NCBI GenBank assembly: GCA_016180525.1
Contig: JACPBB010000003.1
Location: 38,395 to 102,394, forward strand
Length of the DNA stretch: 64,000 bases
Direction of reading: 5' to 3'
Source: Parcubacteria group bacterium
GTDB taxonomy: Bacteria; Patescibacteriota; Minisyncoccia; Phycocordibacterales; UBA2135
The notes beneath the pieces were generated by a model. That model was not told the DNA's origin. It saw only the letters and a program-made list of their open reading frames with translations, and did not search any database. The position numbers and the translations under genes are program-made. This document shows, piece after piece, positions 1 to 64,000 of this stretch. Within the stretch, counting starts at the first letter, position 1. The number at the start of each line of letters is the position of its first letter.

Positions 1-590
1 ATGTACCAAGCAATTTTTTAATGGCACGAAGACGACGAAGGTACACTCCAAGAGTATCCGGGGTCCATCCGTTTTTTGCAAACACGCATACAGCATATGT
101 TTCAATGTCTTTAAAGACATCGCGGGTGCCTGAAAATATGGGGCCACAGTGATGCAGTTTTCCCAAAACGTGCGCAACAGATAATATGTCTTCTGCCCAA
201 ATTTCTGTTTTATCAAACACCGCTCCCTCAATATAGCGAACTATAAGCAGTTTGTGTTTAGGAAGATGTGCAATGGGATAGGGACCTATCCCCAATTCCG
301 CCGCTGTGCGCGTATTTCGTACCTCAACTTTTCTGTTAATTCCCAAAAGCTTGTTGAATGGAAACGCAAAACGCGCTACATATCGGTCTACGCCAGACTC
401 TACGACATAATTCTTGTTCGTAATACCTCCCTTGAGCTCAGTTATGCTCGTAGAACGATTTTTAAACAATGGAGTGTGTCGTAAAACATCCATGTGTTGT
501 GCAACCATTACCTCGGCCGTAATATGCCTACCTGCGCTCATTGCGATACCTCTTACAGTATTCTTGTATCGTTTTAACATGCCGCCTCAT
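1..590 (-). CDS. Partial (3'-truncated by window edge) phosphotransferase of the APH/choline-kinase family
   Basis: Minus-strand translation from ATG at 590..588 gives MLKRYKNTVRGIAMSAGRHITAEVMVAQH...ITELKGGITNKNYVVESG...RYIEGAVFD..., with the GG-x-TN-x-x-Y nucleotide-binding motif typical of APH/choline kinase-like kinases. The ORF runs off the 5' edge of the window. Confidence 0.55.
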
Positions 591-693
591 TTAGAGCAAG
601 TTGTGCAACAAACAAAATTTTTCGGTGTATGTCAATGCGTTTTATAAAAAATATCATTATAATAAAAACAGAACTTGAAAAAATAGGTACACG

Positions 694-1422
694 ATGTCAG
701 AAACAATTTTGCGGGAAAATGGAAATGGCTTAGAAACACAGATAAAACTATTGCATAAACATTTGAAAACTCGAGAGCGATATGACGGAGCATTTCTCCC
801 CCCGCCCCTTTTTATTGAGTTCGCGGGAACCCCGTCTTCAGGAAAAACTACTATTATTAAAGAATTGTATAAGTTTTTGAAAAGAAGCGGATTTAAAGTA
901 GCAATCCCCCAAGAAGGCGCCGAGGTTGTACCACATACTCACAGAAATTCTCCTAAATATAACATCAGAACTGGTATGTACGCTCTTGAAATTCTTTTGC
1001 GGCTACAGCAAACACATGAGTACGATTTTGTACTTTTTGATCGCTGTATTTTTGATGCATATGTTTGGATGACATATTGGAATGAAAAAGGAATGCTCAG
1101 TGCTGAAGAAACAAAATTACTTCAGCAATATTTTCTTTTCCCTCAATGGAGCCATGATATCGGTGTTGCGTATTATGTTGTGTGCGATCCAAAGATAGCT
1201 ATTGAACGAGAAAATGCCATTGCCATCTCTCAAAAATTGGGCGAAACCACAAATCCAAAAACCCTTGAAAAATTAATCGCGTTTCATTTTCAAGCATATA
1301 GTGAATTAAAAGACTCATTCCACCAGCTTCACTTGCTCGATACTACTGCCTTAAACCGTTTACAAATGGTTGAGACGGTGACAAAAGACTTGTTTAATAC
1401 TCTTCTTTTAAAAGTTGAGTAA
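694..1422 (+). CDS. P-loop NTPase, predicted nucleoside/nucleotide-kinase-like protein
   Basis: Walker A 'FAGTPSSGKTT' near the N-terminus in a 242-aa soluble protein; it is followed by a terminator. The family assignment beyond P-loop kinase-like is inference. Confidence 0.45.
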   Translation: MSETILRENGNGLETQIKLLHKHLKTRERYDGAFLPPPLFIEFAGTPSSGKTTIIKELYKFLKRSGFKVAIPQEGAEVVPHTHRNSPKYNIRTGMYALEILLRLQQTHEYDFVLFDRCIFDAYVWMTYWNEKGMLSAEETKLLQQYFLFPQWSHDIGVAYYVVCDPKIAIERENAIAISQKLGETTNPKTLEKLIAFHFQAYSELKDSFHQLHLLDTTALNRLQMVETVTKDLFNTLLLKVE

Positions 1423-1429
1423 AGCACAA

Positions 1430-1455
1430 ACCCTCTTACAAAGAGGGTTTTTTAT
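1430..1455. terminator. Rho-independent terminator between convergent genes
   Basis: Hairpin ccctctt-acaa-agaggg followed by TTTTTT immediately after the stop of 694..1422 (+) and abutting the end of 1452..2606 (-). Confidence 0.55.
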
Positions 1456-2606
1456 CCAAATGTAAACGCAAAGGCCTCAATGTTCGGATCAAGAAAGCGG
1501 ATAATAAGCACGTGCTCTCCGTATGCTCCCCGTAGGTCTACCAGATTATATAAGTCATGCTTATTAAACGTCACAAACCCGTCAACCACTTGCGCGCCTT
1601 CTCCGTTCGTCCCTATCGATTTTCCATCAAGCAATATCTGCGCGCGTACATTTTCCCCATCTGTCCCGCCGGCAACAAGATTAACCTTGTCCGCAGAAAA
1701 CGCAATAATAATCGCACCCTCTTCAGCTGAGGAGGCGGCGTATTCACTTTTTATATTCCAGATACCACTTAACGCAAAGGTGTTTAAATTTATTTTTTGA
1801 GGAGCAATAAAGACACAGTCAGTATCAAAACAATCATTTGAGGGCAAGTTTGCAAGAAACTGAATGCGACTAGACCCGAGATATGTTTCCGGACTTCTTA
1901 CCTTACTGAAATCAGTATCACCTCCAAGTTTAGAAGCAGTACCTTCAAGCACAACTTCCGTACCTTCGTTTAAAATCTTGTTACGCTCGTTCAGCAATGC
2001 AACAATTTTTTCTTCTGTTTCCTCATATGCCCCCTCACCGATATGGTCATATACGATAAACCCATCTATATCAATGAGATATTTTCTCGGCCAATATCTA
2101 TTTTTATACGCATTCCATGTTGAGTAATCATTATCAAGAATAACAGGGTACTGTATGCCAAACTTTTCCGTGGCCCGCTTTACATTGTCATAATTTTTTT
2201 CAAAATCAAACTCCGGTGTGTGAACTCCTAAGATCAAGAGACCCTTATCGGCGTATGCTTTATGCCACGCGTTAAGATATGGTGTTGTTCTCTGACAGTT
2301 AATGCACGAGTATGTCCAAAAATCAACAAGAATAATTTTTTTGCCAACGAACTCGGAAACAGCAATCCTGTCAGTATTGATAAATCCGTCCGGAGTTGAA
2401 ATTTCTTTTGCCGATTCATATTTTTTTGATTTCTCTGCAACGCGCGCCTTCGCAGCTACGTCCTCGGCTTCTAAAACAATTGTGCTGTCCTCGGAGACAG
2501 ATGAGAAACTCACAGACCTCGCTTTCCGTGATTCAAGATATACAATGAAGCCAATAATAAATATAAGTGCCACTGCAAGTAATATAATTCTTTTTTTATC
2601 TCGCAT
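1452..2606 (-). CDS. Membrane-anchored thioredoxin-fold thiol:disulfide oxidoreductase (TlpA/ResA-like) with extra C-terminal beta-rich domain
   Basis: N-terminal TM helix; redoxin motif 'FWTYSCINCQRTTPYL' (W-x-x-C-x-x-C); lies adjacent to ccdA. Confidence 0.6.
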   Translation of the reverse strand: MRDKKRIILLAVALIFIIGFIVYLESRKARSVSFSSVSEDSTIVLEAEDVAAKARVAEKSKKYESAKEISTPDGFINTDRIAVSEFVGKKIILVDFWTYSCINCQRTTPYLNAWHKAYADKGLLILGVHTPEFDFEKNYDNVKRATEKFGIQYPVILDNDYSTWNAYKNRYWPRKYLIDIDGFIVYDHIGEGAYEETEEKIVALLNERNKILNEGTEVVLEGTASKLGGDTDFSKVRSPETYLGSSRIQFLANLPSNDCFDTDCVFIAPQKINLNTFALSGIWNIKSEYAASSAEEGAIIIAFSADKVNLVAGGTDGENVRAQILLDGKSIGTNGEGAQVVDGFVTFNKHDLYNLVDLRGAYGEHVLIIRFLDPNIEAFAFTFG

Positions 2607-2623
2607 AATTTATTTTGGAGTGG

Positions 2624-3334
2624 TTATTTAAGAAGAAAACGATTAAGAAGCTCAAAATTTGCAATGAGATTTAAGCTTTGAGTAAAAACAAGAACGCCGA
2701 GAACAGTGAGTATTATTCCAAACACAATATTTACATAATGAAGTATGGAAGCGTATCTTTGAATAACAGCATCGGCTTGTGACGCAAACGCCCCTACGAC
2801 AAGAAACGGAAGGCCTAGCCCGAGAGAGTACGAAAACAACAGTCCGAAAGCAGACCCCGGCTCTGATGCCGCGAGTCCCAAAATCGCGCCGAGCGCCGCG
2901 CCCACGCACGGAGTCCATCCGGCCGCAAACGCCGCGCCAAAGACAAATGAGGTCACAAGACGTGATTTAAATCTGTGTCTTACAAGAATTTTATGTTCCC
3001 GTTCTAAAAATGGAATCTTAATAAGATGGGTGAGATATAATCCAAAAAATATGATTATTATTCCTCCGACACGCGCAAGCCATGTCTGTACTTCATATGC
3101 GACAGATTTAAGAATGCTGTTCAAAAGTACTCCGAGAAGCGCGAAAACTGCGGAAAATCCAATGACAAAAAACAAACTATTTACAAAAATCGCCATACGC
3201 CCTCTCGTTTCCGGTCTGTTAAGCGATGCCCCCGAAAGGTACGCTAAAAAACCCGGAATAATGGGCAGAACACACGGAGAAAGAAATGATATGAGTCCGG
3301 CAACAAACGCGATGCTAAGTGTTACAGTTTCCAT
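2624..3334 (-). CDS. ccdA: Cytochrome c-type biogenesis / disulfide-transfer membrane protein CcdA (DsbD family)
   Basis: Polytopic membrane protein with the hallmark 'LSPCVLPIIPGFLAYLSG' and a second Cys in 'GWTPCVGAALGAIL'. It pairs with the adjacent thioredoxin-like gene. Confidence 0.7.
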   Translation of the reverse strand: METVTLSIAFVAGLISFLSPCVLPIIPGFLAYLSGASLNRPETRGRMAIFVNSLFFVIGFSAVFALLGVLLNSILKSVAYEVQTWLARVGGIIIIFFGLYLTHLIKIPFLEREHKILVRHRFKSRLVTSFVFGAAFAAGWTPCVGAALGAILGLAASEPGSAFGLLFSYSLGLGLPFLVVGAFASQADAVIQRYASILHYVNIVFGIILTVLGVLVFTQSLNLIANFELLNRFLLK

Positions 3335-3349
3335 ATAATATATTGTATT

Positions 3350-4000
3350 TTACTCAAAAAAGATGGGTATTTCAAGAGCATCGTCGTGCTCAGGAAGTCC
3401 CGAAGGGTTATCTTTTCGTAAAATGAGTGTTCCGTGCTTGCTGAAATCCGCATCCAACCCATCTCGCCGAAAGCTTGCCGAGGCGGAGCTCGGGTTTTCA
3501 AATTGAAGTTCCGTTTTAAACGGAACAAAATCTTCCGTCATCCAACTTGCCCCGTCGGCGGAGCCGACCTCGGGGTCATCCTGCGCTTCTGCGTAATGCT
3601 CCGCGATAATTTTTCCATCCCAATCAGTAAGTACAACCGGAAAACTTGCTTCAAAAAACCAATAGCCGCGCGCCTCACCGATAATTATAAGCGGACTTTT
3701 AATGATCTCGTTTGGCCGCGGTGTCTCTAAACGAATCAAGTTTATTTTTTCAAGTTCGTTGCCGATGTGTTCTATGAATAAATTCCCTTCTTTATCTCTG
3801 CACTGCCGAGGATATGATTCCATAACCGCATTGCCCTGTCGTAGACATTCTTCAAACGTTTCCGTAACTTGAGGAATATTCGCTCCTGAAAGAAAAAAAA
3901 TAAGTATAAAAAGAGCAGCCAAAAATAATCCTACGAAGACAAACTTAATTTTTTGACTTGTCATAGTTAATAGTATACCAAAAGAAAAACCGGACTCCAT
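3350..4000 (-). CDS. Hypothetical secreted/membrane-anchored protein
   Basis: ORF with an N-terminal hydrophobic segment; no motif recognised. Confidence 0.3.
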   Translation of the reverse strand: MESGFSFGILLTMTSQKIKFVFVGLFLAALFILIFFLSGANIPQVTETFEECLRQGNAVMESYPRQCRDKEGNLFIEHIGNELEKINLIRLETPRPNEIIKSPLIIIGEARGYWFFEASFPVVLTDWDGKIIAEHYAEAQDDPEVGSADGASWMTEDFVPFKTELQFENPSSASASFRRDGLDADFSKHGTLILRKDNPSGLPEHDDALEIPIFFE

Positions 4001-4159
4001 TGTAGCCCGGTATGTGTTGTATGTTATTGGTTTCGAGAAAGTCTCGAGGGAACTTTATCTCGTCTTAAAATATCGCACGGATGAGAAAATAATTCCGACA
4101 TCACAAATAAAACGTACGCTGAAGGAAAGAATCCCCGATTGCTCGAGGATTTTGTGCTG

Positions 4160-5071
4160 TTACACAATTTTACTGGAATCAGAAAAAGTCATTTTTAGCT
4201 CGTGTGAATCTCCTTTTTCAAGGAGGCTTGCAATGACTGTATATAAATCATGAGTGGAGCCGCCACGCCATTCCCACAGTACTTCAGAGCGTTTTAAAAC
4301 CCCCACGGGGTACGGATAGAGCGAGAACTCAATCGTCATCGGTCTAAAATCGGATCTAAATGACGCAAGCTGGTCCCCCAAAAGCCGGAGCGATTCCGGT
4401 GCCCAATCAGGAGCTCTTGAACCAAACCGGCGCAAAAACACGTGAAGTTCTGATGTTTTCTCGTCTACATCCCTTGGAGTTCCATATCCTTTAAAGTACG
4501 AGACCAGATATCGCGCGTTATCCAAAAGCACAATATTGCCGGCGAGAAGTGAGTCCTTAAGGGGAAGTGCTTCGTTCACAAGCGTGTGATAATTTTCGTT
4601 GTGTTTATTACAAAACCTAAGAACAGTATCAATACTATCTACATCATACGCAACCGGCAGTTTGGGGGTTTCTTTAAGCGGATCCTCTTCGGTAAAATTG
4701 CGCAAAGAAATTCTTCCATGGCGAGCAAAAAACACCGTCAACTCTTCAACAGAAAGTTCGTTGCGTAACCAGAACCTAAAATCAGCACAATTAAAGCCCG
4801 CATGCGCTAACTCTTGAAGTCGTAGATGCTTGAGCGGAAGCATTCGCTCCAGCGAATAATTTGAAGATTTTCTAAGTAATAACCTTGCAAGCCAGCTCCC
4901 AATAATAGCGTGTCCGTCAGCGACACGAATAATCCGCGTGGCGCTTTTGAAGTGTTTATTGATGAAACGGCCAAACGCCCTTCGCTGATTTCTTGTTTGC
5001 TTCATGAAAATCCCTCTCCTAAACAAAGGACAACTAACTATATAAATAACATATAAATATAAACTTGTCAA
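4160..5071 (-). CDS. Hypothetical protein
   Basis: 303-aa ORF; the more likely start is the internal Met (MKQTRNQ..., about 5005); no recognised motif. Confidence 0.3.
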   Translation of the reverse strand: MTSLYLYVIYIVSCPLFRRGIFMKQTRNQRRAFGRFINKHFKSATRIIRVADGHAIIGSWLARLLLRKSSNYSLERMLPLKHLRLQELAHAGFNCADFRFWLRNELSVEELTVFFARHGRISLRNFTEEDPLKETPKLPVAYDVDSIDTVLRFCNKHNENYHTLVNEALPLKDSLLAGNIVLLDNARYLVSYFKGYGTPRDVDEKTSELHVFLRRFGSRAPDWAPESLRLLGDQLASFRSDFRPMTIEFSLYPYPVGVLKRSEVLWEWRGGSTHDLYTVIASLLEKGDSHELKMTFSDSSKIV

Positions 5072-5162
5072 AGAAAAAGGCTTACAAAATCTTGTAAGCC
5101 CAAACTAAAGGACGTGTAATTATTTGTTTTTATTTTTTTCTTCTAATCTGTCTTTTTTGTGT

Positions 5163-5990
5163 TTATGATTTTCTGCCATACTCAGGAGTATCGGTTTTCG
5201 GAAGCTGTCTCAGAACATCAAGCGGGCGCATAAAGGTGTAGGGGTCTTGTCGACGATAAAACTTTTTTACTTTCGGTACCTCGTCACCGAGTATAACTTG
5301 ATTCCAAGAACACGGATATGCCGCGTATGGATATTCTTTTGGTGTATTGCGCACCACAAGACATCCAACAGATACTCCAAGTTCTCGCGCAAGATATGCA
5401 CGATGTAATCCGTCAATTAACAACGGGGCGCAGAGTGTTTGTTTCTCCGGCGGTAATCGATCACCCTCACGAGGGAGAAAAGAAACAACTTCTTCGGAAA
5501 TTTCCACATATGGCGGAATCATGCCAATCAATCCTGATTCCGTCCTTAAATGCAATACTTCAGAAAGTGATAGCGTATCAATACCGTATTCATTGAGCAG
5601 ATGTTCTCGAAGTGCCCTTTGCACTTGAAAATTCTTGCGTAACAAATATAACGCAACAGGATTCAACTCCTCGGGGTGCATGGACGCAAGACGGATTTCA
5701 GTGTGTTTGTAAAAATAGACTTTTTGTTCACCCGTATTTTCAAGTCTTGCGTGTTTTAAAGAAACAATTGCTGTTTGAATTGGTATCCGTCGTTCAAGCA
5801 CGACGCGCATTGGTGCTCTCCATCCGGCGAGCGCCAAGCAATCCATCGAGGGAAACTTCTTGACACGAGGGTTGTGGGAGAATGAGCCAATCCAGAGAGG
5901 CGTTTTGGCGCCAAACGGACACATGCCCGATGTGTTGGTGCGTAAAGGTACACCCAGTCTCTGTATATCAGAGGAGTAAAAAGAAATCAA
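5163..5990 (-). CDS. Hypothetical protein
   Basis: 275-aa ORF with good coding appearance; no recognised motif. Confidence 0.3.
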   Translation of the reverse strand: MISFYSSDIQRLGVPLRTNTSGMCPFGAKTPLWIGSFSHNPRVKKFPSMDCLALAGWRAPMRVVLERRIPIQTAIVSLKHARLENTGEQKVYFYKHTEIRLASMHPEELNPVALYLLRKNFQVQRALREHLLNEYGIDTLSLSEVLHLRTESGLIGMIPPYVEISEEVVSFLPREGDRLPPEKQTLCAPLLIDGLHRAYLARELGVSVGCLVVRNTPKEYPYAAYPCSWNQVILGDEVPKVKKFYRRQDPYTFMRPLDVLRQLPKTDTPEYGRKS

Positions 5991-6038
5991 TTAGTAAGAC
6001 GTACTCAAACGCACTCGTTTTAGCGTGAGCGCATTTAT

Positions 6039-6081
6039 CCAGCACCTTTTATCAAACATGACTTAATTAAAAAGGTGCTGG
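6039..6081. terminator. Stem-loop (11-bp perfect stem ccagcaccttt/aaaggtgctgg, about 21-nt loop containing the ttaattaa palindrome) downstream of the flavodoxin-like gene
   Basis: The inverted repeat is seen directly. There is no strong T-run, so a terminator role is tentative. Confidence 0.3.
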
Positions 6082-6139
6082 GTTTACAACAACAACCACT
6101 GTTCTAAGACTCATAAGAAGTGATATTTCCGAGTACTAT

Positions 6140-6826
6140 TTACAAATTGCCCAGATTTTCTGCAAATATACGGCAGGAGCCGCAATGTTCACATCCGCAC
6201 GAGAGAACGCTCGCAAGAGACGCGAGACGAACACCAAGAATTCTCGCAATTTTTTTATCTGCTTCATTTGGTTTTTTCCCGTGTCCAGAAACAAAAATAG
6301 CGCCATATGGACTTCCGGCATCAAAATCAGGACCTTCGCTTTGAATTGGATACGGGATACCAACCGGTATCATACCAAGATTTAAAAGCGGAATCATAAG
6401 CGAAACGAGCGTCACCTCTTCCCCGCCGTGCATGCTACCCGCAGAGCAGAAAAGCGCAATCGGTTTATTCACAAGCTTTCCTTTTAGCCACACCGGCGTG
6501 AGTCCGTCTATAAAATGCTTTACTTGAGACGCAAAACTTCCAAAATGCGTCGGTGTACCCAGTAATATACCGTCAGCCTCCACAAAATCATCCCGTGTTG
6601 CTTCCGCAAATTCAGCGTGCAATGAGTCACGCGTACGTGCAAGATTAGGATTATCGCCAAAAAAAGAATCTGGAAGAATTTCCGGAATACGCTTTATAAC
6701 TACTTCGGTATTAGCAACTGACAAAGCTCCCGCGGCAACTTCACGCGCCATGTCCGCGGTATGCCCGCTTAAACTGTAAAAAAGAACTAAAATTTTTTGT
6801 TGTTTCGTGGTGGGCATATTATTCAC
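6140..6826 (-). CDS. Flavodoxin-like fold NAD(P)H-dependent FMN reductase family protein
   Basis: N-terminus 'KILVLFYSLSGHTADMAREVAAG' is the classic flavodoxin/WrbA/NADPH-FMN-reductase signature. The C-terminal Cys-rich tail (CGCEHCGSC) is unusual. Confidence 0.6.
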   Translation of the reverse strand: MNNMPTTKQQKILVLFYSLSGHTADMAREVAAGALSVANTEVVIKRIPEILPDSFFGDNPNLARTRDSLHAEFAEATRDDFVEADGILLGTPTHFGSFASQVKHFIDGLTPVWLKGKLVNKPIALFCSAGSMHGGEEVTLVSLMIPLLNLGMIPVGIPYPIQSEGPDFDAGSPYGAIFVSGHGKKPNEADKKIARILGVRLASLASVLSCGCEHCGSCRIFAENLGNL

Positions 6827-7514
6827 TCCGTTTAGGAAAAATAATAACTATTAAACGCAGTGCGAGAACTGCAATAATAAATAAAGCTGAAATTAAAGAA
6901 ATGGAAACAAAGCCATACAAGTAGCTTGTGCTTTCAAGCCACCCGCGAAAACCCATTGCAACCACGTGAAGCAGAACAAAGCTAAACGCAAGATACCCAA
7001 GCCGTTGAATTGTCTTCCATTGTTTGGGGTTCATCTGCGACGCGACTGCCGGAATAGACGTTACGGAAACAACTGAAAAAATAAACAGCGCGAGTGTCCC
7101 AAAGAGAGCAGATATTTCACCGGTAAAATTTAATTTTCCGCTCTCAAGAAAAAATTTTGGATAATACGCCGGTGAAAGAAGCGCGAGCGAAATAACGCCG
7201 TGAAGCGCGGCAATGCTGAATCCAAAGACGCCAAGGGGCTTGCGCAGATATAACTTTTGTTCAAATGTGCAAGGCCAAAAGCGCGCAAGTGGCCCGAGTA
7301 AAAATGAAAAGCCGATAAGAATAGTACTTGAGAGTGCCAGAACTTTGTTGGTAATAAACAAAGGAATCTGCTCAAGCGGCACATCGCGAAGTACATTATA
7401 TCGAACAAATGCGTACGCAAAAGAAATGACAAAAACGACGGCAAATATGATAACTGTGGTTTTCCATCCGTTAGGAGATGTTTGTTTTATTTCTTCCATC
7501 TTTAAATTATACAA
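6819..7514 (-). CDS. Polytopic membrane protein, ferric-reductase-like transmembrane domain (MsrQ-like) candidate
   Basis: About 6 TM helices with paired His in 'AALHGVISL' and 'LLHVVAMGF', consistent with heme-binding ferric reductase-type domains. It overlaps the end of the flavodoxin-like gene by 8 nt, suggesting a functional pair. Confidence 0.4.
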   Translation of the reverse strand: MYNLKMEEIKQTSPNGWKTTVIIFAVVFVISFAYAFVRYNVLRDVPLEQIPLFITNKVLALSSTILIGFSFLLGPLARFWPCTFEQKLYLRKPLGVFGFSIAALHGVISLALLSPAYYPKFFLESGKLNFTGEISALFGTLALFIFSVVSVTSIPAVASQMNPKQWKTIQRLGYLAFSFVLLHVVAMGFRGWLESTSYLYGFVSISLISALFIIAVLALRLIVIIFPKRSE

Positions 7515-7520
7515 TACTTT

Positions 7521-10058
7521 TTATGTTTTTAATCGCAGTGAATTTAAGACAACGCTTAGACTTGAAAATGCCATTGCCGCCGCGGCAAAAATAGGATTGA
7601 GCAAAATGCCAAAAAACGGATATAAAACGCCGGCGGCAACGGGAATAAACGCGATATTATAAAAGAATGCCCAAAACAAATTTTGCTTGATTATCCTCAT
7701 CGTCTTTTTTGAAAGTGCAATCACTTCGGGGATAAGCGTCAAGTCCCCCCTCATTAAGGTAATGCTTGCCGATTCCATCGCGATATCCGTCCCCTCACTC
7801 ATGGCGATCCCTATATGTGCTTGAGCAAGCGCGGGAGCGTCGTTGATTCCATCTCCGACCATCGCAACAATTTTACCAAGTGTTTGAAGTTCACGAACTT
7901 TTTCAGATTTTTTATGAGGCGCCACTTCGCTCATCACATTTTCTATGCCCACCTGTTTCGCAATTGCCTCAGCCGTTCTTTTATTATCTCCTGTGATCAT
8001 CCACACATCTATACCACTTTTTTTCAAAGCTTGTACTGCTTTAATTGACTCACCCTTCAACACATCGGCAACCGCAAGCGCGCCCTTGATGTGTTTATCA
8101 ACGACGAGAATCATTGCTGTCTTACCTTCTTTTTCAAGAGCCGTGATTTTGTCCTCATACAAAGAAATATCAAGTCCAATTTCTTGAATCAATATCCTGT
8201 TGCCCAGATATGCCTCAACTTTTTGAGATCCGACTTTTAAAAATCCCCGTAGACCCTGCCCTGAAATCGCCTTGAAATCACCGAGCGCATACAAGTCAAT
8301 TTTTTCTTTTTTTGCTTCTTCGATTATCGCAGTGTCAAGCGGATGTGATGACCTTTGGTTCAAACTTGCGGCATACTGCAATATCGCCTTTGCAAGCGGA
8401 TGTTCGGACCGCTGTTCCAAGGAAGCCGCGACGTGAAGCACTTCTTCTTTTTTTGTGTTATTAAAAGCAATAATATCAGTCAGTTGCGGTTTCCCTTGAG
8501 TGAGAGTTCCCGTTTTGTCCAAAATAACCGCGTTGATTTTACCCGCGATTTCAAGCGAGGCAGCATCTTTGATTAAAATTCCTTTTGATGCCGCGCTACC
8601 AGAGGAAACCATAATTGCCATTGGCGTCGCAAGGCCCAATGCGCATGGGCACGCGATGATAAGCACTGCTACAAGATTTATTAAAGCGAAATTAAAAGCA
8701 GGAGCGGGTCCAAAAAAGTACCACACGATAAAAGTAAGCACGGCCACTATCCCCACCATGGGAACAAAATAAGAAGAAACGAGGTCCGCTAAACGCTGAA
8801 TAGGTGCCTTTGATCCCTGCGCCTCCTCAACCATTTTTATTATTTGAGAGAGAACAGTGTCTTTTCCAATCCTCGTGGCTTGAAAAGTAAAAGTGCCAAA
8901 TTTATTTATCGTACTGCCGATAACAAGAGCGCCAACACTTTTATGCACGGGCATTGACTCTCCTGTTACCATTGATTCGTCAATTTCAGAGTCACCTTCA
9001 ATAATTTTTCCGTCAACGGGAATTTTCTCTCCCGGCCTCACGATTATTGCATCCCCAACCACAACATCAATAATAGGTATTTCAGTTTCTTTTTTACCTC
9101 GTATAACTATTGCCGTTTTTGGCTGAAGACCCATTAATTTTTTAATTGCTTCAGACGCTCTCCCCTTCATTAAAAGTTCAAAATATTTTCCTAGAAGTAT
9201 GAGCATGATAATTATCGCCGATGTGTCAAAATATATTTTTGGCTCAACTCCTCCTTGAGTGAAAAAATCTGGAAAAAGCATAACTGCGACACTATAGAAA
9301 TATGCCGCCAAAGTGCCAACGGCAATCAGTGTGTTCATGTCTGCAGTGCGATACTTTATGAGTAGTTTCAATCCGCTGTAAAACTGAAGTCCAACCCAAA
9401 ACTGAACAGGTGTGGTTAAGACAAAAAGTATCCAGTAATTGCTTAGAAATTCTGGCACAAATGTAAACCATTCAGGAAAACTGCCGAAAAATATAAAAAC
9501 CGAAAGAATGCCGCCGACAATGAGTTTGCGTCGCAAGGTTTTTGTCTGTTTTTCTCTTTCAATTTTCTCCTTATCCAACATTTCTTTTGCTTCTCCCTCC
9601 TCTTCAATTGGTTTATACCCAGCATCTGTAATAACTTCAAAAATCTTACTGATCTCAAGTTTTTGCGGATTAAAAACGACTTTTGCTCTTTGGTTTGAAA
9701 AATCCAGATCAGTGTTTTGTATACCCGGCAACTTCTTTAAAGCATTTTCAACAACCATCGCACAGTGTGGCGAGTCCATTCCTAAAATTTTCACTGATAT
9801 TGTTTGAAGACCCTTGCGAGAAGTTATTTTTTCTTTGGCAACCGGAGTAGGTATGTCCAGCTTATAGCCGACAGACTCAACTGCTTTTGCAAGGTTTGAT
9901 TCAGAAGCAACTCCTTCGTCAAACTCAACAAGCGCCGATTCTGACGCAAAATTAACCGCAGCAGAGTGTACACCCGCTGTTTTTAAAAGCACGCGTTCAA
10001 TGCTACCAGCGCATGAAGCACAGTGCATGCCTTTAATTTTAAAAGTTTTTTTAACCAT
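7521..10058 (-). CDS. copA: Copper-translocating P1B-type ATPase with two N-terminal heavy-metal-associated domains
   Basis: HMA motifs '[12 protein letters not shown]' and '[12 protein letters not shown]'; membrane 'CPC' motif '[13 protein letters not shown]'; phosphorylation site 'DKTGTLT'; hinge '[10 protein letters not shown]'. Confidence 0.9.
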
Positions 10059-10060
10059 GC

Positions 10061-10315
10061 TTACGCTTTTAGAAGTGTGTTATATAGCCACGCAAATACG
10101 TATACAGTTACATACGCAAGAATAATAACTTCAATAAATCCGTATATCACTTCCGGAAAACTTACCGCGCCTTCAACATTTAGCAAATGTGTCATCCAGC
10201 TGAAAAGCGTTGCCGCTGTTTTGGGCATTAAGGCGACAATAGCCGCACAAACAACATACCAAATGCCTGCGAGTACCGCTCCGGCTAAAGCAAATTTATG
10301 TGTATTAAGTTCCAT
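10061..10315 (-). CDS. Small hydrophobic membrane protein (84 aa), hypothetical
   Basis: Two predicted TM helices; lies immediately upstream of and adjacent to copA on the same strand. Confidence 0.35.
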
Positions 10316-10492
10316 ATTTTTAAACTTTTAATTTATACTTGGATATTCGACCTTTATATATCATTATACTCCATTATACCTCGCAGCTACCGCCCTGCGA
10401 CCCGTAGTTCCTCAACTTTCTAGCGCAAATACGAAAAACATAAGAAATGCAAAGATAGGAAGTACAACATATTCTTGTTACATGGCAATAAT

Positions 10493-10560
10493 TATTTCGG
10501 CTAGCGAGGAACGAAATGAAAATTGGTATTTTCATTTCGTCCGAGCGAAGACGAAATATA
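10493..10560. repeat. Imperfect long hairpin element, copy 1 of a 2-copy family (conserved flanks, variable apical stem)
   Basis: tatttcggctagcgagga-[acgaaatgaaaa ttggta ttttcatttcgt]-ccgagcgaagacgaaata. It is the reverse-complement counterpart of 39775..39839. Confidence 0.6.
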
Positions 10561-10589
10561 GGTTCCGCGGAGCAGTCCCCGCGAAACCC

Positions 10590-11438
10590 TTATTTTTTTG
10601 CCCGATACGCAAAAAAGGCAAAAATTCCGATAATAATAATTCCCCAGACTAATTCAGGAACAGTAGACAAGGCAGAAAATGCTTTTTGTGACCAGAGATT
10701 AAGAGATTTTCCGATATCTGCCTGTAACGATGGCGACCAAAATGCGTTTTCGGTAAATGCGAGTGTAAGAAGGACAATTCCCATAATAAGAAACACCACT
10801 TCAGCGAGCATATTTGTTGAGTGAATAAACATTATCTTAGAGCCAATTTTGATTTCTAATAATCTCCCCTTAATGAACGTGGAATTCTCAATTTGAAGCC
10901 GATCATAAAAATACGCGGCGATAAAAAGTGGGAATGTCATCCCAAACACATAGGCAAACGTTACAATAATAGCTTTCCAAAATGCGGCAGATACAACTGC
11001 AAGCGCCATGGCACCCGCTAACACCGGCGCACAGCATGAAGTCGCCGCTCCCGAAAACATACCGAGAAAAAATACCGATTTTGAATTCTGCATTCCCGCT
11101 GTTTTTAAGACACGCTTAGGCATTGGAACAAGTGACAATCCCTTGCCGCTTATTGAAAGCACGGAAAGCGTGAGCATGAATATGCCGCCCACAATATACA
11201 TTTCTTTGTGAAAATCGCGGAATATTTCGGCAAGCCATGCGGCGCCAAGACCAATCGGTACCAAAATTGCCGCAATGCCCGCAAAAAAGACCAGGGTCAT
11301 TTTCAGTATATGTTTCTTTTCACGAAACGCAGAGGCAAGGTAGGCTGGCAAAAGCACGGTAATACAGCATGGCGCAAACAAGGCAACCATACCCGCAAGA
11401 AACGCGGCAATAATTGACGCGGAAAAAATAATGTCCAT
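10590..11438 (-). CDS. DsbD/CcdA-like (DsbD_2 family) polytopic membrane protein
   Basis: Cys pairs inside TM segments, 'ALFAPCCITVLLP' and 'AATSCCAPVLAGA'; 8-9 TM helices. Confidence 0.5.
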   Translation of the reverse strand: MDIIFSASIIAAFLAGMVALFAPCCITVLLPAYLASAFREKKHILKMTLVFFAGIAAILVPIGLGAAWLAEIFRDFHKEMYIVGGIFMLTLSVLSISGKGLSLVPMPKRVLKTAGMQNSKSVFFLGMFSGAATSCCAPVLAGAMALAVVSAAFWKAIIVTFAYVFGMTFPLFIAAYFYDRLQIENSTFIKGRLLEIKIGSKIMFIHSTNMLAEVVFLIMGIVLLTLAFTENAFWSPSLQADIGKSLNLWSQKAFSALSTVPELVWGIIIIGIFAFFAYRAKK

Positions 11439-11529
11439 AAGTCTTATGCAATTTTCAATTTCTAATTTTAAATTTTCAAATAATTAAATGAAAATGTATT
11501 CATTAAAAACTGAAAATTGTTTTTTGTTT

Positions 11530-12078
11530 TTATCTAGTAACAAGTGCGGAGAAACGCAGTTCAATCGCCGGCGATATCTGAGAATCGGTTTCAAGATAAA
11601 TTACGCGCTCCGCAAGACCAACGCCAGATGGCCCATGCGCATTTGGGTCAAATATCGCTTCAACAGTAATTGATTCACCCGCGGGAACTGTTATATTAGC
11701 AATCGAAGAGCCGTGCCCTGGCATGCTAAATGTGCCTAATTTTTTTCCAGATATGTCTATAATAGAAGCCGTCGTACACATGCATGAGGTGTACACCTGT
11801 TTAATAAGAATTGTTTCTGTTTCTTCATTTTTGATTTTAAACGCGTGAGATACTACACCATTGCGCATTGATATCACTCCAAAATCAAAATATGTATCTT
11901 CGGCATTTAAAACCGACGATGTCGCCTGCGTGACGTTTACATTTTCCTTTACTTCAATGTTCCACGCAGATCCTAAAAATACGCCAATAATGATAATAAT
12001 AGTGATAATAAAAATATTCATAGATGAAAAAATTAAAAAAAACCCCTTATAAAGGAGAGTGGGAGACGCACAACACAA
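11530..12078 (-). CDS. DUF1573-domain protein (secreted/anchored)
   Basis: 'YTSCMCT' matches the conserved S-C-x-C-T core of DUF1573. The likely true start is internal (MNIFIITIII..., about 12021). The soluble domain is beta-rich. Confidence 0.45.
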   Translation of the reverse strand: MCCASPTLLYKGFFLIFSSMNIFIITIIIIIGVFLGSAWNIEVKENVNVTQATSSVLNAEDTYFDFGVISMRNGVVSHAFKIKNEETETILIKQVYTSCMCTTASIIDISGKKLGTFSMPGHGSSIANITVPAGESITVEAIFDPNAHGPSGVGLAERVIYLETDSQISPAIELRFSALVTR

Positions 12079-12114
12079 AAAGTATTCGACTAAAATCTTT
12101 TCATATGGGCGTCT

Positions 12115-12528
12115 CTAAAAAATAGTGGGACTGTGTTCGCGAAGAGCAAGCCAATACAAAAACATACTTACCGGCCCCAACACAAATACTTTTAAGAAAT
12201 AAACAAAAAGGGAATATAAGGTAGGAGTTCGTAATTGATGATACCTACCATTCCATATCCGTATAGTAATGACTAATATTAATAAAGCAGCCAGAAAAAT
12301 GAGTATTGAAAAACTTTTATATATTAATGCGTATGAGAAATTTTTCCACGCATTTATGTGAAAATTTATAAATGAAAGTGTTTCTACATTATCAGGACAT
12401 GTAACACCCAAAACAGAAATGGCAAGACATTCTGCGTGTGTTGATGAAGAAGCATGGCCCATAGCTAAAAATCCAACACCGGAAATTCCGATAAATGCGA
12501 TAAGCAAGAGAAAAATGCAAAATTTCAT
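12115..12528 (-). CDS. Hypothetical membrane protein
   Basis: 137 aa, about 3 TM helices, no motif. Confidence 0.3.
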   Translation of the reverse strand: MKFCIFLLLIAFIGISGVGFLAMGHASSSTHAECLAISVLGVTCPDNVETLSFINFHINAWKNFSYALIYKSFSILIFLAALLILVITIRIWNGRYHQLRTPTLYSLFVYFLKVFVLGPVSMFLYWLALREHSPTIF

Positions 12529-12575
12529 TATAGTAGCAGTGTATCAATGGTACGATAAAAAAGAAAGGGGCGGGG

Positions 12576-13337
12576 TTAAGACGCGAGCCAGCCGCCGTCT
12601 ACATAGAGTGTCGCCCCAGTTACATAGCTTGCCTCGTCTGAAGCGAGAAACACAATAGCAGCGGAAACCTCCTCTGGCTTGCCGATTCGTTTAAGAGGTA
12701 TGGTGGCTATCATTGCATCTAGCGCTTCCTTTGACATTTCTGCCGCGGTAACCATCGGAGTGTCAATGGCTCCCGGCCCGATCGCATTCACGGTAATACC
12801 AAGCGGTGCCCATTCAATTGCTAATGTTTCCGTCATTCCTATAATTCCACCTTTTGATGCCGTGTAGTGAGCGGCGCCCATAAAGCCAACCCCAACGCCA
12901 CCTGAGGCAATTGAGGTAATGTTTATAATTCTCCCCCATTTATTTTTTGCCATTTCTTTAGCGGCTCTCTGCGCGCAGAGAAACTGACCTTTGAGATTTA
13001 TATTAATCGTTTTATCCCATTCCGCTTCAGTCATCTCTAGCGCAGGCATAGGAGTAAAAATACCAGCGTTATTTACAAGAATATCTAGCCGCCCAAATGT
13101 TTTTATAACCTCATCAAAAACAGAATTAACTTCCGCGCTATTTGAAACATCCATTTTAAAACACGCGGCTTCTCCACCATTTGATTTTATTTCCTCTACT
13201 ACGATGGCACATTCTCCAGCATCAATGTCGGTTACCACGACTTTCGCGCCCTGCTTTGCAAGCGCGAGGGCGTGTGCCTTCCCCATCCCCCTACGAGCGC
13301 CCGTTATAAGAGCCACTTTGTCTTTAAGATTAAACAT
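12576..13337 (-). CDS. Short-chain dehydrogenase/reductase (FabG-like 3-oxoacyl reductase family)
   Basis: 'VALITGARRGMGKA' Rossmann motif (T-G-x-x-x-G-x-G) and catalytic 'YTASKGGIIGMTETLA' (Y-x-x-x-K); 253 aa. Confidence 0.8.
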   Translation of the reverse strand: MFNLKDKVALITGARRGMGKAHALALAKQGAKVVVTDIDAGECAIVVEEIKSNGGEAACFKMDVSNSAEVNSVFDEVIKTFGRLDILVNNAGIFTPMPALEMTEAEWDKTININLKGQFLCAQRAAKEMAKNKWGRIINITSIASGGVGVGFMGAAHYTASKGGIIGMTETLAIEWAPLGITVNAIGPGAIDTPMVTAAEMSKEALDAMIATIPLKRIGKPEEVSAAIVFLASDEASYVTGATLYVDGGWLAS

Positions 13338-13419
13338 ATCTATTATTGTATCATTTTTTCTGAGTGTTTGAGAAAAAACAATCTTTTAGAGTTTTAATAA
13401 TATGAATAGGACAGTGAAA

Positions 13420-13448
13420 AGGCCCGCGCATTGCTGCTGCGGGCTTTA
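13420..13448 (-). terminator. Rho-independent terminator candidate for the LysM/RlpA-like gene
   Basis: GC-rich hairpin gcccgcg...cgcgggc overlapping the stop, followed on the minus strand by cttttc. Confidence 0.35.
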
Positions 13449-14207
13449 TTTATAAATCTGTACCTGTGTCGGCAGGCAGGCAATTAGATACTGAAGACGT
13501 ACCACTCCTTTATCCTTGATACCAAGCTCTTTTGCCGCAGCGTATGAAAGATCAAACTCTCGACCTTTGATATATGGACCGCGGTCACGAACTTCCGTTT
13601 CTATTACTTTTCCATTGTGTGGATTTTTAAAAAGAACCTTTGTTCCAAACGGAAGTTTTTTGTGCGCGACCGTCTCGGGGTCGTGCATGTCATAGATATC
13701 TCTGTTTGACATGCGTTTCCCGTGAAAACCTGGCCCATACCAGCTGACTTTCGCTATTGTCGGCTGAATACGTACGATAAATTGGTCTCCGATCGCAATA
13801 ATATTTTTTCGCGCGGGATGAATACCATTTCGCTCTACGATGTCCGCTACCGTATCACCATATCGCCTTGCAATGATATGCAAATTCTCTCCTCGTTTTA
13901 CTGTATGCACAGCTTCAATGACAGCGTTGTGAACATTATCCCATTCATCAATATTTATACATTGAGAAACTATTTTGCCCCACACCTGCGGAGCAAATAG
14001 GAAGACAACAAGTCCTGCTCCAAGTGCTCGCAGTATCTTTTTCATTAAGATTCTCCCAGGTTTTGTTTGCTGTGCCCAGATTTCGACTTCGGGTCTCCGC
14101 AAATAGTTGTCCGCAAGAACGCTGCGCCCATTATACATTATGTTTTTTATTTGTCCAGTAAAAATGCCGGCGCGCGATACAAAAGAAAAACCCGGCCTGC
14201 ATAACAA
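13446..14207 (-). CDS. LysM domain + RlpA-like double-psi beta-barrel (lytic transglycosylase-like) cell-wall protein
   Basis: LysM 'HTVKRGENLHIIARRYGDTVADIVERNGI'; DPBB block 'VSWYGPGFHGKRMSNRDIYDMHDPETVAHKKLPFGTKVLFKNPHNGKVIETEVRDRGPYIKGREFDLSYAAAKELG'. The likely start is the internal MKKILRALGAG (signal peptide). Confidence 0.6.
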   Translation of the reverse strand: MLCRPGFSFVSRAGIFTGQIKNIMYNGRSVLADNYLRRPEVEIWAQQTKPGRILMKKILRALGAGLVVFLFAPQVWGKIVSQCINIDEWDNVHNAVIEAVHTVKRGENLHIIARRYGDTVADIVERNGIHPARKNIIAIGDQFIVRIQPTIAKVSWYGPGFHGKRMSNRDIYDMHDPETVAHKKLPFGTKVLFKNPHNGKVIETEVRDRGPYIKGREFDLSYAAAKELGIKDKGVVRLQYLIACLPTQVQIYK

Positions 14208-14246
14208 AGTGCATTCCGGGCTACTGTAATCTTTATCAAAGAATCT

Positions 14247-16145
14247 TTATTTTTTTTCTCCAGAATGAGGGTTGAGAATCTTTTCGAGCATATCGGTTGG
14301 CATTGCCTTCATTCTTTGCTCCAAAGTCTCGCGACGAGCGAAATCATCTTCGTGTTTCTGCCGAAGCTTAGCCGCGCCCTCCACCGCTTTTTCATCAGAA
14401 GATTTCTTGAGCGGAAGCGAAAGGTTGTCAAAATCAACAAGGGGAATAATGAGACCCGGTACTTTCACAAATGTAAATTGCACAATATCCCCTGCTCTCG
14501 TAATGGTCACTTCAGGATGCTCGGTAGAACTAACCGTATACAGATGCGCTGGATCTTTATCAACATACATGTTGTACACAGCGCCCCCGCCAGAGAGCGG
14601 CTCTGACGCAATACGTACCACAGTTGCCTTCATGGTTTCCTTTTGAGAAGCTCCAGACAGAGCGATCTGTTGGCCGTGTGCGCCAAGAATTCTCTCGTAT
14701 TTTCTAAGTGCTTCATACTGGTCAGCACCAACAGCAATATTCTGGACATTGGTGACTTCAACCAGCGCAACTCCTTGATATAGTTTTTCAGCGTTCAAAA
14801 GCGGTACAACAAATGTCGGTTTTCCAAACACGTTATAAATCTGCGGCACCGTACCGTGCAGATGTTTAAATTGTACTTCACTGTTGGAATTCACCGCGGC
14901 AATGGCTCCTGCATCGGTGGACCCTCCCTTCATGGCATAGGAGACACTCTTACCCGTACGGGCATTTGTGTACACAACTCCAATGAGCGATTGATCTTTT
15001 TCATTAGAAGACGTAATGCCCGTAACCCACTCCGGTTCCCCCTTCTCACTGTAAATAAGAATCGCGGATTCCGGCTCAGTGAGTTCCAATTTCGCCCACC
15101 ACGAGTTAAGCCATCCTTTACGGTACGAACCATTCCACGTTAGATACCGCTCCACAAAGTTTGCCGGTATTACCCGATCAACCCATTGCGGCACTTCACC
15201 GTATTTATGGAATACGATTTCACCGGATGCAGGATTAACCTGCACAATACCTTTTATTTTTTCCCCGGACCACCAGATGGTCGGTTCATACACTGTGGCA
15301 ATCCACCACGGCTGTCCCTTCTCATCAATTTCAAAATTAAAACTGGTAAGTCCCACGTTAAGGAAGCCGTTTCCCTGAAGGTGACGTTTCAGATTTGAGC
15401 CGAACCACGCACCGGGCGAAAAACGCATTTTCTTTCCGTCAGTGAACGAGATGAGCTCTGGGTCCTTGCGGGGATCTTCGGCATACACCTTAATGTACCC
15501 GGGTACGCCAACGGTGTTAAGCCACGGACGAAAGCCGGCATAATCAAGAGGAACAATGTACATAAGCTCACCGCCAATCAACTGAAGCGTCGCATACTCT
15601 GCGGCAAGTTCAAACTGACTACCAATGGCACCAAGCTGACCAACCTGGCGCTTTGCCTGCGCAAGCGCGTTAGTCGTTGAGACCATTCGCATATGCCTCG
15701 GGTCTTTTGGCTGAATATCTTGAGTCCATACCCTCTCTTCCGGATGAATAAACGAAGCATACGTAGATGCCCAAAAAGCAGACCAACCAGCAACATGCGT
15801 CCCAAACCAGACGATTAAGAGTAGCGCCGCGATAACCCAATTAAGCAATCGAACCGAACGACTATCACCTTCATTGCGTGAATCATTTTGAGTTAACACT
15901 GTATCTAGCGCACTACTTGCTACAAGCCACAGAATCGCCATGAAGCCGAAATAACCAAAGAGCGGCCAGACAGTAGAGAACATTTTGCCATACGCTATCC
16001 ACCATGTAACGAAAACAGCGGCAGCCCCCAATACAACACTTGAACCAAATCTCTTCCTCAATAAAAGCGGTATGATGCCTATGAGTACGCTTCCGAGTGA
16101 CGGTAGAAGATAAACCATTCGGTGTCCTCCGATTGTTATTTGCAA
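14247..16145 (-). CDS. Large membrane protein (N-terminal about 6 TM, about 450-aa extracytoplasmic domain), hypothetical
   Basis: 632-aa ORF with locally elevated GC (about 47%) relative to its neighbours; no catalytic motif recognised. Confidence 0.4.
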   Translation of the reverse strand: MQITIGGHRMVYLLPSLGSVLIGIIPLLLRKRFGSSVVLGAAAVFVTWWIAYGKMFSTVWPLFGYFGFMAILWLVASSALDTVLTQNDSRNEGDSRSVRLLNWVIAALLLIVWFGTHVAGWSAFWASTYASFIHPEERVWTQDIQPKDPRHMRMVSTTNALAQAKRQVGQLGAIGSQFELAAEYATLQLIGGELMYIVPLDYAGFRPWLNTVGVPGYIKVYAEDPRKDPELISFTDGKKMRFSPGAWFGSNLKRHLQGNGFLNVGLTSFNFEIDEKGQPWWIATVYEPTIWWSGEKIKGIVQVNPASGEIVFHKYGEVPQWVDRVIPANFVERYLTWNGSYRKGWLNSWWAKLELTEPESAILIYSEKGEPEWVTGITSSNEKDQSLIGVVYTNARTGKSVSYAMKGGSTDAGAIAAVNSNSEVQFKHLHGTVPQIYNVFGKPTFVVPLLNAEKLYQGVALVEVTNVQNIAVGADQYEALRKYERILGAHGQQIALSGASQKETMKATVVRIASEPLSGGGAVYNMYVDKDPAHLYTVSSTEHPEVTITRAGDIVQFTFVKVPGLIIPLVDFDNLSLPLKKSSDEKAVEGAAKLRQKHEDDFARRETLEQRMKAMPTDMLEKILNPHSGEKK

Positions 16146-16170
16146 AGGCCAAGACGCCCTTGACTAAATT

Positions 16171-16198
16171 CATAATACTTAAAAATAGTTTTTTGTCA
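16171..16198 (-). promoter_or_regulatory. Sigma70-like promoter candidate upstream of 14247..16145
   Basis: Minus strand reads TTGACA-N16-TATTAT, then GGAGGA 7 nt before the ATG. Confidence 0.3.
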
Positions 16199-16220
16199 AG
16201 AGTGTGTCTGTACGAATAAT

Positions 16221-17465
16221 TTATTCATATCGCAGAGCTTCAATGGGGCTTTTTCGCGCGGCAATACGAGCGGGATAGATTCCAAATATAAGGCCAACGA
16301 CTGCTGACATTGAAATACCAAGAAATACCGCCATGAGTGGAAATGAAAAAACCCATTTAAGCTCAAGAACTTGCGTAAGCAAAATAGAGGCGAGAAGCGA
16401 AAGCACTCCTCCAAGAACAATGCCGATGATACCGCCAAACGCTGTTAAAATAACGGCTTCAAACAAAAATTGCCGCAGTATGTCTTTTTCCGTCGCGCCG
16501 ATCGCCTTGCGCAATCCGATTTCTTTTGTCCGTTCAGTAACAGAGACAAGCATGATGTTCATCACCCCAATACCCCCAACAACAAGTGCGATTGCGACAA
16601 CGGAAGAAAGGAATGCGGTGAGTGCTCCCAATATTGTTTGTACCTGCTTTACTACTCCCTGTTGTGTCACCAAAAAGAAATCATCATCCTTTGAATTTTC
16701 AATACTGTGACTTTCACGGAGCGTTCGCTCAATGTCAGCGACAGAACGAGCGACAAACTCAGGTCCTTCTGTTTTGATAATAATTTCATGAAAATAATCT
16801 ATTCCTAAAAGATAGAGTTGCGCTGTCGTATACGGCACGATGACAATTTCGTCAAAATTAAAAAATGCTGCCTGCCCTTTCGGCTCCAGCACACCTATAA
16901 CACGAAACTTACGATCTTTAATTTTTATAAACTCACCAACCGCATCTCCTCCTCCGAATAATTCTTGTACAACCTTTGAGCCGATAATCGCGACAGAAGC
17001 GTTTTGATTGATTTCAGTTTCAGTAAAAGCCGTGCCCTTTGTAACATAAACATTAAAAGTAGCACTCATGATTTCGAATGAACCTCCCATAATGGTAGGT
17101 CGGTATGTCTCTCCTTCATAAGAAACACTCCCGGGCACAAGAAGCGCAGGCATGATTTCTCTAAGATACGGGACGTTTCCTTTCCGTTTCAGTGCCTCTA
17201 AATCTTTCCTCTTCAAAGAGTCCGCAAACAATGTCTCTCCTAAATCAGATGGTCCCGTTGGTTCTTTTCCCGGTCGCACGACAATAGTTTCGGCCCCGAG
17301 CCCACCTATTTCATTTAAAATGAGCTGCTCTGCACCGTTGCCGATTGACATCATTAGAATAATAGCCGTGATGCCGATCACAATTCCTAAAATAGTGAGC
17401 CCTGAGCGGGACTTGTGAGTCTTAAGCCCGCCAAGCGCTGTGATAAAGCTGTCTTTGAGAGTCAT
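16221..17465 (-). CDS. ABC transporter permease, MacB/FtsX family
   Basis: N-terminal TM, large periplasmic domain, C-terminal FtsX-type 3-TM bundle; 'MTLKDSFITALGGLKTHKSRSGLTILGIVIGI' is the typical MacB N-terminus. Confidence 0.8.
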   Translation of the reverse strand: MTLKDSFITALGGLKTHKSRSGLTILGIVIGITAIILMMSIGNGAEQLILNEIGGLGAETIVVRPGKEPTGPSDLGETLFADSLKRKDLEALKRKGNVPYLREIMPALLVPGSVSYEGETYRPTIMGGSFEIMSATFNVYVTKGTAFTETEINQNASVAIIGSKVVQELFGGGDAVGEFIKIKDRKFRVIGVLEPKGQAAFFNFDEIVIVPYTTAQLYLLGIDYFHEIIIKTEGPEFVARSVADIERTLRESHSIENSKDDDFFLVTQQGVVKQVQTILGALTAFLSSVVAIALVVGGIGVMNIMLVSVTERTKEIGLRKAIGATEKDILRQFLFEAVILTAFGGIIGIVLGGVLSLLASILLTQVLELKWVFSFPLMAVFLGISMSAVVGLIFGIYPARIAARKSPIEALRYE

Positions 17466-17467
17466 AG

Positions 17468-18187
17468 TTATTTACTAAATTTTTCTCGAGCATTATGACG
17501 ATGATGCACTTTTACGTCGCTCTCTATCGCTCCATCTTTAATTTTAATAATTCTCTCTGCGTGCTCTGCGGTATATGTCTCGTGAGTAATAAGAAAAATA
17601 GTGTGCCCTTCTTCTTCGTTTAATCTTTGAATAATTTCCATGATTTTTTTCCCAGACTCCGAATCAAGATTTCCCGTCGGCTCGTCCGCAAAAATAACAT
17701 TTGGCTTGTTGACAAGTGCTCGAGCGATCGCGACTCGCTGTTTTTCTCCACCAGAAAGTTGAGATGGTTCGTGATATATGCGATGGGAGAGCCCGACAGA
17801 CTCTATCGCTCTCCGCGCCACCTCTTCTCTTTTAGAATGTGGAACTAGAGAATAAAGAAGAGGCAGTTTCACATTTTCAAGTACCGTTGTTTTTGGTAAT
17901 AAATTAAATGATTGAAACACAAAACCCATTTTTTCGTTTCGTACGCACGCAAGTTCTTCATCCGTGTAATCATCAATTGTTTTGCCGTTAAATCGATATG
18001 TACCCCCCGAATGCCTGTCTAAAAAACCTAATATGTGCAGGAGCGTTGACTTACCGGAGCCGGAAGGCCCCATAATGGCGACAAACTCCCCTTCTTTTAC
18101 GGAAAAAGAAATATCCCGGAGCGCCGGGGTTTTCACTTCTCCGTCTTTGTATATTTTTTGCAAATCTGTTACTTCAATAAGTGGCAT
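17468..18187 (-). CDS. ABC transporter ATP-binding protein (MacB/LolD-type)
   Basis: Walker A 'GPSGSGKST', signature '[15 protein letters not shown]', Walker B '[11 protein letters not shown]'. Confidence 0.85.
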
Positions 18188-18196
18188 GTGTAATTT

Positions 18197-19747
18197 CTAC
18201 TCTTCAATTAAAGTAACGACAACATCTCCTTCAATAAGTCCTTCCGTGATTTCTATATTACCGTCTGACCCTCGTAAACCTGTTTCAACAGAGACCTCTG
18301 TTGTAACTCCGTTTTTTAGAACTTGAACAAATTTTCCTCCATTTTTCCGTATCACCGCCCGTTGAGGAATAGTGATTACATCATTAAGACTCGCCGCTTG
18401 GATATCAACATTCGCAGTCATACCTGATTTAATTCGCGCGTCCTCTTCCTTAAAATGAATTATCGCTTTATACGTTGCAACGCCTTCAATAATTGTTTCT
18501 GCAGGCTCCAAACTTACGACAGATGCGATAAATACAGTATCTCTACCATATGCGTCAAGTGTTATGCGCGCGCCATTTCCAATAGTCACTTTCGCAATAT
18601 CCGCTTCAGGAATATTTGCTTCAATCTCAAATTGCGTCGCGGATATAAGCGAAACAATAGAGGTATTTGCCGCAACAATTTCTCCAACTTTTGCCTCTTG
18701 TTTTGTTACAACGCCCATAAACGGTGCGCGAATAATCGTTTTAGCAAGTTGAGCCTCAAAGTTAAGAGCCTGTGCCTCTGCCGACTCAAGCCTGGCTTCT
18801 TGCCCTTGTATTTCAAGAGGAGTATTCCCCGCTTTTTTAAGCGCAAGTTCCCGTTCTCCTATCAGGAGATTTGATTTCGCACCTCTCCATTTTTCTTCAG
18901 CAGCTGTTATGTTGCTAATTGCAGTGTTTGTATTTGTCCGAGCAGTAAATACATCAGACCTCCATCCATCAATCGTTGCCTGCGTAAGAGACGGGTTTGA
19001 GCTTAAGCCGCTTAGTATAAATCCTGCGTCATCAAGAAATAAAGAAATTTGATTTAAATTATTTTTTGCAAGAATAGATGCCTGGCTTAAGTCGCTTATA
19101 TCTGAGAGTTCGCTCACCGCACCCTGCCACGAAGCAAGAGTTTTTTCAATGAGTACTCTATTAAACTCTACATTTTGCGCAAGAGAAGTATTCGCGCTTG
19201 TAAATGAAAGCTCTGGATTTGCGCTTTTTGGATTATTAAAAAATTGGTCTGTTTTATTTCGTATCGCGTCATCCGCTTTTGTGTACGCGTCTTTAAGTTT
19301 ATCAACAAGATTTGTGCGGGCATCGGCAAGCGCCGCTTCATAGTTTTTTACTTTTGCTTCTTGGATTTCAATATCTTCCTGCCGCGTACCCTGTTTCATT
19401 TCAGTAAGCTTTACCGCTTCAGCTTTCATGTCCGCTTGTGCTTGTTTGAGTTGTGCCCGAAGATCCGCGTTTTCAAGAACGACAAGTGCTTCTCCATTAT
19501 TTACCTTTTCATCGATGTCCGCATATACGGCAGCTACTCGTCCACTTTTTTCAAACGCGAGATTAACGCTTTGAATCGGCCTTACCCGTCCGGTAACACT
19601 TACTTCCTGAACAAGCATGCCGCGAGCGACAGTCATTATCTCAAGCTCTTTAGATTTTTCTCTTCCAAAGACAAAATACCCGCCAACTAAAATAAGTGCA
19701 ATAGCAGCAATTGCAACAACGCTCCGAGGAATGTGAGAAATGCTCAT
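18197..19747 (-). CDS. Periplasmic adaptor (HlyD/MacA family membrane fusion protein) with long coiled-coil
   Basis: N-terminal TM anchor, long alpha-helical hairpin region, C-terminal beta-barrel-like segment. It forms an operon with the ABC ATPase and permease. Confidence 0.65.
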   Translation of the reverse strand: MSISHIPRSVVAIAAIALILVGGYFVFGREKSKELEIMTVARGMLVQEVSVTGRVRPIQSVNLAFEKSGRVAAVYADIDEKVNNGEALVVLENADLRAQLKQAQADMKAEAVKLTEMKQGTRQEDIEIQEAKVKNYEAALADARTNLVDKLKDAYTKADDAIRNKTDQFFNNPKSANPELSFTSANTSLAQNVEFNRVLIEKTLASWQGAVSELSDISDLSQASILAKNNLNQISLFLDDAGFILSGLSSNPSLTQATIDGWRSDVFTARTNTNTAISNITAAEEKWRGAKSNLLIGERELALKKAGNTPLEIQGQEARLESAEAQALNFEAQLAKTIIRAPFMGVVTKQEAKVGEIVAANTSIVSLISATQFEIEANIPEADIAKVTIGNGARITLDAYGRDTVFIASVVSLEPAETIIEGVATYKAIIHFKEEDARIKSGMTANVDIQAASLNDVITIPQRAVIRKNGGKFVQVLKNGVTTEVSVETGLRGSDGNIEITEGLIEGDVVVTLIEE

Positions 19748-19888
19748 GTGTATTAATTATATCAAAAAACACACTTCATTTGCAGCACACATTAGAGCAA
19801 TATTTTACCAAAATAATTACGCCCTCACTCACAAAACACGCATCGGACACAGTGCGCATGTTTAAAGTACAAAAAAGAGATTTGTATC

Positions 19889-20029
19889 TTACTTATTAAT
19901 TTGTTTCCAGAGCCAGACTGCGAGAAGCACGAGGTTGATGAATACGAGAAGCCATGTCAAAAATGACAAGGTTCCCAAACCTCCAAACGCTCCCCAGAGT
20001 CCCGCATTGCTCATTCCATATCCCATCAT
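19889..20029 (-). CDS. Small hydrophobic peptide (46 aa), hypothetical
   Basis: MMGYGMSNAGLWGAFGGLGTLSFLTWLLVFINLVLLAVWLWKQINK is Gly-rich then a single TM. It is not in the supplied ORF track (<60 aa) and has no clear SD. Confidence 0.25.
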   Translation of the reverse strand: MMGYGMSNAGLWGAFGGLGTLSFLTWLLVFINLVLLAVWLWKQINK

Positions 20030-20119
20030 ATGTATAATTATACCAGTTTATTAAAAAATGAAAAACACCCGTGTAAAACCTACACGAGTGTTATTATTTT
20101 AAGACTTCACTTAAATTAC

Positions 20120-20581
20120 TTAATTAAGTGGATGAAGTACGAGCGCAAGTTCCTTGACTTTTACTATCCGCACGCGAACACCCGGACCAATTTTATCGGT
20201 CGAAACATCATCTGCGAGTCGCGCCTGCCATCGCGTACCCGACCAATCAATCACCCCTTCATTTTTTGTCACTTCTTCGGTTGTTACCAACTCACGACCA
20301 ATCAAATCACTGCTTTTATCCTCTTGAATATTCGAGTTCTGAAATAACTCAAGTGGCCGTTTGCCTAAAAGCGCAATAACTAAACTAAGCGCCGCGCACA
20401 CAGCAAGTGTCTCTACAAAGCCTGGATTCCATCCAGTGAAATACAGAAGTCCGCTTGTTACAAGAGTTCCAACCGCAACAAACATGAGTGGAGAAAGTCC
20501 AACTACAAAAATATCAATACCGAGCAAGACAAGTCCTACAATGAAATAAAAGACAGCTGGATTGCTGATTACCATCTCCAT
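20120..20581 (-). CDS. NfeD-like membrane protein (short form, OB-fold C-terminus)
   Basis: 2-3 N-terminal TM helices plus a C-terminal beta domain; it lies immediately downstream of the SPFH gene, the classic NfeD-stomatin pairing. Confidence 0.6.
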   Translation of the reverse strand: MEMVISNPAVFYFIVGLVLLGIDIFVVGLSPLMFVAVGTLVTSGLLYFTGWNPGFVETLAVCAALSLVIALLGKRPLELFQNSNIQEDKSSDLIGRELVTTEEVTKNEGVIDWSGTRWQARLADDVSTDKIGPGVRVRIVKVKELALVLHPLN

Positions 20582-20599
20582 TGTTATCTCTCCCTGCCG

Positions 20600-21610
20600 T
20601 TACTTGCTTGGCGCCGAGGAAGTAGACTGTGCCACGGATTTCGAATTATCGATAGTTTTAATCACCGCCATGGCTTTAGTCAACCACCCAACAGGATCAG
20701 CAGATTCACCCATCAAGACAAGTGAGTTATTTTTCTTTGCAAGATTTCCAAATTGCTCGAGAGTTTTCTTGGCAACTTCAAGTTGAACAGCCTTATCGCC
20801 ACCATTTTCATTAATTTCCTTAGCAACAAGCGATATCGCTTCCGCCTGACCCTTAGCGACCAAAACAGCGGATTGTTGCTGGCCTTCTGCAACAAGAATT
20901 GCTGATTGTTTTTCGCCCTCCGCATGATTGATTTTCGCCTGACGAACACCTTCAGACTCTAAAATCGCGGCACGCTTTTCACGCTCTGCTTTCATTTGCC
21001 GTTCCATTGATTCAAGAAGCGATTGCGGCATTTTAATGTCCTTAATTTCATACCGGGTTACTTGAACACCCCATGTTTTACCAGCCTCTGAAACAGCTGC
21101 CACAACTTTTTTATTGATTTCTTCCCTATTTTCAAATGTCTTGTCAAGCTCCATGGAACCAATTGCAGAGCGCATTGTTGTTTGCGCAAGATTGATCACT
21201 GCTTGCTCAATATTTTTTGCGCCATATGCCGAGTCTTTCGCGTCTAGAATTTTGAAATATAGAATGCCGTCAATGGTAACCGTTGCGTTGTCTTTTGTAA
21301 TCGCGTCTTGCTCGGGAACATCAATCACTCGTTCACGCAAATCAAATTGAAACGCAAGGCGCTCAACAACGGGTACTACAAAATTGATTCCAGCCGAAAG
21401 TGTCCGATTATATTTTCCAAGTCGTTCAACAACAAACACTTCCTGTTGGCGGACAAATTTAATTGTTGCTGTAATCGTTAGAACTAGAACATACACAATC
21501 CAGAAAAATGGACTGTAAACAATTCCTACTGGCATATGAAGTTGAAAAACGGTGTCAGTAATTGCCAGTAAAAGCGCGGCAAGACCAACCAAGAAAACAG
21601 TGACTCTCAT
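20600..21610 (-). CDS. SPFH/band-7 (stomatin/flotillin-like) membrane protein
   Basis: N-terminal TM, SPFH core, and C-terminal repeats 'AEGEKQSAILVAEGQQQSAVLVAKGQAEAISLVAKE' characteristic of flotillin/HflK-like tails. Confidence 0.8.
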   Translation of the reverse strand: MRVTVFLVGLAALLLAITDTVFQLHMPVGIVYSPFFWIVYVLVLTITATIKFVRQQEVFVVERLGKYNRTLSAGINFVVPVVERLAFQFDLRERVIDVPEQDAITKDNATVTIDGILYFKILDAKDSAYGAKNIEQAVINLAQTTMRSAIGSMELDKTFENREEINKKVVAAVSEAGKTWGVQVTRYEIKDIKMPQSLLESMERQMKAEREKRAAILESEGVRQAKINHAEGEKQSAILVAEGQQQSAVLVAKGQAEAISLVAKEINENGGDKAVQLEVAKKTLEQFGNLAKKNNSLVLMGESADPVGWLTKAMAVIKTIDNSKSVAQSTSSAPSK

Positions 21611-21761
21611 TAGTGCTCTCCTTCAAAAGCATGGCTTGATTTTCAAAGGGCTTCTCGGCGCGAGCGCACCATGCGTCTCACGCGAAACCGCATTTACACT
21701 AGCATATGCTATTTTTTTGTCAAGAAAAAATCCGCCACCCAAAGATGACGGATACAGTTTT

Positions 21762-22751
21762 TTACGCCGCTCCATAACTTTTTGGAGCAAGACAATCTTC
21801 CCATTTTTTATCAGTGCGAATGCGAAGCAATTTCTTCGCGTTCCGCAATTTGCCTGTTTTCTTGAATCTACTTTCGAATTGAACTTGAAGTACAATGGGG
21901 AATTGCTTCATCCGCGCAAGCTCTTCACGTACCGCGACGGTGAACTTCCCGAATTTCCCGCATGAAAATTCTTTTCCCGTGATCGGATCAATCTGGAGAA
22001 GCACGACTTCTTTCGCTCGCGCACTATCGGAAGCATTAATAATGACTTCGCGCGTGAAAAAGTCGTCTTCAAAAACCGGTTTCCATTTATAACACCCGGA
22101 AGGACGCGTTGGATTTTTACCATCAAGTCTGAAGTCATTTTCAAAATCAGCATTATATAACACAAGTCCCTCCCAATTATTTTTAAGAACCATCTTTTTT
22201 GCTTGTGTAAAGGATTCTTTTACTACCTCTACGCAAGAAACATATCTGCTTTTACGAGAGGTCGTCTTGAGGGCGCGTTGTATGTGTGAAAGAAAAAGTT
22301 CAAACGGCTCAGAGTATATATGCTTCCCCTCTCTAAACAGCGCTCCGAAAATAACAAGACACGGTTTCTCGTGCTGCTTTTGTTTCGCAAGAGCGGCTTT
22401 CTCGTTGCATTGGAAAAATTCTTGAGCTTTTGTGATGTCGTCATCTCCATCATCCTTGAGTACAACCTCACCAATAAGCATCAACAGTTGCCTGCTCATG
22501 TGGGCCCGAATTCTTTTTAACTCTGGCTTTAGATAGTCGAGCCGCCTGTCAGTTATTTCATTACATCCCGCAGTGTAAAATTTGATTCCCTTGTTTGTGA
22601 AAAGAACGTATATTTTCCAGCCATCTCGTTTGCGAGTAGTAACAAGCTTTCCTTTTTTTTCTAGTTTATGAATAACTGCTTCCTTATATGAACCATGCTG
22701 AATTGGCTTTCCGAGGACGAATCCTTTTAGTACAAAGCTCCAAACAGACAA
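21762..22751 (-). CDS. Minimal ATP-dependent polynucleotide ligase-like protein (covalent nucleotidyltransferase superfamily: NTase + OB)
   Basis: Motif I-like 'RKRDGWK' (K-x-D-G), motif III-like 'LMLIGEVVL', motif IV 'EGLVLY', motif V 'YKWKP' (K-x-K), and a C-terminal OB-like region; 329 aa. Whether it acts on DNA or RNA cannot be told from sequence alone. Confidence 0.45.
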   Translation of the reverse strand: MSVWSFVLKGFVLGKPIQHGSYKEAVIHKLEKKGKLVTTRKRDGWKIYVLFTNKGIKFYTAGCNEITDRRLDYLKPELKRIRAHMSRQLLMLIGEVVLKDDGDDDITKAQEFFQCNEKAALAKQKQHEKPCLVIFGALFREGKHIYSEPFELFLSHIQRALKTTSRKSRYVSCVEVVKESFTQAKKMVLKNNWEGLVLYNADFENDFRLDGKNPTRPSGCYKWKPVFEDDFFTREVIINASDSARAKEVVLLQIDPITGKEFSCGKFGKFTVAVREELARMKQFPIVLQVQFESRFKKTGKLRNAKKLLRIRTDKKWEDCLAPKSYGAA

Positions 22752-22884
22752 TCCGCACCTCCGTTACTAGTGTTATCGTATTTTAGAACCTAGAAACATA
22801 CTGGCACACAGATTTAAAAAGTCAATTATTATTATATTGAGTGAGTGCTAGGATGAATGTCAGAAGACAAAAAGGTGTTGACCT

Positions 22885-23538
22885 GTGCTAAAAAAGATCG
22901 CGCGCCCCTTGCTCTTTGAATTCGGCTTACTATTAATTCTGATGTTCGTGATTCCCCTTGCTGTGTCTGGATTACTATTTATTGCCTCTGAACAATCGCA
23001 GGCAAAAGGACTAGTGCTTACTCCTGAACAGAAAATATATGCTATTGCCAAAACAGTTTCGTCGCTTCCTATGGCAAAGAACATATTTATTGTTAACCAC
23101 ACCTTTTTACTTCCTAGAAATACACCGGTTGACTATGGCGTTCAATACACACTTGTTGTTACTAAATTAGACGAATTGAAAGAAGAAGACGCAAAAAAAA
23201 TATACGATGGTATCGGGCTGCTCTTAAAATCAACGACGAAAGAGGTGCTTGTAGAGAATAAAGACATAAAATATATTGCGATACTTTTTATACCTCCTCT
23301 TGTATGGCCGGTTGGTTTCGCGGAAAGTCTGGGGTTTCCCGTATTTTTATATGTTGCGAAAAGAGATGAGCTCTTGGCTCTTCATGAATACGGAATTGAA
23401 AAAGAATCTGCTTGGCTCATGGCGGCACAGAAAGGAAAGCTTGATCTTGTGGATTCTGTTATTCTGGAACAATTGATGGACGCGGCATCAAACAAGAATA
23501 GAGGTGAGGACGGCGGGGGCTTTATCCGCCCACGTTAA
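22885..23538 (+). CDS. Hypothetical membrane-anchored protein
   Basis: 217 aa, N-terminal TM, no motif; followed by a terminator. Confidence 0.35.
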   Translation: MLKKIARPLLFEFGLLLILMFVIPLAVSGLLFIASEQSQAKGLVLTPEQKIYAIAKTVSSLPMAKNIFIVNHTFLLPRNTPVDYGVQYTLVVTKLDELKEEDAKKIYDGIGLLLKSTTKEVLVENKDIKYIAILFIPPLVWPVGFAESLGFPVFLYVAKRDELLALHEYGIEKESAWLMAAQKGKLDLVDSVILEQLMDAASNKNRGEDGGGFIRPR

Positions 23539-23550
23539 TTATCTACTTAA

Positions 23551-23578
23551 AAATCTACCCCTCGGTAGATTTTTTTTG
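23551..23578 (+). terminator. Rho-independent terminator
   Basis: aaatctacc-cctc-ggtagattt followed by TTTTTTT. Confidence 0.55.
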
Positions 23579-23630
23579 ATGCATATGTTATCTGCGTGAA
23601 TCTGCACAACAATCTGCGAAAATCCGCGAA

Positions 23631-24950
23631 TTAGAGCTCCCGTAAATACCCCCAATTATGGAGTTTGTCAGAGTCCTCAAACCAACGGTCTCCGATATCT
23701 TTTCTGTAATACATATTTGGAATTAAAATATTCTGGATGCGCGCATATACCTGCTGTTGCGCCTGTTTCATGGTCTGCCCCGTGCCAACCACAATAAGCA
23801 CAACTCCCGATGTGCCCGTAACAAGCCATTCTCCGTTTACCTGTTTCACGTCTTCTATGTGTACGCCTTCACGATTTGGTTTTTTGAAAATAATAACCGC
23901 ATCTTTTGAATTAACTTCAAACGTTTTATTGTCATGAAACGGAAACGGGGGCACCACAATCCGTACACCAATTTGAAACCCGCTTTTTGCTTTAAATTTT
24001 GTTATTTCTCCCTTAGCTAAAGAATAGAAAAATTCTCCGATCGGAGTAAGTATTCCCTCCTGCTGAATGCTGATCGTGGGATATCCGAATCGAGCCGTAA
24101 ACTCAAGCGGATAAATACCGGCTCCGTTTACAACACAATTGATGTCAATATATCCCACAAAACCAGTGTCTCGTAATTTTTCTTCCATTTTGCCCAACGT
24201 AACATTAAAAATTTTATTAGGGGCACTCCAAAACATACTCGTACCCATTTCTCCGGTTGACGGCCCGATGTTCCCGGGAAATAATTTTTTATGTTCAAAA
24301 TTAACATTAATAGGATATACAAATTGTTTTCCATTAAAAAAAGCTCCAACAGCAATTTCAACTCCTACGATGCGCTTTTGAAGCTGAAACACTTTTATTT
24401 TTTTTGACCATGCCTTTTTATACGCTTCTAAAATTTGAAGAACGTCTCTTCCGTCTTCTTCTTCCCCCACAAAAAGAAATTGCTTTACGTTTTGAGCTTC
24501 TCCGCTTGGTTTTATTACATACCGATCGGGATGTGTTTTTACAAAAGCAATGGCCTCATCAAAGGAGGTAAAATTCTGATATGGAATTATATGAACTCCT
24601 GCATTTTTTAGCTCCTCTTGTCCGAAAGACCTATCGTCTTCAAGCATATCCGTATATGCTGTGCCGCCAATCACAAGTTTCCCTTGTTTGCGAAGCTGCT
24701 CCGCTTTCTTTCCCTGCCCCAAGACATCATCAAAAACAATAATGTCAGCCCACCCAACTTCATCTTTCCAAGAGTTGGTTTTAGAAACAAAACCGTCCCC
24801 GATGTCTTTTTCCGATTGAGCCTCAATATAATACTTTACCTCATGCCCCTCTTTAAAGATCTGCCATGCAATATCGCTAATAAGCCCGTCAAGAGAAACG
24901 AAGAGAAATTTTTTTTTGTCCATAGCCATACTGTAAAATGAGTATATCAA
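23631..24950 (-). CDS. ATP-grasp enzyme of the phosphoribosylamine--glycine ligase (PurD/GARS) family
   Basis: ATP-grasp blocks 'GPSTGEMGTSMFW' and 'YPLEFTARFGYPT' resemble the PurD NTGGMGA / LEFN-RFGDPE blocks. The N-terminus lacks the canonical GGREHA motif, so the substrate may differ. The likely start is the internal MDKKKFLFV. Confidence 0.5.
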   Translation of the reverse strand: MIYSFYSMAMDKKKFLFVSLDGLISDIAWQIFKEGHEVKYYIEAQSEKDIGDGFVSKTNSWKDEVGWADIIVFDDVLGQGKKAEQLRKQGKLVIGGTAYTDMLEDDRSFGQEELKNAGVHIIPYQNFTSFDEAIAFVKTHPDRYVIKPSGEAQNVKQFLFVGEEEDGRDVLQILEAYKKAWSKKIKVFQLQKRIVGVEIAVGAFFNGKQFVYPINVNFEHKKLFPGNIGPSTGEMGTSMFWSAPNKIFNVTLGKMEEKLRDTGFVGYIDINCVVNGAGIYPLEFTARFGYPTISIQQEGILTPIGEFFYSLAKGEITKFKAKSGFQIGVRIVVPPFPFHDNKTFEVNSKDAVIIFKKPNREGVHIEDVKQVNGEWLVTGTSGVVLIVVGTGQTMKQAQQQVYARIQNILIPNMYYRKDIGDRWFEDSDKLHNWGYLREL

Positions 24951-25038
24951 ACATTGAGAGAAAAATCTTTTTTAAATTACGCATAAGCACAAGCAGTCGA
25001 ATCAAAGACTGGTGTTTTGATTACCTAAAAGAGAAATA

Positions 25039-25707
25039 TTATGCAGCTGTCCCGGTACCAGCAATACACTCGGTAGAATCTTTAGCAGAAGCTGAAGTAA
25101 GGAGCCCTTCTCCGGCCGCGTTTATAAAGCGCTCTTTGAGCTCTGAAACAGATTTTTTGATAAAGCCTGTTTTTTGTTCTTCTGAGGCATTTTCCTCGTA
25201 TACTTCAATGTAAGGATACTCGCTTGAAAGCCATTCAGCATAGACAAGCGCAAGTGTTTTGCCCAGTTCCACTACTCCGCGTTGACGAAATGTTATTTCG
25301 GCAACAAGCGGGATACCTATAGAATGAGTGTTCCCTAAAATGCCACAGCGAACAAAATATTCGCGGTCATGAGGTGAGAGCCCAGTAAGAATATAAGTGG
25401 AGTCGTCATAGAGTTGTTGTTTAAGGTCTTCTACCGTAAGAATACGCGGATGTTCATTAATGCGCAGAGGTGCCGTGGCAGCAATAGATGGCATGCTCCA
25501 TGATACTTCTTTTATTTCTATATCATTGCCACCAGATACGACAAAAGCCCCCTTATCATCTTCAAATGTATATTGAATAAGCGGATCATCCTGTCGTTCA
25601 ACTTCTATCCTAAAGAGACTATATTCCATATACGCGAAATAAACACCAAGTACCATAAGCACCAAGGACACTAGCACAGAAAGTTTTTGAAGAATTGTTT
25701 TAAACAT
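25039..25707 (-). CDS. Hypothetical signal-anchored protein
   Basis: 222 aa, N-terminal TM, no motif. Confidence 0.3.
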   Translation of the reverse strand: MFKTILQKLSVLVSLVLMVLGVYFAYMEYSLFRIEVERQDDPLIQYTFEDDKGAFVVSGGNDIEIKEVSWSMPSIAATAPLRINEHPRILTVEDLKQQLYDDSTYILTGLSPHDREYFVRCGILGNTHSIGIPLVAEITFRQRGVVELGKTLALVYAEWLSSEYPYIEVYEENASEEQKTGFIKKSVSELKERFINAAGEGLLTSASAKDSTECIAGTGTAA

Positions 25708-26144
25708 AGTTTGATGATTAGTTATTATGTTCCTTATCGACCAAGAGACATTTATGCCTGTATTTTTTGGTTTAAAAATATGTCAGAGCATGATGACAAA
25801 GTTTATGTTTTTAGTTATCCACAGGTCAAAATTGTCGTCTTTGCAAGGAGCACTACTTTAATTGTAAGATGAGCATAGAGGTAATACAATAATTTAAAAT
25901 ATATTTTTTATGTTAACTATAAGAAACATATGTTAACAGTAAGAAACAACGAGCGAAAACACTTAACGATATAAGAAAATACTGGGAAGAGATTTTTTCC
26001 AGTAAAACAAAGATTTTGTTTCTTTAAAGTAACAAAAAAATTTGTTATCAGAAATAATAAACAAGTTATCCACAGTACTATTTTGCAAAATTGAATCAAG
26101 TGGTATAAACACCGATCATAATAAATTATAAAGATTAAAAAATA

Positions 26145-26582
26145 ATGTCAAAAATTTTAGACAAAATGAATAGCCACACTACAAAAAGAAAAAAAATAGA
26201 TATATCGTCACAGGAAATGGCAAAATTGGGTTCATATCTTCAAAGATTACGCCTTGACTTAGATATGTCTTTACGGAGGGCGGCGCAACTCTCCCGAATA
26301 TCCCCAGCTCATCTTTGTAAAATTGAACAAGGGGATGTTTTTAAATCAGTAGGAATTGATGTACTATCTCGCCTTGCCAGAACATACAGTATTCCCCTTT
26401 CGTCTATCCTTGAAGAAGCGGGGTTTATTGAGGAATACACCGATAAACTTCCTTCTTTTACACAATATTTGCGTCAAAAATTTAATTTGTCTCCCCAAGC
26501 GATTAGAGACCTTGAAACAACAAAAGAAGTTGTTTTAAAGAAATATAAAGTCTCTCCCGATCTTCAATCCCGCTTGTTTTAA
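26145..26582 (+). CDS. XRE-family helix-turn-helix transcriptional regulator
   Basis: 'LGSYLQRLRLDLDMSLRRAAQLSRISPAHLCKIEQG' is the canonical HTH_XRE (Cro/C1) motif. Confidence 0.6.
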   Translation: MSKILDKMNSHTTKRKKIDISSQEMAKLGSYLQRLRLDLDMSLRRAAQLSRISPAHLCKIEQGDVFKSVGIDVLSRLARTYSIPLSSILEEAGFIEEYTDKLPSFTQYLRQKFNLSPQAIRDLETTKEVVLKKYKVSPDLQSRLF

Positions 26583-26639
26583 GTTAAAGATACAGGCATA
26601 ATAGAGGCAGATAGCATCTTTACAAAAAGGCCCAGGGCG

Positions 26640-27911
26640 ATGACACCATCCGGCTTCTCTCGGATAGTGCGGCCCAACGGGCTCACTATCCTTATCCAGA
26701 AAAAAGAACACGGGACGGTAAGTTTTGGCATTGGCGTACGTTTTGGCTCCGCAAATCATGGAGCAAGCCACCTTATTGAGCATGTGCTCTTTACCGGCAC
26801 AAAAACACGAACTGAGGAACAAATACGACAAGAGGCAACGCGCTGGGGAGGGTACCATGACGCATACGTTGGTTTCTTCTCAACTTTTTTTGTTACAAAA
26901 AATCTTGTGGTTCGTGGTTATGAACCTTTAGAAATTCTCTGTGACATGATTGCCAATCCGTCATTTTTACCGGAAAAAATAGAAAATCAGCGGAATGTAA
27001 CACTTGAAGAACATGAAAAGCGCTCCAGTGAGCCAGAAACAATGCTTATGAATAGAATTTATAGGACGCTCTATTGTGATACTCCCCTTGAGTGTGCTGT
27101 TGTGGATGACACCGGGGTGTTAAATAAAATAACACGCCAAGAACTTGTCAAGCTCTATCAAAAACACTACATCCCCTCCCAGCTAATTGTCGTGGGTGTC
27201 GGTCCAATAGATGTCGACCGTGTTGTTGAAATTGTTGACACACACTTCCCCCAAAAGAGGAAACAGCTTCCGGAAACGCTTGAGGTTTCTCCTGAGGTTC
27301 TTGAGCCTCCATCGGGAAACATCATCATTCCTAAGAGTGGGGTAGGTCAGGCACACATGATGGTGGGGTTTAAAACAGTCTCCCGTACGCATCCTGATTT
27401 TTATCCGTTGCGAGTATTTTCAATGATTATCGGAGAAAGTACTAATTCTCGCCTGTTTAGAGCAACTCGTGGAATGGTCGGCCTCGTATATAATATAACT
27501 TCACATTTTGATACGGTGCGGTCCTCAAGACAAAGTGTTCTCCGAGCAGATTGTACCGCCTATCACGGCACTCTTCGCATCTATTCATTCTTTAAACAAC
27601 GGAAGCTGAGACGTGTTGAGAATACCATAAAGGAGGAGCTCAGAAAGCTTACGGAATCTTTAGTTCCTCCAGAAGAGTTGAAAATCAATCAAGAAGGAGT
27701 AATTGGTAAACACGAGCTTGGAATGCAAGGAACTCATCAAGAAATGCGTATGTTATTTGCGGCTGAAATAAATAAGAGTACAGAAGAATTTTTCAATTTT
27801 AAAGAAAAAATACGCGCGGTAACTGCTGAAGATGTGCGGAGGGTTGCGCAAACATATTGTGGCCCAAATCAGGGAGTTTGGGTTACGCTCAAGCCAAAAG
27901 CTCATAATTAA
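26640..27911 (+). CDS. M16 (pitrilysin/insulinase) family zinc peptidase
   Basis: Inverted zinc-binding motif 'HGASHLIEHVLFTGT' (H-x-x-E-H) and downstream Glu; 423 aa. Confidence 0.75.
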   Translation: MTPSGFSRIVRPNGLTILIQKKEHGTVSFGIGVRFGSANHGASHLIEHVLFTGTKTRTEEQIRQEATRWGGYHDAYVGFFSTFFVTKNLVVRGYEPLEILCDMIANPSFLPEKIENQRNVTLEEHEKRSSEPETMLMNRIYRTLYCDTPLECAVVDDTGVLNKITRQELVKLYQKHYIPSQLIVVGVGPIDVDRVVEIVDTHFPQKRKQLPETLEVSPEVLEPPSGNIIIPKSGVGQAHMMVGFKTVSRTHPDFYPLRVFSMIIGESTNSRLFRATRGMVGLVYNITSHFDTVRSSRQSVLRADCTAYHGTLRIYSFFKQRKLRRVENTIKEELRKLTESLVPPEELKINQEGVIGKHELGMQGTHQEMRMLFAAEINKSTEEFFNFKEKIRAVTAEDVRRVAQTYCGPNQGVWVTLKPKAHN

Positions 27912-27978
27912 AACAAGGTCAATCATAGACTGTGAATGATTGACCTTTTGTCTTTTTTTCAATATTCTATAGAGTATT

Positions 27979-28737
27979 ATGCTCAAAGACATACTCACAA
28001 AAATAGGCCTTGAGGATAAGGAGGTAAAAATATATGAAGCGGCACTTGAATCTGGACCAGAAACAGTACAAAAAATTGCTAGGCACGCCGGTATTACAAG
28101 AACCTCTGCGTATATTCATATCAACTCTCTTATGCAACAAGGGCTGATGTCAAAGAGCACTCGCGACAAGCACACCTATTTCAGCGCAGAACCTCCTGAA
28201 AATTTATTTCGTCTTGTTGAAACACGAAAAAAGGAGGCTCAGCGATATTCCTTTGAATTAAAAAAAATAATGCCTCAGCTGCGAATGTTATATGAAACTG
28301 GCGCTGAACGGCCACATGTTCGAGTTTTTGAAGGAAGAGAGGGTCTTAAAACAATGATTGACGACCTTTTAAAATCTAAAATTCAGAGCTTGGAAGAATT
28401 TACGGCACTGGATGAAATACACGCCATAATACCTCCGCAGCCGAATGACCATAGAATAAAAATAAAAAATAAACTGAAAAAAGTACCGCGTAAAATTATT
28501 TATACGAGTAGTAAAGGGCCATTTTTAGAAGTGAAAGAAGGGACAAAAGAACGACGTTTTTTAGACAAAAATAAATTTCCCTTTACGGGAGGCATAAATG
28601 TTTACGGAAACAAGGTTTCTATGACTAGCCGTAAAAAAACAATTACGGGCGTTATTATTGAAAATAAAGAAATTGCCGATACGGTTCGCGCACTCTTCAA
28701 TTTAGCCTGGGAATCATTTAAAAAGCATAAAAATTAA
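27979..28737 (+). CDS. TrmB-family transcriptional regulator
   Basis: N-terminal wHTH 'LGLEDKEVKIYEAALESGPETVQKIARHAGITRTSAYIHINSLMQQGLM' matches the TrmB N-terminal DNA-binding domain architecture. Confidence 0.5.
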   Translation: MLKDILTKIGLEDKEVKIYEAALESGPETVQKIARHAGITRTSAYIHINSLMQQGLMSKSTRDKHTYFSAEPPENLFRLVETRKKEAQRYSFELKKIMPQLRMLYETGAERPHVRVFEGREGLKTMIDDLLKSKIQSLEEFTALDEIHAIIPPQPNDHRIKIKNKLKKVPRKIIYTSSKGPFLEVKEGTKERRFLDKNKFPFTGGINVYGNKVSMTSRKKTITGVIIENKEIADTVRALFNLAWESFKKHKN

Positions 28738-29014
28738 TCCCCGGCACGCGTTTGCGTACCGGGGTATAACTAATCTCCTTCATCGCAATGTGCAACTCGC
28801 ATATTGCCAATTTTTCGTGATGCCCAAAAGTCAAGAACGTCTTGAGATGCCATCGCGGTAAGATCCTCTTGGTACAAACTGTCATTTATCTTACTACAAA
28901 TATTTATAGCTACAAAGAGTTATCAACAATTTTATATCCTTTATTTAAAGGCGAGGTCAGCAATTTCATTTTTATATTGATTTTTAGGCATTTTTTGTCA
29001 ATTTTAAAAAACAA

Positions 29015-29563
29015 TTATTTTTTATTACTCAACATATTTTTAAGTTTTTCAAGAGCTATCCGCCTCATTGCAATAGGGTCTCTTTCTTCCGGTAAAAGTT
29101 CTCCATATGTTTTACTCATTCCCTCTGGAATAAAAATAGGAGACCAGCCAAAACTGGTGTCCCCTTTTGGATTCTCCGCGACAACCCCCTTCATCTCTCC
29201 TTCTATAAGATGAGTAATTGCTCCATCATGATACCCGTAACAGACAGTGGCAATACAACTCCTGTCTTTTCCGTCAACAAGCCGCGCGAGACCTTCGTTC
29301 CCCAATTCTTTGAAAAACCATTTTATTAATGGCCCGGGTAAATTTCCAAAAGCAGTAAATACAAGCGACACATCTTCTACAAGAACGGGGCTATTTATTT
29401 TTTGATACGCAAGCAACACCTTCTCTTTTACTATTTCTTTTAAATCAAGTGATTGGATCTCATGCAGATCAAGCGCGATATGTTTAATTGAAAAACCGAG
29501 GTATCGTGAAGCTTCAGCCGCCTTACTTTTGTTGCTTGTAATAAGCGTTAGATTTTTATTCAT
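29015..29563 (-). CDS. Non-canonical purine NTP pyrophosphatase (Ham1/RdgB/ITPase family)
   Basis: N-terminal 'LITSNKSKAAE' (T-x-N-x-x-K-x-x-E) is the Ham1 signature; 182 aa. Confidence 0.8.
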   Translation of the reverse strand: MNKNLTLITSNKSKAAEASRYLGFSIKHIALDLHEIQSLDLKEIVKEKVLLAYQKINSPVLVEDVSLVFTAFGNLPGPLIKWFFKELGNEGLARLVDGKDRSCIATVCYGYHDGAITHLIEGEMKGVVAENPKGDTSFGWSPIFIPEGMSKTYGELLPEERDPIAMRRIALEKLKNMLSNKK

Positions 29564-29656
29564 AATTTTTTAATTAAATCACACTTCAGTGTAAATTCAA
29601 TATACTATGTTATTTTTATTTGTTATGAAGAAGGGAGAGCATAGTGCGGAGTAGCC

Positions 29657-29830
29657 ATGCTACAGGGCATTATTGAACAAAATTTCCCCCTATTTGGAGA
29701 TGGTCCTTTAAACAAAGCTCTCGAGGAGGCGCACGAAAATGACTGGGAACAACCAGGCACTCCCCCATCCACAGAAAAAATGGATATCATAACAATCGTA
29801 AACCTCCTTGAGCAGGATTATTGTGAATAA
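29657..29830 (+). CDS. Small acidic protein (57 aa), hypothetical
   Basis: MLQGIIEQNFPLFGDGPLNKALEEAHENDWEQPGTPPSTEKMDIITIVNLLEQDYCE, followed directly by a strong terminator. Not in the supplied ORF track. Confidence 0.3.
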   Translation: MLQGIIEQNFPLFGDGPLNKALEEAHENDWEQPGTPPSTEKMDIITIVNLLEQDYCE

Positions 29831-29868
29831 ACCTCGCTATGTATGCAAGCGAGGTTTGACTTTTTTAT
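29831..29868 (+). terminator. Rho-independent terminator
   Basis: aacctcgc-tatgtatgca-agcgaggtt followed by tgactttttt. Confidence 0.5.
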
Positions 29869-29912
29869 AAATATAATGCAATATATATAAAGAATTACTG
29901 TGAGATTTCTGT

Positions 29913-30437
29913 ATGAAGAAACGAGATACTAGTCTTTCGGATCTGTTAACAAAAAGACTTATCTTGGACATGCGTCGTATCTTGTTTCCCGTTAATGTTA
30001 AAAAATTGCGTGAATTTTACAGGGGTTATAATGGAGTCGTGGCTCTTATTGATTATCTTGATTTACCTGAAGTACGCGCGCTTGATTTAACCGAGATTGG
30101 CTCAAGCACGATTGACCTTGACGGTGTTTTAGATGATGAAACAATGACTGAAGCAGAGACTGCCTACGCAATATTTTTCAAAACATATAAAATGTATATT
30201 GGCAGTAAAGACGGATCTGTTACACCGCTTGAATGGTTAGAAAAACTCTCCAAGGTATTTTCAAAAATTCACCCTGTCGCTCGTGGACGTTTTGATAGAA
30301 TCTGCGGAGCGCTGGCTGCAGTAAATAAAGCGGTCCATAGAGCACTGGAGACTGGAGACTATGAAATTGTTACGGATGAAATGATGGAGGAAGAAGACAG
30401 AAAAGCACTAGAAGAAGAAATACAAGTTCGCCATTAA
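29913..30437 (+). CDS. Hypothetical protein
   Basis: 174 aa, acidic C-terminus, no motif; followed by a terminator. Confidence 0.35.
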   Translation: MKKRDTSLSDLLTKRLILDMRRILFPVNVKKLREFYRGYNGVVALIDYLDLPEVRALDLTEIGSSTIDLDGVLDDETMTEAETAYAIFFKTYKMYIGSKDGSVTPLEWLEKLSKVFSKIHPVARGRFDRICGALAAVNKAVHRALETGDYEIVTDEMMEEEDRKALEEEIQVRH

Positions 30438-30444
30438 ACCCTCG

Positions 30445-30478
30445 GCTCCGGGGGTTTTTGATTTTTTAAAAAAATTGA
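30445..30478 (+). terminator. Rho-independent terminator
   Basis: ccctcgg-ctcc-ggggg followed by tttttgatttttt. Confidence 0.45.
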
Positions 30479-30530
30479 CAAGTCTTTATTTTTTTGTTTA
30501 CATACGTTTAGAAAATGGGGAGTCTTTCAC

Positions 30531-31343
30531 ATGGCTTTACCTATTGACTTAGTGCTCGTCCGACACGGTGAATCTGAAGGAAATGCTGCGAAACGGCTTT
30601 CTGAACAAGGAAGTCACGGTGCTATTGAAACATTACGAGAGCGACATACCAGCCGTTATCGCCTTACCAAAAAAGGACGAGGACAGGCACTAAAGGCCGG
30701 AGAATGGATTCGCAAAAATTTTTTTACTGGTGAACAATATGGTTTTGACCGCTGTTATGTCTCAGAGTATATTCGCGCCATGGAAACAGCCGCCCTGCTG
30801 CAGCTTCCATGCGTAAAGTGGTTTTGCGATTTTTACCTGTGCGAACGAGACTGGGGAGAGTTACACGCGCTTCCTGAAGAAGAACGTTGGGAAAAATTTG
30901 GCGACGCGCTTCGTATGAAACGACAAGAGCCGTTTTTCTGGATTCCTCCAAATGGTGAGTCATTCGCGAAATTGTGTCATCGAGTTGATAGGGTGTTAGA
31001 TACACTGCATCGCGAATGCAGTGACAAGAAAGTCATTATTGTCTGCCATGGCGAAGTAATGTGGGCGTTCCGCGTCCGACTTGAGAGGATGTCACAACAG
31101 CGCTTCAGAGAATTGAATCTTTCTGAACAAAAAAAAGACAAAATTTATAATTGTCAAATTTTTCATTACACGCGCAGAAATCCACATACAAATAAACTGA
31201 TGCCGCACGCCCACTGGATGCGTTCAGTCCGTCCAACAAAATCTCCTCTCTGGGATACCGAGTGGCAAGAAATCAGTCGCCCACGGTACACCAATGAAGA
31301 TTTGTTAGAGATTGTTCATTCTGTTTCTCCTACGGTACAGTAA
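30531..31343 (+). CDS. Histidine phosphatase superfamily protein (phosphoglycerate mutase-like)
   Basis: Catalytic 'LVLVRHGESEGN' (R-H-G-E) at the N-terminus; 270 aa. Confidence 0.7.
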   Translation: MALPIDLVLVRHGESEGNAAKRLSEQGSHGAIETLRERHTSRYRLTKKGRGQALKAGEWIRKNFFTGEQYGFDRCYVSEYIRAMETAALLQLPCVKWFCDFYLCERDWGELHALPEEERWEKFGDALRMKRQEPFFWIPPNGESFAKLCHRVDRVLDTLHRECSDKKVIIVCHGEVMWAFRVRLERMSQQRFRELNLSEQKKDKIYNCQIFHYTRRNPHTNKLMPHAHWMRSVRPTKSPLWDTEWQEISRPRYTNEDLLEIVHSVSPTVQ

Positions 31344-31363
31344 TACATTATAAAAGGATAGTA

Positions 31364-31396
31364 AAACCGTCACCTGTGACGGTTTTTATATTTTAG
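31364..31396. terminator. Bidirectional rho-independent terminator between convergent genes
   Basis: aaaccgtcac-ctg-tgacggttt flanked by A/T runs on both sides. Confidence 0.5.
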
Positions 31397-31863
31397 ATAT
31401 TAAAATCTATAACGCTTATGCCAAGACGCCCTGCCTGCTCCCGCTCCCAGCGAGCGCCAACGGAGGACTGCCAATCTGGAAGAAAATAGAGCGCTTCAAT
31501 AACTTTTGTTTCAAAAATAGGCAGATAAAATTGTTCCAAAATTCCCATCGCGTAGTCAACATTTGGCTCCTCAATACCTTTGATTTTCTGTATTGATGGC
31601 TCAAACGGTATTTGATTAAAGACGTGTCTCCCCTCTCTTTTGAGTAACGAAACAGCGCGAGCAAAGCGTTTTAAATTTTCTTCAAGTGAACCCGCTCCTC
31701 CCGTTGAGATAGGTCCCGAGACTTGTACAATCGGCCGCGGCATTCGTCCAATAACTGTGAACGCCACAGTACGCAACTCTTTGTACGACGAGGCGTTTGT
31801 AACCATTTCTACTTCTTTATGTGTCCAATATTCTGGAATCATAATGTTAGAATTTAAATCCAT
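31393..31863 (-). CDS. Hypothetical protein (possible nucleoside 2-deoxyribosyltransferase-like / DUF4406-like fold)
   Basis: 'QVSGPISTGGAG' is reminiscent of the DUF4406/deoxyribosyltransferase-like family; this is weak. Confidence 0.3.
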   Translation of the reverse strand: MDLNSNIMIPEYWTHKEVEMVTNASSYKELRTVAFTVIGRMPRPIVQVSGPISTGGAGSLEENLKRFARAVSLLKREGRHVFNQIPFEPSIQKIKGIEEPNVDYAMGILEQFYLPIFETKVIEALYFLPDWQSSVGARWEREQAGRLGISVIDFNI

Positions 31864-32465
31864 TTTTGAGCAGTTAAAAAATCTTTTACTTGAGTAAAAA
31901 TTTTCTCGTGTCCTCTGGCATTTGGATGCAATCCATCATCAAAATCATCATTATTGAGAGGCGCGATATGAAGAAAATGTACTTTTTCGTCCTCACATAC
32001 TTCTTTCATAATATTGTTATATTTCTTCAAGTTTTCATTTGTATAATAAATTGGAATCCACGGAACGGGAGTTGTTTTTGATTCATCACAGTTTTTCAAG
32101 TCTAAAAATAAAATATTATCTGTTATCTTGCGAGCCCTCCGTATAATTCCCTCTATGTTGCTTTTGAATTTTTCTGGAGAAACCATAAGAGTTTCTGGAT
32201 GTCCTTCATGATATGAGGCGTCGTTGCCTCCTGTCTGGAAAATAAGCACATCCGCCTTGCGTATTTTTGCTTCTGCCTCAAACCGCTCAAGAATTGTCTT
32301 TGACGTTCCGCCCGAAATACTTAAATTATAAATCTCCACATAATTTTCCTCACTTCGTTTTGCCACATGAAACCACAGGCGACTCACCCACCCGCCCCTC
32401 TCCATATCCCACGCCCCCCACGCGGTACTGTCTCCAAATATACAGATTGATTCTATTCTGGACAT
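31854..32465 (-). CDS. SGNH/GDSL-family hydrolase
   Basis: Block I 'ICIFGDSTAWG' (G-D-S), block III 'GGNDAS', block V 'DGLHPNARGH' (D-x-x-H). Confidence 0.75.
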   Translation of the reverse strand: MSRIESICIFGDSTAWGAWDMERGGWVSRLWFHVAKRSEENYVEIYNLSISGGTSKTILERFEAEAKIRKADVLIFQTGGNDASYHEGHPETLMVSPEKFKSNIEGIIRRARKITDNILFLDLKNCDESKTTPVPWIPIYYTNENLKKYNNIMKEVCEDEKVHFLHIAPLNNDDFDDGLHPNARGHEKIFTQVKDFLTAQKWI

Positions 32466-32561
32466 ATGTTCATTTTATCAAATTTACTCAATACATTCTT
32501 GTGGCACTTGACCACAAGGCGTAACGTTGATAGTGTGTAGAAAGATATGAGGTAGGAATAA

Positions 32562-33026
32562 ATGATGAAACGAACAAGCGCTGTTTTTGCTATTCTTTTT
32601 GGCTTAGCTTTATCCGCGTGTGCGAATGGTGTGGTGAAAGACGTACCAGAATATGTAGACATTCCAAGTTTTATAAATGAGAATACGCTCGTATACACAG
32701 TGGCGTGTAATTCAGGTACAGAAAAATTGAGTCACTATTTCGTTGAACCTTTTAATCTCGCTGCTACAGTTACTCTCTACGGAGAAGTAGCGTATTATGC
32801 CTTTACCTATCCAGCAGATTCGCACCGCATACAATGGTTTAAGGTAGACGCTAACGGAAAATTAATAAAAATCTTTTTAGCAGAACGAATAACAGACTTT
32901 ATGACAAAAGCTCCCCACTTATTAGTATGGGAGAGACGCGGTAATAATACGTGGATAAATGGAGATAGAGTTGTGTATCAAAATAATTGCGTAGAGAAAG
33001 AAATTAGAAAAATTGAAAAAAAATAA
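32562..33026 (+). CDS. Putative lipoprotein, hypothetical
   Basis: Signal peptide with lipobox 'LALSAC'; 154 aa. Confidence 0.4.
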   Translation: MMKRTSAVFAILFGLALSACANGVVKDVPEYVDIPSFINENTLVYTVACNSGTEKLSHYFVEPFNLAATVTLYGEVAYYAFTYPADSHRIQWFKVDANGKLIKIFLAERITDFMTKAPHLLVWERRGNNTWINGDRVVYQNNCVEKEIRKIEKK

Positions 33027-33067
33027 TTGTTTCAATTCCGGATTTTCCGGAATTTTTATTTTTAAAA

Positions 33068-33682
33068 TCAAGGAAGATTTTTGATATCCTCAACAAGCTC
33101 TAGAAATGATTCTTGCATAAAATGTCCACGTTTTTCAAAATCTATTACTGTTGCTCGCGGAAGTTGTGCGGCATATTTTTTACAGTCAGAGAATGAGACT
33201 ACGGTATCGTCTTTACTATGATAGATAAAAACTTTTCCTGCCTGTTTTTCAAACAATGCAAGAGATTCCGGTAATTCAAAATCCGCAAGAGAATATGCCG
33301 AGTCCTTATCGTCATATGGTGCTGCGACAAGAAATGTCGCGGCAATTTTTACGGGAAACGCATGAATAGCAAGATATTTTACAAGAAAAATTCCTCCAAG
33401 CGAATGCCCAACTAAAATTATATCGTTACGCACATGGGGCAATAATTTTTGAAACCAAATTTCCCACTCTTTATATTTGGCATTATATTTTGACGGCATA
33501 GATGGAGTAAAAACTTCAAAATCATCCCCGAGCTCTTTAGCAAAGGAATCTTTCCACCGCTTTTCAGGTTCTTTTGTGGGATCATATTCCGAGTACTTTA
33601 AATACTCAATGTATTCTTCGTGGGTATTAAATGTCTCCCCGCCGTGTATAAATATGACCTGTTTTTTTATGTGTGCAGGCAT
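33068..33682 (-). CDS. Alpha/beta hydrolase of the YdeN/RBBP9 serine-hydrolase family
   Basis: 'VIFIHGGETFNT...' N-terminal block and nucleophile elbow 'LVGHSLGGIF' (G-H-S-x-G); 204 aa. Confidence 0.65.
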   Translation of the reverse strand: MPAHIKKQVIFIHGGETFNTHEEYIEYLKYSEYDPTKEPEKRWKDSFAKELGDDFEVFTPSMPSKYNAKYKEWEIWFQKLLPHVRNDIILVGHSLGGIFLVKYLAIHAFPVKIAATFLVAAPYDDKDSAYSLADFELPESLALFEKQAGKVFIYHSKDDTVVSFSDCKKYAAQLPRATVIDFEKRGHFMQESFLELVEDIKNLP

Positions 33683-33785
33683 TATAAAAAATATTTACCA
33701 TGTACTTGGTATTTTACTGCGCGGGCAATGACGACGAAAGATAAAAAAGCTTTGTCATATGGACTTTATTATGACAAAGATTTCT

Positions 33786-34103
33786 TTAGGATACAATGCG
33801 TGAGTTGAGAATAAAAAGAGCGAAAAAGAGAAGCACAGTAATTACCGCAAACACAAGTATGGTTGAAAGGAAAAAATGAACAGCTTCTTTCTTTTTCCCG
33901 TCAAGATACAACTGCATCGGTTCAAAAACAAAGAGATAGCCCATAACAGCGGCGGAAAGTACAAAGAGCGAGAGCATTGCCATGGGAATAAGTATCGTCT
34001 CCTCAGTCTCACCAAATAGTTGTTTTCCGTACTGCATTACAGAAACGATTCCAATAATGTAAAGTTCCGCAAGCAGAGCGTGTAAAAAAGATTTTTTTGT
34101 CAT
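33786..34103 (-). CDS. Small membrane protein, hypothetical
   Basis: 105 aa, 3 TM helices. Confidence 0.3.
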   Translation of the reverse strand: MTKKSFLHALLAELYIIGIVSVMQYGKQLFGETEETILIPMAMLSLFVLSAAVMGYLFVFEPMQLYLDGKKKEAVHFFLSTILVFAVITVLLFFALFILNSRIVS

Positions 34104-34152
34104 AGTACCGTATATAACTTCGTAAAAAAGATAAAAGTGTGATGCGTGAGTT

Positions 34153-34812
34153 TTAGATTAGCCGCACAGTAATAAATCTTTTTTTCCATGCTTGTTTAAA
34201 ATCATTTACCGAAACGCTCTCACCTCCGCGACCGCTTGAAGGGTCATTATAATACACCCTATCTCCATCTATGCCGTTTACGACAATAAGGTGCGGTATC
34301 GGGTTGCCAGGTTCAATTTTGTAATACACAGATGCGATAACTGGTCCCTCGCTCAAACTTGCTTCAAGTTTTAGAAACGCAGCATCTATATTCAAAAGCG
34401 AAAAATCGTACGCTCCACCCGAGAGTCCATATTTTTCTGCAAGCAACACAAGTCCTCCATGCGACCATCCCGCGCCATTAATATATGCACCGGAGGCAAT
34501 ACCTTCTTGGAGCAGTGTGTCAACTGAAACACCACCTGGTTTATAAAACTCAATAAGCATCGCTAAATCTGCTATACCACATCCAAGTTTTTGCCACTCC
34601 GGAGCACTGATATCATGAAACTGCGAATAAAAAGGAACATTGGGAATGTTCTTGGGGATTCCTAATACGGCTTCTTTTTCAAGGGCTTGCATAGGTGTAA
34701 AAACAGCCGCTGGAGCGATCATTTGAAGGTCTTTGATCTCAGCCCCCGAAACGTTAAAAATAGCCCCAGAAGCGCTTAAAATAAGGCCTAAAAGCAGTGT
34801 AATGTATGTCAT
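34153..34812 (-). CDS. Secreted papain-like cysteine peptidase, C39-like domain
   Basis: Signal peptide; 'QKLGCGIADLAMLIEFY' carries the C39-like catalytic Cys context, with His/Asp later in 'WSHGGLVLLAEKYG...HLIVVNGIDGD'. Confidence 0.5.
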   Translation of the reverse strand: MTYITLLLGLILSASGAIFNVSGAEIKDLQMIAPAAVFTPMQALEKEAVLGIPKNIPNVPFYSQFHDISAPEWQKLGCGIADLAMLIEFYKPGGVSVDTLLQEGIASGAYINGAGWSHGGLVLLAEKYGLSGGAYDFSLLNIDAAFLKLEASLSEGPVIASVYYKIEPGNPIPHLIVVNGIDGDRVYYNDPSSGRGGESVSVNDFKQAWKKRFITVRLI

Positions 34813-34855
34813 GAACCAGTAGAATGTACACTAATAAGGCTCATTTCGCAAGAAT

Positions 34856-35755
34856 CTAATTTTGAACAACAACCAACGTTCCAACATCAGCCCATTTGTA
34901 TAATTTTTCGGCTTGCGCGGGGGGCAGGTTGACGCAGCCATTTGAAGAAGGTTTGCCAAAATTTTCATGCCAATATGTTCCGTGAATGACGGCGCCTTGA
35001 CTGGTAAAATACAAATTCCATGGAACGCCGGGTAAATCATAAAATTTTTCAGTAATACTCGGTATCGGCCCTTGCATGTAACGGCTCGGGGTCTTTTTAA
35101 AAATAGTAAACGTGCCTTTCGGAGTAGGCGTCAACTCAAGACCTGTGGAAATTTTCTCTTGCATAAATAATTCATCTCCATCATACGCAGAGAGCATCTG
35201 GAGAGAACGGTCAACGACAATCCGTTTGTTTGAGCCGCCCACTATTCTCTCTATCAATTTGCGCTCTCCTTCGTCATAGAGTATGCGCACATAATCCGCG
35301 GCAACATAAAAATCTCCCTTGACCCTTTCCGGGTACCGAAGCCATTCATCAAAAACAATTTTGTACCACGTGAATCCCTCTCGCTCTACCTTTCCACCAA
35401 CTTTAAGCACCACGCCTTTTCGTAATTTTGTAATTGCGGGAAACTCTGCTCCAGGGCCAGAGCGCGCGTTAAGACACTCTCCGACAAAATTTGGTCCGCA
35501 GCTATCGGTTACCTCTACATATTCAAAAAGCACCTTTTGTATAGGAAGAATGGAGTTCGTGAGCTCTTCTCCCTTTGGTGTTACGATCACCGCTTCCTCT
35601 GATTTAAGATATTCGCCGACAACAGAAACTTTCTCCTTTTTTTGCTGAAATGGCCCAATATCAAAGAGCGCGAGCGCAAGCACGGCTAAAAGTAAAAGGA
35701 GTGCTTTCCAAAAATTTCCCACCACTCGTTCATGATGTTCAATCGGTATGTGCAT
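34856..35755 (-). CDS. L,D-transpeptidase (YkuD family) with N-terminal anchor
   Basis: Catalytic block 'AVIHGTYWHENFGKPSSNGCVNLPPAQAEKLYKW' (H-G...S-x-G-C). Confidence 0.75.
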   Translation of the reverse strand: MHIPIEHHERVVGNFWKALLLLLAVLALALFDIGPFQQKKEKVSVVGEYLKSEEAVIVTPKGEELTNSILPIQKVLFEYVEVTDSCGPNFVGECLNARSGPGAEFPAITKLRKGVVLKVGGKVEREGFTWYKIVFDEWLRYPERVKGDFYVAADYVRILYDEGERKLIERIVGGSNKRIVVDRSLQMLSAYDGDELFMQEKISTGLELTPTPKGTFTIFKKTPSRYMQGPIPSITEKFYDLPGVPWNLYFTSQGAVIHGTYWHENFGKPSSNGCVNLPPAQAEKLYKWADVGTLVVVQN

Positions 35756-35815
35756 GTATATTTAAGTATACCGCGCTTTTTTAAAAATCATTGCTTAAAC
35801 AATACTTAATAGTGA

Positions 35816-37084
35816 TTATCTGCGGGCTCTTTTAGTACGATATCCCCCAAATCTGCGGGGTTTAAAGCGTCCTCCGCCTCCTCTAGAGTGGTGCGAAAAA
35901 CGAGAGGGCGAGAGTCGAAATTCACGTGGTTCATATTGCAGAGTAACTTGCGGAAGTTCCGCGGGAAGTTGTGAAACAGAGAGCCGTTTTCCCGTGAGCC
36001 GCTCTATCGCACGGATTTCCCGCTCATCTCCCGGCATCGCGAATGTGATGGCCCTTCCTCCTGCTCCCGCGCGCGCGGTACGGCCTATGCGGTGCACGTA
36101 GTCATGGGATGTAGACGGCAAATCATAATTTATAACCGTTTCAATGCCAACGACATCAATACCGCGAGAAGCAATATCTGTTGCGATAAGAACGCGATAC
36201 TTCCCCGACTTAAAACCCTGAAGCGCCTCCCGTCGTTGACCGAGAGACCTGTTTGAATGAATTTCCGCGGCAAGAACCCCCAAGGTGCGAAGATGCCGAG
36301 TTACTTTTTTTGCACCGTGTTTTGTTCTTGTAAAAACAAGTGTTGACCCATGGTAGTCTTCCAATAATTTAGCAAGAAGGCGTATTTTCTGTTCTTTTCC
36401 CACAATAAAAAGTTCTTGAATAATATTTTCCGCAGTCGTCCCCGGCCGCGCAATCTCCACCCGAACAGGTAATTTCATATAGGCAGACGCTAGCTTCATA
36501 ATTTCAGGCGGCATAGTCGCGGAGAAAAGCATCGTCTGCCGTTCTTTTGGAATTGTTTCAAAAATTTTCCGAATCTGCGGCAGAAATCCCATGTCAAGCA
36601 TGCGGTCTGCTTCGTCAAGCACAACTATTTTAACCGTATTGAGCCGCACATTCTTTTGATTGAGGTGGTCAATAAGACGCCCGGGTGTCGCGATAATAAT
36701 ATGCGGATTTTTGGAGAGCGCGCGCACCTGCGCGCCGATGGAAAGCCCACCGATTAAAACCGCCGTTCGGAGCTGAAGACCTCTTCCGATATGTCCAAGC
36801 ATTTCATCAACCTGGAGTGCCAACTCTCTCGTAGGAAGCACCACAAGTCCTTGACCTTTTACCTGCGCAAGCCGTTGAATCATTGGCAGACCGAAGGCAA
36901 GTGTTTTACCTGTTCCTGTTTGCGCGATGCCCGCAATATCTTTCCCTGTAATAGCCACAGGAATTGCCTGCGCCTGTATGGGAGTAGGCGTTTTAAATTG
37001 GAGAGACTCTACTATTTGAAGCAGTGCCGGAGCAAGGCCTAGGCCATGAAAGCCCGCCGCGCCTTCTTTGTTGGAATGAGGCAT
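35816..37084 (-). CDS. DEAD-box ATP-dependent RNA helicase
   Basis: Q-motif 'FKTPTPIQAQAIP', motif I 'AQTGTGKT', motif II 'DEAD', motif III 'SAT', motif VI 'HRIGRTARAG'; RGG-rich C-terminus. Confidence 0.9.
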   Translation of the reverse strand: MPHSNKEGAAGFHGLGLAPALLQIVESLQFKTPTPIQAQAIPVAITGKDIAGIAQTGTGKTLAFGLPMIQRLAQVKGQGLVVLPTRELALQVDEMLGHIGRGLQLRTAVLIGGLSIGAQVRALSKNPHIIIATPGRLIDHLNQKNVRLNTVKIVVLDEADRMLDMGFLPQIRKIFETIPKERQTMLFSATMPPEIMKLASAYMKLPVRVEIARPGTTAENIIQELFIVGKEQKIRLLAKLLEDYHGSTLVFTRTKHGAKKVTRHLRTLGVLAAEIHSNRSLGQRREALQGFKSGKYRVLIATDIASRGIDVVGIETVINYDLPSTSHDYVHRIGRTARAGAGGRAITFAMPGDEREIRAIERLTGKRLSVSQLPAELPQVTLQYEPREFRLSPSRFSHHSRGGGGRFKPRRFGGYRTKRARR

Positions 37085-37171
37085 ATTTTAGTCCTTTGAG
37101 TATAGTACACTTGTGCCGCAAAAGCAAAGAAAAAAACCGCCCGACGTATATCGAAACGGTTGTTGTTTACA

Positions 37172-38161
37172 TTACGCGTGAGTAAGTTTCTGAAGATTCC
37201 GCTCGGCTTCCGCTTTCTTTTCCTCTGCCTTTTGAATTGCAACAAGCCGTGCTCGTTCTTTTGTTCGTACCTTGTGCTCTACAAGCAAAAGAGCTTCTGG
37301 AGAGCCGATGAAACATGCTTCTTCTACGCTCTTAACGAGACGGTGTGCTGAAACGGGATGTTTGTAATCTTTAAGTTCATTTTGAAGCGCAAGTTCTTTC
37401 AATTTTTCTAAAGACTTTTTATCAAGCATGAAGATCCATTTTCGCAATGTATTCAGTTCTCCTAAAGCAGACAAAATTCCAATACTCCATGGTTTGGCAT
37501 ATCCAATAATTGCATCGTCTTCTTCTGATTCCCAGATAAAATGAATGAATTTGCGAAGGAATTGTATTACTTGCTTTTCTTGGTGTGACCTTCTCCCCTC
37601 TTCTTTCACTGGTAAATTTCGTATGACAATATGATCAAAATTTTTTTCCGTTCTAAAAAATTTCTGAACAGCAACAAAAAGATTCGGTGAGTCAGAGGGC
37701 TTGAGCCATTCGTTCCACTTTTCTTCAAAATGTTCATACCACGGGCCCTGCTCATCTAGTTTAAAGAAGTGATCAACGAGCTCGTAAAACGCCTTACGCG
37801 CAACAAACTGACGCAACTCATGCTCTCCAATGGAGTTACGATTGGAACGATTTCCGTGAACATTATAATATTTTAATTCATCAAGACTTTTCCCTTGGGG
37901 GCGAAACAAGAAAGCATCTTCCCAGCCATCAGCAATTGTCAAATAAAATTGAATTCTATCGTGAGAGGAATATTCAGGCTCGCTGTAGTCACATTTATGT
38001 AAAGGAACATCAAATCCCACATGAAGAAGTCCGAGCATTTCATCAAATACATTCGTGGTATTCCAGCGCTGCAACCATTCATGCCAATTCATAATTGGTC
38101 GAATTTCTCGAAAAATAAGAGGTGTAAGTGACTCTATGACGATCTTTGTCGTGGTGGTCAT
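37172..38161 (-). CDS. Hypothetical protein
   Basis: 329 aa, Trp/Glu-rich, C-terminal coiled-coil; no motif. Confidence 0.35.
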   Translation of the reverse strand: MTTTTKIVIESLTPLIFREIRPIMNWHEWLQRWNTTNVFDEMLGLLHVGFDVPLHKCDYSEPEYSSHDRIQFYLTIADGWEDAFLFRPQGKSLDELKYYNVHGNRSNRNSIGEHELRQFVARKAFYELVDHFFKLDEQGPWYEHFEEKWNEWLKPSDSPNLFVAVQKFFRTEKNFDHIVIRNLPVKEEGRRSHQEKQVIQFLRKFIHFIWESEEDDAIIGYAKPWSIGILSALGELNTLRKWIFMLDKKSLEKLKELALQNELKDYKHPVSAHRLVKSVEEACFIGSPEALLLVEHKVRTKERARLVAIQKAEEKKAEAERNLQKLTHA

Positions 38162-38262
38162 GCGGTAGCCTCCGTCTTTGGGTTATGCCCTGTACTGTGA
38201 CAGGACTGGGGTACTCCCACAATCACCTTACTTTATCTGTTTCTCATAAGTCAAGTATTTTT

Positions 38263-38607
38263 CTATTGCTTAAATTCAAATCCAAATATGCCGAACTTTT
38301 GTATTTTTTCAGTGTATCCTGGATATGACACGTACATTTTTTTCATTTCTTCCACAGATTCTACATGAGGCATTATTTTTTTAAATGGAATTTCTTTTAC
38401 CATCGCCTCTATGCTCGGCCAATGATATTTTTTGTTCACTATTTTTGAAAACGAATCCTCCCCGCATACAAACTTTATTCTATCCCCTATGGCAATCGAC
38501 TGATACTTAACCGTTGCCGCCCTCGTTTCTATTTCTTTAGCCCCGCTTTTAAGTTCCTCAAAGCGTGCTTTATCAACTTTTCTAAATCTAAAAATCAATA
38601 TTGTCAT
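38263..38607 (-). CDS. ASCH (PUA-like) domain protein
   Basis: 'LKSGAKEIETRAAT' fits the ASCH G-x-K-x-x-E-x-R core; about 114 aa, the typical size. Confidence 0.5.
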   Translation of the reverse strand: MTILIFRFRKVDKARFEELKSGAKEIETRAATVKYQSIAIGDRIKFVCGEDSFSKIVNKKYHWPSIEAMVKEIPFKKIMPHVESVEEMKKMYVSYPGYTEKIQKFGIFGFEFKQ

Positions 38608-38619
38608 TATTTCAGTATA

Positions 38620-38650
38620 ACAAAACCGCCAATGTATTGGCGGTTATTTC
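38620..38650 (-). terminator. Rho-independent terminator downstream of ltaE
   Basis: Perfect 10-bp stem aaccgccaat-gt-attggcggtt followed on the minus strand by ttttgtta. Confidence 0.55.
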
Positions 38651-38669
38651 ACTATTTAACAGCAGATTT

Positions 38670-39686
38670 TTAATATTTTTTAATATCTTCTATGAGCGCG
38701 GTCACGTCATCTTCAGTCGTATCAAATGAGGCCATGAAACGGCACAAGCCCTTACTGTCCCAATCATAGAAAAACCATTTTCCATGCAACGCACGTAGCT
38801 TATATTCGCCAAAACGAACAAAAACAGAATTCGCCTCTACCGGATATTCGGGAACATATCCAGTCTCTTCGCGCAACGTGCGAGCAAGAAGCGCAGCCAT
38901 TTCATTTGCATGAAGCGCGTTCTTTCTCCACAACTCATTGGAGAGCAGGGCATCAAACTGTGCCGCAATGAATCGTGTTTTTGAAACGGTCTGCATCCCC
39001 TGTTTCTGAATATATTTAAATTTTTCCGCGAGTTCATGTTCAAAAAATATCACCGATTCGGCAAGCATCGCACCATTTTTTGTTCCACCGAAAGAAAGTA
39101 CGTCAACGCCTGAATCTCTTGCAAGTGATAATTTTTCGTTTAAACTGACAACCGCGTTTGCAAAACGAGCCCCATCAATGTGGAAAAGCATTTTATGTTT
39201 GTGCGCGAAATCAGCAAGCGCGCATAATTCTTTACGAGTATAAACCGTTTCAAATTCAGTCGGTTGCGCGACAGAAATAACTTTTGGCTGCGGATGATGT
39301 TTGTCGCCAAAACCGCAGACATGCGGCTCAATGAGCGGAACAGTTAATTTTCCGTTTTCACCATCAATTTGAATCATGGTACAACCGGTAAACTTGCTCG
39401 GGGCACCGCATTCATCCACGTGTAAATGCGAGGTGCGCGCGCAGATAATAGAGTTCCATGATTGTGTACATGCTGATAGCGCAAGCACATTTGCGGCGGT
39501 TCCGGTAGTTACAAAAAAGGTTTCTGCAGTAAGACCAAAATTATCTTTAAACTTCCGCCACACAGACTCGGTATATGGGTCATCACCGTATGCTGGAGTA
39601 TGACCACAGTCTGCTTTTATAATCGCCTCTAAAACTGCAGGATGAATGCCGGAGTTATTATCGCTTCCGAATCCTCGCTCTTGCAT
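38670..39686 (-). CDS. ltaE: Low-specificity L-threonine aldolase (PLP-dependent, beta-eliminating lyase fold)
   Basis: N-terminus 'FGSDNNSGIHPAVLEAI' and the PLP-lysine region 'SFGGTKNGAM' match the threonine aldolase family; 338 aa. Confidence 0.75.
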   Translation of the reverse strand: MQERGFGSDNNSGIHPAVLEAIIKADCGHTPAYGDDPYTESVWRKFKDNFGLTAETFFVTTGTAANVLALSACTQSWNSIICARTSHLHVDECGAPSKFTGCTMIQIDGENGKLTVPLIEPHVCGFGDKHHPQPKVISVAQPTEFETVYTRKELCALADFAHKHKMLFHIDGARFANAVVSLNEKLSLARDSGVDVLSFGGTKNGAMLAESVIFFEHELAEKFKYIQKQGMQTVSKTRFIAAQFDALLSNELWRKNALHANEMAALLARTLREETGYVPEYPVEANSVFVRFGEYKLRALHGKWFFYDWDSKGLCRFMASFDTTEDDVTALIEDIKKY

Positions 39687-39774
39687 TTGTTATATTCCAC
39701 AATGACAATTCTATTAGCATTTCTAGCATACAGAAATAAGTTGTCAAAATTCTTTTTATATATATGATTTTCAT

Positions 39775-39839
39775 ATATTTCGTCTTCGCTCGGACGAAGT
39801 GAGCATACGTGCTCACTTCGCTCCTCGCTAGCCGAAATA
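39775..39839. repeat. Imperfect long hairpin element, copy 2 (reverse orientation) of the 10493..10560 family
   Basis: rc = tatttcggctagcgagga-[gcgaagtgagca cgta tgctcacttcgt]-ccgagcgaagacgaaata. The flanks are identical to copy 1 and the apical stem differs with compensating changes. Confidence 0.6.
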
Positions 39840-39842
39840 AAA

Positions 39843-39880
39843 CAACCCCTCACTCTTTTAGAGCAAGGGGTTATTTTACA
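39843..39880 (-). terminator. Rho-independent terminator candidate downstream of the small ORF 39898..40104
   Basis: aacccct-TGCTCTAAAAGAGTGA-ggggtt followed on the minus strand by gttttatttcgg. Confidence 0.4.
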
Positions 39881-39897
39881 TAAAAATGTTCTTGAGT

Positions 39898-40104
39898 TTA
39901 TTCTGCCACTGCTTCATCTGCCGCTCCGTTATCCATCGCTCCATCATCCGCTGCCATTCCTGCATCTCCCGCTACTGCCGCTCCCTGCTCTACGGTTGCA
40001 TCAGCCGGAACGACATCTGCCGTGCCGTTTCCTTTCAAGAAATACCATCCTCCCGCAATAACAACCACCGCGACGACAACCCAGATAAGTATTTTGTTGT
40101 CCAT
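39898..40104 (-). CDS. Small membrane-anchored protein with Ala/Asp-rich tail, hypothetical
   Basis: 68 aa, N-terminal TM then a low-complexity acidic tail; there is an inverse-strand ORF artefact opposite. Confidence 0.3.
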   Translation of the reverse strand: MDNKILIWVVVAVVVIAGGWYFLKGNGTADVVPADATVEQGAAVAGDAGMAADDGAMDNGAADEAVAE

Positions 40105-40207
40105 ACAAATGCGTTAAAATTAACTATTAATAAGTTTGAAAAAAGTATACACGACCCTTAACAATTTGCAACTCTTTTCAGAAAGATTTTCCTAAAAGCA
40201 TTTTACA

Positions 40208-40393
40208 CTATTTTACTGGAATAACAAAAATGGCGATAAGATACGCGACTAATCCTGGCACAAGACCCGTGAATATAACAATAAGAAGCCAAATAACCCT
40301 CAAAATGACTGGGTCAACGGCTAAATATTCACCGAGACCACCACAAATACCCGCGAACACCTTATTTGTTCTGCTTCTGTACAAATGTTTCAT
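40208..40393 (-). CDS. PspC-domain protein (phage-shock protein C family)
   Basis: 'LYRSRTNKVFAGICGGLGEYLAVDPVILRVIWLL' is the PspC domain signature. The start is taken at the internal MKHLYRS, since the longer ORF overlaps the upstream gene. Confidence 0.6.
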   Translation of the reverse strand: MKHLYRSRTNKVFAGICGGLGEYLAVDPVILRVIWLLIVIFTGLVPGLVAYLIAIFVIPVK

Positions 40394-40400
40394 GGATTTT

Positions 40401-40931
40401 TTATTCACCCTTTTGTTCGCTTTTTCGTGCCTTACCCGTCTTTCTCGCGAGCTGCTCACTCTGTTTTCTGTATGAAAACAGAAACACGATGAGTAACAGC
40501 ACAAATAAAATATGGAGCCCGTATTCGCTCAAAAATGGATATCCGGGAATATACAATTCATAAACCCTCACAAGCAAAACTAAAACAAACAACGCGATAA
40601 ATGTCCTATACATATTGTTTGCCTCCGTGTAGATGTTGATTTTCTCATCTGTTCTCGCGAGCGTGACAAGCTTATCTCCATCAAATGATTTTACAAATGA
40701 AATGTCTTTAAGAATCGGCTCAATAACGAGGGAGCCAAATCTGCTTACCACGAGTCCGGCAAAATAATACACAAAAATGCCGATAATAATGTCTGGATGG
40801 ATGAGCGAATATGAAGTAAATTTTTCAAGCGCGACAACAAACAAAACCCCCGGAAGCAGGTAATTAAAAAGATTATACGAAGTTATTTTGTTTAGAAGGT
40901 CTTTCATCCCGTTTATTATAGCATTAATCAA
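40401..40931 (-). CDS. Hypothetical membrane protein
   Basis: 176 aa, about 4 TM helices. Confidence 0.35.
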   Translation of the reverse strand: MINAIINGMKDLLNKITSYNLFNYLLPGVLFVVALEKFTSYSLIHPDIIIGIFVYYFAGLVVSRFGSLVIEPILKDISFVKSFDGDKLVTLARTDEKINIYTEANNMYRTFIALFVLVLLVRVYELYIPGYPFLSEYGLHILFVLLLIVFLFSYRKQSEQLARKTGKARKSEQKGE

Positions 40932-40963
40932 ATCGTCTACGAGAGTTCCGTTATCCCCTTAAC

Positions 40964-40999
40964 AACATTCCAATCCGCCAGCTGGCGGATTGGAATGTT
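40964..40999. repeat. Perfect 18-bp palindrome, member 1 of the 'AACATTCCAA' palindromic element family
   Basis: aacattccaatccgccag|ctggcggattggaatgtt; it shares its outer arms and flanks (cctta... / ...gttgtatg) with 44760..44789. Confidence 0.6.
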
Positions 41000-41030
41000 G
41001 TATGGTTAAAAAATCGCTTTTCCGTCGTAA

Positions 41031-41735
41031 TCAATTTTTTGCAAACTCCGCGCCGAAACTGTGAATCTTTACAGACTTTTTCCATTTAAAATTCTTGTCT
41101 ATTTTCAATCCCGTTGGTTTTTTAACGACAAAGAATTTTTTCTGAAAAAAATTGAGGCTGTGAGCCAATTGTTGAATTTCAGGCTTGGTGTGCATAAAAC
41201 CAGTGAGTTTTATTTTGCCTAAATTATACTGAACTGTTTGCCCAATTAAGTTTTTGTTTTTAATTTCATAATAATCAGAAGCCACAAAAAGAGACCCTCG
41301 GGGTTTAAGGATCCGATAAAATTCTTTAAATACTGTATGCAAATCTGAAACCTGTGGAAGAGAATAGATAGAGAGAATGATGTCAATTGAATTGGCAGGC
41401 AGTTTTGTTTTTGTAAAATCTCCCTTTTTAACTTCTAAATTAGTGAGATTGAACATTTTCTTCCTTTTTTTAGCCAGATTAAGCATAAAATCACTTATAT
41501 CCATACAAATTACCCTTTTTGCACCTCGCTGTAAGGCAAGGTGGGAAAAATATCCAGAGCCCCCTCCTGCATCAAATATAGTTTTGCCCGACAAATTTTT
41601 AGGAAGAAATTTTAAAAGCTTATCTAAAACTTCACTGTCAATCTTTCCTTCATCTCTAATTTTCTCATGCGCTCTGCCAATCCTGTTATAAAGTTTTCTG
41701 GCGAGTTTTGTAGCTTCTGCTTGAGTAATTTTCAT
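41031..41735 (-). CDS. Class I SAM-dependent methyltransferase
   Basis: Motif I 'IFDAGGGSGYFS', motif II 'RVICMDIS', and post-I acidic residues. Confidence 0.7.
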   Translation of the reverse strand: MKITQAEATKLARKLYNRIGRAHEKIRDEGKIDSEVLDKLLKFLPKNLSGKTIFDAGGGSGYFSHLALQRGAKRVICMDISDFMLNLAKKRKKMFNLTNLEVKKGDFTKTKLPANSIDIILSIYSLPQVSDLHTVFKEFYRILKPRGSLFVASDYYEIKNKNLIGQTVQYNLGKIKLTGFMHTKPEIQQLAHSLNFFQKKFFVVKKPTGLKIDKNFKWKKSVKIHSFGAEFAKN

Positions 41736-41775
41736 AATTTAATTTTTATGCGGAGATTTTTTTATACAGCCATTA

Positions 41776-42738
41776 CTAATACGCTGTCGTAAGAGTGCGG
41801 TGGTATGGCTTATCGTTGGGATTTTTTGTTTGTCCCATGAGCCATAGGTGGTCGTTGATGCCGATTGAAGGAGTCTGCTTGCCGTTTTTACCGAGCTCCG
41901 TTTTCATTTTCTCTACTGCCCAAATGGTGTTTGCCCTAATCTCAACCTCCTCCGAACTGCCATGTGGAATTTGGACAAACGTATCTATTTTTTTCTCAAG
42001 TTCTGTCGCATACGTCAGTATCCCCAGCTTTCTTAAAGATTGTGGCAGTTTATAATCCGCGCACGCGGTAAACTCTTCCAAATGACTTAAATCGCCGAAC
42101 CCCTCAGCGCCAAAAGTTTGGTATATATCTTCAACTAAAAGCTGCGCTCGTTTATAAAAATACACTTTTTTACCTTCATATAAAGAGACGTCTTCAAACG
42201 AGGGGAAATTAGTAATAATAAGGCCAAGTAGTTTTGTAGCATTTCCCTTTGCCGCCTGAACAAATTTTACGAAATTGCCATCGTATTTTTCTAAAAGGAT
42301 GGATGCGACTTCTTTTGTTATTTTCCATCTTTCCTCAAGAAGCGGTATCTCAGCATTCCCCCGAAGTATTTTTTGATACTCTTCTTTACTGATTGCGGAA
42401 CGATACTCTATATCTAAAATAGGCACCCCCTCCTCAATCGCTCGCATTATCGCGGCAATCATACCCCAAGACCCGTCATATCGTTCCCCCTTCCACTCAA
42501 GCGTCCATTTTGGATCGCCCCAATAGCAAAAACTTGTTGAATTAAAAACAAGGAGCAGATTCAGCTTATCAATATCTTTAAGGTGTGAGAATGCGATTGG
42601 TGACCCGCTCAACCAATGCGGAAGATTTCCATGCTGAAATGTCTTACAAAACGTAGCGATGTTCTCATTATTTATTTTGACGCTTTTTGAACTATCAACT
42701 ACAAAACGAGTTGTTTCCAAGATTTTATTCATAACCAC
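41776..42738 (-). CDS. Queuosine salvage family protein (DUF2419/Q_salvage; Q-nucleoside/nucleotide hydrolase-like)
   Basis: Size and blocks 'FCYWGDPKW', 'YFYKRAQLLVEDIY', 'ACADYKLPQSLRKLGIL' resemble the DUF2419 (QNG1/C9orf64) family; recalled from memory, not searched. Confidence 0.5.
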   Translation of the reverse strand: MVMNKILETTRFVVDSSKSVKINNENIATFCKTFQHGNLPHWLSGSPIAFSHLKDIDKLNLLLVFNSTSFCYWGDPKWTLEWKGERYDGSWGMIAAIMRAIEEGVPILDIEYRSAISKEEYQKILRGNAEIPLLEERWKITKEVASILLEKYDGNFVKFVQAAKGNATKLLGLIITNFPSFEDVSLYEGKKVYFYKRAQLLVEDIYQTFGAEGFGDLSHLEEFTACADYKLPQSLRKLGILTYATELEKKIDTFVQIPHGSSEEVEIRANTIWAVEKMKTELGKNGKQTPSIGINDHLWLMGQTKNPNDKPYHRTLTTAY

Positions 42739-42760
42739 AGTATATCAAATTAGAAAATTT

Positions 42761-43219
42761 TTATTGGGTATGCAGAAATTGTTTACTAAACTCCGCGCGG
42801 ATTGCGTCGCGAATGGCAAACAGTTTTTCTTCAGGAAGTTTCAGGTCGGGTTTTATTGGATAATTTTTCCCCCACTGCTCATCTACAAATGTAATGCCAA
42901 GATATGTCCGAGGAGATTTATATCGCGGAATAAAATGCATGTGCCCGTGTCCTTTGTGTTCACGAAACATGTTTCCGAGCCACGCGTAATTCATGTGGTC
43001 AGGTTGCCAGAGATTTCCAAGAACTTTTTCATACTCTTCGGCAATTCTTTTGAGCTCGTTTAATTCTTGAGGAGTTAATTGAGAAAACCTCTGCATTTCG
43101 CCAGGTCGAGAAAGCCACGCGTACGCGCGCCCCAAATAATACTGGTCGTCATGAAGAAAGAGCGTGAAGTGCTCATACTTCTTCAACACAAACGGCTCAT
43201 ACTGCGGCAAATAGGTCAT
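42761..43219 (-). CDS. HIT-family (histidine triad) hydrolase
   Basis: 'HKGHGHMHFIP' is the H-phi-H-phi-H-phi-phi histidine triad. Confidence 0.6.
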   Translation of the reverse strand: MTYLPQYEPFVLKKYEHFTLFLHDDQYYLGRAYAWLSRPGEMQRFSQLTPQELNELKRIAEEYEKVLGNLWQPDHMNYAWLGNMFREHKGHGHMHFIPRYKSPRTYLGITFVDEQWGKNYPIKPDLKLPEEKLFAIRDAIRAEFSKQFLHTQ

Positions 43220-43372
43220 GATTTAGTTTTTATCTTTGCGCTTCATTAGAGTTGGGGTTGAATCAGTGGTTCCAATAAAATAATAAATTGGTGTCAGGTA
43301 CTTTTTATTTTTTCTTAATTCAAAAATACTGTTTTTTAATGTTTATTTTATCCATTCACTAAATAAACTATC

Positions 43373-43696
43373 TCAAATACCAATTTCAATTTTCCACTCC
43401 ATTGGAATCAGGGTTAAGTTTATAGGATATTTAAAATCTGTAGATTGTTTCCAATCCGTAAGCTTTAATTTGAGTTCTTTGATAAGTTTGTCAGCATCTT
43501 TAATTTTCTGCGCGGACATTCTTACAAATATTTCCACAGGAGCAATTTTAACTTTTATATGAGCTGAATTGGTATATGTAAAAACATCTTCTATCCCCGT
43601 AACCTCGGAAACAATATCCCGAACAGCTTTTGATAGAGCTTGTATATCCCCTTCGGAGATCTGCTCATTGTCATATTCAATATTAATCATTGGCAT
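43373..43696 (-). CDS. Hypothetical small protein (possible tautomerase-like, N-terminal Met-Pro)
   Basis: Begins MPMINIEY...; Pro1 after Met removal is the hallmark of tautomerase superfamily members, but this is weak. Very low GC. Confidence 0.3.
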   Translation of the reverse strand: MPMINIEYDNEQISEGDIQALSKAVRDIVSEVTGIEDVFTYTNSAHIKVKIAPVEIFVRMSAQKIKDADKLIKELKLKLTDWKQSTDFKYPINLTLIPMEWKIEIGI

Positions 43697-43720
43697 AATA
43701 TGTGTATTAAAATTCTTATA

Positions 43721-43752
43721 AATTAATTCTCAAATACTGCTTCTATATTATT
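43721..43752. repeat. 32-nt direct repeat, copy 1 (5'-leader/promoter element of 43373..43696)
   Basis: ttaattctcaaatactgcttctatattatttc; 31/32 identical to 44719..44750. Confidence 0.6.
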
Positions 43753-44692
43753 TCTTTGATTTAAAAAGTTGTTTATTAAATTCTTCACGACCCATTGTGT
43801 TTAAAAATTTTATTTTTTCTTTTTCACTTTCAAAATCTCCTTCTTCTCCCCAGCTAATTCCCAGAAGAATAATGAGTTTTAATGCATCAAAAATATGCAG
43901 CCGTTCTTCTGTGTCAAGCACACGATATTTTATATACTCCTCTATGATAAAAGCGGCTTCATATTCCTTAAACCCCCTCTTTGGAGGGAATGCCCACCAA
44001 TATATAAGTCCTGCGACATCATAGATAAGGTAAAAATAAAAACTCATATCAAAATCAAGAACGGCAACAATATCTTTACCTTTAAACAAAAAGTTGCTGT
44101 AATTTAAATCGGCGTGACAAATACCTTTCGGCATACTATTCGGCAACTGTATATCTTCCAATTCATTTTTAAGCCATTGTTCGCGCTTCGGTAAACTTTC
44201 TGTTCGATTCTGTTTGCAATATATTCTCAAACAATAATCAGCATCAAATGGCTCTCTGTCTTTAAAAAATTCAAGTTCATTATTTTTAGTGATGTTGTGC
44301 AGTTGTGCTATTAGTTTTATAACTTCAGCAATTTCTGTTTTGTTAAACGCGTCATTTGGATTTTGGCCGTGCGTGCCTTCAATAAATGCCGTAATCATGT
44401 ACGGCTTTTCTTTATATATTCCAAAAAAATCTCCAGTGCGATTTTTGATTATAGAAAGAACCGGGTAGTTGCTATCTTGCAAAAAATTAATCAGTTGCAC
44501 TTCAAATGCAACGTGTTTTTTTGTTCTGTTTTCGTAGTATCGTAAAACAAATTTTCCTTCGGTGGTTTTTAGAAGAACAGTTGTCTGTCCTGCCCCGCTC
44601 CCAAATGTTTCATAGCCGCAATATTCTCCCACGTCATAGTTTGACAGAATTTCAAGAAAATCATTTTCATTTATGGTAGTTTGTACAGGCAT
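43748..44692 (-). CDS. Aminoglycoside/choline-kinase-type phosphotransferase (APH family)
   Basis: Catalytic loop 'ICHADLNYSNFLF' (H-x-D-x-x-x-x-N) and 'VLDFDMSF' (D-F-D); 314 aa; very low GC. Confidence 0.65.
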   Translation of the reverse strand: MPVQTTINENDFLEILSNYDVGEYCGYETFGSGAGQTTVLLKTTEGKFVLRYYENRTKKHVAFEVQLINFLQDSNYPVLSIIKNRTGDFFGIYKEKPYMITAFIEGTHGQNPNDAFNKTEIAEVIKLIAQLHNITKNNELEFFKDREPFDADYCLRIYCKQNRTESLPKREQWLKNELEDIQLPNSMPKGICHADLNYSNFLFKGKDIVAVLDFDMSFYFYLIYDVAGLIYWWAFPPKRGFKEYEAAFIIEEYIKYRVLDTEERLHIFDALKLIILLGISWGEEGDFESEKEKIKFLNTMGREEFNKQLFKSKK

Positions 44693-44718
44693 AGAAATCG
44701 CTGTCAGATACTTTTTTA

Positions 44719-44750
44719 TTAATTCCCAAATACTGCTTCTATATTATTTC
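44719..44750. repeat. 32-nt direct repeat, copy 2 (5'-leader/promoter element of the APH-like gene)
   Basis: ttaattcccaaatactgcttctatattatttc. Confidence 0.6.
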
Positions 44751-44759
44751 CCTTACTGA

Positions 44760-44789
44760 CATTCCAACATTCTCAAGAATGTTGGAATG
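44760..44789. repeat. Palindromic element, member 2 of the 'AACATTCCAA' family
   Basis: cattccaacattct-ca-agaatgttggaatg (14-bp perfect stem). Confidence 0.6.
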
Positions 44790-44792
44790 TTG

Positions 44793-45128
44793 TTATGTTA
44801 TTTTTCCTCTTTGGAAAAAATTTATGAGGGTTTTATTGGCAAATTTTTTAACATCCTCCGGGGGAGGTTCATAATAAGAAACTTCTACTCTTCCATTTCT
44901 AAAATAAACATAGCCTTGCAATAATATATCACTGAGCTCAATGCCCATTGCGTGGCGTACAAGCGCATGTCCTTCGTGAGAAAGATATAACTTAAAATTT
45001 TTTGTTCCTACAAGCGTAATATCATTTCCGTTTGAAAATCTTTCTTGAACGATTTTCCTGGAAGACCCGACCCCGAATTTAATTTCAAATTCCGGAACAT
45101 ATTCTTTGCTTTCAAAATTTTTTTCCAT
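44793..45128 (-). CDS. Hypothetical protein
   Basis: 111 aa, no motif, low GC. Confidence 0.3.
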   Translation of the reverse strand: MEKNFESKEYVPEFEIKFGVGSSRKIVQERFSNGNDITLVGTKNFKLYLSHEGHALVRHAMGIELSDILLQGYVYFRNGRVEVSYYEPPPEDVKKFANKTLINFFQRGKIT

Positions 45129-45271
45129 TACTTTGAGAATATATTAAAAAAATTATTTATGCAAAATGTTAAATTCCTCTCAATGAAAAAAGGGGCTCAC
45201 ATGTTTTAAATAGTTGACAAATAAACTATAATATATTATAAATTAATTTAGAGGTTCAAAACTACTTCAAG

Positions 45272-46528
45272 GTGCGGCATATGCGGTGGTTTGATGTCAT
45301 CGGACTCATTCTCACTATTTCGGCATTCTTCAGTTTCTTGAATTATAAGTTCTTTAAACTACCCAAAACCGTGGGGCTCATGATTATCTCTCTCGGTTCC
45401 GCATTCTGTCTTATGGGACTTGAAATGATGGGAATTGGTTCAACCGTAAAATTAGCAGAAGCTCTGCACTCCATTAACTTTAGTGAAACACTACTACAAG
45501 GAGTCTTATGTTTCCTGCTATTCGCCGGAGCCCTTCATATTGATATTGGAGATTTTCTTGAACAAAAATGGTCAATTGGTTTTCTCGCCTCTCTGGGTGT
45601 TGTCATATCCGCATTCATTATTGGAGTAGGCGCGTATGTATTGTTTCCGTTATTTGGATTTACACTACCCTTTTTGGTCTGCTTCCTTTTCGGAGCGCTC
45701 ATTTCTCCAACTGACCCAGTCGCGACTCTCGCCATTCTCAAAAACTCAAAAGCCCCAACAAGTATTAAAATGAAAATCGCGGGAGAATCGCTTTTAAATG
45801 ATGGCATGGCAGTTGTGTTGTTCGTGGTGGCGCTTACTCTTCTCAATAATGAAAAAAGCGTATCTTCAATGGATGTCGTAGTGATGTTTGTGCAAGAAGT
45901 ACTCGGGGGTATCGCGTATGGACTTGCTATTGGCTATATTGCCTACGAACTTATTCGGCGCGTTGATGACTATAATGTGGAAATATTACTCTCGCTTTCT
46001 CTCGTGACGGGGGGCTATGCGCTCGCTTCAGTGCTTCATGTTTCAGGACCCCTTGCAATGGCAGTTGCCGGACTCTTTATAGGAAACCATGCCCGAAAAT
46101 ATGGAATGTCCGAAAAAACTCGCAAACATCTTGATATTTTCTGGAATGTCATTGACGATGTTCTCAATGTAATATTGTTTGTCCTTGTTGGACTTGAGGC
46201 GCTACTCATCAACGTAGAGCATGAGTACGCGCTCGCGGGACTTTTTATAATTCCACTCGTACTCTGTGCGCGCTTTATAAGTGTCTCGGCGGGAGCTGTA
46301 CTTTTGCGGCCGCTCAAGCCCTTTAGCCCAAATTCTATCCCCTTGCTAACCTGGGGAGGACTACGCGGCGGCATTTCATTTGCTTTAGCGCTTTCCTTGC
46401 CATATGGGGAAGGACGAGACGCGCTCATTCTTATTACATATATGGTTGTCGTGTTTTCCGTTATTGCGCAAGGGCTCACTATGAATAAAATTTTTGCCTA
46501 CCTTGAAGGCAAAAATAGTGTGTCGTAA
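45272..46528 (+). CDS. Na+/H+ antiporter, CPA1 (NhaP-type) family
   Basis: 12-13 TM helices, 'FGALISPTDPVATLAIL' (the conserved CPA1 TDP region), 418 aa. Confidence 0.8.
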   Translation: MRHMRWFDVIGLILTISAFFSFLNYKFFKLPKTVGLMIISLGSAFCLMGLEMMGIGSTVKLAEALHSINFSETLLQGVLCFLLFAGALHIDIGDFLEQKWSIGFLASLGVVISAFIIGVGAYVLFPLFGFTLPFLVCFLFGALISPTDPVATLAILKNSKAPTSIKMKIAGESLLNDGMAVVLFVVALTLLNNEKSVSSMDVVVMFVQEVLGGIAYGLAIGYIAYELIRRVDDYNVEILLSLSLVTGGYALASVLHVSGPLAMAVAGLFIGNHARKYGMSEKTRKHLDIFWNVIDDVLNVILFVLVGLEALLINVEHEYALAGLFIIPLVLCARFISVSAGAVLLRPLKPFSPNSIPLLTWGGLRGGISFALALSLPYGEGRDALILITYMVVVFSVIAQGLTMNKIFAYLEGKNSVS

Positions 46529-46542
46529 AATTTACAAACACA

Positions 46543-46570
46543 AAGCCCGCTTTTGAGCGGGTTTTTTTGT
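46543..46570 (+). terminator. Rho-independent terminator
   Basis: cccgct-tttg-agcggg followed by ttttttt. Confidence 0.6.
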
Positions 46571-46603
46571 TTTACCTAACTACGGACCGACTAATCTTTG
46601 TTC

Positions 46604-48436
46604 TCAATTCCGTCTATGTTTAACTCGCTCATTTTCCGTGAGATGTTGTTTACGAAGCCTAACGGATGCAGGTGTTACTTCAAGAAATTCATCTTCCGTC
46701 ATCACCTCAAGCCCGCGTTCAATCGTAAGCGTGTAGGGCGGAGTAAGAACTATCGCTTCATCTGCGGCTTTTGAACGAACGTTGCTAAATGCTTTTCCTT
46801 TTGTCGGGTTCACCATCATCTCCTCACCTTTTGCGGTATTCCCAATAACCATTCCTTCGTACACCCCCGTACCGGGACCAATGTAAAGCACTCCACGCTC
46901 CTGCAAATACCATAATGCGTAGCCGAGCGCCTTGCCTGTTGCCATTGAAATCATGGAGCCCACGACTCGTTTTTGAATTTCTCCGGCATGTTTTCTAAAG
47001 CCCACAACACGTGAAGAAAGAATGCCTTCTCCCTTCGTGTCAATAACAAACTGACTTCTGTATCCCAAAAGCCCGCGAGTCGGCCCTTCAAAGAAAATCC
47101 GCACCGAAACACCCTCTTGTGTCTGTGACATATTGGTGAGTACAAAGCCACGCTTCCCCAGCCGCTCAATAATAATTCCCTGATATTCCTGCGGCGTGTC
47201 CACAATAACTTCTTCAAACGGTTCAAGCAGCACGCCGTTTTCTTCTTTCGTAATGACGCGCGGCTGTGAAACTTGTACCTCGTACCCCGCGCGGCGCATA
47301 TTTTCAAGAAGAATCGCGATGTGGAGTTCTCCCCTACCTGAAACACGGAAATACTCCGTGGATGAGAAATCAACACGAAGTCCCACATTGACTTCAATCT
47401 CACGCTTTAGATATTCACGAAGCTGGCGCGAAGTGACATATTTCCCCTCCTTTCCCGCAAATGGCGAGTTGTTTACTAAAAAAGAAAGTTCTATGGTCGG
47501 CTCGTCAACAGCAATTGCAGGAAGCGGCGGAGAGCCTTCGTTGTCGGTAACCGTCTCTCCAATGTAAATATCAGGAAGCCCGGCAATAAGCGCGATGTCT
47601 CCCGCGCCGATTAGAGGAGCCTCAACTTTTTGAATTCCGTTAAAACTAAAGATTTTTGTTATTTTTCCCGTTCGCGTTTCTCCCTGACCAGGTAGGCTCT
47701 CTCCGATCAATCCGCGCGGCTTTTTTATAAACACATTCATATTCGGCTTCACGGTACCTTCATAAATTCGCGCGACGGCAAGCCGTCCTAAAAAATTATC
47801 GTATCCAAGATTAAACGGCTGAAAGAGGAGCGGTTTTTCACGAAGTACCTGTGATGAAGCTGGGGGTATGTGAGAGAGAATCGTATCTAAAAGCGGAGAA
47901 AGATCTTTTGACTCGTCTTCAAGTTTTAATTTTGCGATACCCTGCTTTCCGATAGCATATACAATCGGAAAATGCGCCTGCGTATCGGAAGCGCCCAGTT
48001 CAAGAAACAAATCAAGTACTTGCTCTTCGGTGCGATGCGGGTCTGCCGCGGGCCGGTCAATTTTATTAATGACCACAATCGGCCGTAATCCAAGCTCAAG
48101 AGATTTTTTAAGAACAAACCTTGTCTGCGGCATCGGCCCCTCCTGCGCGTCAACAACAAGAAGCACCGAGTCAATGGAGCGCAACACGCGTTCAACCTCA
48201 GAGCCAAAGTCGGCATGTCCCGGTGTATCCACAATATTTATTTTTGTTCCTTTATACATGAGTGAGGCATTTTTCGCGTATATAGTAATGCCACGCTCAA
48301 GCTCAAGCGTGTTTGAGTCCATTGACGCACCCTCTTTCTCTGCGCCCGTCTCCCGCAGGAGAGCGTCAGTTAAAGTGGTTTTCCCATGGTCAACGTGAGC
48401 AATAATCGCGATATTACGTATTTCAGTGGGTTTCAT
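46604..48436 (-). CDS. typA: Translational GTPase TypA/BipA
   Basis: 'IRNIAIIAHVDHGKTTLTDALL' G1, 'DTPGHADF' G3, 'NKIDR' G4; 610 aa with the EF-G-like domain order. Confidence 0.9.
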   Translation of the reverse strand: MKPTEIRNIAIIAHVDHGKTTLTDALLRETGAEKEGASMDSNTLELERGITIYAKNASLMYKGTKINIVDTPGHADFGSEVERVLRSIDSVLLVVDAQEGPMPQTRFVLKKSLELGLRPIVVINKIDRPAADPHRTEEQVLDLFLELGASDTQAHFPIVYAIGKQGIAKLKLEDESKDLSPLLDTILSHIPPASSQVLREKPLLFQPFNLGYDNFLGRLAVARIYEGTVKPNMNVFIKKPRGLIGESLPGQGETRTGKITKIFSFNGIQKVEAPLIGAGDIALIAGLPDIYIGETVTDNEGSPPLPAIAVDEPTIELSFLVNNSPFAGKEGKYVTSRQLREYLKREIEVNVGLRVDFSSTEYFRVSGRGELHIAILLENMRRAGYEVQVSQPRVITKEENGVLLEPFEEVIVDTPQEYQGIIIERLGKRGFVLTNMSQTQEGVSVRIFFEGPTRGLLGYRSQFVIDTKGEGILSSRVVGFRKHAGEIQKRVVGSMISMATGKALGYALWYLQERGVLYIGPGTGVYEGMVIGNTAKGEEMMVNPTKGKAFSNVRSKAADEAIVLTPPYTLTIERGLEVMTEDEFLEVTPASVRLRKQHLTENERVKHRRN

Positions 48437-48534
48437 ATTATGGTTTTGTTTACCGCTTCTCGCCCCGTAGTAAGCTTTGCTTTACTACTGGGGTGGTCAA
48501 CGTGGGCAATGATAGCGATATTTCTAATTTCCAT
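48433..48534 (-). CDS. 33-aa upstream mini-ORF whose first 14 residues duplicate the TypA N-terminus; its stop overlaps the typA ATG (ATGA)
   Basis: MEIRNIAIIAHVDHPSSKAKLTTGREAVNKTII; its nucleotides are about 75% identical to typA codons 1-18. Confidence 0.25.
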   Translation of the reverse strand: MEIRNIAIIAHVDHPSSKAKLTTGREAVNKTII

Positions 48535-48629
48535 AATAAAAAAGGCTGCAAAGCCAGAAGAGTGTATAGAGTAAGAATAACACGAAATTATCCAAAACAA
48601 ATTTTGAGGAATGGGAAATGGTCTCTTGT

Positions 48630-48953
48630 CTAATTAAGACAAACACCGTCAGAACAAACAAGGAACACAAAAAAGAAGAAGGTAAACAAAATTGGTATGA
48701 GCGGGAACATCACAAAGTGTTTAGCGCGAGCGTAATTTTGCTTATGGTAAAACCAGATTGATGAAATTACCGAAATAAAAACAATAATAGGATATGACCA
48801 TATAATAATTACCACTATAAAAACGAGTACATCCCATATCGGACCAGCAGAACTGTCTCCCAGAAATCCTGCAAGAAGAGCAACAATAAACCATGGAGCT
48901 AGCGATGCAACCCAGATTAAATTTAGAATGATCAAGATTATTTTTGGATTCAT
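48630..48953 (-). CDS. Small membrane protein, hypothetical
   Basis: 107 aa, 3 TM helices. Confidence 0.3.
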   Translation of the reverse strand: MNPKIILIILNLIWVASLAPWFIVALLAGFLGDSSAGPIWDVLVFIVVIIIWSYPIIVFISVISSIWFYHKQNYARAKHFVMFPLIPILFTFFFFVFLVCSDGVCLN

Positions 48954-48994
48954 GTAAATTTAATATAACATATTCAAATGTGAACGCGCAAAGT

Positions 48995-49957
48995 TTATTT
49001 TTTCGCTTGTATTTTATTGAGAATTTTTTTTACTTTTTCTAAGCTCTCCCAGTCGTATACGGAGATGGGTGTAACATGTTTATTAAGTTTCTTGAGCGTG
49101 AAAACTTTTTTCTTTACATCAGCAGCCGACACCATGTCACTTTTGCTTAAAAATACATATTCGGGTTTTTTCACAAGCTCTCCGCTATACGTCTTAAGTT
49201 CTTTTTTAATTACTCTGTAATCTTTTACCGGAGTCTTTGATTCCGCGGATATAAGGTGAAAAAGAATTTTTGTACGCTCAACATGACGCAAAAATTTCAT
49301 GCCCAAGCCCTTGCCGGAAGAAGCGCCTTCAATAAGTCCGGGAATGTCGGCGATAATAAGTTCATAATACACTCCAAGGTTCGGCTCAAGCGTGGTAAAC
49401 GCGTAATTCGCCACCTTACTTTTTGCTTTGGTAAGTTCATTAAGTAAGCTTGATTTTCCGGCATTTGGCAGTCCGATTAATCCCACGTCGGCAATAAGTT
49501 TTAAATTGAGACGCACCGTGAAATGCTCTCCAAGTAACCCTTCTTGAAATTGCCGCGGGCTCGTGTTTTTTGATGAACGAAAGAGGAAATTCCCTTTTCC
49601 CCCATGCCCGCCTTTTGCGACGAGAATTTTTTCACCGACTTTAAGCAATTCCCAAACTTCATTTGTCTCAACCTTTGTGATAACTGTCCCTACGGGTATT
49701 TTTAATATAAGATCATCGCCATCGGCTCCGTCGTTGCATTGCGCCTTGCCATTCTCTCCTCCTTCTGCTTTTTGGTCTTTTTCATATCTAAATTGATCAA
49801 GCGAACCAAGATCAGAAACGCCTTCAAAATAGACACTGCCGCCAGCGCCCCCGGAGCCACCAGTCGGCCCCAGACTCATTGCCTGCTTATTAAAAGCAAC
49901 GGCTCCCCTGCCGCCGTTTCCCGCAGAGACTTTTATGGTTACATCGTCAATTAACAT
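48995..49957 (-). CDS. obg: GTPase Obg/CgtA
   Basis: Obg-fold N-terminus 'DDVTIKVSAGNGGRGAVAF' with Gly-rich repeats; G-domain 'GLPNAGKSSLL', 'DIPGLIEGA', 'SKSD'. Confidence 0.85.
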   Translation of the reverse strand: MLIDDVTIKVSAGNGGRGAVAFNKQAMSLGPTGGSGGAGGSVYFEGVSDLGSLDQFRYEKDQKAEGGENGKAQCNDGADGDDLILKIPVGTVITKVETNEVWELLKVGEKILVAKGGHGGKGNFLFRSSKNTSPRQFQEGLLGEHFTVRLNLKLIADVGLIGLPNAGKSSLLNELTKAKSKVANYAFTTLEPNLGVYYELIIADIPGLIEGASSGKGLGMKFLRHVERTKILFHLISAESKTPVKDYRVIKKELKTYSGELVKKPEYVFLSKSDMVSAADVKKKVFTLKKLNKHVTPISVYDWESLEKVKKILNKIQAKK

Positions 49958-49980
49958 GAAAAATTATTATTTGTTAAAAA

Positions 49981-50010
49981 CATTCCAACATTCTATAGAA
50001 TATTGGAATG
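49981..50010. repeat. Palindromic element, member 3 of the 'AACATTCCAA' family; flanked by A5/T6 runs (bidirectional terminator-like)
   Basis: aaaaa-cattccaacattcta-t-agaatattggaatg-tttttt (one mismatch in the stem). Confidence 0.55.
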
Positions 50011-50055
50011 TTTTTTGCCAATTTGTTAAAGTTAACAATTTAGATTTTTTATACA

Positions 50056-50418
50056 CTACTCGTCACAAGCCAAGCCGTTCTGATCTTTATCTAAATAAAA
50101 AATATCGGTCCCAAGCACCTCTACTTTTCCAGTATAATTTGGTCCGTCTCCACCGCTTCCGTCGCAATCATAATCACCAATGTCGTCTAGGAGACAGCCG
50201 GAGTAATTAGGGTTGCATAGGCGCACTCCGCCAGAATTTGTTGAGCTCTGCGAAGAGCGTCGCGGAAGCAAAATTCTCTCATCTTGGACCGGTTTAACGG
50301 TATTTGACTGCTCCTCCTGCGGGAGTTCAGGCGGCTTGCTTAAAATCACCATAATAGCGAACAACATACCGGCAAGGCCTAAACTAAATAAAATTATGAG
50401 AACTTGATTTTTAAACAT
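50056..50418 (-). CDS. Secreted protein with Excalibur-like calcium-binding motif
   Basis: Signal anchor plus 'DYDCDGSGGDG' and 'DKDQNGLACDE' (D-x-D-x-D-G-x-x-C-E). Confidence 0.45.
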   Translation of the reverse strand: MFKNQVLIILFSLGLAGMLFAIMVILSKPPELPQEEQSNTVKPVQDERILLPRRSSQSSTNSGGVRLCNPNYSGCLLDDIGDYDCDGSGGDGPNYTGKVEVLGTDIFYLDKDQNGLACDE

Positions 50419-50502
50419 AAAAGTATACGTATATAGTACCCCAAATCACATTATTTCTATAATAAGTTTCCACAGCATCCTCAAAATATTGCCTTATGTA
50501 TT

Positions 50503-50778
50503 TTATGTAACCTCTTCTCTCGCGGCAATTTCTGCCTGTAATTCATTAATTTCAATCCGAAGCTCTTGTATTCGCTCTTCGTTGCCTTTCGACTCTTCTT
50601 CCAATGTTTTAAGCTCTGTCAATCTCTCTTCCAGCATTTCTTTAAGCGCAGGAATTTGCCCTATCATTGCTTCAAAATCCTCCGGGGACATTTCCGGAGT
50701 TGGCTCTGTTTCTTGTTTTGAACTAAAAGATATTCCTTCGCGTGACATATTTTTTAAAATTATTTTATTCCTGCTCAA
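50503..50778 (-). CDS. Small coiled-coil protein, hypothetical
   Basis: 91 aa, heptad-rich acidic C-terminus. Confidence 0.3.
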   Translation of the reverse strand: MSRNKIILKNMSREGISFSSKQETEPTPEMSPEDFEAMIGQIPALKEMLEERLTELKTLEEESKGNEERIQELRIEINELQAEIAAREEVT

Positions 50779-50781
50779 AAC

Positions 50782-50851
50782 TGCCGGCCAGGGACTCGAA
50801 CCCCAATACCCGCCTCCAAAGGGCGGTGTCCTACCATTAGACGAGCCGGCA
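50782..50851 (-). tRNA. tRNA-Gln (anticodon TTG)
   Basis: Hand-folded: acceptor TGCCGGC/GCCGGCA with U1:A72, U8, D-arm GTCT-AATGGTA-GGAC, anticodon arm CCGCC-CTTTGGA-GGCGG, T-arm TGGGG-TTCGAGT-CCCTG; no encoded CCA. Confidence 0.7.
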
Positions 50852-50867
50852 ATAAGATTGTCGATAT

Positions 50868-51167
50868 TTAACTCTTTTTTCCTCTGCTTCCTTGCGTATA
50901 TTTTTTAAATATAGGGTCAGTTTCAAGGAGCTCTTCAACTTTAAGTCGTAATCCGAATGCGCGTGCAACATCCTGGGGACTCATGTTTCCATGACGAACC
51001 CGCTCAATTATTTTTATCAATTCTTCCGGTGTATATTTTTTTTGACTTTCCTCTACTACTACGCCTATATTGTTTATAACTTCATACAACGCGTCAAACG
51101 AAACCGCTTTCTCAACGGCTTCATCTTTTTCAATATCTGGACCCTCTATAAAATCCTCAAGTGACAT
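50868..51167 (-). CDS. Hypothetical small protein
   Basis: 99 aa; a possible HTH-like segment 'MSPQDVARAFGL'. Confidence 0.3.
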   Translation of the reverse strand: MSLEDFIEGPDIEKDEAVEKAVSFDALYEVINNIGVVVEESQKKYTPEELIKIIERVRHGNMSPQDVARAFGLRLKVEELLETDPIFKKYTQGSRGKKS

Positions 51168-51359
51168 ATAAAAGCACTTCGTCTTATATAAGCTCCTCGG
51201 CTCAGAAATGAAAAATCTGATGAATTTTTCATTTCTCTCACTCTACGTCGCTTATAAATAGAGAATACATTTAATTATCCTTAAAATACACCAAAAATCA
51301 AGGAATACTTATCGTATAGAAAATCCCCACATCTATGTATAAGATGCGGGGACAAAAAA

Positions 51360-51896
51360 TTAATCAATATGAGAATGAAACACCTCTCTGAATTTAGATA
51401 GCTTTCTCCTAGTGGCCGCGACTTGTGCTGCGGGAAGATATCTGTTCGCTAATCTCATAAGCTCATCTTCCGTAGAGCTAGACTGGCCTGCAGTATCATT
51501 GCAATAATTGTCTACTAACGCGTGTACTTCTTCGGGCAATAAACCTCTCCTCAAATACACGTGAGCAACATCCTCAATACACCCGATGAAACCACTTTTT
51601 GCAAGCTCCGCAACAACTTTTTCAACAACAGAACGAGAAGCTCCATACTCTAAGAAGTAAGAAGCTTGACCGTGCGCTTCATGATTCAGTCTTGATTGCT
51701 TATACAATTCCAAACACTTCATAACCACCGCATCAACAACTGTAGTCGAAACCTTCCTGTAAGCAAGAATGCTATGAATAGCGGCATAGTTCGGTCCAGA
51801 AATAGGATCTTCTCTTTTTGATCTTTCGTCATCAAAGAGTATTTTGATAATCTCCAAAATTATTTTTTCCTCTTTTCTAGAAACTGATTTCCTCAT
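51360..51896 (-). CDS. Hypothetical protein
   Basis: 178 aa, helical; no motif. Confidence 0.3.
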   Translation of the reverse strand: MRKSVSRKEEKIILEIIKILFDDERSKREDPISGPNYAAIHSILAYRKVSTTVVDAVVMKCLELYKQSRLNHEAHGQASYFLEYGASRSVVEKVVAELAKSGFIGCIEDVAHVYLRRGLLPEEVHALVDNYCNDTAGQSSSTEDELMRLANRYLPAAQVAATRRKLSKFREVFHSHID

Positions 51897-52022
51897 TACG
51901 CACTCCTTTATTTAGACAAATCTGTTTTCTATATTCATTAATACAAAAAAGAACCCACAAAGTCAATAAAAAACGGGTCTTCCAGAGGAAGACCCGTACT
52001 AAAAAGAACTATAAAGAACTAT

Positions 52023-53696
52023 TTATTCGCGTGCCCAGATGGAACCCAATGCTTTTTGAAGTTCCTCCGGCCACTTTTGCGGTTCCAAGGCGTTTACCCA
52101 GACCACCGTAGAACGGTGAATATCGGTAATCGCGATTTCAGGAACGGTTCCTGAAACGACCCCTGTTGCGGTACTGCCGCCTTTTTGTTTTTGTGTCACG
52201 ACCGTCGTCATCCAGAAGAACCGTTCTTTTGAGACGCCGTTTACATCCGGAAGCACCCGAATGTAGGGACGATGTTCAACGGGCGTGTTTTGCGTCCAAT
52301 CGTAATTTTTCTTTGAATTGCGCACATAGTCGGCAACTGCGCTCACTCCAATCGCGGACTCACCGTGTTTGAAGTGCCGGTACGCATATTGCGGACCAAC
52401 GCCGTCTGCCGAGACAAAGAAGCTTGTTGAAAGCCCCTGCTTGCCCGTGTCATACGGCTCAAGCGCAAAGTACTGATAGAGTTTCCCCGCCTCCCCTTTC
52501 TTCATGTTGAAGTAGAGAGTAAAGGGCTGTTGATTCATGTCGTCGGGCAAGTCAGCGATCCGCAGATCCCCGACACGATTACCCGGCAAGGGTCCCAGAA
52601 AACCTTCCTGGAACCGCAAGCTTTTTGCCATGAACCGTGACACCGCATACGGCATCACATTCTGCCCTTTCAGAAACTCATGTTTGCCAATCTCTTCAGG
52701 TGGAATCCATTCCCCGCATCCTTTAAGAATGTATGGAATGAAATCAAGCGCCGCTTCCCACGAGTAGTCGTGGTCACTTTGCCTGATTACCTGAACGCCG
52801 CCAAATTCCGGCCAAGGAAAGAAGATGCCTTCCCACTTTATGAGTGTGACAACTTGAACCCACTTGCCGGCATCATCTTTCATGAAGAGGATGTTGCCCG
52901 GCTCGTAGTTTAAGAATCGCCACAGGCCAAATGAACGGCGTGTGCATGTGGTGGCATTTCGTGAAAACGGAAGCTGCTCACCTGCGGTAAACGAGACACC
53001 GTCCCGATGCTTTTTTGAAAGCTCCGGAGAAGCAGATGTCGCAGGCAAATGCACCACTTCCTGAACCTTTCCTAAAAACCGCTGCACAAAGTATGTCGGT
53101 GCAATCGCTGAGGTCCATTCATACCGATCTCCCGTACGCACCATGTTCGGCGGCGTTGCCACCTCCGTTTCATTGATGCGTTCGTTTACGAGCGTGTGGA
53201 CACTGTTTAACGGCAGTATCCGCTCGTAATCAGTAATCGGCAATGTCTGAAGATCAACAATCTTTAAAGTTTCATACCTCCAGTATGAAGTAATGTAATG
53301 ATTTACCTCCTTACCCAAGACGACGATGGCAACGCCTGCGCCACATGCAAGGAGTGACACGAATGCCCTCCAGCGCGCCGAGCGTTTTCTCACAATCATC
53401 CAGGCAAGAGACATGACAATGAGCACCGTAAGCAAGCTTCCGAGATATATTCTTCCGGTAAGCGCAAACGGCTGAACAAAATTGCGTTCTACATACATGC
53501 CACCGACAACAAATGCCGACAGAATGAATGTGAGAATAGGACGATTTAGAAAAGCCCTACCCAGTGCACGAATCGGACCAAATATCATATTCCAGGGAGA
53601 CCATGACGCTTCACGCCATGCCCCCTTTTCCGCTGCGGATATTGTTTCTTTTGCGTCCACCTGCTCACCTTGCGGTTCAAGCGGAGTGTCGTTCAT
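52023..53696 (-). CDS. Operon gene 6/6: membrane protein (3 N-terminal TM) with large about 400-aa C-terminal domain, unknown function
   Basis: ATG overlaps the upstream stop as TAATG; GC about 50%. Confidence 0.4.
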   Translation of the reverse strand: MNDTPLEPQGEQVDAKETISAAEKGAWREASWSPWNMIFGPIRALGRAFLNRPILTFILSAFVVGGMYVERNFVQPFALTGRIYLGSLLTVLIVMSLAWMIVRKRSARWRAFVSLLACGAGVAIVVLGKEVNHYITSYWRYETLKIVDLQTLPITDYERILPLNSVHTLVNERINETEVATPPNMVRTGDRYEWTSAIAPTYFVQRFLGKVQEVVHLPATSASPELSKKHRDGVSFTAGEQLPFSRNATTCTRRSFGLWRFLNYEPGNILFMKDDAGKWVQVVTLIKWEGIFFPWPEFGGVQVIRQSDHDYSWEAALDFIPYILKGCGEWIPPEEIGKHEFLKGQNVMPYAVSRFMAKSLRFQEGFLGPLPGNRVGDLRIADLPDDMNQQPFTLYFNMKKGEAGKLYQYFALEPYDTGKQGLSTSFFVSADGVGPQYAYRHFKHGESAIGVSAVADYVRNSKKNYDWTQNTPVEHRPYIRVLPDVNGVSKERFFWMTTVVTQKQKGGSTATGVVSGTVPEIAITDIHRSTVVWVNALEPQKWPEELQKALGSIWARE

Positions 53697-54376
53697 TACA
53701 GTCTCCCTCTTTTTGTGAAGTTGGCAATGATTTCCTGCGCACTCGACTCTATCTTTATCTCTGCAGGAGCCAAGGTTGCCTTCAGCGTCTCTGCCGGAAT
53801 TTCTGGTTTAGACACCACTACAGGAGTTTCCTCTCGGTGTACGCTGAAGACATATTTTTTCCAGAACGAAAGGAGCCGCGATGGAGCTGAAGTGAGAAGC
53901 CCTTTTGAGACAGCCACAAGCTCTTCGCCTTTCTCTTCCGCTTCTTTCTTTACCGCGTTTAAGTCAATGTGTTCTGCCCTTTCAGTCGCCGTATCAATTA
54001 CCTCAAACACCTCTTCTCTTCGCTGAAACAGGCGATAGAAGGGATTTCCAAGGGCAAGTCCGATAAGCATCGCCGGCACCTCAACAAGCCAGAGGATAAT
54101 TTCTGCCAATAGATTTATATCATGTCCCCAGATCATGTAGATGCTCTGGGCAGTTGAAATCAGAAACGCAATTGTCGCTTTTCGGTGAGTCTTTTGGTTG
54201 TACATGAACCCCCGCACGACCTCTGGCGGTATGGGCTCCTTGTGACAAATATCATAGAGCCACCGGTATACATGAATGCCATACGTTCTGTCAAGGAAAT
54301 ACCACGCAACTCCCAAAATCATGTAAAGCACGATGCATGTGAGCGCGTAATTCCATACGTTGAGAACTGCCTGCAT
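53696..54376 (-). CDS. Operon gene 5/6: membrane protein (4 TM) with cytoplasmic C-terminal region, unknown function
   Basis: Start chosen at MQAVLNV (AGGAGGG RBS 8 nt upstream) rather than the longer ORF to 54448. Confidence 0.4.
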   Translation of the reverse strand: MQAVLNVWNYALTCIVLYMILGVAWYFLDRTYGIHVYRWLYDICHKEPIPPEVVRGFMYNQKTHRKATIAFLISTAQSIYMIWGHDINLLAEIILWLVEVPAMLIGLALGNPFYRLFQRREEVFEVIDTATERAEHIDLNAVKKEAEEKGEELVAVSKGLLTSAPSRLLSFWKKYVFSVHREETPVVVSKPEIPAETLKATLAPAEIKIESSAQEIIANFTKRGRL

Positions 54377-54393
54377 GGTCGGTCCCTCCTTTC

Positions 54394-55650
54394 CTAGGGT
54401 TGGAGCATGAGCGGAGTGTAGTTTGCCGCAAGATATCCGGCAACCCACTCACGCTTTGCTTTTCCGAATTTTTTATAACAATTCAGGAAAAAGTTTTTAT
54501 CGTGGGTGTAAAGCTCAAGAATATTTCTCGGCTCACATCTGGTCAGCAATATCCACAGTACATCCTGCGTTGCTGGATGCAGATGTGATGCCGGCTCAGC
54601 AAGAAAGAACGAGAGTTCATCCGAGAGCTCCGGCAGAGTTTTCTTTGCAAGAGCCATCGCGATAAATCTTTCCAGCTCAAAGTACATTTCAGGAATATTT
54701 TTCTTATGTTTTCCGACAAGCTGCTTTCGTTGCGTTGACGTAAGATTATCCCAGTCAATATTTTTTTCAAGATCAAGTAGAGAATGCGCCAGCAAAACCT
54801 CTTTTTTCCGAATGAGCAAATCCGGCGTTTCCTTATATCGATCGGGTATAGAGATCCACCCCGCGTCCCAGAGGAAACGGAGCAGTCCATAGTCCTTCTC
54901 GTAGAGGAAAAACAGAATCGTGCCATCCGGTACCGAAGTCTCGCTATAGAGAGCTTCATCTTCAAGAATAAGTACATCATTTCCATCTGCTCCGCGGAGC
55001 ACTGCTGCCCCGCCGAAAGCAGTCGTGTAGAAATCCTGAAAGGCGCCAAAGTCTGACATCCGCTCGATAACCACTCGACGCCTTCTCAAATCGCCATGAA
55101 TCCGTGCGTGTTCGCGGATTTTTTCCTGAACTTCCGAATTCAGACAATTTGTTCCTTCAAAAAAAGCATCAATGAGCTTTTGTTGTTCAATCGCCGCTTT
55201 AGAAAGCTCGCCCGCGTCTATTTTGGGCACGATTGAATTCAGAAGGAGAAGATCAGCCGGACTTTCAAAACTTGCAAGCTGGTTGTCAAAATCAATGACA
55301 AGTCCGTGTGTTGCGGTAATATCCGCGATCTCGCGAAAATTACCGTCAAATACGGAACGCAACATCCGGCGCATCCATGAGTATGTCGGAAAATATACCG
55401 GCTTTTTGAATTGCGCTTGAGATACGATAATCGCCATCGGATTGGCCACATCGTGGCAGAGATAAAAGGTGTTTCCTTTTTCCTCCGCCACTTCAGGGCT
55501 CCATCCCGCTCCATCAATATTAATCCGCTTCAGTCTTGTCGGCTCAATGCCCGCAATGCGCAAACATTCGTTATAGCGGTCCACAAGCTCCCTGCTGTCA
55601 AGCGGAACAAGTCCCGCATAGAGGAGCTTGTTGCCTATCAACTGTTTCAT
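54394..55650 (-). CDS. Operon gene 4/6: 418-aa soluble protein, unknown function
   Basis: Start overlaps the AAA gene's stop (ATGA); no motif. Confidence 0.4.
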   Translation of the reverse strand: MKQLIGNKLLYAGLVPLDSRELVDRYNECLRIAGIEPTRLKRINIDGAGWSPEVAEEKGNTFYLCHDVANPMAIIVSQAQFKKPVYFPTYSWMRRMLRSVFDGNFREIADITATHGLVIDFDNQLASFESPADLLLLNSIVPKIDAGELSKAAIEQQKLIDAFFEGTNCLNSEVQEKIREHARIHGDLRRRRVVIERMSDFGAFQDFYTTAFGGAAVLRGADGNDVLILEDEALYSETSVPDGTILFFLYEKDYGLLRFLWDAGWISIPDRYKETPDLLIRKKEVLLAHSLLDLEKNIDWDNLTSTQRKQLVGKHKKNIPEMYFELERFIAMALAKKTLPELSDELSFFLAEPASHLHPATQDVLWILLTRCEPRNILELYTHDKNFFLNCYKKFGKAKREWVAGYLAANYTPLMLQP

Positions 55651-57659
55651 TCCCTTCCTCCTACGTGTTTTGAGGCTGGTCTCTTATGCACTTCGCCATA
55701 GCGAGACGTAGCATCATCTCTTACTTTCATTTGTTTTACGGTATCTTCCACTTCGCGATTATACGACGCGTCAAGGATTGAAACCATGGTATTGAGATAT
55801 TTGAATGTCTCTTCATAGAGCAACTCATGGAACTTAAGTCCTCCCATGTGTTCTAACATCAATTTCACAATCATATCTTTCTTTGTATCATACGGATGAA
55901 CAACGAAGCTTTCACGCTTCGTGAGCCATTCTTCCGGAAAATCAAAATCCAGAAGCCGCGAACCGACAGCAACCTGAATGTTGCGTACGTCCCGCGAGGA
56001 GAAAAACGGATATTCCTGCTGCAGCTTTACAAAAAGCGCGGCATAGAAATCATGTTCATGCGGATTGTGCTCACTCTTAACCTCATCAATAATGCGAGCC
56101 AATTTACGGTCTCGCACGGTTTCGAGCGCTTCAACCGTCCGTTCAACCGTATTTTTGAATTTCTGGCCGGAAAGATATTCGTAATCACCCGGCCATTCTA
56201 AGTTAACAATGTTACTCTTATATTTATCATACCCACCTGTCCACAGTCTCATTTGGTCAAGAAAGTCCGCGCGTGTCCGGGCTCCGTCAACATCCATGCG
56301 ACCCAAAACACGCGAGAGCACGGCTTTATCCACCTGCTCCGGAATGTTCGTGGCGAACATGATGATGACATTGCCTCGATTAATCGCGGAAGCTCCCTCG
56401 GTTCTCCGAAGAAAGACCCCGATTATTTCACGCACACCCGATGAAACGCCTTGCATGCTCCTATCCTGAAAACTGTTTTCCGCGTCATCAACCGGCGCGA
56501 GCAATAGCTCATGCGAGTTAGAGAGTGGCGCCATCCAGTTTTCCATATTTTCGGCCGAACCGCCCTGAAACGTCGAAACAATAGCGTTCGGGAACGGATG
56601 CGGACGAAATGGAATATTAAGCGCATCACAGTAATCTTTTACCATCGTGAGAATCGCCGCGATGAGAAGAGTTTTACCGGTACCCGGAATGCCTTTCATG
56701 AGGTAAATCCACGGGAAACCGCCAAGCTCAACCATGGGGTTCATTTTCTTTTCAAAATCATAGGCAATGAGCGCTTGCGCAAGCCGATACGCGTATAGTT
56801 TCGCGATGCGGTTGCCCACAATCGTGTTGATATCAACACGTTTAAATTCAACGGCAACATGAGCACCAAAGGCGTCTCCATGGAAGCCATTTACAGAAAA
56901 CGTCGTTTTCTCAAGACGATAGTTGCGCTCTGTATACTGTTCCGTGTGCTTTAGAGATTGCGATTTACCTTTGATTTCCTCAAGTACTGCCGCAAAGTAA
57001 AGCTCGGTCATCTTTCGAAAATCAACACCTGTGAGCACTCCTCCACTTTTTAGGTACGAACCTAAGTGGAAGAGCGTGCATTGCATTGCCGAGAGCTGGC
57101 CCGAAAGTGAAATCATCTCGGGCAACCCGCGGAATGAAAGTGCTGATTCGGATATATCCGCTTCCTGAGAACTCTGTTGAAGTTTCCATACGATGAAGTA
57201 TGAGAGCACGAACGCCGTGATGGCCGCGTGCGTCTCCGACTTATCGCGGAATTCAACTTGCTCCATTTGCGTAGTCAGCTGATTCTTACTGTTTCTTTCA
57301 CGAAGTGTCTCGAGCCCGGATACTTTCGCATACAAGCTCGCAACATGAAGTGCGATGCACAATCCTGTGCGCATTACGTTAAGCGTCTGATTTACGTGCT
57401 CATTCATGAGTTCATCGCCGCCGCCAATGGGGCGTGCGACATCAAGGATTGAAATAGTTTCGTTTCGTGAACTATCCCGTGAAGCTGGTTTCCATCCTAT
57501 TGGCTTCTGTGGTGATTTTACCTCAAGCTCACTCTGAAGTTCAGCGACACTGCGACGCGGGTCCCATTGAACCGACTTCAGCAGATTTGTCGCTTGCTTT
57601 AAGTAATGCGCGAGTTGTTCTCGCGTGACGGGAATTTCAGAAGCGGTGTTAGCCGACAT
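55647..57659 (-). CDS. Operon gene 3/6: AAA+ ATPase (classic AAA clade) with about 330-aa N-terminal domain of unknown function
   Basis: Walker A 'GIPGTGKTLLIAA'; sensor-1 region 'VIIMFATNIPEQVDKAVLSRVLGRMDV' (the ATN-x-P-x-x-hD-x-A-h-x-R-x-GR pattern of classic AAA). Start set at MSANTASE, with AGGAGGG 7 nt upstream. Confidence 0.6.
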   Translation of the reverse strand: MSANTASEIPVTREQLAHYLKQATNLLKSVQWDPRRSVAELQSELEVKSPQKPIGWKPASRDSSRNETISILDVARPIGGGDELMNEHVNQTLNVMRTGLCIALHVASLYAKVSGLETLRERNSKNQLTTQMEQVEFRDKSETHAAITAFVLSYFIVWKLQQSSQEADISESALSFRGLPEMISLSGQLSAMQCTLFHLGSYLKSGGVLTGVDFRKMTELYFAAVLEEIKGKSQSLKHTEQYTERNYRLEKTTFSVNGFHGDAFGAHVAVEFKRVDINTIVGNRIAKLYAYRLAQALIAYDFEKKMNPMVELGGFPWIYLMKGIPGTGKTLLIAAILTMVKDYCDALNIPFRPHPFPNAIVSTFQGGSAENMENWMAPLSNSHELLLAPVDDAENSFQDRSMQGVSSGVREIIGVFLRRTEGASAINRGNVIIMFATNIPEQVDKAVLSRVLGRMDVDGARTRADFLDQMRLWTGGYDKYKSNIVNLEWPGDYEYLSGQKFKNTVERTVEALETVRDRKLARIIDEVKSEHNPHEHDFYAALFVKLQQEYPFFSSRDVRNIQVAVGSRLLDFDFPEEWLTKRESFVVHPYDTKKDMIVKLMLEHMGGLKFHELLYEETFKYLNTMVSILDASYNREVEDTVKQMKVRDDATSRYGEVHKRPASKHVGGRE

Positions 57660-58827
57660 GTTCGACCCTCCTTTCTTCCTGGTCGTATGCCAAAAACTGC
57701 ACATCTCCGGAGAATTCCGGAAATAGCGCGCGATCTTCGGCGGTTAAGTGTTGGCGAAACCGGTGCGGCATGAGCGCGAAACGAGTCATAGATGTTGACC
57801 CGCGTCTCACAAGCTCGCGATCCGTCTTTGGCACGTGGAAAATTTGTCGTGCCTTCTTTTTTCCAAGCGAGAACAACGAGTCAGGCATTTTTTCCTTTGT
57901 TGACTGCACAATTTCAGTCTCAAACAGTAGCACAAAATCTTCTGGCAAGAGATGCGTGTCGTCAAAACAATTCTGCATCCTTACCAGAAAGCTTTTCTGA
58001 TTTGTTTCAACACTGGAAAAAAGCGGCGAATAAACGGGGCCGATTCTGTTTCGCTTTATGACTATCGGATAGATATTCGGCAAAATTTCGTCAAGTCGAA
58101 TACCGACAGCGCGAAGCTCCTCTGGAGCTCGCTCACCGATGTGCTCAACGGCCTCCAGGAGACCAATGAGTTCAGGGCCCCCCTCTTCAAGTGGTAGAGT
58201 TCCGTTTTCCATCTCATGCTCAAAAAGCATAAGATAGACATACGGCAAGTTGGTTGCCGAATCATAGCATGCCCAAGAAAAATAGTACGCTTTCCGATTT
58301 TTATTCCGAATTGGAACATCTTCTGGAGCGCGATATACTTTTCCCGGAGTGAATTTGAAGAACATGGTTCGTAGATCAAGCATTTCAAGATATGTCCGGT
58401 CTGCACACTGCCACAGTAAATCAGCGAGTTTCTGATTATTTAATTTCTGTTTCTCCGGAGATGCTTCCTGTATCATCAATATATTGAGTATTTTTTCCTT
58501 CAATTTTTGAGAAGGTAGGAATTTTGGCAACCGTTCATCCCGCGTAGACAAGTCAGCGAACAGCTGACTGATATCCATCCACATCGGAAACCCCGAATCC
58601 GCGATCTCGAGCTCGTCCGTAGATTTCCAGCTGGGGCTATGCACATGTTTGAGTTGCAGCGCCTCTACTGTTTTTTGCAATTTACCCATATAAATCGCCA
58701 TTGATTCAAATTCAGAACTTTTGACGTTGCCATAATATATTCCGAGCATAGAAAATGCGCGGGCGAGCAAGCGTGTATACGCACTATAATCAATGCGTTG
58801 CGCAGTAGTTTTCTCTCGAGCCGTCAT
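57649..58827 (-). CDS. Operon gene 2/6: 392-aa soluble protein, unknown function
   Basis: Overlaps the AAA gene start by 11 nt; no motif. Confidence 0.4.
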   Translation of the reverse strand: MTAREKTTAQRIDYSAYTRLLARAFSMLGIYYGNVKSSEFESMAIYMGKLQKTVEALQLKHVHSPSWKSTDELEIADSGFPMWMDISQLFADLSTRDERLPKFLPSQKLKEKILNILMIQEASPEKQKLNNQKLADLLWQCADRTYLEMLDLRTMFFKFTPGKVYRAPEDVPIRNKNRKAYYFSWACYDSATNLPYVYLMLFEHEMENGTLPLEEGGPELIGLLEAVEHIGERAPEELRAVGIRLDEILPNIYPIVIKRNRIGPVYSPLFSSVETNQKSFLVRMQNCFDDTHLLPEDFVLLFETEIVQSTKEKMPDSLFSLGKKKARQIFHVPKTDRELVRRGSTSMTRFALMPHRFRQHLTAEDRALFPEFSGDVQFLAYDQEERRVEHVG

Positions 58828-58906
58828 TTGTCTCCTCCGTGTTTGGGGTTAGTAGAAAAACAGGGGCCCGAGAGCCCCTGTGAAGACGCGTTGAGAGCAA
58901 TATGCA

Positions 58907-60232
58907 TCACGCCGCGTCCACGGTCTTACGATGGCTTGCGACCGAATCGTAGCTGGTATCACGACCATATCCATTGCTGAACTGTTCAAGTATGTCATCG
59001 AGCCTTTTTTCAAAATTTGCTCGCGCCTCAGCACGGGCCTCAGAAATTTCTTCAAGCGTTTTAAGATCTTTTGGAGCGCGCTCTATCCGATCAAGGATTG
59101 CTTTTTGGCCTCCCGTAATCATCTTGGCCATAGCTTCCATGCCCTTCATATCTACGGTAGTCGCGACGTCATCGATCATCTTCATCGCTTCTTGGTCAGC
59201 CGTCGCCTGCATGGCGCCAATCTGGCTGTCAAAAATAGTTTCGCGCTCCTTCACACCCATCTGCAAGGTTGCAACCCATGCATGATGGTGCTCCAGGAAC
59301 TGACGCTGTCCAGCAACGTGAGTTTTGTAAATCTCAATGAATCGCTCTTGCTCCTGCAAAACCATAAAATTCTTGTTTTGCTCTTCCCGCGCCTTATCGC
59401 GCTCCTTGGTTACTTCGGAGATTTCAGTTTCAAGACGAGCGGCCTCTTCGGTTCCCTGCTGAACTTCATTTCGCTGAGCGACGAGAGTCGCGAGCTGTGC
59501 TTCGTGATTTGTAAGATTTTTTGTAAGAACTTCAATGTTTGCTACCAGCTCTTCGCGCTTTGCCAGCCCTTCCACAAGAGCAGCATCCACCGACTGGAGA
59601 TCCTCTTCAATGAAGCTAACGCGCCCGACGGCATTGTCAATCGCAATCTGCGTGCATGCCTGAATCCTCTGCATCGAGGTGCTAAGGTCTGCATTGATGA
59701 GCCGCTCGCGCTGCTTCGCCGAAGCAATCTCTTGTGCGGCTTTCATGCCGGCTTCCGCGCTCTCGATATCCTTCTTCGCTTTGGCAATCGCCTTGTCGCG
59801 TCTTCCGAAGAAAATGTTGAACATCTTCTTTTCCGCCTTAGCAAGATCTGATTTTGCGCGGCCAAACATCGCCTCCGCGTCATCAACAATCTTCTGCTCG
59901 TCCGGATTTAACTTTTCAAGGGCGTCAATCGACACGCCAATTTCCTTATACTGCTCTCCAAGCGCAATCATTACTCGAGCGATATCTTTTGTCGTCGCAT
60001 CAACGGCAGTCCGCGCAGACTTAAGGTCCGCAGCAAGAATACCAGCGCGATCCACGTCTCCAGTGCTGAGTGCTTCCTGAATATCTTTGGCAATGGTTTC
60101 AAAATGTTCAACAGCCTGAGCGGCCTTTTCGGACCGCTCTTGCATCTCTTTTGCCTGATGATCAGCCATATCGGCAATCATTCGAGGGTCTTTCGCGCGA
60201 ACCTGTGCGGTTCGAGTACCTTTCTGTACCAT
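58907..60232 (-). CDS. Operon gene 1/6: about 440-aa all-alpha coiled-coil protein (Ala/Lys/Glu-rich), unknown function
   Basis: Start set at ATG (MVQKGTRTAQ, RBS AAAGGAAGG 5 nt upstream). The supplied ORF extends to a TTG at 60283. The heptad-rich sequence suggests PspA/ESCRT-III-like or TelA-like helical scaffolds, which is inference. Confidence 0.45.
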   Translation of the reverse strand: MVQKGTRTAQVRAKDPRMIADMADHQAKEMQERSEKAAQAVEHFETIAKDIQEALSTGDVDRAGILAADLKSARTAVDATTKDIARVMIALGEQYKEIGVSIDALEKLNPDEQKIVDDAEAMFGRAKSDLAKAEKKMFNIFFGRRDKAIAKAKKDIESAEAGMKAAQEIASAKQRERLINADLSTSMQRIQACTQIAIDNAVGRVSFIEEDLQSVDAALVEGLAKREELVANIEVLTKNLTNHEAQLATLVAQRNEVQQGTEEAARLETEISEVTKERDKAREEQNKNFMVLQEQERFIEIYKTHVAGQRQFLEHHHAWVATLQMGVKERETIFDSQIGAMQATADQEAMKMIDDVATTVDMKGMEAMAKMITGGQKAILDRIERAPKDLKTLEEISEARAEARANFEKRLDDILEQFSNGYGRDTSYDSVASHRKTVDAA

Positions 60233-60270
60233 GGCGTCCTTCCTTTGTTTGCCTTGGGGTTGGTGGGTAT

Positions 60271-60289
60271 GTCCTTTTGTCAAAGGACA
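60271..60289 (-). promoter_or_regulatory. Palindromic site containing a TTGACA hexamer upstream of the six-gene operon (operator/-35 candidate)
   Basis: gtccttt-tgtca-aaggac; the minus strand reads ...cctttGACAaaaggac. No convincing -10 was seen. Confidence 0.25.
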
Positions 60290-60406
60290 AGAGTACAGTA
60301 AATAGGGCTTAAAAACCCTATTTAAAGCTCCGTAACTCTAATAACCTTCTACACTATTTTAACAAAAAAGTCAAGTGTTTTGGGCATGCGCAATACATAT
60401 CAATAT

Positions 60407-61117
60407 TTATAACCCTTTTGATGAATTTTCAGAGTGATATTCGGGAACAACCTTAAGCCCCAATATCAGAGCAAAAATAATTGCGAATCCACACATGATT
60501 GACGGGATTGTGTTTGCCGTTAGTTTCAATGTCGTGAGTACAAAAACCATCGGCACGATAAACGAGAGATATCCGACAACCATAAAGAAGAGTGCCCCAC
60601 CCTTTCCGTGTATCGTGCGCAATTTTTGAATCCATTCAATTGACTCTCCGATTCCCAAAAATAAAAATCCAAAATAGTATGTGGTATAAAGATATGCGAG
60701 TACTTGAGCGGTATTAAAAATTATGTAATTGCCCGTGCACACCGGAGATGTCAGCGTATTGGGACCAAATATAAAATAGATGCTGAATAAAAACGCGAGC
60801 GCGTAACCAAGTTTGAGTAATGGTTTTTCTCCCGTAACAAGACATACAAGATGATATCCGAGAATCGGAAGAAATGTGATGGCAACAAAACCAATCTGCG
60901 CCCACATAAAAATATTTTCACCCGTGCAAATATGGTATTCAGCAGCTTGGAAGAATGCCAGCAGTATAAGTATTGCTGTTGCTATCCGCCCAAACAAAGT
61001 ACTGTGATAGCGAAGAAGCGTATAGAGCGCGAGCGCACCTTCTACCAGTACTGTCGCCACCATTACTTCCGGTGTAAAACATTTAAAAGAAGATTTATCT
61101 TTTAAAAATCTGAACAT
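60407..61117 (-). CDS. Hypothetical polytopic membrane protein
   Basis: 236 aa, about 7 TM helices. Confidence 0.4.
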   Translation of the reverse strand: MFRFLKDKSSFKCFTPEVMVATVLVEGALALYTLLRYHSTLFGRIATAILILLAFFQAAEYHICTGENIFMWAQIGFVAITFLPILGYHLVCLVTGEKPLLKLGYALAFLFSIYFIFGPNTLTSPVCTGNYIIFNTAQVLAYLYTTYYFGFLFLGIGESIEWIQKLRTIHGKGGALFFMVVGYLSFIVPMVFVLTTLKLTANTIPSIMCGFAIIFALILGLKVVPEYHSENSSKGL

Positions 61118-61131
61118 ATCCGCGTATAGAA

Positions 61132-62172
61132 TTATTTTCCTTTCGTGTCTAACAATTCAATAAGCGCAAGTTCAAGCGGCAATTGTTTTATATATGCCCG
61201 ATTCGTATCAGAATACGCGTCAAGAAGTTTTCCAAGCATTTCAGAATTAATTGCTAACCCCTCTTTTCCAGCCAGTGTTTCAAAAAATAGAATGTCATCC
61301 TCCGAAAAGTCTTCTTTAATTTTCTTTTTTGTTTCCAGATCAAAGCGGGTTAAAAGTACAAGCCGCATTTTTTCAAGTATCAGTTTAAGAAAGAGCATAA
61401 AATCAACATTTGTTTCAGTTGCCTTTCTCACTGCGCCAAGCGCATCCTCTAAATTTTTATGAGCAAGCGACTTTACAAACTCGTTGACCAAAACTGCCGG
61501 CGGAGCATTTGTAATTTTTTCAACAAATTCACGCCCTATTGTTTTTCCTTTTACCGCGGAAAGTACGAGATGAAGAATCCCTTGCGTGTCACGGAACGAA
61601 CCGTCCCCCAAAACTGCGACAAGGTCAGCGGCAGATGGTTCAAGCGAGTATCCTTCTTTGCGCGCGATTTCTGTCGCTGATTTTTTAAGAAGTGCGTGCG
61701 TCGGTTTTTTAAATGTAAATGTCTGACAGCGCGAGATAACAGTTTCTGGAACTTTTCCGACTTCCGTTGTCGCAAGCACGAACACCGCGTGCTTCGGCGG
61801 TTCTTCAAGTGTTTTTAAAAGCGCGTTAAACGCTTCTTTAGTAAGCATATGCACTTCATCTATGATGTACACTTTGTACGGGGATTTAAATGGCAGAGTT
61901 TTTACTCCTTCACGCAACTCCCGCACGTCATCAATGCCGCGGTTTGAAGCGGCATCTATTTCATATAAATCTTCCGGCTCACAACCAATTTCGCGCGCTA
62001 AAATACGGGCAACAGATGTTTTTCCCGTCCCGCGAGAACCAAAAAAAAGATATGAGTGCGTAATGTCCCCTGACTTAACCGATTCTTTAAGCACTTCTAT
62101 TATATGATCTTGTCCCAAGACTTCCGCGAAGCTCTGGGGACGATATTTTCTATAAAGCGCGATGAAAGACAT
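61132..62172 (-). CDS. dnaX: DNA polymerase III subunit gamma/tau (short form, clamp-loader AAA+ module only)
   Basis: 'YRKYRPQSFAEVLGQDHI', Walker A 'GSRGTGKTSVARILA', Walker B 'YIIDEVHML', SRC 'VISRCQTF'. Confidence 0.8.
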   Translation of the reverse strand: MSFIALYRKYRPQSFAEVLGQDHIIEVLKESVKSGDITHSYLFFGSRGTGKTSVARILAREIGCEPEDLYEIDAASNRGIDDVRELREGVKTLPFKSPYKVYIIDEVHMLTKEAFNALLKTLEEPPKHAVFVLATTEVGKVPETVISRCQTFTFKKPTHALLKKSATEIARKEGYSLEPSAADLVAVLGDGSFRDTQGILHLVLSAVKGKTIGREFVEKITNAPPAVLVNEFVKSLAHKNLEDALGAVRKATETNVDFMLFLKLILEKMRLVLLTRFDLETKKKIKEDFSEDDILFFETLAGKEGLAINSEMLGKLLDAYSDTNRAYIKQLPLELALIELLDTKGK

Positions 62173-62214
62173 AGTTGTTGTACGTTATTGTAGCATATTT
62201 ACAAACTAAAATGA

Positions 62215-62775
62215 GTGGAGTATGGTAGTTTACAGAAGATTGTTTTGTGCACACTTTTGCGAGAAGGGGTTTCTATGTTCAAACGGCGGCTTATACCGGG
62301 GAAAAATATATCTCAAGGCGGAGATATGGAAAAGAGCCCTGTTGCATATAATACCAACGGGGGTAGAAAAAGGGGCGGGGTTCGTCCGCGACAAATCATT
62401 CCTCTTACGGTGCTTGATTCTCTTTCATACACAGAGAAATTCACGCGTGAAAAAACTGAGCAACTGTTGCAGTTGTGGAACGCACAAGTGGTCATAGCGG
62501 ACATAGAAACAAAAACAGGATTTACAGAAAGTAATATTAGAATGCGTATTGGTAACATTCGTAAAGCGGCGGGATTAAGAAAAAGATATACTCCATCTCA
62601 AAAAGAAAACTTTACTCGTCCTCGCGATACGCGTCTCGCCGGAGTGACAAAGTGCCTCGGGTGCGGAAAACAGTTTGATAGTTACAATGTAAGAACAAAT
62701 CGAAAATGTCCACAGTGCAAACAGGAAGAAGCGGGAATAAGTGACGAATATTACGTGTTCCATACTCCCGGATGA
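62215..62775 (+). CDS. Hypothetical protein with C-terminal zinc ribbon
   Basis: 'CLGCGKQF...CPQCKQ' C-x-x-C...C-x-x-C; the start is uncertain (several in-frame Met). Confidence 0.35.
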   Translation: MEYGSLQKIVLCTLLREGVSMFKRRLIPGKNISQGGDMEKSPVAYNTNGGRKRGGVRPRQIIPLTVLDSLSYTEKFTREKTEQLLQLWNAQVVIADIETKTGFTESNIRMRIGNIRKAAGLRKRYTPSQKENFTRPRDTRLAGVTKCLGCGKQFDSYNVRTNRKCPQCKQEEAGISDEYYVFHTPG

Positions 62776-62814
62776 TTTTAAATTCATGACACGGGGTACA
62801 ATTATAAAAAATTA

Positions 62815-62842
62815 AAACAGGACACTGTCCTGTTTTTTCTTT
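62815..62842 (+). terminator. Rho-independent terminator
   Basis: acaggacactgtcctgt followed by ttttttc. Confidence 0.55.
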
Positions 62843-62868
62843 GTTCAAATCCAACGCCGCAAGAAAAG

Positions 62869-62903
62869 AAAACCGCTCCCAACAAACGGAGCGGTGTATA
62901 AAA
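62869..62903 (-). terminator. Rho-independent terminator for the HicB-like gene
   Basis: ccgctcc-caacaaac-ggagcgg followed on the minus strand by ttttcttttc. Confidence 0.5.
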
Positions 62904-62904
62904 A

Positions 62905-63183
62905 TTATTTTATTACAGTACAGATAGTCGGTTGAGGAATCTCCAGACCAAGTTCTTTGGCGGCACTAATCCATTCTTTGATTGCTTCTTCTCCCATGGA
63001 AATGGCTTCTGCCTTTGTTTTTCCATCCGCCATACAGCCGGGCAATTCAGGAACTGTAACTACAAAACATCCATCAGCCTCACTCCATTCAACAAGCATT
63101 GAATACCGCGAGAATTCTTTTGCCATGACCAGTATTCCTTTCTTAAACTTCCGAATTTCTGGATAAAGAATATCAATTTCCAT
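62905..63183 (-). CDS. HicB-like (UPF0150) antitoxin-family protein, apparently orphan
   Basis: 'YSMLVEWSEADGCFVVTVPELPGCMADGKTKAEAISMGEEAIKEWI' matches the HicB_lk/UPF0150 core. No HicA-like ORF is adjacent on either side. Confidence 0.5.
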   Translation of the reverse strand: MEIDILYPEIRKFKKGILVMAKEFSRYSMLVEWSEADGCFVVTVPELPGCMADGKTKAEAISMGEEAIKEWISAAKELGLEIPQPTICTVIK

Positions 63184-63252
63184 TTTTTTGTCAAGTAAAA
63201 TTGCATTAACTATTTTCTATTAGAGTCCTGCCATTAGAAAATCCTGTCTCAA

Positions 63253-63329
63253 AAAGACAGGATTGGCGGCCCCGGCAGGACTCGAACCTGCAACCTGGAG
63301 ATTAGAAATCTCCCGCTCTATCCAGTTGA
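63253..63329 (-). tRNA. tRNA-Arg (anticodon TCT), CCA encoded
   Basis: Hand-folded: GGCCTCG-TA-GCTC-AACTGGATA-GAGC-G-GGAGA-TTTCTAA-TCTCC-AGGTT-GCAGG-TTCGAGT-CCTGC-CGGGGCC-G-CCA. Confidence 0.8.
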
Positions 63330-63416
63330 GCTACGAGGCCGCTGTATAACAAAAACAGAAAAAAGAACAATTTTCTCCTCCTTTCCGTTCAAATCCCAGT
63401 AAAAAAACAGAGGGGG

Positions 63417-63509
63417 TGGTAGGCCTGGAGGGATTCGAACCCCCAACCGTGCGCCGATCTAGCGCTCATGGATCATAAATCCACCGCTCTGCCGTTGAGC
63501 TACAGGCCC
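63417..63509 (-). tRNA. Atypical 93-nt tRNA: canonical acceptor/D/T arms and CCA, anticodon loop TTTATGA (anticodon TAT, Ile-AUA-type) plus a 23-nt variable-region insertion
   Basis: GGGCCTG-TA-GCTC-AACGGCA-GAGC-G-GTGGA-TTTATGA-TCCAT-[GAGCGCTAGATCGGCGCACGGTT]-GGGGG-TTCGAAT-CCCTC-CAGGCCT-A-CCA. Confidence 0.5.
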
Positions 63510-63530
63510 CCAAGAAGAGTTATTCATCCG

Positions 63531-63803
63531 TTATTTGGCGCTTCGGTAGTGTCTCATTTGGTGCTCAAAATATGGGAGAAAATCTCCCACCTTAAGTTTA
63601 AGTTTCTCCAAATTTTTTAACAACTTTTCTCCAACTGGAGGTCTGTTACAAAAATTTATCAAATCATCTACGGATATACCAGTGTTCTTAAATGCCTTTA
63701 AAATTGCCTGATGAACCCCTGGCAACCCAACTACTCTCTGGCCTTCCTTTTTAAGACCTGCTTTTTTAATAACTGCACGAGCAATCTTGTCAGCTTTTGT
63801 CAT
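63531..63803 (-). CDS. Small basic protein (90 aa), hypothetical
   Basis: The start is taken at MTKADKIARAV, because the longer 121-aa ORF overlaps the upstream Cys-rich ORF in another frame. Confidence 0.3.
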   Translation of the reverse strand: MTKADKIARAVIKKAGLKKEGQRVVGLPGVHQAILKAFKNTGISVDDLINFCNRPPVGEKLLKNLEKLKLKVGDFLPYFEHQMRHYRSAK

Positions 63804-64000
63804 GTGGAAACCCATCTTCAGTTGCATCGGCTTTCTCGCCGCAATCAATACACGGGTCGTCTTTGTATTCAACCAGATTTTTTTTGCAAATAACACACAG
63901 GTGTTCTTCCAAGTATTCTTCTTGAGGGTCGCGTATCTCGCCTTCGTCCCTCTCTATACACATGAGACATAGTTGCCCTTTCTTCTCGACGGGATTTACT
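63790..64000 (-). CDS. Partial (5'-truncated by window edge) Cys-rich zinc-ribbon protein
   Basis: Frame gives ...QLCLMCIERDEGEIRDPQEEYLEEHLCVICKKNLVEYKDDPCIDCGEKADATEDGFPHDKS* with three C-x-x-C pairs. It ends 14 nt inside the downstream small gene. Confidence 0.3.
   Translation of the reverse strand, partial: VNPVEKKGQLCLMCIERDEGEIRDPQEEYLEEHLCVICKKNLVEYKDDPCIDCGEKADATEDGFPHDKS

Follow-up and report, generated by a model that had tools for sequence, protein, structure and literature searches.

What do six closely packed genes do when five of their six products resemble nothing of known function, even though the gene set is found in hundreds of species? This question is raised by a block at 52023-60232 (as read from the ORFs of the window, the whole 64,000-nucleotide stretch of Parcubacteria group DNA analysed here), whose genes are numbered g1 to g6 in order of transcription (Table 1). 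The best explanation is a machine of several proteins, widespread but so far uncharacterised, that is built around a classic-clade AAA+ unfoldase and of which this block is one copy.

Operon organization and composition

All six minus-strand ORFs described in an earlier note on this DNA were present at the sizes claimed, and identical metagenome contigs, whose genes had been called independently, encode the same six products. Read directly, the junctions agreed with that description: the 11-nt overlap lies between g2 and g3 (ATGTCGGCTAA), the ATGA overlap joins the g3 stop to the g4 start (4 nt), the 17-nt spacer carrying AGGAGGG follows the g4 TAG and precedes g5, and the TAATG junction is that of g5 and g6, which overlap by 1 nt. 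Coupling of all six genes had also been proposed. The operon is indeed co-transcribed and largely translationally coupled, but g1 and g2 are uncoupled, being separated by 79 nt that hold a terminator-like or attenuator hairpin (-16.5 kcal/mol, z = -2.4); g2 has its own ribosome-binding site, GGAGGAG. A hairpin and T-run lie 3′ of g1 in 22 of 75 loci, most CPR-type loci included, and the hairpins of different loci are unrelated in sequence.

The RNA leader of the operon folds with z = -4.6. It contains the palindrome with TTGACA reported previously (TGTCCTTT-N4-AAAGGACA, 60270-60289), which occurs only once in the window, and a Shine-Dalgarno sequence, AAGGAAGGA, about 4 nt ahead of the g1 ATG. 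The leader matched no Rfam family, and no sigma-70 consensus promoter was called in it. The intrinsic terminator lies 25 nt past the g6 stop (fold z = -5.1, with an equally good fold in 0 of 200 shuffles).

Table 1. Features of the operon, with positions in the window
Feature	Position	Strand	Description
Leader/promoter region	60233..60406	-	two stable hairpins/palindromes and Shine-Dalgarno
Leader hairpin	60299-60324	-	12-nt arms; inverted-repeat scan
g1	58907-60232	-	441 aa counted from ATG
Terminator-like/attenuator hairpin, g1-g2 gap	58860-58881	-	9-bp stem, 6 GC pairs, then UUUUUCU
g2	57649-58827	-	392 aa
g3	55647-57659	-	670 aa
g4	54394-55650	-	418 aa
g5	53696-54376	-	226 aa
g6	52023-53696	-	557 aa
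Intrinsic terminator of operon	51973..51997	-	11-bp stem, 7 GC pairs, then UUUUUU

The deviating GC content claimed for the block was borne out: the operon has 48.4% GC vs. 41.1% in the rest of the window and is the highest-GC 8.2-kb stretch in it (window mean 0.42, SD 0.023). This excess is located in GC3 (0.48-0.54 vs. 0.35-0.40 in neighbouring genes), and in tetranucleotide profile the operon is the strongest outlier of the window. The figure of about 27% GC given for an islet at 43-45 kb was not reproduced; it measured 29-36% in 300-nt windows. Together with the polyphyly of the CPR copies in the module tree, the GC and GC3 excess and the tetranucleotide profile are consistent with horizontal acquisition of the operon in this CPR genome, as had been suggested.

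We also considered a genomic island or integrative element and rejected it. The flanking tRNA genes exist as described (Gln 50780-50852, Arg 63264-63340, and Ile 63417-63509), and they lie 1.2 kb and 3 kb from the block with dnaX and other genes in between, so that none directly adjoins it. Across 49-64 kb no integrase was found, in line with the original observation. The composition is nevertheless atypical.

Distribution of a conserved four-gene core

The synteny recurs strongly in unrelated genomes. As a marker of the module, DUF6638 (the family of g4) occurs in at least 537 species genomes. Of the 80 loci fetched, 66 preserve the g1-g6 order with all genes on the same strand, another 6 contain just g1-g4, and the remaining 8 are truncated at a contig end; full-order loci occur in Patescibacteria, Bacteroidota, Desulfobacterota, Gammaproteobacteria, and Bdellovibrionota. 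We detected g1 in 82 of 89 loci and, after profile iteration, g5 in 76 of 89. The six-gene unit is widespread, but what is conserved is a four-gene soluble core plus an exchangeable membrane module. The core (helical g1, g2, AAA+ g3, and DUF6638 g4) is an invariant colinear unit in at least seven phyla and is retained in S. meliloti and Vibrio, where identity falls to ~25%. Directly coupled to g4 in ~90% of complete loci, g5/g6 are absent from the core-only loci of Trueperaceae, Desulfonema, SAR324, and a Vibrio megaplasmid; in rhizobia, a DUF2333 protein takes their place, 3 nt after DUF6638. This frequent coupling and the rhizobial membrane protein in the same slot argue for selection on a membrane connection.

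Within Bacteroidota, the module tree tracks taxonomy, and the flanks of the module are conserved between flavobacterial genera, which is housekeeping-like behaviour. The module was absent from phages and from the 2.9 million viral contigs searched. Selfish elements are often inserted in or beside it. We found no mention of the module in the literature, and searches of Pfam, NCBIfam, PADLOC, PHROGs, and PDB sequences returned no match of known function apart from the AAA core.

Properties of the six proteins

The AAA motifs recognised earlier in g3, and its classic-clade identity, held up. Pfam AAA (PF00004) scores 38.1 bits against a cut-off of 21.2 over residues 335-467 of the 685-aa ORF, and the protein consists of a ~300-aa family-specific N-domain, a single ATPase module, and a ~200-aa C-terminal region. 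Walker A (GIPGTGKT) is conserved across the family and, like the pore loop, sensor-1, and the SRH arginines (R450 invariant, R454 at least 90% conserved), is invariant or nearly so among orthologues; the pore loop STFQGGSAE and sensor-1 ATNIP align with SKWLGESE and ATNIP of VPS4A. Walker B reads PVDDAEN here, and 67 of 78 orthologues have P[IV]DDAEN; two residues past the position of the catalytic Glu lies a Glu that is invariant. Because Asp replaces that catalytic residue (DDAE), ATP turnover may be slow or regulatory. More than 1000 homologues exist, and nearly all are full-length among the best 120 listed.

In the PDB search, the g3 profile matched Cdc48/p97/VAT/Rpt/Pch2/Vps4 solely at profile positions 313-450; the best core matches were Cdc48/p97/VAT and the Pex1/6 and Msp1 extraction machines (E = 1.6e-8 to 1e-5). 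The same search detected no double-psi barrel or other known N-domain. The Vps4-like pairing suggested for this locus found no support, since hhalign confines the similarity to the ATPase core (residues 267-459 to VPS4A 116-293, probability 96%), and neither hhalign against VPS4A nor the PDB profile search revealed an MIT domain at the sequence level.

The first gene of the core, g1, encodes an acidic, all-helical/coiled-coil protein (57% AEKLQRM) in which hydropathy and charge analysis found no TM, signal, or hydrophobic insertion segment. A motif conserved close to the C-terminus, [YF]G[IF]D, reads YGRD in the copy of this window, and Bacteroidota orthologues have an extra disordered tail that ends in DDLL[SG]. 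A homologue is present in S. meliloti (probability 97.9%); database matches were generic coiled-coil only. The suspected kinship with PspA/Vipp1/ESCRT-III was not supported either. Among 24 orthologues, Pfam gave no PspA_IM30 (PF04012) or Snf7 (PF03357) even at E<=1, the g1 profile matched no PspA/Vipp1/Snf7 chain of the PDB at E<=10 though many are present in the library, and hhalign probabilities were 0.4% against PspA and 0.1% against Snf7. Nor was TelA (PF05816), the other relative proposed, among the families listed (25 of 50) for the 24 orthologues at E<=1. In these searches g1 showed no similarity to any known membrane-remodelling polymer, which speaks against the scaffold role considered below.

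Like g1, g2 and g4 have no TM segments. The soluble g2 belongs to a closed, unannotated family with no match in Pfam, NCBIfam, PADLOC, PHROG, or PDB; it comprises 223 clusters at 50% identity, searched among 1.84 billion representatives, and all members are stand-alone proteins of about 350-410 aa, with a rhizobial homologue at 99.8% probability. A comparison of g2 with g4 was negative, and paralogy of the two was rejected. DUF6638 (PF20343) covers residues 11-412 of the 418 aa of g4 (122.1 bits vs. a gathering threshold of 27) and is carried by 92 of 92 g4 homologues. The g4 model (pLDDT 96) predicts an N-terminal alpha/beta domain and a C-terminal helical domain, and no credible structural neighbour was found for it. 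Neither g2 nor g4 has a sequence relation to any solved structure.

Both membrane proteins had been credited with large non-cytoplasmic domains, which applies to g6 but not to g5. Hydropathy and charge predict g5 to be N-out with three TM helices and C-in, and by this analysis and the positive-inside rule, its soluble tail, a low-complexity Pro/Glu/Lys/Ser linker with a short conserved basic peptide at the end, is predicted to be cytoplasmic. Searches of Pfam, NCBIfam, PADLOC, and PHROG gave no family match for g5. For g6, the prediction is N-in, an amphipathic helix, three TM helices, and then an extracytoplasmic alpha/beta domain of 428 aa, rich in Trp, in which many Pro, Gly, Trp, and acidic residues are invariant. 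No credible structural neighbour of the g6 model (pLDDT 93) was found, and the predicted folds of g4 and g6 are without precedent. Homology of g6 to the rhizobial DUF2333 (PF10095) was rejected, as hhalign gave a probability of 6% over the TM segment only. In tail-motif analysis, g1 and g5 each showed a putative docking peptide that follows a disordered linker.

Candidate functions and relation to known systems

We favour remodelling of a g1 scaffold by an AAA+ machine tethered to the membrane, with a probability of about 0.35. The g3 ring would thread and unfold a protein substrate through its invariant aromatic pore loop. Its most probable substrate or scaffold would be g1, which is set off by the attenuator hairpin, is all-helical, and carries a short docking peptide on its flexible tail; because the hairpin separates it from g2-g6, g1 is probably made in excess over them. 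At the inner face of the cytoplasmic membrane, g3 would build or dismantle an oligomeric g1 assembly, with g2 and g4, translationally coupled to g3, serving as adaptors. The g5 tail peptide would bring the soluble machine to the membrane, and the g6 external domain (DUF2333 in rhizobia) might link it to the state of the cell envelope. Such a logic resembles ESCRT-III/Vps4 or PspA-type envelope maintenance with no homologous parts. As several lineages have the core without g5/g6, a membrane target is not required, and accessory functions, e.g., defence, would explain the patchy distribution and repeated HGT just as well. Only tentatively would we extend this to a new bacteria-wide class of AAA+-driven scaffold/membrane remodelling, comprising a g1 polymer, g2/DUF6638 adaptors with unseen folds, and exchangeable trans-envelope sensors (g5/g6 or DUF2333), with ESCRT-III/Vps4-like logic, independent origin, and horizontal spread. 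If true, a new machine class reaches even minimal CPR genomes by such spread.

The same parts could form a device in which the AAA+ exports a substrate (possibly g1) through a g5/g6 channel or extracts damaged membrane or periplasmic proteins in the style of Msp1, Bcs1, or Cdc48-ERAD. The intact threading pore loop of a classic-clade ATPase, cis-encoded membrane partners with overlapping genes, and the large predicted external domain of g6 would suit this, as would g1, if it is taken to be abundant, helical, and equipped with a flexible tag-like peptide at its C-terminus. However, g5 and g6 together contribute just about six TM helices and resemble no known channel, g1 lacks any signal or hydrophobic segment for insertion, and the core occurs in Trueperaceae, Desulfonema, SAR324, and Vibrio with no membrane partner encoded in cis and in rhizobia with one unrelated membrane protein; we consider the device unlikely. 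Core-only architectures in four unrelated lineages, an exchangeable membrane partner, and soluble g1, g2, and g4 would also agree with a purely cytoplasmic remodelling core that acts on a soluble target (a nucleoprotein complex, a storage or cytoskeletal assembly, or the ribosome) and to which g5/g6 are a lineage-specific localisation or regulatory add-on. The direct coupling of g5/g6 to g4 and the different membrane protein that fills their slot in rhizobia make this improbable.

We hold a poor opinion, too, of anti-phage or abortive-infection defence, in which the AAA+ with g2/g4 would sense infection and g5/g6 or g1 would be a membrane-disrupting effector. The non-ATPase proteins match no PADLOC model, no nuclease, NADase, protease, pore, or other effector domain is recognisable, and the flanks inspected hold no defence genes. 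Absence from phages and viral contigs, high sequence conservation, and, unlike defence islands, a neighbourhood conserved in many flavobacterial genera with a tree that follows taxonomy argue in the same direction. In favour of defence stand the make-up of the operon, in which several genes combine an NTPase with membrane proteins, the patchy distribution across phyla through repeated HGT, with GC that is atypical in CPR hosts, a copy on a Vibrio megaplasmid, the frequent selfish elements in or beside the module, and weak PADLOC similarity to the AAA modules of TRIP13 and IetA (E about 0.01-0.02).

As the earlier note had found, the block maps to no named defence, secretion, or remodelling system. 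PADLOC-DB v2.0.0 matched no known system, giving just sub-threshold AAA-module or coiled-coil matches, the best at E = 0.014, while g2, g5, and g6 had no match at all. ESCRT-III/Vps4 (archaeal CdvB/CdvC, eukaryotic Snf7/Vps4) likewise sets a classic-clade single-module AAA+ with pore loop and SRH beside a helical protein, the flexible linkers and short C-terminal peptides of g1 and g5 recall MIM-MIT recruitment, and the module, too, would probably act near a membrane. In contrast to that system, g3 lacks an MIT domain, the 441-aa g1 lacks Snf7 or PspA similarity, the tail peptides of g1 and g5 fall outside the MIM consensus, and g2, g4, g5, and g6 have no ESCRT counterparts. Cdc48/p97/VAT (Ufd1-Npl4, p47), Pex1/6, and Msp1 share the logic of a ring unfoldase with dedicated adaptors and a membrane anchor, whereas g3 possesses one AAA module, not a D1-D2 tandem, and a DDAE Walker B. 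TelA, which is all-helical, about 400 aa long, and linked to membrane stress, bears a superficial resemblance to g1, but TerB, TerC, and TerD genes are absent from every locus inspected.

PspA loci occasionally include AAA+ ATPases (PMC11237479). The published ones, two-domain or beta-propeller fused, differ from g3, and the module has no PspB, PspC, PspF, or Toastrack and no PF04012 in its orthologues. What it shares with Psp/Vipp1 systems (PspA with PspBC, LiaIH) is a soluble helical protein accompanied by small lineage-variable membrane proteins, and an envelope-maintenance role is plausible for the module.

Organization of the operon and its recurrence

ORF calling in the window recovered all six minus-strand genes at the sizes given in the earlier note, and independent annotations of identical contigs, recovered from several groundwater metagenomes, have the same products of 441, 392, 670, 418, 226, and 557 aa. 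They encode a helical protein (g1), g2, an AAA+ ATPase (g3), a DUF6638 protein (g4), and two membrane proteins (g5 and g6). Read directly from the sequence, the tight junctions from g2 onward have the bases described in that note, but coupling does not extend across the whole operon as it had proposed: a 79-nt gap separates g1 from g2. This gap contains a hairpin and, 3′ of it, a GGAGGAG ribosome-binding site belonging to g2. Attenuator-like hairpins follow g1 at 22 of 75 loci, with sequences unrelated between loci. The g1 leader contains two stable hairpins, one of them the palindrome already noticed upstream of g1. This palindrome is present as a single copy in the window and was rejected as a shared operator, and the search of the leader for a riboswitch or known RNA gave no Rfam family match.

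Features of the operon, its surroundings, and related loci (window positions unless a locus, L, is named)
Feature	Position	Strand	Description	Basis
g1	58907-60232	minus	helical protein	
g2	57649-58827	minus		
g3	55647-57659	minus	AAA+ ATPase	
g4	54394-55650	minus	DUF6638 protein	
g5	53696-54376	minus	membrane protein	
g6	52023-53696	minus	membrane protein	
g1 leader palindrome	60270-60289		TGTCCTTT-N4-AAAGGACA	
g1-g2 hairpin	58860-58881	minus	9-bp GC-rich stem, then UUUUUCU	
g2/g3 junction		minus	11-nt overlap ATGTCGGCTAA	direct reading
g3/g4 junction		minus	shared ATGA	direct reading
g4/g5 junction		minus	TAG + 17 nt with AGGAGGG	direct reading
g5/g6 junction		minus	shared TAATG	direct reading
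Intrinsic terminator after g6	51973-51997	minus	11-bp stem, U6, z = -5.1, strong	
tRNA-Ile	63417-63509	minus	anticodon TAT, 93 nt	
92-aa ORF	62905-63183	minus	HicB-like antitoxin domain (PF15919)	precomputed annotation of identical contig (L001/L002)
120-aa ORF	50056-50418	minus	N-terminal TM segment, Cys-/Asp-rich end	
Operon-borne selfish elements	L009/L033 (12160-12980 of L009); L090 7060-8805; several flavobacterial loci			
Extra ORF, Trueperaceae	L008 8353-8853; also L024/L029		about 166 aa, between g1 and g2	

With DUF6638 (g4) as the marker, we found relatives in at least 537 species-representative genomes. Profile searches showed g1–g6 complete, in the same order, and on a single strand at 66 of 80 fetched loci; contig ends interrupted eight, and six have just the first four genes, g1–g4, although their downstream sequence exceeds 7 kb (Desulfonema magnum, three Trueperaceae, SAR324, and one flavobacterial MAG). 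Hosts belong to Patescibacteria, Bacteroidota (with numerous cultured members, such as Winogradskyella, Psychroserpens, Polaribacter, and Aquimarina), Desulfobacterota, Gammaproteobacteria, Bdellovibrionota, Deinococcota, and SAR324; Ulvibacter antarcticus was the first host found with the six-gene order. The synteny, whose recurrence in unrelated genomes the earlier note had put up for checking, thus extends over several phyla, and the operon represents an AAA+ system that is widespread and tightly co-inherited. No further neighbor gene recurs across phyla in the loci compared, and flank conservation occurs within families only. In the Flavobacteriaceae, different genera share conserved flanks, a sign that the locus has long been inherited vertically at one fixed position in the chromosome. 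A Candidatus Buchananbacteria MAG (L013) and a “Gammaproteobacteria” MAG (L014) have AAA proteins that are 80% identical and low-GC flanks (0.38 and 0.34), suggesting mis-binning of L014 or very recent transfer.

A four-gene core with an exchangeable membrane module

Rhizobia carry more distant branches of the system, as do Vibrio megaplasmids of about 0.9 Mb. S. meliloti has homologs of g1 (probability 97.9%) and g2 (99.8%) together with the AAA and DUF6638 genes, and a DUF2333 membrane protein comes next in place of g5/g6; Vibrio has the four-gene core alone. The evolutionary unit is therefore a soluble four-gene core (g1–g4) plus an exchangeable membrane module. Homology between g6 and the rhizobial DUF2333 protein was tested and rejected; the two are unrelated. 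The PLSDB matches L090 (CP090106.1) and H2–H5 are “plasmid” records of 3.5–4.6 Mb, one labeled “pSymB,” with trpE, tdk, fhs, and choline-transporter genes; these records resemble main chromosomes, and we therefore infer no plasmid-borne state for the rhizobial copies. By gene order, SMc02733 of S. meliloti 1021 may lie within the rhizobial version of the operon; a fragment bound by ChvI, an envelope-stress two-component regulator, falls inside this gene at 2.587 Mb of the chromosome (PMC3687685).

Several loci carry additional genes. At 16 loci (L036, L039, L044, L047, L048, L052, L054, L058, and eight more flavobacterial loci), g3 and g4 are separated by a gene on the same strand that encodes a NudK-like GDP-mannose pyrophosphatase of about 195 aa (NF011585, E = 8e-65). 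A DUF2333 gene of Pseudomonas fluorescens adjoins a Nudix hydrolase (PMC5256989). Selfish elements occur repeatedly within the operon, mostly at the g3/g4 joint, and include an IS200-type Y1 transposase, small four-helix-bundle (23S-IVS-type) genes, a GIY-YIG-like ORF, and, in S. meliloti Ak57, a DUF559 endonuclease with ISRm16; the intergenic joints are evidently tolerant of insertion. The extra ORF of the Trueperaceae has no family match and no informative domain, and upstream of these loci lies a conserved divergent pair encoding a 796-aa TPR protein and an S8 peptidase. Over-long variants of g1, g2, and g6 were searched for domain fusions, with nothing informative.

The ATPase, its partners, and their possible role

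Classic-clade AAA+ unfoldases power some of the most familiar machines in cells, among them the proteasome, p97, NSF, Vps4, and katanin; bacteria had been considered poor in them apart from FtsH and the proteasomal ATPases. The assignment of g3 to this clade is borne out by PF00004, above threshold, and by matches of its family profile to Cdc48/p97, VAT, NVL, AFG2, Rpt4, Pch2, and Vps4, in the ATPase core only (E ≥ 1.6e-8). Alignment with VPS4A (probability 96%) identifies Walker A, pore loop 1 (STFQGGSAE, aligned to SKWLGESE of VPS4A), sensor-1 (ATNIP), and the SRH arginines; each of these is invariant or near-invariant family-wide. Walker B is unusual, reading P[IV]DDAEN with Asp where the catalytic Glu is expected. 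Neither the N-domain (∼300 aa) nor the C-terminal region (∼200 aa) found a match in profile searches.

The g2 family is closed: its 223 clusters, out of 1.84 billion representatives, contain only stand-alone proteins of about 350–410 aa. It has no match in Pfam, NCBIfam, PADLOC, PHROG, or PDB; g2 and g4 were rejected as paralogs. The acidic, helical g1 is devoid of TM segments, matches generic coiled coils only, and conserves a [YF]G[IF]D motif close to the C terminus; in Bacteroidota, the protein continues into a disordered extension with DDLL[SG] at its end. The small g5 has three TM segments and a predicted cytoplasmic tail in which a low-complexity Pro/Glu/Lys/Ser linker leads to a short basic peptide at the end, conserved as KSARERLKDKGLL in Flavobacteriaceae and as D[PW]+xxhxx[FY] in most of the other lineages. 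Judging from predicted structures, at least two partners of g3 appear to have new folds, with no structural relatives known.

The weak resemblance to PspA/Vipp1/ESCRT-III plus Vps4 or to TelA that the earlier note had floated found no support at the sequence level. Among the Pfam families listed at E ≤ 1, PspA_IM30, Snf7, or TelA matched 0 of 24 g1 orthologs, and a g1 profile run against the PDB at E ≤ 10 missed every PspA, Vipp1, and Snf7 chain, though these are present in the library. With validated reference sequences, hhalign gave probabilities of 0.4% for E. coli PspA and 0.1% for yeast Snf7. These searches, hhalign covering PspA and Snf7, reject g1 as PspA, Snf7, or TelA at the sequence level, and the operon is consequently not supported as a member of the ESCRT-III/Vps4, Psp, or TelA systems. 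Neither profile search nor the VPS4A alignment contains a Vps4-type MIT domain in g3. Two published comparative-genomics studies, of ESCRT and PSP systems, describe AAA+ associations of other kinds, and that of g1–g6 is not among them.

We favor, with a probability of roughly 0.35, a membrane-tethered machine for scaffold remodeling or envelope maintenance. Conservation of the pore loop and the arginine fingers suggests that g3 would form a substrate-threading ring, translational coupling to g3 makes g2 and g4 its likely adaptors, and the attenuator-like hairpin, helical make-up, and tail peptide point to g1 as a possible abundant scaffold or substrate. The membrane tether and envelope link would come from the g5 tail peptide together with the g6 external domain; in rhizobia, a different membrane protein takes this slot. 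The main caveats to the membrane-tethered reading are the existence of core-only loci and the Asp in Walker B. A machine acting in protein translocation or extraction, which could also use a threading ring, is possible but rather unlikely. That the core serves a purely cytoplasmic client, as loci limited to g1–g4 might allow, seems doubtful beside the membrane genes retained elsewhere.

Phage defense is similarly improbable. PADLOC returned sub-threshold matches only, of AAA or coiled-coil type, in keeping with the earlier view that the operon maps onto no named defense system, and PHROGs yielded nothing past the generic AAA module. A phage origin was rejected: DUF6638 is in no phage genome and in 0 of 2.9 million viral contigs (IMG/VR).

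In the full-text library searched, DUF6638/PF20343 has no mention, searches with PF10095 and descriptive keywords returned nothing relevant, and DUF2333 has a single mention, as an unannotated neighbor. For the AAA+ system, no functional annotation or literature was found, and understanding is limited to its ATPase, a classic-clade protein with four to five dedicated partners; it is conserved in hosts as different as rhizobia, vibrios, marine flavobacteria, and ultra-small CPR. Identification of its substrate would establish a new cellular process of bacteria, or a new principle of defense or secretion, and would also explain the repeated import and keeping of 8 kb by genome-reduced CPR. The question is directly testable in cultured hosts that are genetically tractable (S. 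meliloti, Vibrio, and Flavobacteriaceae).

Acquisition and genomic surroundings

The window comes from a Candidatus Wildermuthbacteria genome (Parcubacteria, CPR), and locus L012 is 100% identical. The GC richness remarked on earlier is confirmed: the operon has 48.4% GC vs. 41.1% for the remaining window, a value that no other 8.2-kb window reaches (mean 0.42, sd 0.023), and it also deviates most in tetranucleotide composition. The excess lies in third codon positions (0.48–0.54 vs. 0.35–0.40 in obg, dnaX, and adjacent ORFs). At other CPR loci, operon GC is above that of the flanks by 3–9 points; in Flavobacteria, the figure is about 0–2 points. In a g3 neighbor-joining tree, Bacteroidota clades roughly track taxonomy, and CPR copies are polyphyletic, falling among Desulfobacterota, Deinococcota, and Bdellovibrionota. 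Horizontal acquisition of the operon in this genome, until now a suspicion, is well supported by the compositional deviation and the polyphyly of the CPR copies. No integrase lies near the operon, and tRNAs are present but not adjacent to it. The 43–45 kb islet, put at 27% GC in the earlier note, measured 29–36% in 300-nt windows (43200–45300; window about 41%).

Three smaller features accompany the operon. Between dnaX and the tRNA pair lies the ORF with the HicB-like domain. The Rfam tRNA model (71 positions) aligns end to end over 90 nt of the tRNA-Ile; by this alignment, the gene contains ∼19 nt of inserted sequence, either an intron or an arm of unusual length. The 120-aa ORF ends in DYDCDGSGGDGPNYTG...DKDQNGLACDE, which by eye resembles an Excalibur-type calcium-binding motif.

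What the first reader, a model, noticed from the sequence alone, without database searches (positions are those of the whole stretch)
63417..63509. Atypical 93-nt tRNA with anticodon loop TTTATGA and a 23-nt hairpin insertion in the variable region
Acceptor stem, U8, D-arm, T-arm (GGGGG-TTCGAAT-CCCTC), discriminator and encoded CCA are all canonical, so this is a real tRNA gene. However the 7-nt anticodon loop presents TAT at positions 34-36, a tRNA-Ile(UAU)-type that decodes AUA and is rare in bacteria. In addition, 23 nt (GAGCGCTAGATCGGCGCACGGTT, able to form a GCGC/GCGC stem) lie between the anticodon and T arms, far longer than class-I variable loops. A TAT anticodon implies unusual AUA decoding. 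Alternatively the extra hairpin could be an intron-like or processed insertion, as seen in some CPR rRNA genes.
Basis: seen in the sequence. Interest (0 to 1): 0.6.

Follow-up and report, generated by a model that had tools for sequence, protein, structure and literature searches.

The report
Isoleucine tRNA with second anticodon arm
This is a real tRNA gene that reads the isoleucine codon AUA and carries an extra hairpin showing GAU, the anticodon of the ordinary isoleucine tRNA; the same five-arm design recurs in dozens of phage genomes, was not found described in the searched literature, and may be how the tRNA gets charged with isoleucine.

Summary
Window 63417-63509 (minus strand) encodes a 93-nt tRNA with anticodon UAU, G37, A73 and CCA. 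A 15-nt hairpin sits inside a 23-nt variable region (ARAGORN; Rfam tRNA 60.7 bits).

It is not a one-off. I collected 43 distinct sequences with the same five-arm plan. They come from phage contigs, two cultured Synechococcus phages, metagenomes and this Parcubacteria (CPR) genome.

- Arm 1 always carries UAU, with pyrimidine 32, U33 (one exception) and a purine at 37.
- The extra arm is a 3-5 bp stem with many compensatory changes. Its 7-nt loop always has GAU at the centre, and is often CUGAUAA, the canonical tRNA-Ile(GAU) anticodon loop.
- Deleting either arm in silico leaves a canonical tRNA-Ile in 30 of 30 tested.
- AUA makes up 24% of isoleucine codons in the window. Fifteen AUA codons checked in two conserved genes align with Ile/Val in homologues.

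Best explanation (inferred, about 0.5): arm 1 decodes AUA, and the extra arm presents GAU to isoleucyl-tRNA synthetase, which charges UAU tRNAs poorly. The intron reading is not supported. No description was found in the searched literature. Aminoacylation assays are decisive.

The parts
63417..63509 (-). Whole tRNA gene: 93 nt, five arms, with encoded CCA at 63417-63419 and discriminator A73 at 63420.
   Evidence: ARAGORN. Rfam tRNA 60.7 bits. Family model R1 88.9 bits.
63503..63509 (-). Acceptor stem, 5' strand GGGCCUG. It pairs with CAGGCCU at 63421-63427. Pair 1-72 is G-U and pair 4-69 is C-G.
   Evidence: All 7 acceptor pairs covary in the family.
63486..63500 (-). D arm GCUC-AACGGCA-GAGC of class-I type: 4-bp stem, U12-A23, A14, A15, G18 G19.
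   Evidence: U8 and A14 are present in 43 of 43. The 15-48 pair is A-U in 41 and G-C in 2.
63468..63484 (-). Arm 1, the decoding anticodon arm: GUGGA-UUUAUGA-UCCAU. Anticodon UAU lies at 63475-63477. It has U33, G37 and A38.
   Evidence: In the first 30 distinct members: UAU 30/30, U33 29/30, purine at 37 30/30. All 5 stem pairs covary.
63466..63467 (-). Linker GA between the two arms. It is 2-4 nt long in the 30 members tabulated.
63451..63465 (-). Arm 2, the extra arm: GCGC-UAGAUCG-GCGC, with the loop triplet GAU at 63457-63459. It looks like a degenerate copy of the tRNA-Ile(GAU) anticodon arm.
   Evidence: GAU is invariant in scans that did not constrain it: 10/10 and 16/16. All 4 stem pairs show changes on both sides, with 97.5% of cells paired. 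After arm 1 is deleted in silico, ARAGORN calls tRNA-Ile(gat) in 30/30.
63445..63450 (-). 3' tail ACGGUU. Its last five nucleotides behave as a class-I variable loop (positions 44-48).
   Evidence: The last base covaries with position 15: A15-U48 in 41, G15-C48 in 2. Ordinary phage tRNA-Ile(GAU) genes have AGGUU at the same place.
63428..63444 (-). T arm GGGGG-UUCGAAU-CCCUC.
63264..63340 (-). Neighbouring tRNA-Arg(UCU), 77 nt downstream on the same strand. It is followed by a hairpin (AAUCCUGUC-UUUUUGA-GACAGGAUU) at about 63236-63260. It probably belongs to the same transcription unit.
   Evidence: Both tRNAs are absent from the syntenic site of related genomes.

Best explanation
The gene encodes a functional five-arm isoleucine tRNA.

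Arm 1 sits where the anticodon arm sits (5 bp, loop UUUAUGA). It has the marks of a decoding loop: pyrimidine 32, U33 and a purine at 37. It reads AUA.

Arm 2 lies in the variable region (GCGC/GCGC, loop UAGAUCG). It is a trimmed copy of the anticodon arm of the major tRNA-Ile(GAU), in which only the GAU triplet and the stem are kept.

Bacterial isoleucyl-tRNA synthetase reads G34 or lysidine-34, A35 and U36, and it charges UAU tRNAs poorly. I therefore infer that arm 2 presents GAU to the synthetase as the isoleucine identity signal while arm 1 does the decoding. Identity would then be uncoupled from the anticodon. The tRNA could read AUA without TilS/lysidine and without an adapted synthetase, which would suit a gene that moves between phages and hosts.

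Shown here: the structure, its conservation and covariation, the GAU and UAU invariance, and AUA meaning Ile in this genome.

Inferred: that arm 2 stays in the mature tRNA, that the synthetase binds it, and that the tRNA is charged with isoleucine.
For: 1. It is a real tRNA with a class-I isoleucine-type body: A73, C4-G69 and U12-A23 (identity set from PMC9976931).

2. It belongs to a family of 43 distinct sequences with five helices.
- 98.3% of cells are paired, against 70.4% in shuffles.
- The covariation score is 0.763 against 0.210, reached by 0 of 500 shuffles.
- All 4 pairs of arm 2 show changes on both sides.
- RNAalifold independently predicts the same structure.

3. Both triplets are invariant in scans that did not constrain them.
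- Arm 2 had GAU in 10/10 sequences and 16/16.
- Arm 1 had UAU in all of the roughly 60 tandem-arm hits of a scan that fixed only arm 2 and the T arm.

4. The arm 2 loop is CUGAUAA in several members, identical to the canonical tRNA-Ile(GAU) anticodon loop. Ordinary phage tRNA-Ile(GAU) genes match arm 2 plus its tail.

5. In silico, deleting arm 1 gives tRNA-Ile(gat) in 30/30, and deleting arm 2 gives tRNA-Ile(tat) in 30/30.

6. Arm 2 is not built to decode. Its position-33 equivalent is A in 21/30 and its position-37 equivalent is U or C in 20/30. Arm 1 keeps U33 and a purine at 37.

7. Arm 1 has lost synthetase determinants, and arm 2 keeps GAU and mostly C29-G41.
- Arm 1 has U34 in all members, G37 here and in 13/30, and C38 in 20/30. 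The window itself has A38.
- Arm 1 here has G29-C41, not C29-G41.
- The arm 2 equivalent of C29-G41 is C-G in 24 of 31.

8. E. coli IleRS charges UAU tRNA inefficiently, and the residue that reads the wobble base (Trp905) is conserved in tilS-bearing species (PMC3575796).

9. AUA is 24% of Ile codons in the window (17.9 per 1000). Fifteen AUA codons in TypA and DnaX align with Ile (69-78%) and Val (19-25%) in 119 homologues each, as AUU codons do.
Against: - There is no biochemical evidence: no aminoacylation, expression or mature-length data.
- The geometry is unresolved. A 4-bp variable arm does not obviously place its loop where the synthetase's anticodon-binding domain sits. The model may need arm 2 to swap into the anticodon position, or a different contact on the enzyme.
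- Only GAU is conserved in the arm 2 loop. A37 and A38, which matter for E. coli IleRS, are not (the window has C and G there).
- Class-I tRNA(UAU) genes without arm 2 are also common in phage and giant-virus contigs, so the arm is not indispensable everywhere.
- In a cell that co-evolves with its own synthetase, a mimic is less obviously needed.
- I could not see the rest of the genome, so tilS, tRNA-Ile2(CAU) and the IleRS type are unknown.
Confidence: 0.5

Rival explanations
1. Arm 2 is a conserved handle for some other partner, or a purely structural element. Candidates are a modification enzyme, a phage or host factor, or protection from anticodon nucleases. Charging would then depend on the body and on A35-U36 of arm 1.
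For: The conservation and covariation show selection, but they do not name the partner. Other large-phage tRNAs also carry variable-region hairpins without any anticodon mimic: Lys-UUU, Arg-CCU and CAU tRNAs. So extra arms may have other uses in phages.
Against: The invariant triplet is exactly the anticodon of the cognate major isoacceptor, on a 7-nt loop that is often identical to CUGAUAA. Every long tRNA with UAU carried GAU, and no other triplet was seen. I know of no other GAU-specific tRNA-binding protein (own knowledge).
Confidence: 0.2
2. One arm is removed after transcription, like an intron or processed insertion. The mature product would be an ordinary 76-nt tRNA-Ile(UAU) or tRNA-Ile(GAU).
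For: Removing either arm in silico gives a canonical cloverleaf in 30/30. Giant-virus relatives of the class-I UAU tRNA do carry short introns in the anticodon loop.
Against: At 15-19 nt the arm is too short for a group I intron, and no second helix or pair of 3-nt bulges is evident around it. Bacteria and their phages are not known to have a tRNA-splicing endonuclease for such inserts (own knowledge). If arm 2 were discarded, its GAU and its stem would not need to be kept. If arm 1 were discarded, UAU, U33 and the purine at 37 would not need to be kept.
Confidence: 0.1
3. It is a two-headed tRNA. Either arm can stack under the D stem, so the molecule decodes AUA through UAU and AUU/AUC through GAU.
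For: Arm 1 is joined canonically on its 5' side (a single nucleotide 26). Arm 2 is joined canonically on its 3' side (a 5-nt variable loop whose position 48 covaries with position 15). Arm 2 plus the flanking A-R or U-G pair has the length of an anticodon stem.
Against: The arm 2 loop lacks U33 in 22/30 and has a pyrimidine at position 37 in 20/30. These features are not expected in a loop that decodes on the ribosome. At least one carrier contig, L180, also encodes a normal tRNA-Ile(GAU).
Confidence: 0.08
4. It is a class-II-like tRNA charged by LeuRS, SerRS or TyrRS, so that AUA is read as another amino acid. Precedents are nematode nev-tRNA-Ile(UAU) and allo-tRNAs.
For: Long-arm tRNAs with UAU that are charged with Leu, or predicted to take Ser, exist (PMC3333845, PMC7609411). 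About 45 Ser-like UAU tRNAs turned up in the genome scan.
Against: The body is class I: a 4-bp D stem, a short D loop and A73. It has a 7/5 acceptor/T configuration, and 6 nt separate the extra stem from the T stem. AUA positions in TypA and DnaX are Ile/Val in homologues, with Leu at 3-4% and Ser absent from the top residues.
Confidence: 0.03
5. It is a decaying or non-functional gene, with the hairpin left over from a duplication.
For: The gene is missing from the syntenic site in related Parcubacteria. Its G1-U72 pair and G37 are unusual.
Against: All five helices are intact here and covary across 43 distinct sequences. The conserved tertiary positions are in place: U8, A14, A15-U48, G18 G19 and the T loop. 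The gene is identical in three independent assemblies. G1-U72 and G37 are common family states.
Confidence: 0.04

Closest known systems
Bacterial tRNA-Ile(UAU), also called tRNA-Ile3, of Mycoplasma mobile, Bifidobacterium, Neorickettsia and some lactobacilli
   Same: It is a bacterial tRNA with a genomically encoded UAU anticodon. It reads AUA without lysidine and has an isoleucine-type body with A73 (PMC3575796, PMC8450103).
   Different: The known ones are described as ordinary tRNAs; none of the papers read mentions an extra arm. In M. mobile the tRNA has t6A37 and relies on a changed synthetase (Arg in place of Trp905). Here there is a fifth arm carrying GAU and G37, and no evidence of synthetase adaptation.
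Class II tRNAs (bacterial Leu, Ser, Tyr; Sec), whose long variable arm is an identity element
   Same: An extra stem-loop lies between the anticodon and T arms. For Ser and Tyr the cognate synthetase reads that arm (PMC9976931, PMC7609411).
   Different: Here the body is class I. The extra stem is followed by a full 5-nt variable loop rather than 1-2 nt. The conserved feature is a loop triplet equal to an anticodon, whereas for tRNA-Ser the review reports low sequence conservation of the arm and proposes that its orientation is what matters. No isoleucine tRNA of this kind is listed in the identity review.
Nematode nev-tRNA-Ile(UAU) and bacterial allo-tRNA(UAU)
   Same: They have a long variable arm combined with a UAU anticodon (PMC3333845, PMC7609411).
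   Different: Those have Leu- or Ser-type class II bodies and are charged, or predicted to be charged, with Leu or Ser. The allo-tRNAs have 8/4 or 9/3 acceptor/T stems and keep the tRNA-Ser determinants (long arm and G73 in bacteria). This tRNA is 7/5, has A73 and an Ile-type body, and AUA means Ile in its genome.
Anticodon-arm mimics that recruit a synthetase outside the anticodon, such as the thrS mRNA operator bound by ThrRS (own knowledge)
   Same: A hairpin copying the cognate anticodon loop is used as a synthetase recognition module.
   Different: Those mimics sit in mRNAs and regulate translation. Here the mimic would sit inside a tRNA and serve aminoacylation identity, which is untested.

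Membership tests
tRNA (Rfam RF00005) | Cloverleaf matching the covariance model above the gathering score. | tested here: met
   60.7 bits against a cutoff of 29, covering model positions 1-71 of 71. ARAGORN also calls it.
Five-arm tRNA-Ile(UAU/GAU) family defined here | Five helices, UAU in arm 1 and GAU centred in the 7-nt loop of arm 2, followed by a class-I variable loop and A73. | tested here: met
   Model R1, built without the window, scores it 88.9 bits over positions 1-92 of 92. Ordinary tRNAs score 29-51 bits. All listed features are present.
Isoleucine tRNA (bacterial identity set, E. coli) | Discriminator A73. | tested here: met
   A at 63420, and A73 in 43 of 43 family members.
Isoleucine tRNA (bacterial identity set, E. 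coli) | Anticodon G34 or lysidine-34, with A35 and U36. | tested here: inconclusive
   Arm 1 has U34-A35-U36, so G34/L34 is not met. Arm 2 has G-A-U. Whether the synthetase reads arm 2 is untested.
Isoleucine tRNA (bacterial identity set, E. coli) | A37 able to carry t6A, and A38. | tested here: not met
   Arm 1 has G37, so t6A is impossible, although A38 is present. Arm 2 has C and G at the equivalent places.
Isoleucine tRNA (bacterial identity set, E. coli) | Stem pairs C4-G69, U12-A23 and C29-G41. | tested here: met
   C4-G69 and U12-A23 are present. C29-G41 is absent from arm 1 (G29-C41) but present at the equivalent pair of arm 2.
Isoleucine tRNA | The tRNA is charged with isoleucine, and its codon means Ile. 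| tested here: inconclusive
   AUA behaves as Ile in TypA and DnaX alignments. Charging of this particular tRNA cannot be tested with these tools.
Class II tRNA (Leu/Ser/Tyr type) | A long variable arm together with the class II D-arm architecture, with the extra stem abutting the T stem. | tested here: not met
   The arm is present, but the D arm is class I (4 bp, 7-nt loop). Six nucleotides separate the extra stem from the T stem.
allo-tRNA | An 8/4 or 9/3 acceptor/T configuration with SerRS determinants (long arm and G73). | tested here: not met
   It has 7/5 stems and A73.
Intron-containing tRNA (group I or bulge-helix-bulge) | An insert with a self-splicing fold (over 200 nt), or two 3-nt bulges flanking a 4-bp helix. 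| tested here: not met
   The insert is 15-19 nt. It folds as a plain hairpin flanked by single strands. No Rfam intron family matches in the window.

The most novel reading that the evidence does not exclude
The molecule is a bistable, two-legged tRNA. Arm 1 is joined canonically to the D stem and arm 2 is joined canonically to the variable loop, so either arm can stack into the anticodon position. The synthetase would bind the conformer that presents GAU and charge it with isoleucine. The ribosome would then use the conformer that presents UAU. That would be a natural, portable way to separate tRNA identity from decoding, spread by phages and picked up by a CPR bacterium.
Probability: 0.2. 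Interest if true: 0.95.

Novelty: new variant of a known kind. Interest (0 to 1): 0.8.

Why it matters
Reading AUA without misreading AUG is a classic problem. The known solutions are lysidine, agmatidine, the recently reported aminovaleramide cytidine derivative, pseudouridine or inosine in eukaryotes, or a UAU tRNA paired with a mutated synthetase.

A tRNA that carries the cognate anticodon as a separate recognition arm would be a further solution. It would also be the first natural case I know of in which a copy of an anticodon arm inside the tRNA supplies its identity.

It would explain how phages can bring an AUA decoder into hosts whose synthetase rejects UAU and whose TilS they cannot rely on. 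It would also give synthetic biology a ready-made way to reassign anticodons while keeping charging intact.

The family is already sitting in public phage genomes labelled simply 'tRNA-Ile', so the idea can be tested directly in cultured Synechococcus phages.

Tried and rejected
1. The genome-contig scan used a pattern tied to the window's own T loop and anticodon-stem ends. It returned mostly unrelated Ser-like class II tRNAs with UAU and did not recover the family.

2. BLAST of the 93-nt gene against GenBank phages found only a T-arm fragment. The family was found with structure-aware patterns instead.

3. Archaeal look-alikes L004 and L057 (UAU, G37, variable-region hairpin) lack GAU and were set aside.

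4. I tried to reach the rest of the MAG to look for tilS, tRNA-Ile2 and IleRS. Only 17-kb Logan contigs are retrievable. No TilS-like domain appeared among the 40 or so window ORFs scanned.

5. I looked for prophage or defence signals around the gene. There is only a HicB-like antitoxin, and PHROGs and PADLOC gave nothing informative.

6. Loop-loop pairing between the two arms, and pairing of GAU with the T loop, were considered. Neither is conserved across members.

7. I looked for anticodon mimics on other long-arm phage tRNAs (Lys, Arg, CAU). None was seen.

8. Seven literature searches found no description of this architecture (PMC7609411 read). The library lacks most subscription journals.

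Full report
**Observation.** ARAGORN reports three tRNAs in the window. One is tRNA-Ile(tat) at 63417-63509 on the minus strand. Infernal with Rfam RF00005 matches 63420-63509 at 60.7 bits (gathering score 29). The match is full length, with 19 inserted nucleotides in the variable region.

The transcript is GGGCCUG UA GCUC AACGGCA GAGC G GUGGA UUUAUGA UCCAU GA GCGC UAGAUCG GCGC ACGGUU GGGGG UUCGAAU CCCUC CAGGCCU A CCA. RNAfold gives the cloverleaf plus an extra hairpin, although one sequence alone is only marginally better than shuffles (z -1.82). The same gene is identical in three independent Logan assemblies of groundwater samples.

**Where it comes from.** The window is a cellular chromosome fragment.
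- It encodes DnaX, TypA, a copper ATPase, MacB-type and MFP transporters, HflK/C, a DEAD-box helicase, a Na+/H+ antiporter and a queuosine salvage protein.
- TypA and DnaX are 100% identical to proteins that NCBI names from a 'Parcubacteria group bacterium' MAG on a 133-kb contig. The nearest relatives are Patescibacteria.
- A neighbouring run, SRR12113421, is cited as a source metagenome in PMC11549363.

**It is a member of a family.** I ran scans of public contigs with patterns that constrained different parts of the molecule.
- Fixing the D arm and the UAU loop found class-I tRNA(UAU) genes in more than 120 viral contigs. Among them were two with a window-like extra arm.
- Requiring a long gap before the T loop found eight more in metagenomes.
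- Fixing only the extra arm and the T arm gave 66 viral contigs. About 60 of them carry the same five-arm gene. The rest are ordinary class-I tRNA-Ile(GAU) genes, plus one spurious match.
- Fixing only the D arm, the T loop and a long distance between them gave 16 further distinct members.

In total there are 43 distinct sequences. Two cultured Synechococcus phages carry it: SynMITS9220M01, where it is annotated simply as 'tRNA-Ile', and DSL-LC02, where it is unannotated. Carrier contigs include tRNA arrays, contigs of 190-400 kb with a tmRNA gene, and a contig with a T4-type topoisomerase, so most carriers look like phages.

**Structure.** Results on a 31-sequence alignment that excludes the window:

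| Measure | Observed | Shuffled control |
|---|---|---|
| Cells forming standard pairs (five helices) | 98.3% | 70.4% |
| Covariation score | 0.763 | 0.210 (reached by 0 of 500 shuffles) |
| Cells paired when partners are slid by 1-3 columns | – | 38-49% |

- All four pairs of the extra arm have changes on both sides. Stems seen include GCGC/GCGC, GUGC/GCAC, GCAC/GUGU, ACGG/CCGU and CGGC/GCCG.
- RNAalifold predicts the same five helices without guidance.
- A covariance model built without the window scores the window gene 88.9 bits. Ordinary tRNAs score 29-51 bits.
- The last base of the 3' tail covaries with position 15: A15-U48 in 41 members and G15-C48 in 2. The tail is therefore a true variable loop docked in a canonical core.

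**The two loops.**
- Arm 1 carried UAU in all of the roughly 60 tandem-arm hits of the scan that did not constrain it.
- In the 30 members tabulated, arm 1 has pyrimidine 32 and a purine at 37 in all, and U33 in 29.
- The extra arm has a 7-nt loop with GAU at its centre in every member recovered by scans that did not constrain it: 10 of 10 and 16 of 16.
- In eight of the first 30 distinct members the loop is CUGAUAA, CUGAUAC or CUGAUAU. That is the canonical tRNA-Ile(GAU) anticodon loop or a one-base variant of it.
- Ordinary phage tRNA-Ile(GAU) genes align with the extra arm plus tail (anticodon arm plus AGGUU).
- In the extra arm, the position-33 equivalent is A in 21 of 30 and the position-37 equivalent is U or C in 20 of 30. 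That loop is therefore not built to decode.
- Deleting arm 1 in silico makes ARAGORN call tRNA-Ile(gat) in 30 of 30. Deleting the extra arm gives tRNA-Ile(tat) in 30 of 30.

Each gene is thus two overlapping canonical isoleucine cloverleaves. Arm 1 is joined canonically on its 5' side and arm 2 on its 3' side.

**Codon meaning.** In 60 non-overlapping ORFs of the window, AUA accounts for 24% of Ile codons, or 17.9 per 1000. Eight AUA codons in TypA align with Ile 78%, Val 19% and Leu 3% in 119 homologues. Seven in DnaX align with Ile 69% and Val 25%. These are the same profiles as AUU. AUA therefore means isoleucine here, which argues against a Leu, Ser or Tyr reassignment.

**Mechanism.** Established knowledge:
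- Bacterial IleRS identity rests on A73 and the anticodon loop (G34 or lysidine, A35, U36, t6A37, A38). Minor pairs are C4-G69, U12-A23 and C29-G41 (PMC9976931).
- E. coli IleRS charges UAU tRNA poorly. M. mobile manages through an Arg replacing Trp905, a residue conserved in tilS-bearing species (PMC3575796).

In this family arm 1 has lost determinants: U34 everywhere, G37 in 13 of 30 and C38 in 20 of 30. In the window itself arm 1 has G37 and G29-C41 but keeps A38. Arm 2 keeps G-A-U always and the C29-G41 equivalent in 24 of 31.

The most economical reading is that arm 2 supplies the isoleucine identity signal and arm 1 decodes AUA. This remains an inference. The geometry is open: either arm 2 contacts the enzyme from the variable-arm position, or the two arms swap stacking. 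No charging or expression data exist.

**History in this genome.** Two related Parcubacteria (DnaX 73-76% identical) keep the gene order TopA, DprA, SerRS, POTRA protein, Dus, DnaX. Neither has a tRNA between Dus and DnaX. The window has about 1.3 kb there, holding two small ORFs, this tRNA, tRNA-Arg(UCU) and a HicB-like antitoxin. The gene is therefore lineage-specific at this site. That fits acquisition by transfer, possibly from a phage. The closest extra arm and T arm are in L197, a 13-tRNA array that also places Arg(UCU) next to it.

**Comparison with the known.** It works like a bacterial tRNA-Ile(UAU). It differs in having the fifth arm and G37. It resembles class II tRNAs in having an extra arm, but it fails their D-arm and junction features. 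It is not an allo-tRNA (7/5 stems, A73) or a nev-tRNA type (AUA is Ile). Seven full-text searches and the review of non-canonical tRNAs gave no description of a GAU-bearing extra arm. Subscription-only literature was not searchable.

**Verdict.** This is a real, conserved and apparently undescribed tRNA architecture. Its proposed mechanism is plausible and can be tested directly.

Noticed in passing
L005-L062 (genome-contig loci), e.g. L028 5751-5838, L038 2340-2427, L018 5112-5201: About 45 genomes carry a class II, serine-type tRNA with a UAU anticodon and A37. It has G73, a GGCUGAGYGG-type D arm and mostly perfect 7/5 stems. Carriers include Acidobacteriota, Bacteroidota (among them cultured Winogradskyella jejuensis, Wocania ichthyoenteri and Aureitalea), Desulfobacterota, Acidovorax delafieldii and Marinobacter iranensis. 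If charged by SerRS and used, it would put Ser at AUA. By my count most do not have the 8/4 allo-tRNA shape.
   Followed up: partly
L063-L182 (viral contigs): Class-I tRNA(UAU) genes of 72-78 nt with G37 (loop CUUAUGA), and so unable to carry t6A37, are very common in giant-virus MAGs and phage contigs. The scan hit its 120-locus limit.
   Followed up: partly
L077 1596-1659; L158; L183; L185; L187; L189; L192; L194: The same giant-virus tRNA(UAU) occurs with a 13-14 nt insert in the anticodon loop (…CUUAUGAAAUUUUCGAAGACAGCCGA…), which looks like a eukaryote-type intron.
   Followed up: no
L004 2950-3038; L057 1899-1987: Methanoregulaceae/Methanomicrobiales MAGs have a class-I-body tRNA(UAU, G37) with a variable-region hairpin of about 20 nt that lacks GAU. 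This is a separate case of an extra arm or a non-canonical intron.
   Followed up: no
L180 6915-6992: The ordinary tRNA-Ile(GAU) of a 248-kb IMG/VR contig has C33 instead of the near-universal U33 (loop CCGAUAA).
   Followed up: no
L252 12748-12841; L304; L211 9361-9451; L327: Large phage contigs also carry class-I-type tRNA-Lys(UUU), tRNA-Arg(CCU) and a CAU tRNA with G37. Each has a variable-region hairpin with no anticodon-like triplet. The Lys (L252) and Arg (L211) hairpins share an AAUAAC-like loop.
   Followed up: no
L272-L386 (viral contigs): Most of about 90 further hits are tRNA-like genes with 14-26 extra nucleotides between the D arm and the T arm. They do not parse as a 5+7+5 anticodon arm. 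Their nature is unknown.
   Followed up: no
window 52000-61100: A block of roughly 9 kb has higher G+C (0.48 against about 0.41). It encodes an AAA ATPase (55647-57704), a DUF6638 protein (54394-55650) and five ORFs with no informative Pfam, PHROG or PADLOC hit. In related genomes tRNA-Gln lies 0.2-1.6 kb after dnaX, so most of the block is absent there. It looks like an inserted island of unknown function.
   Followed up: partly
window 62905-63183 (minus strand; L001 5525-5803): A HicB-like antitoxin gene lies directly downstream of the two tRNA genes. It is part of the segment missing from relatives.
   Followed up: partly
window 63509/63421 and family alignment A3 columns 1/93: Pair 1-72 of the acceptor stem is a G-U wobble in the window and in 21 of 43 family members, with C1-G72 in 6. 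This is unusual for elongator tRNAs and unexplained.
   Followed up: no
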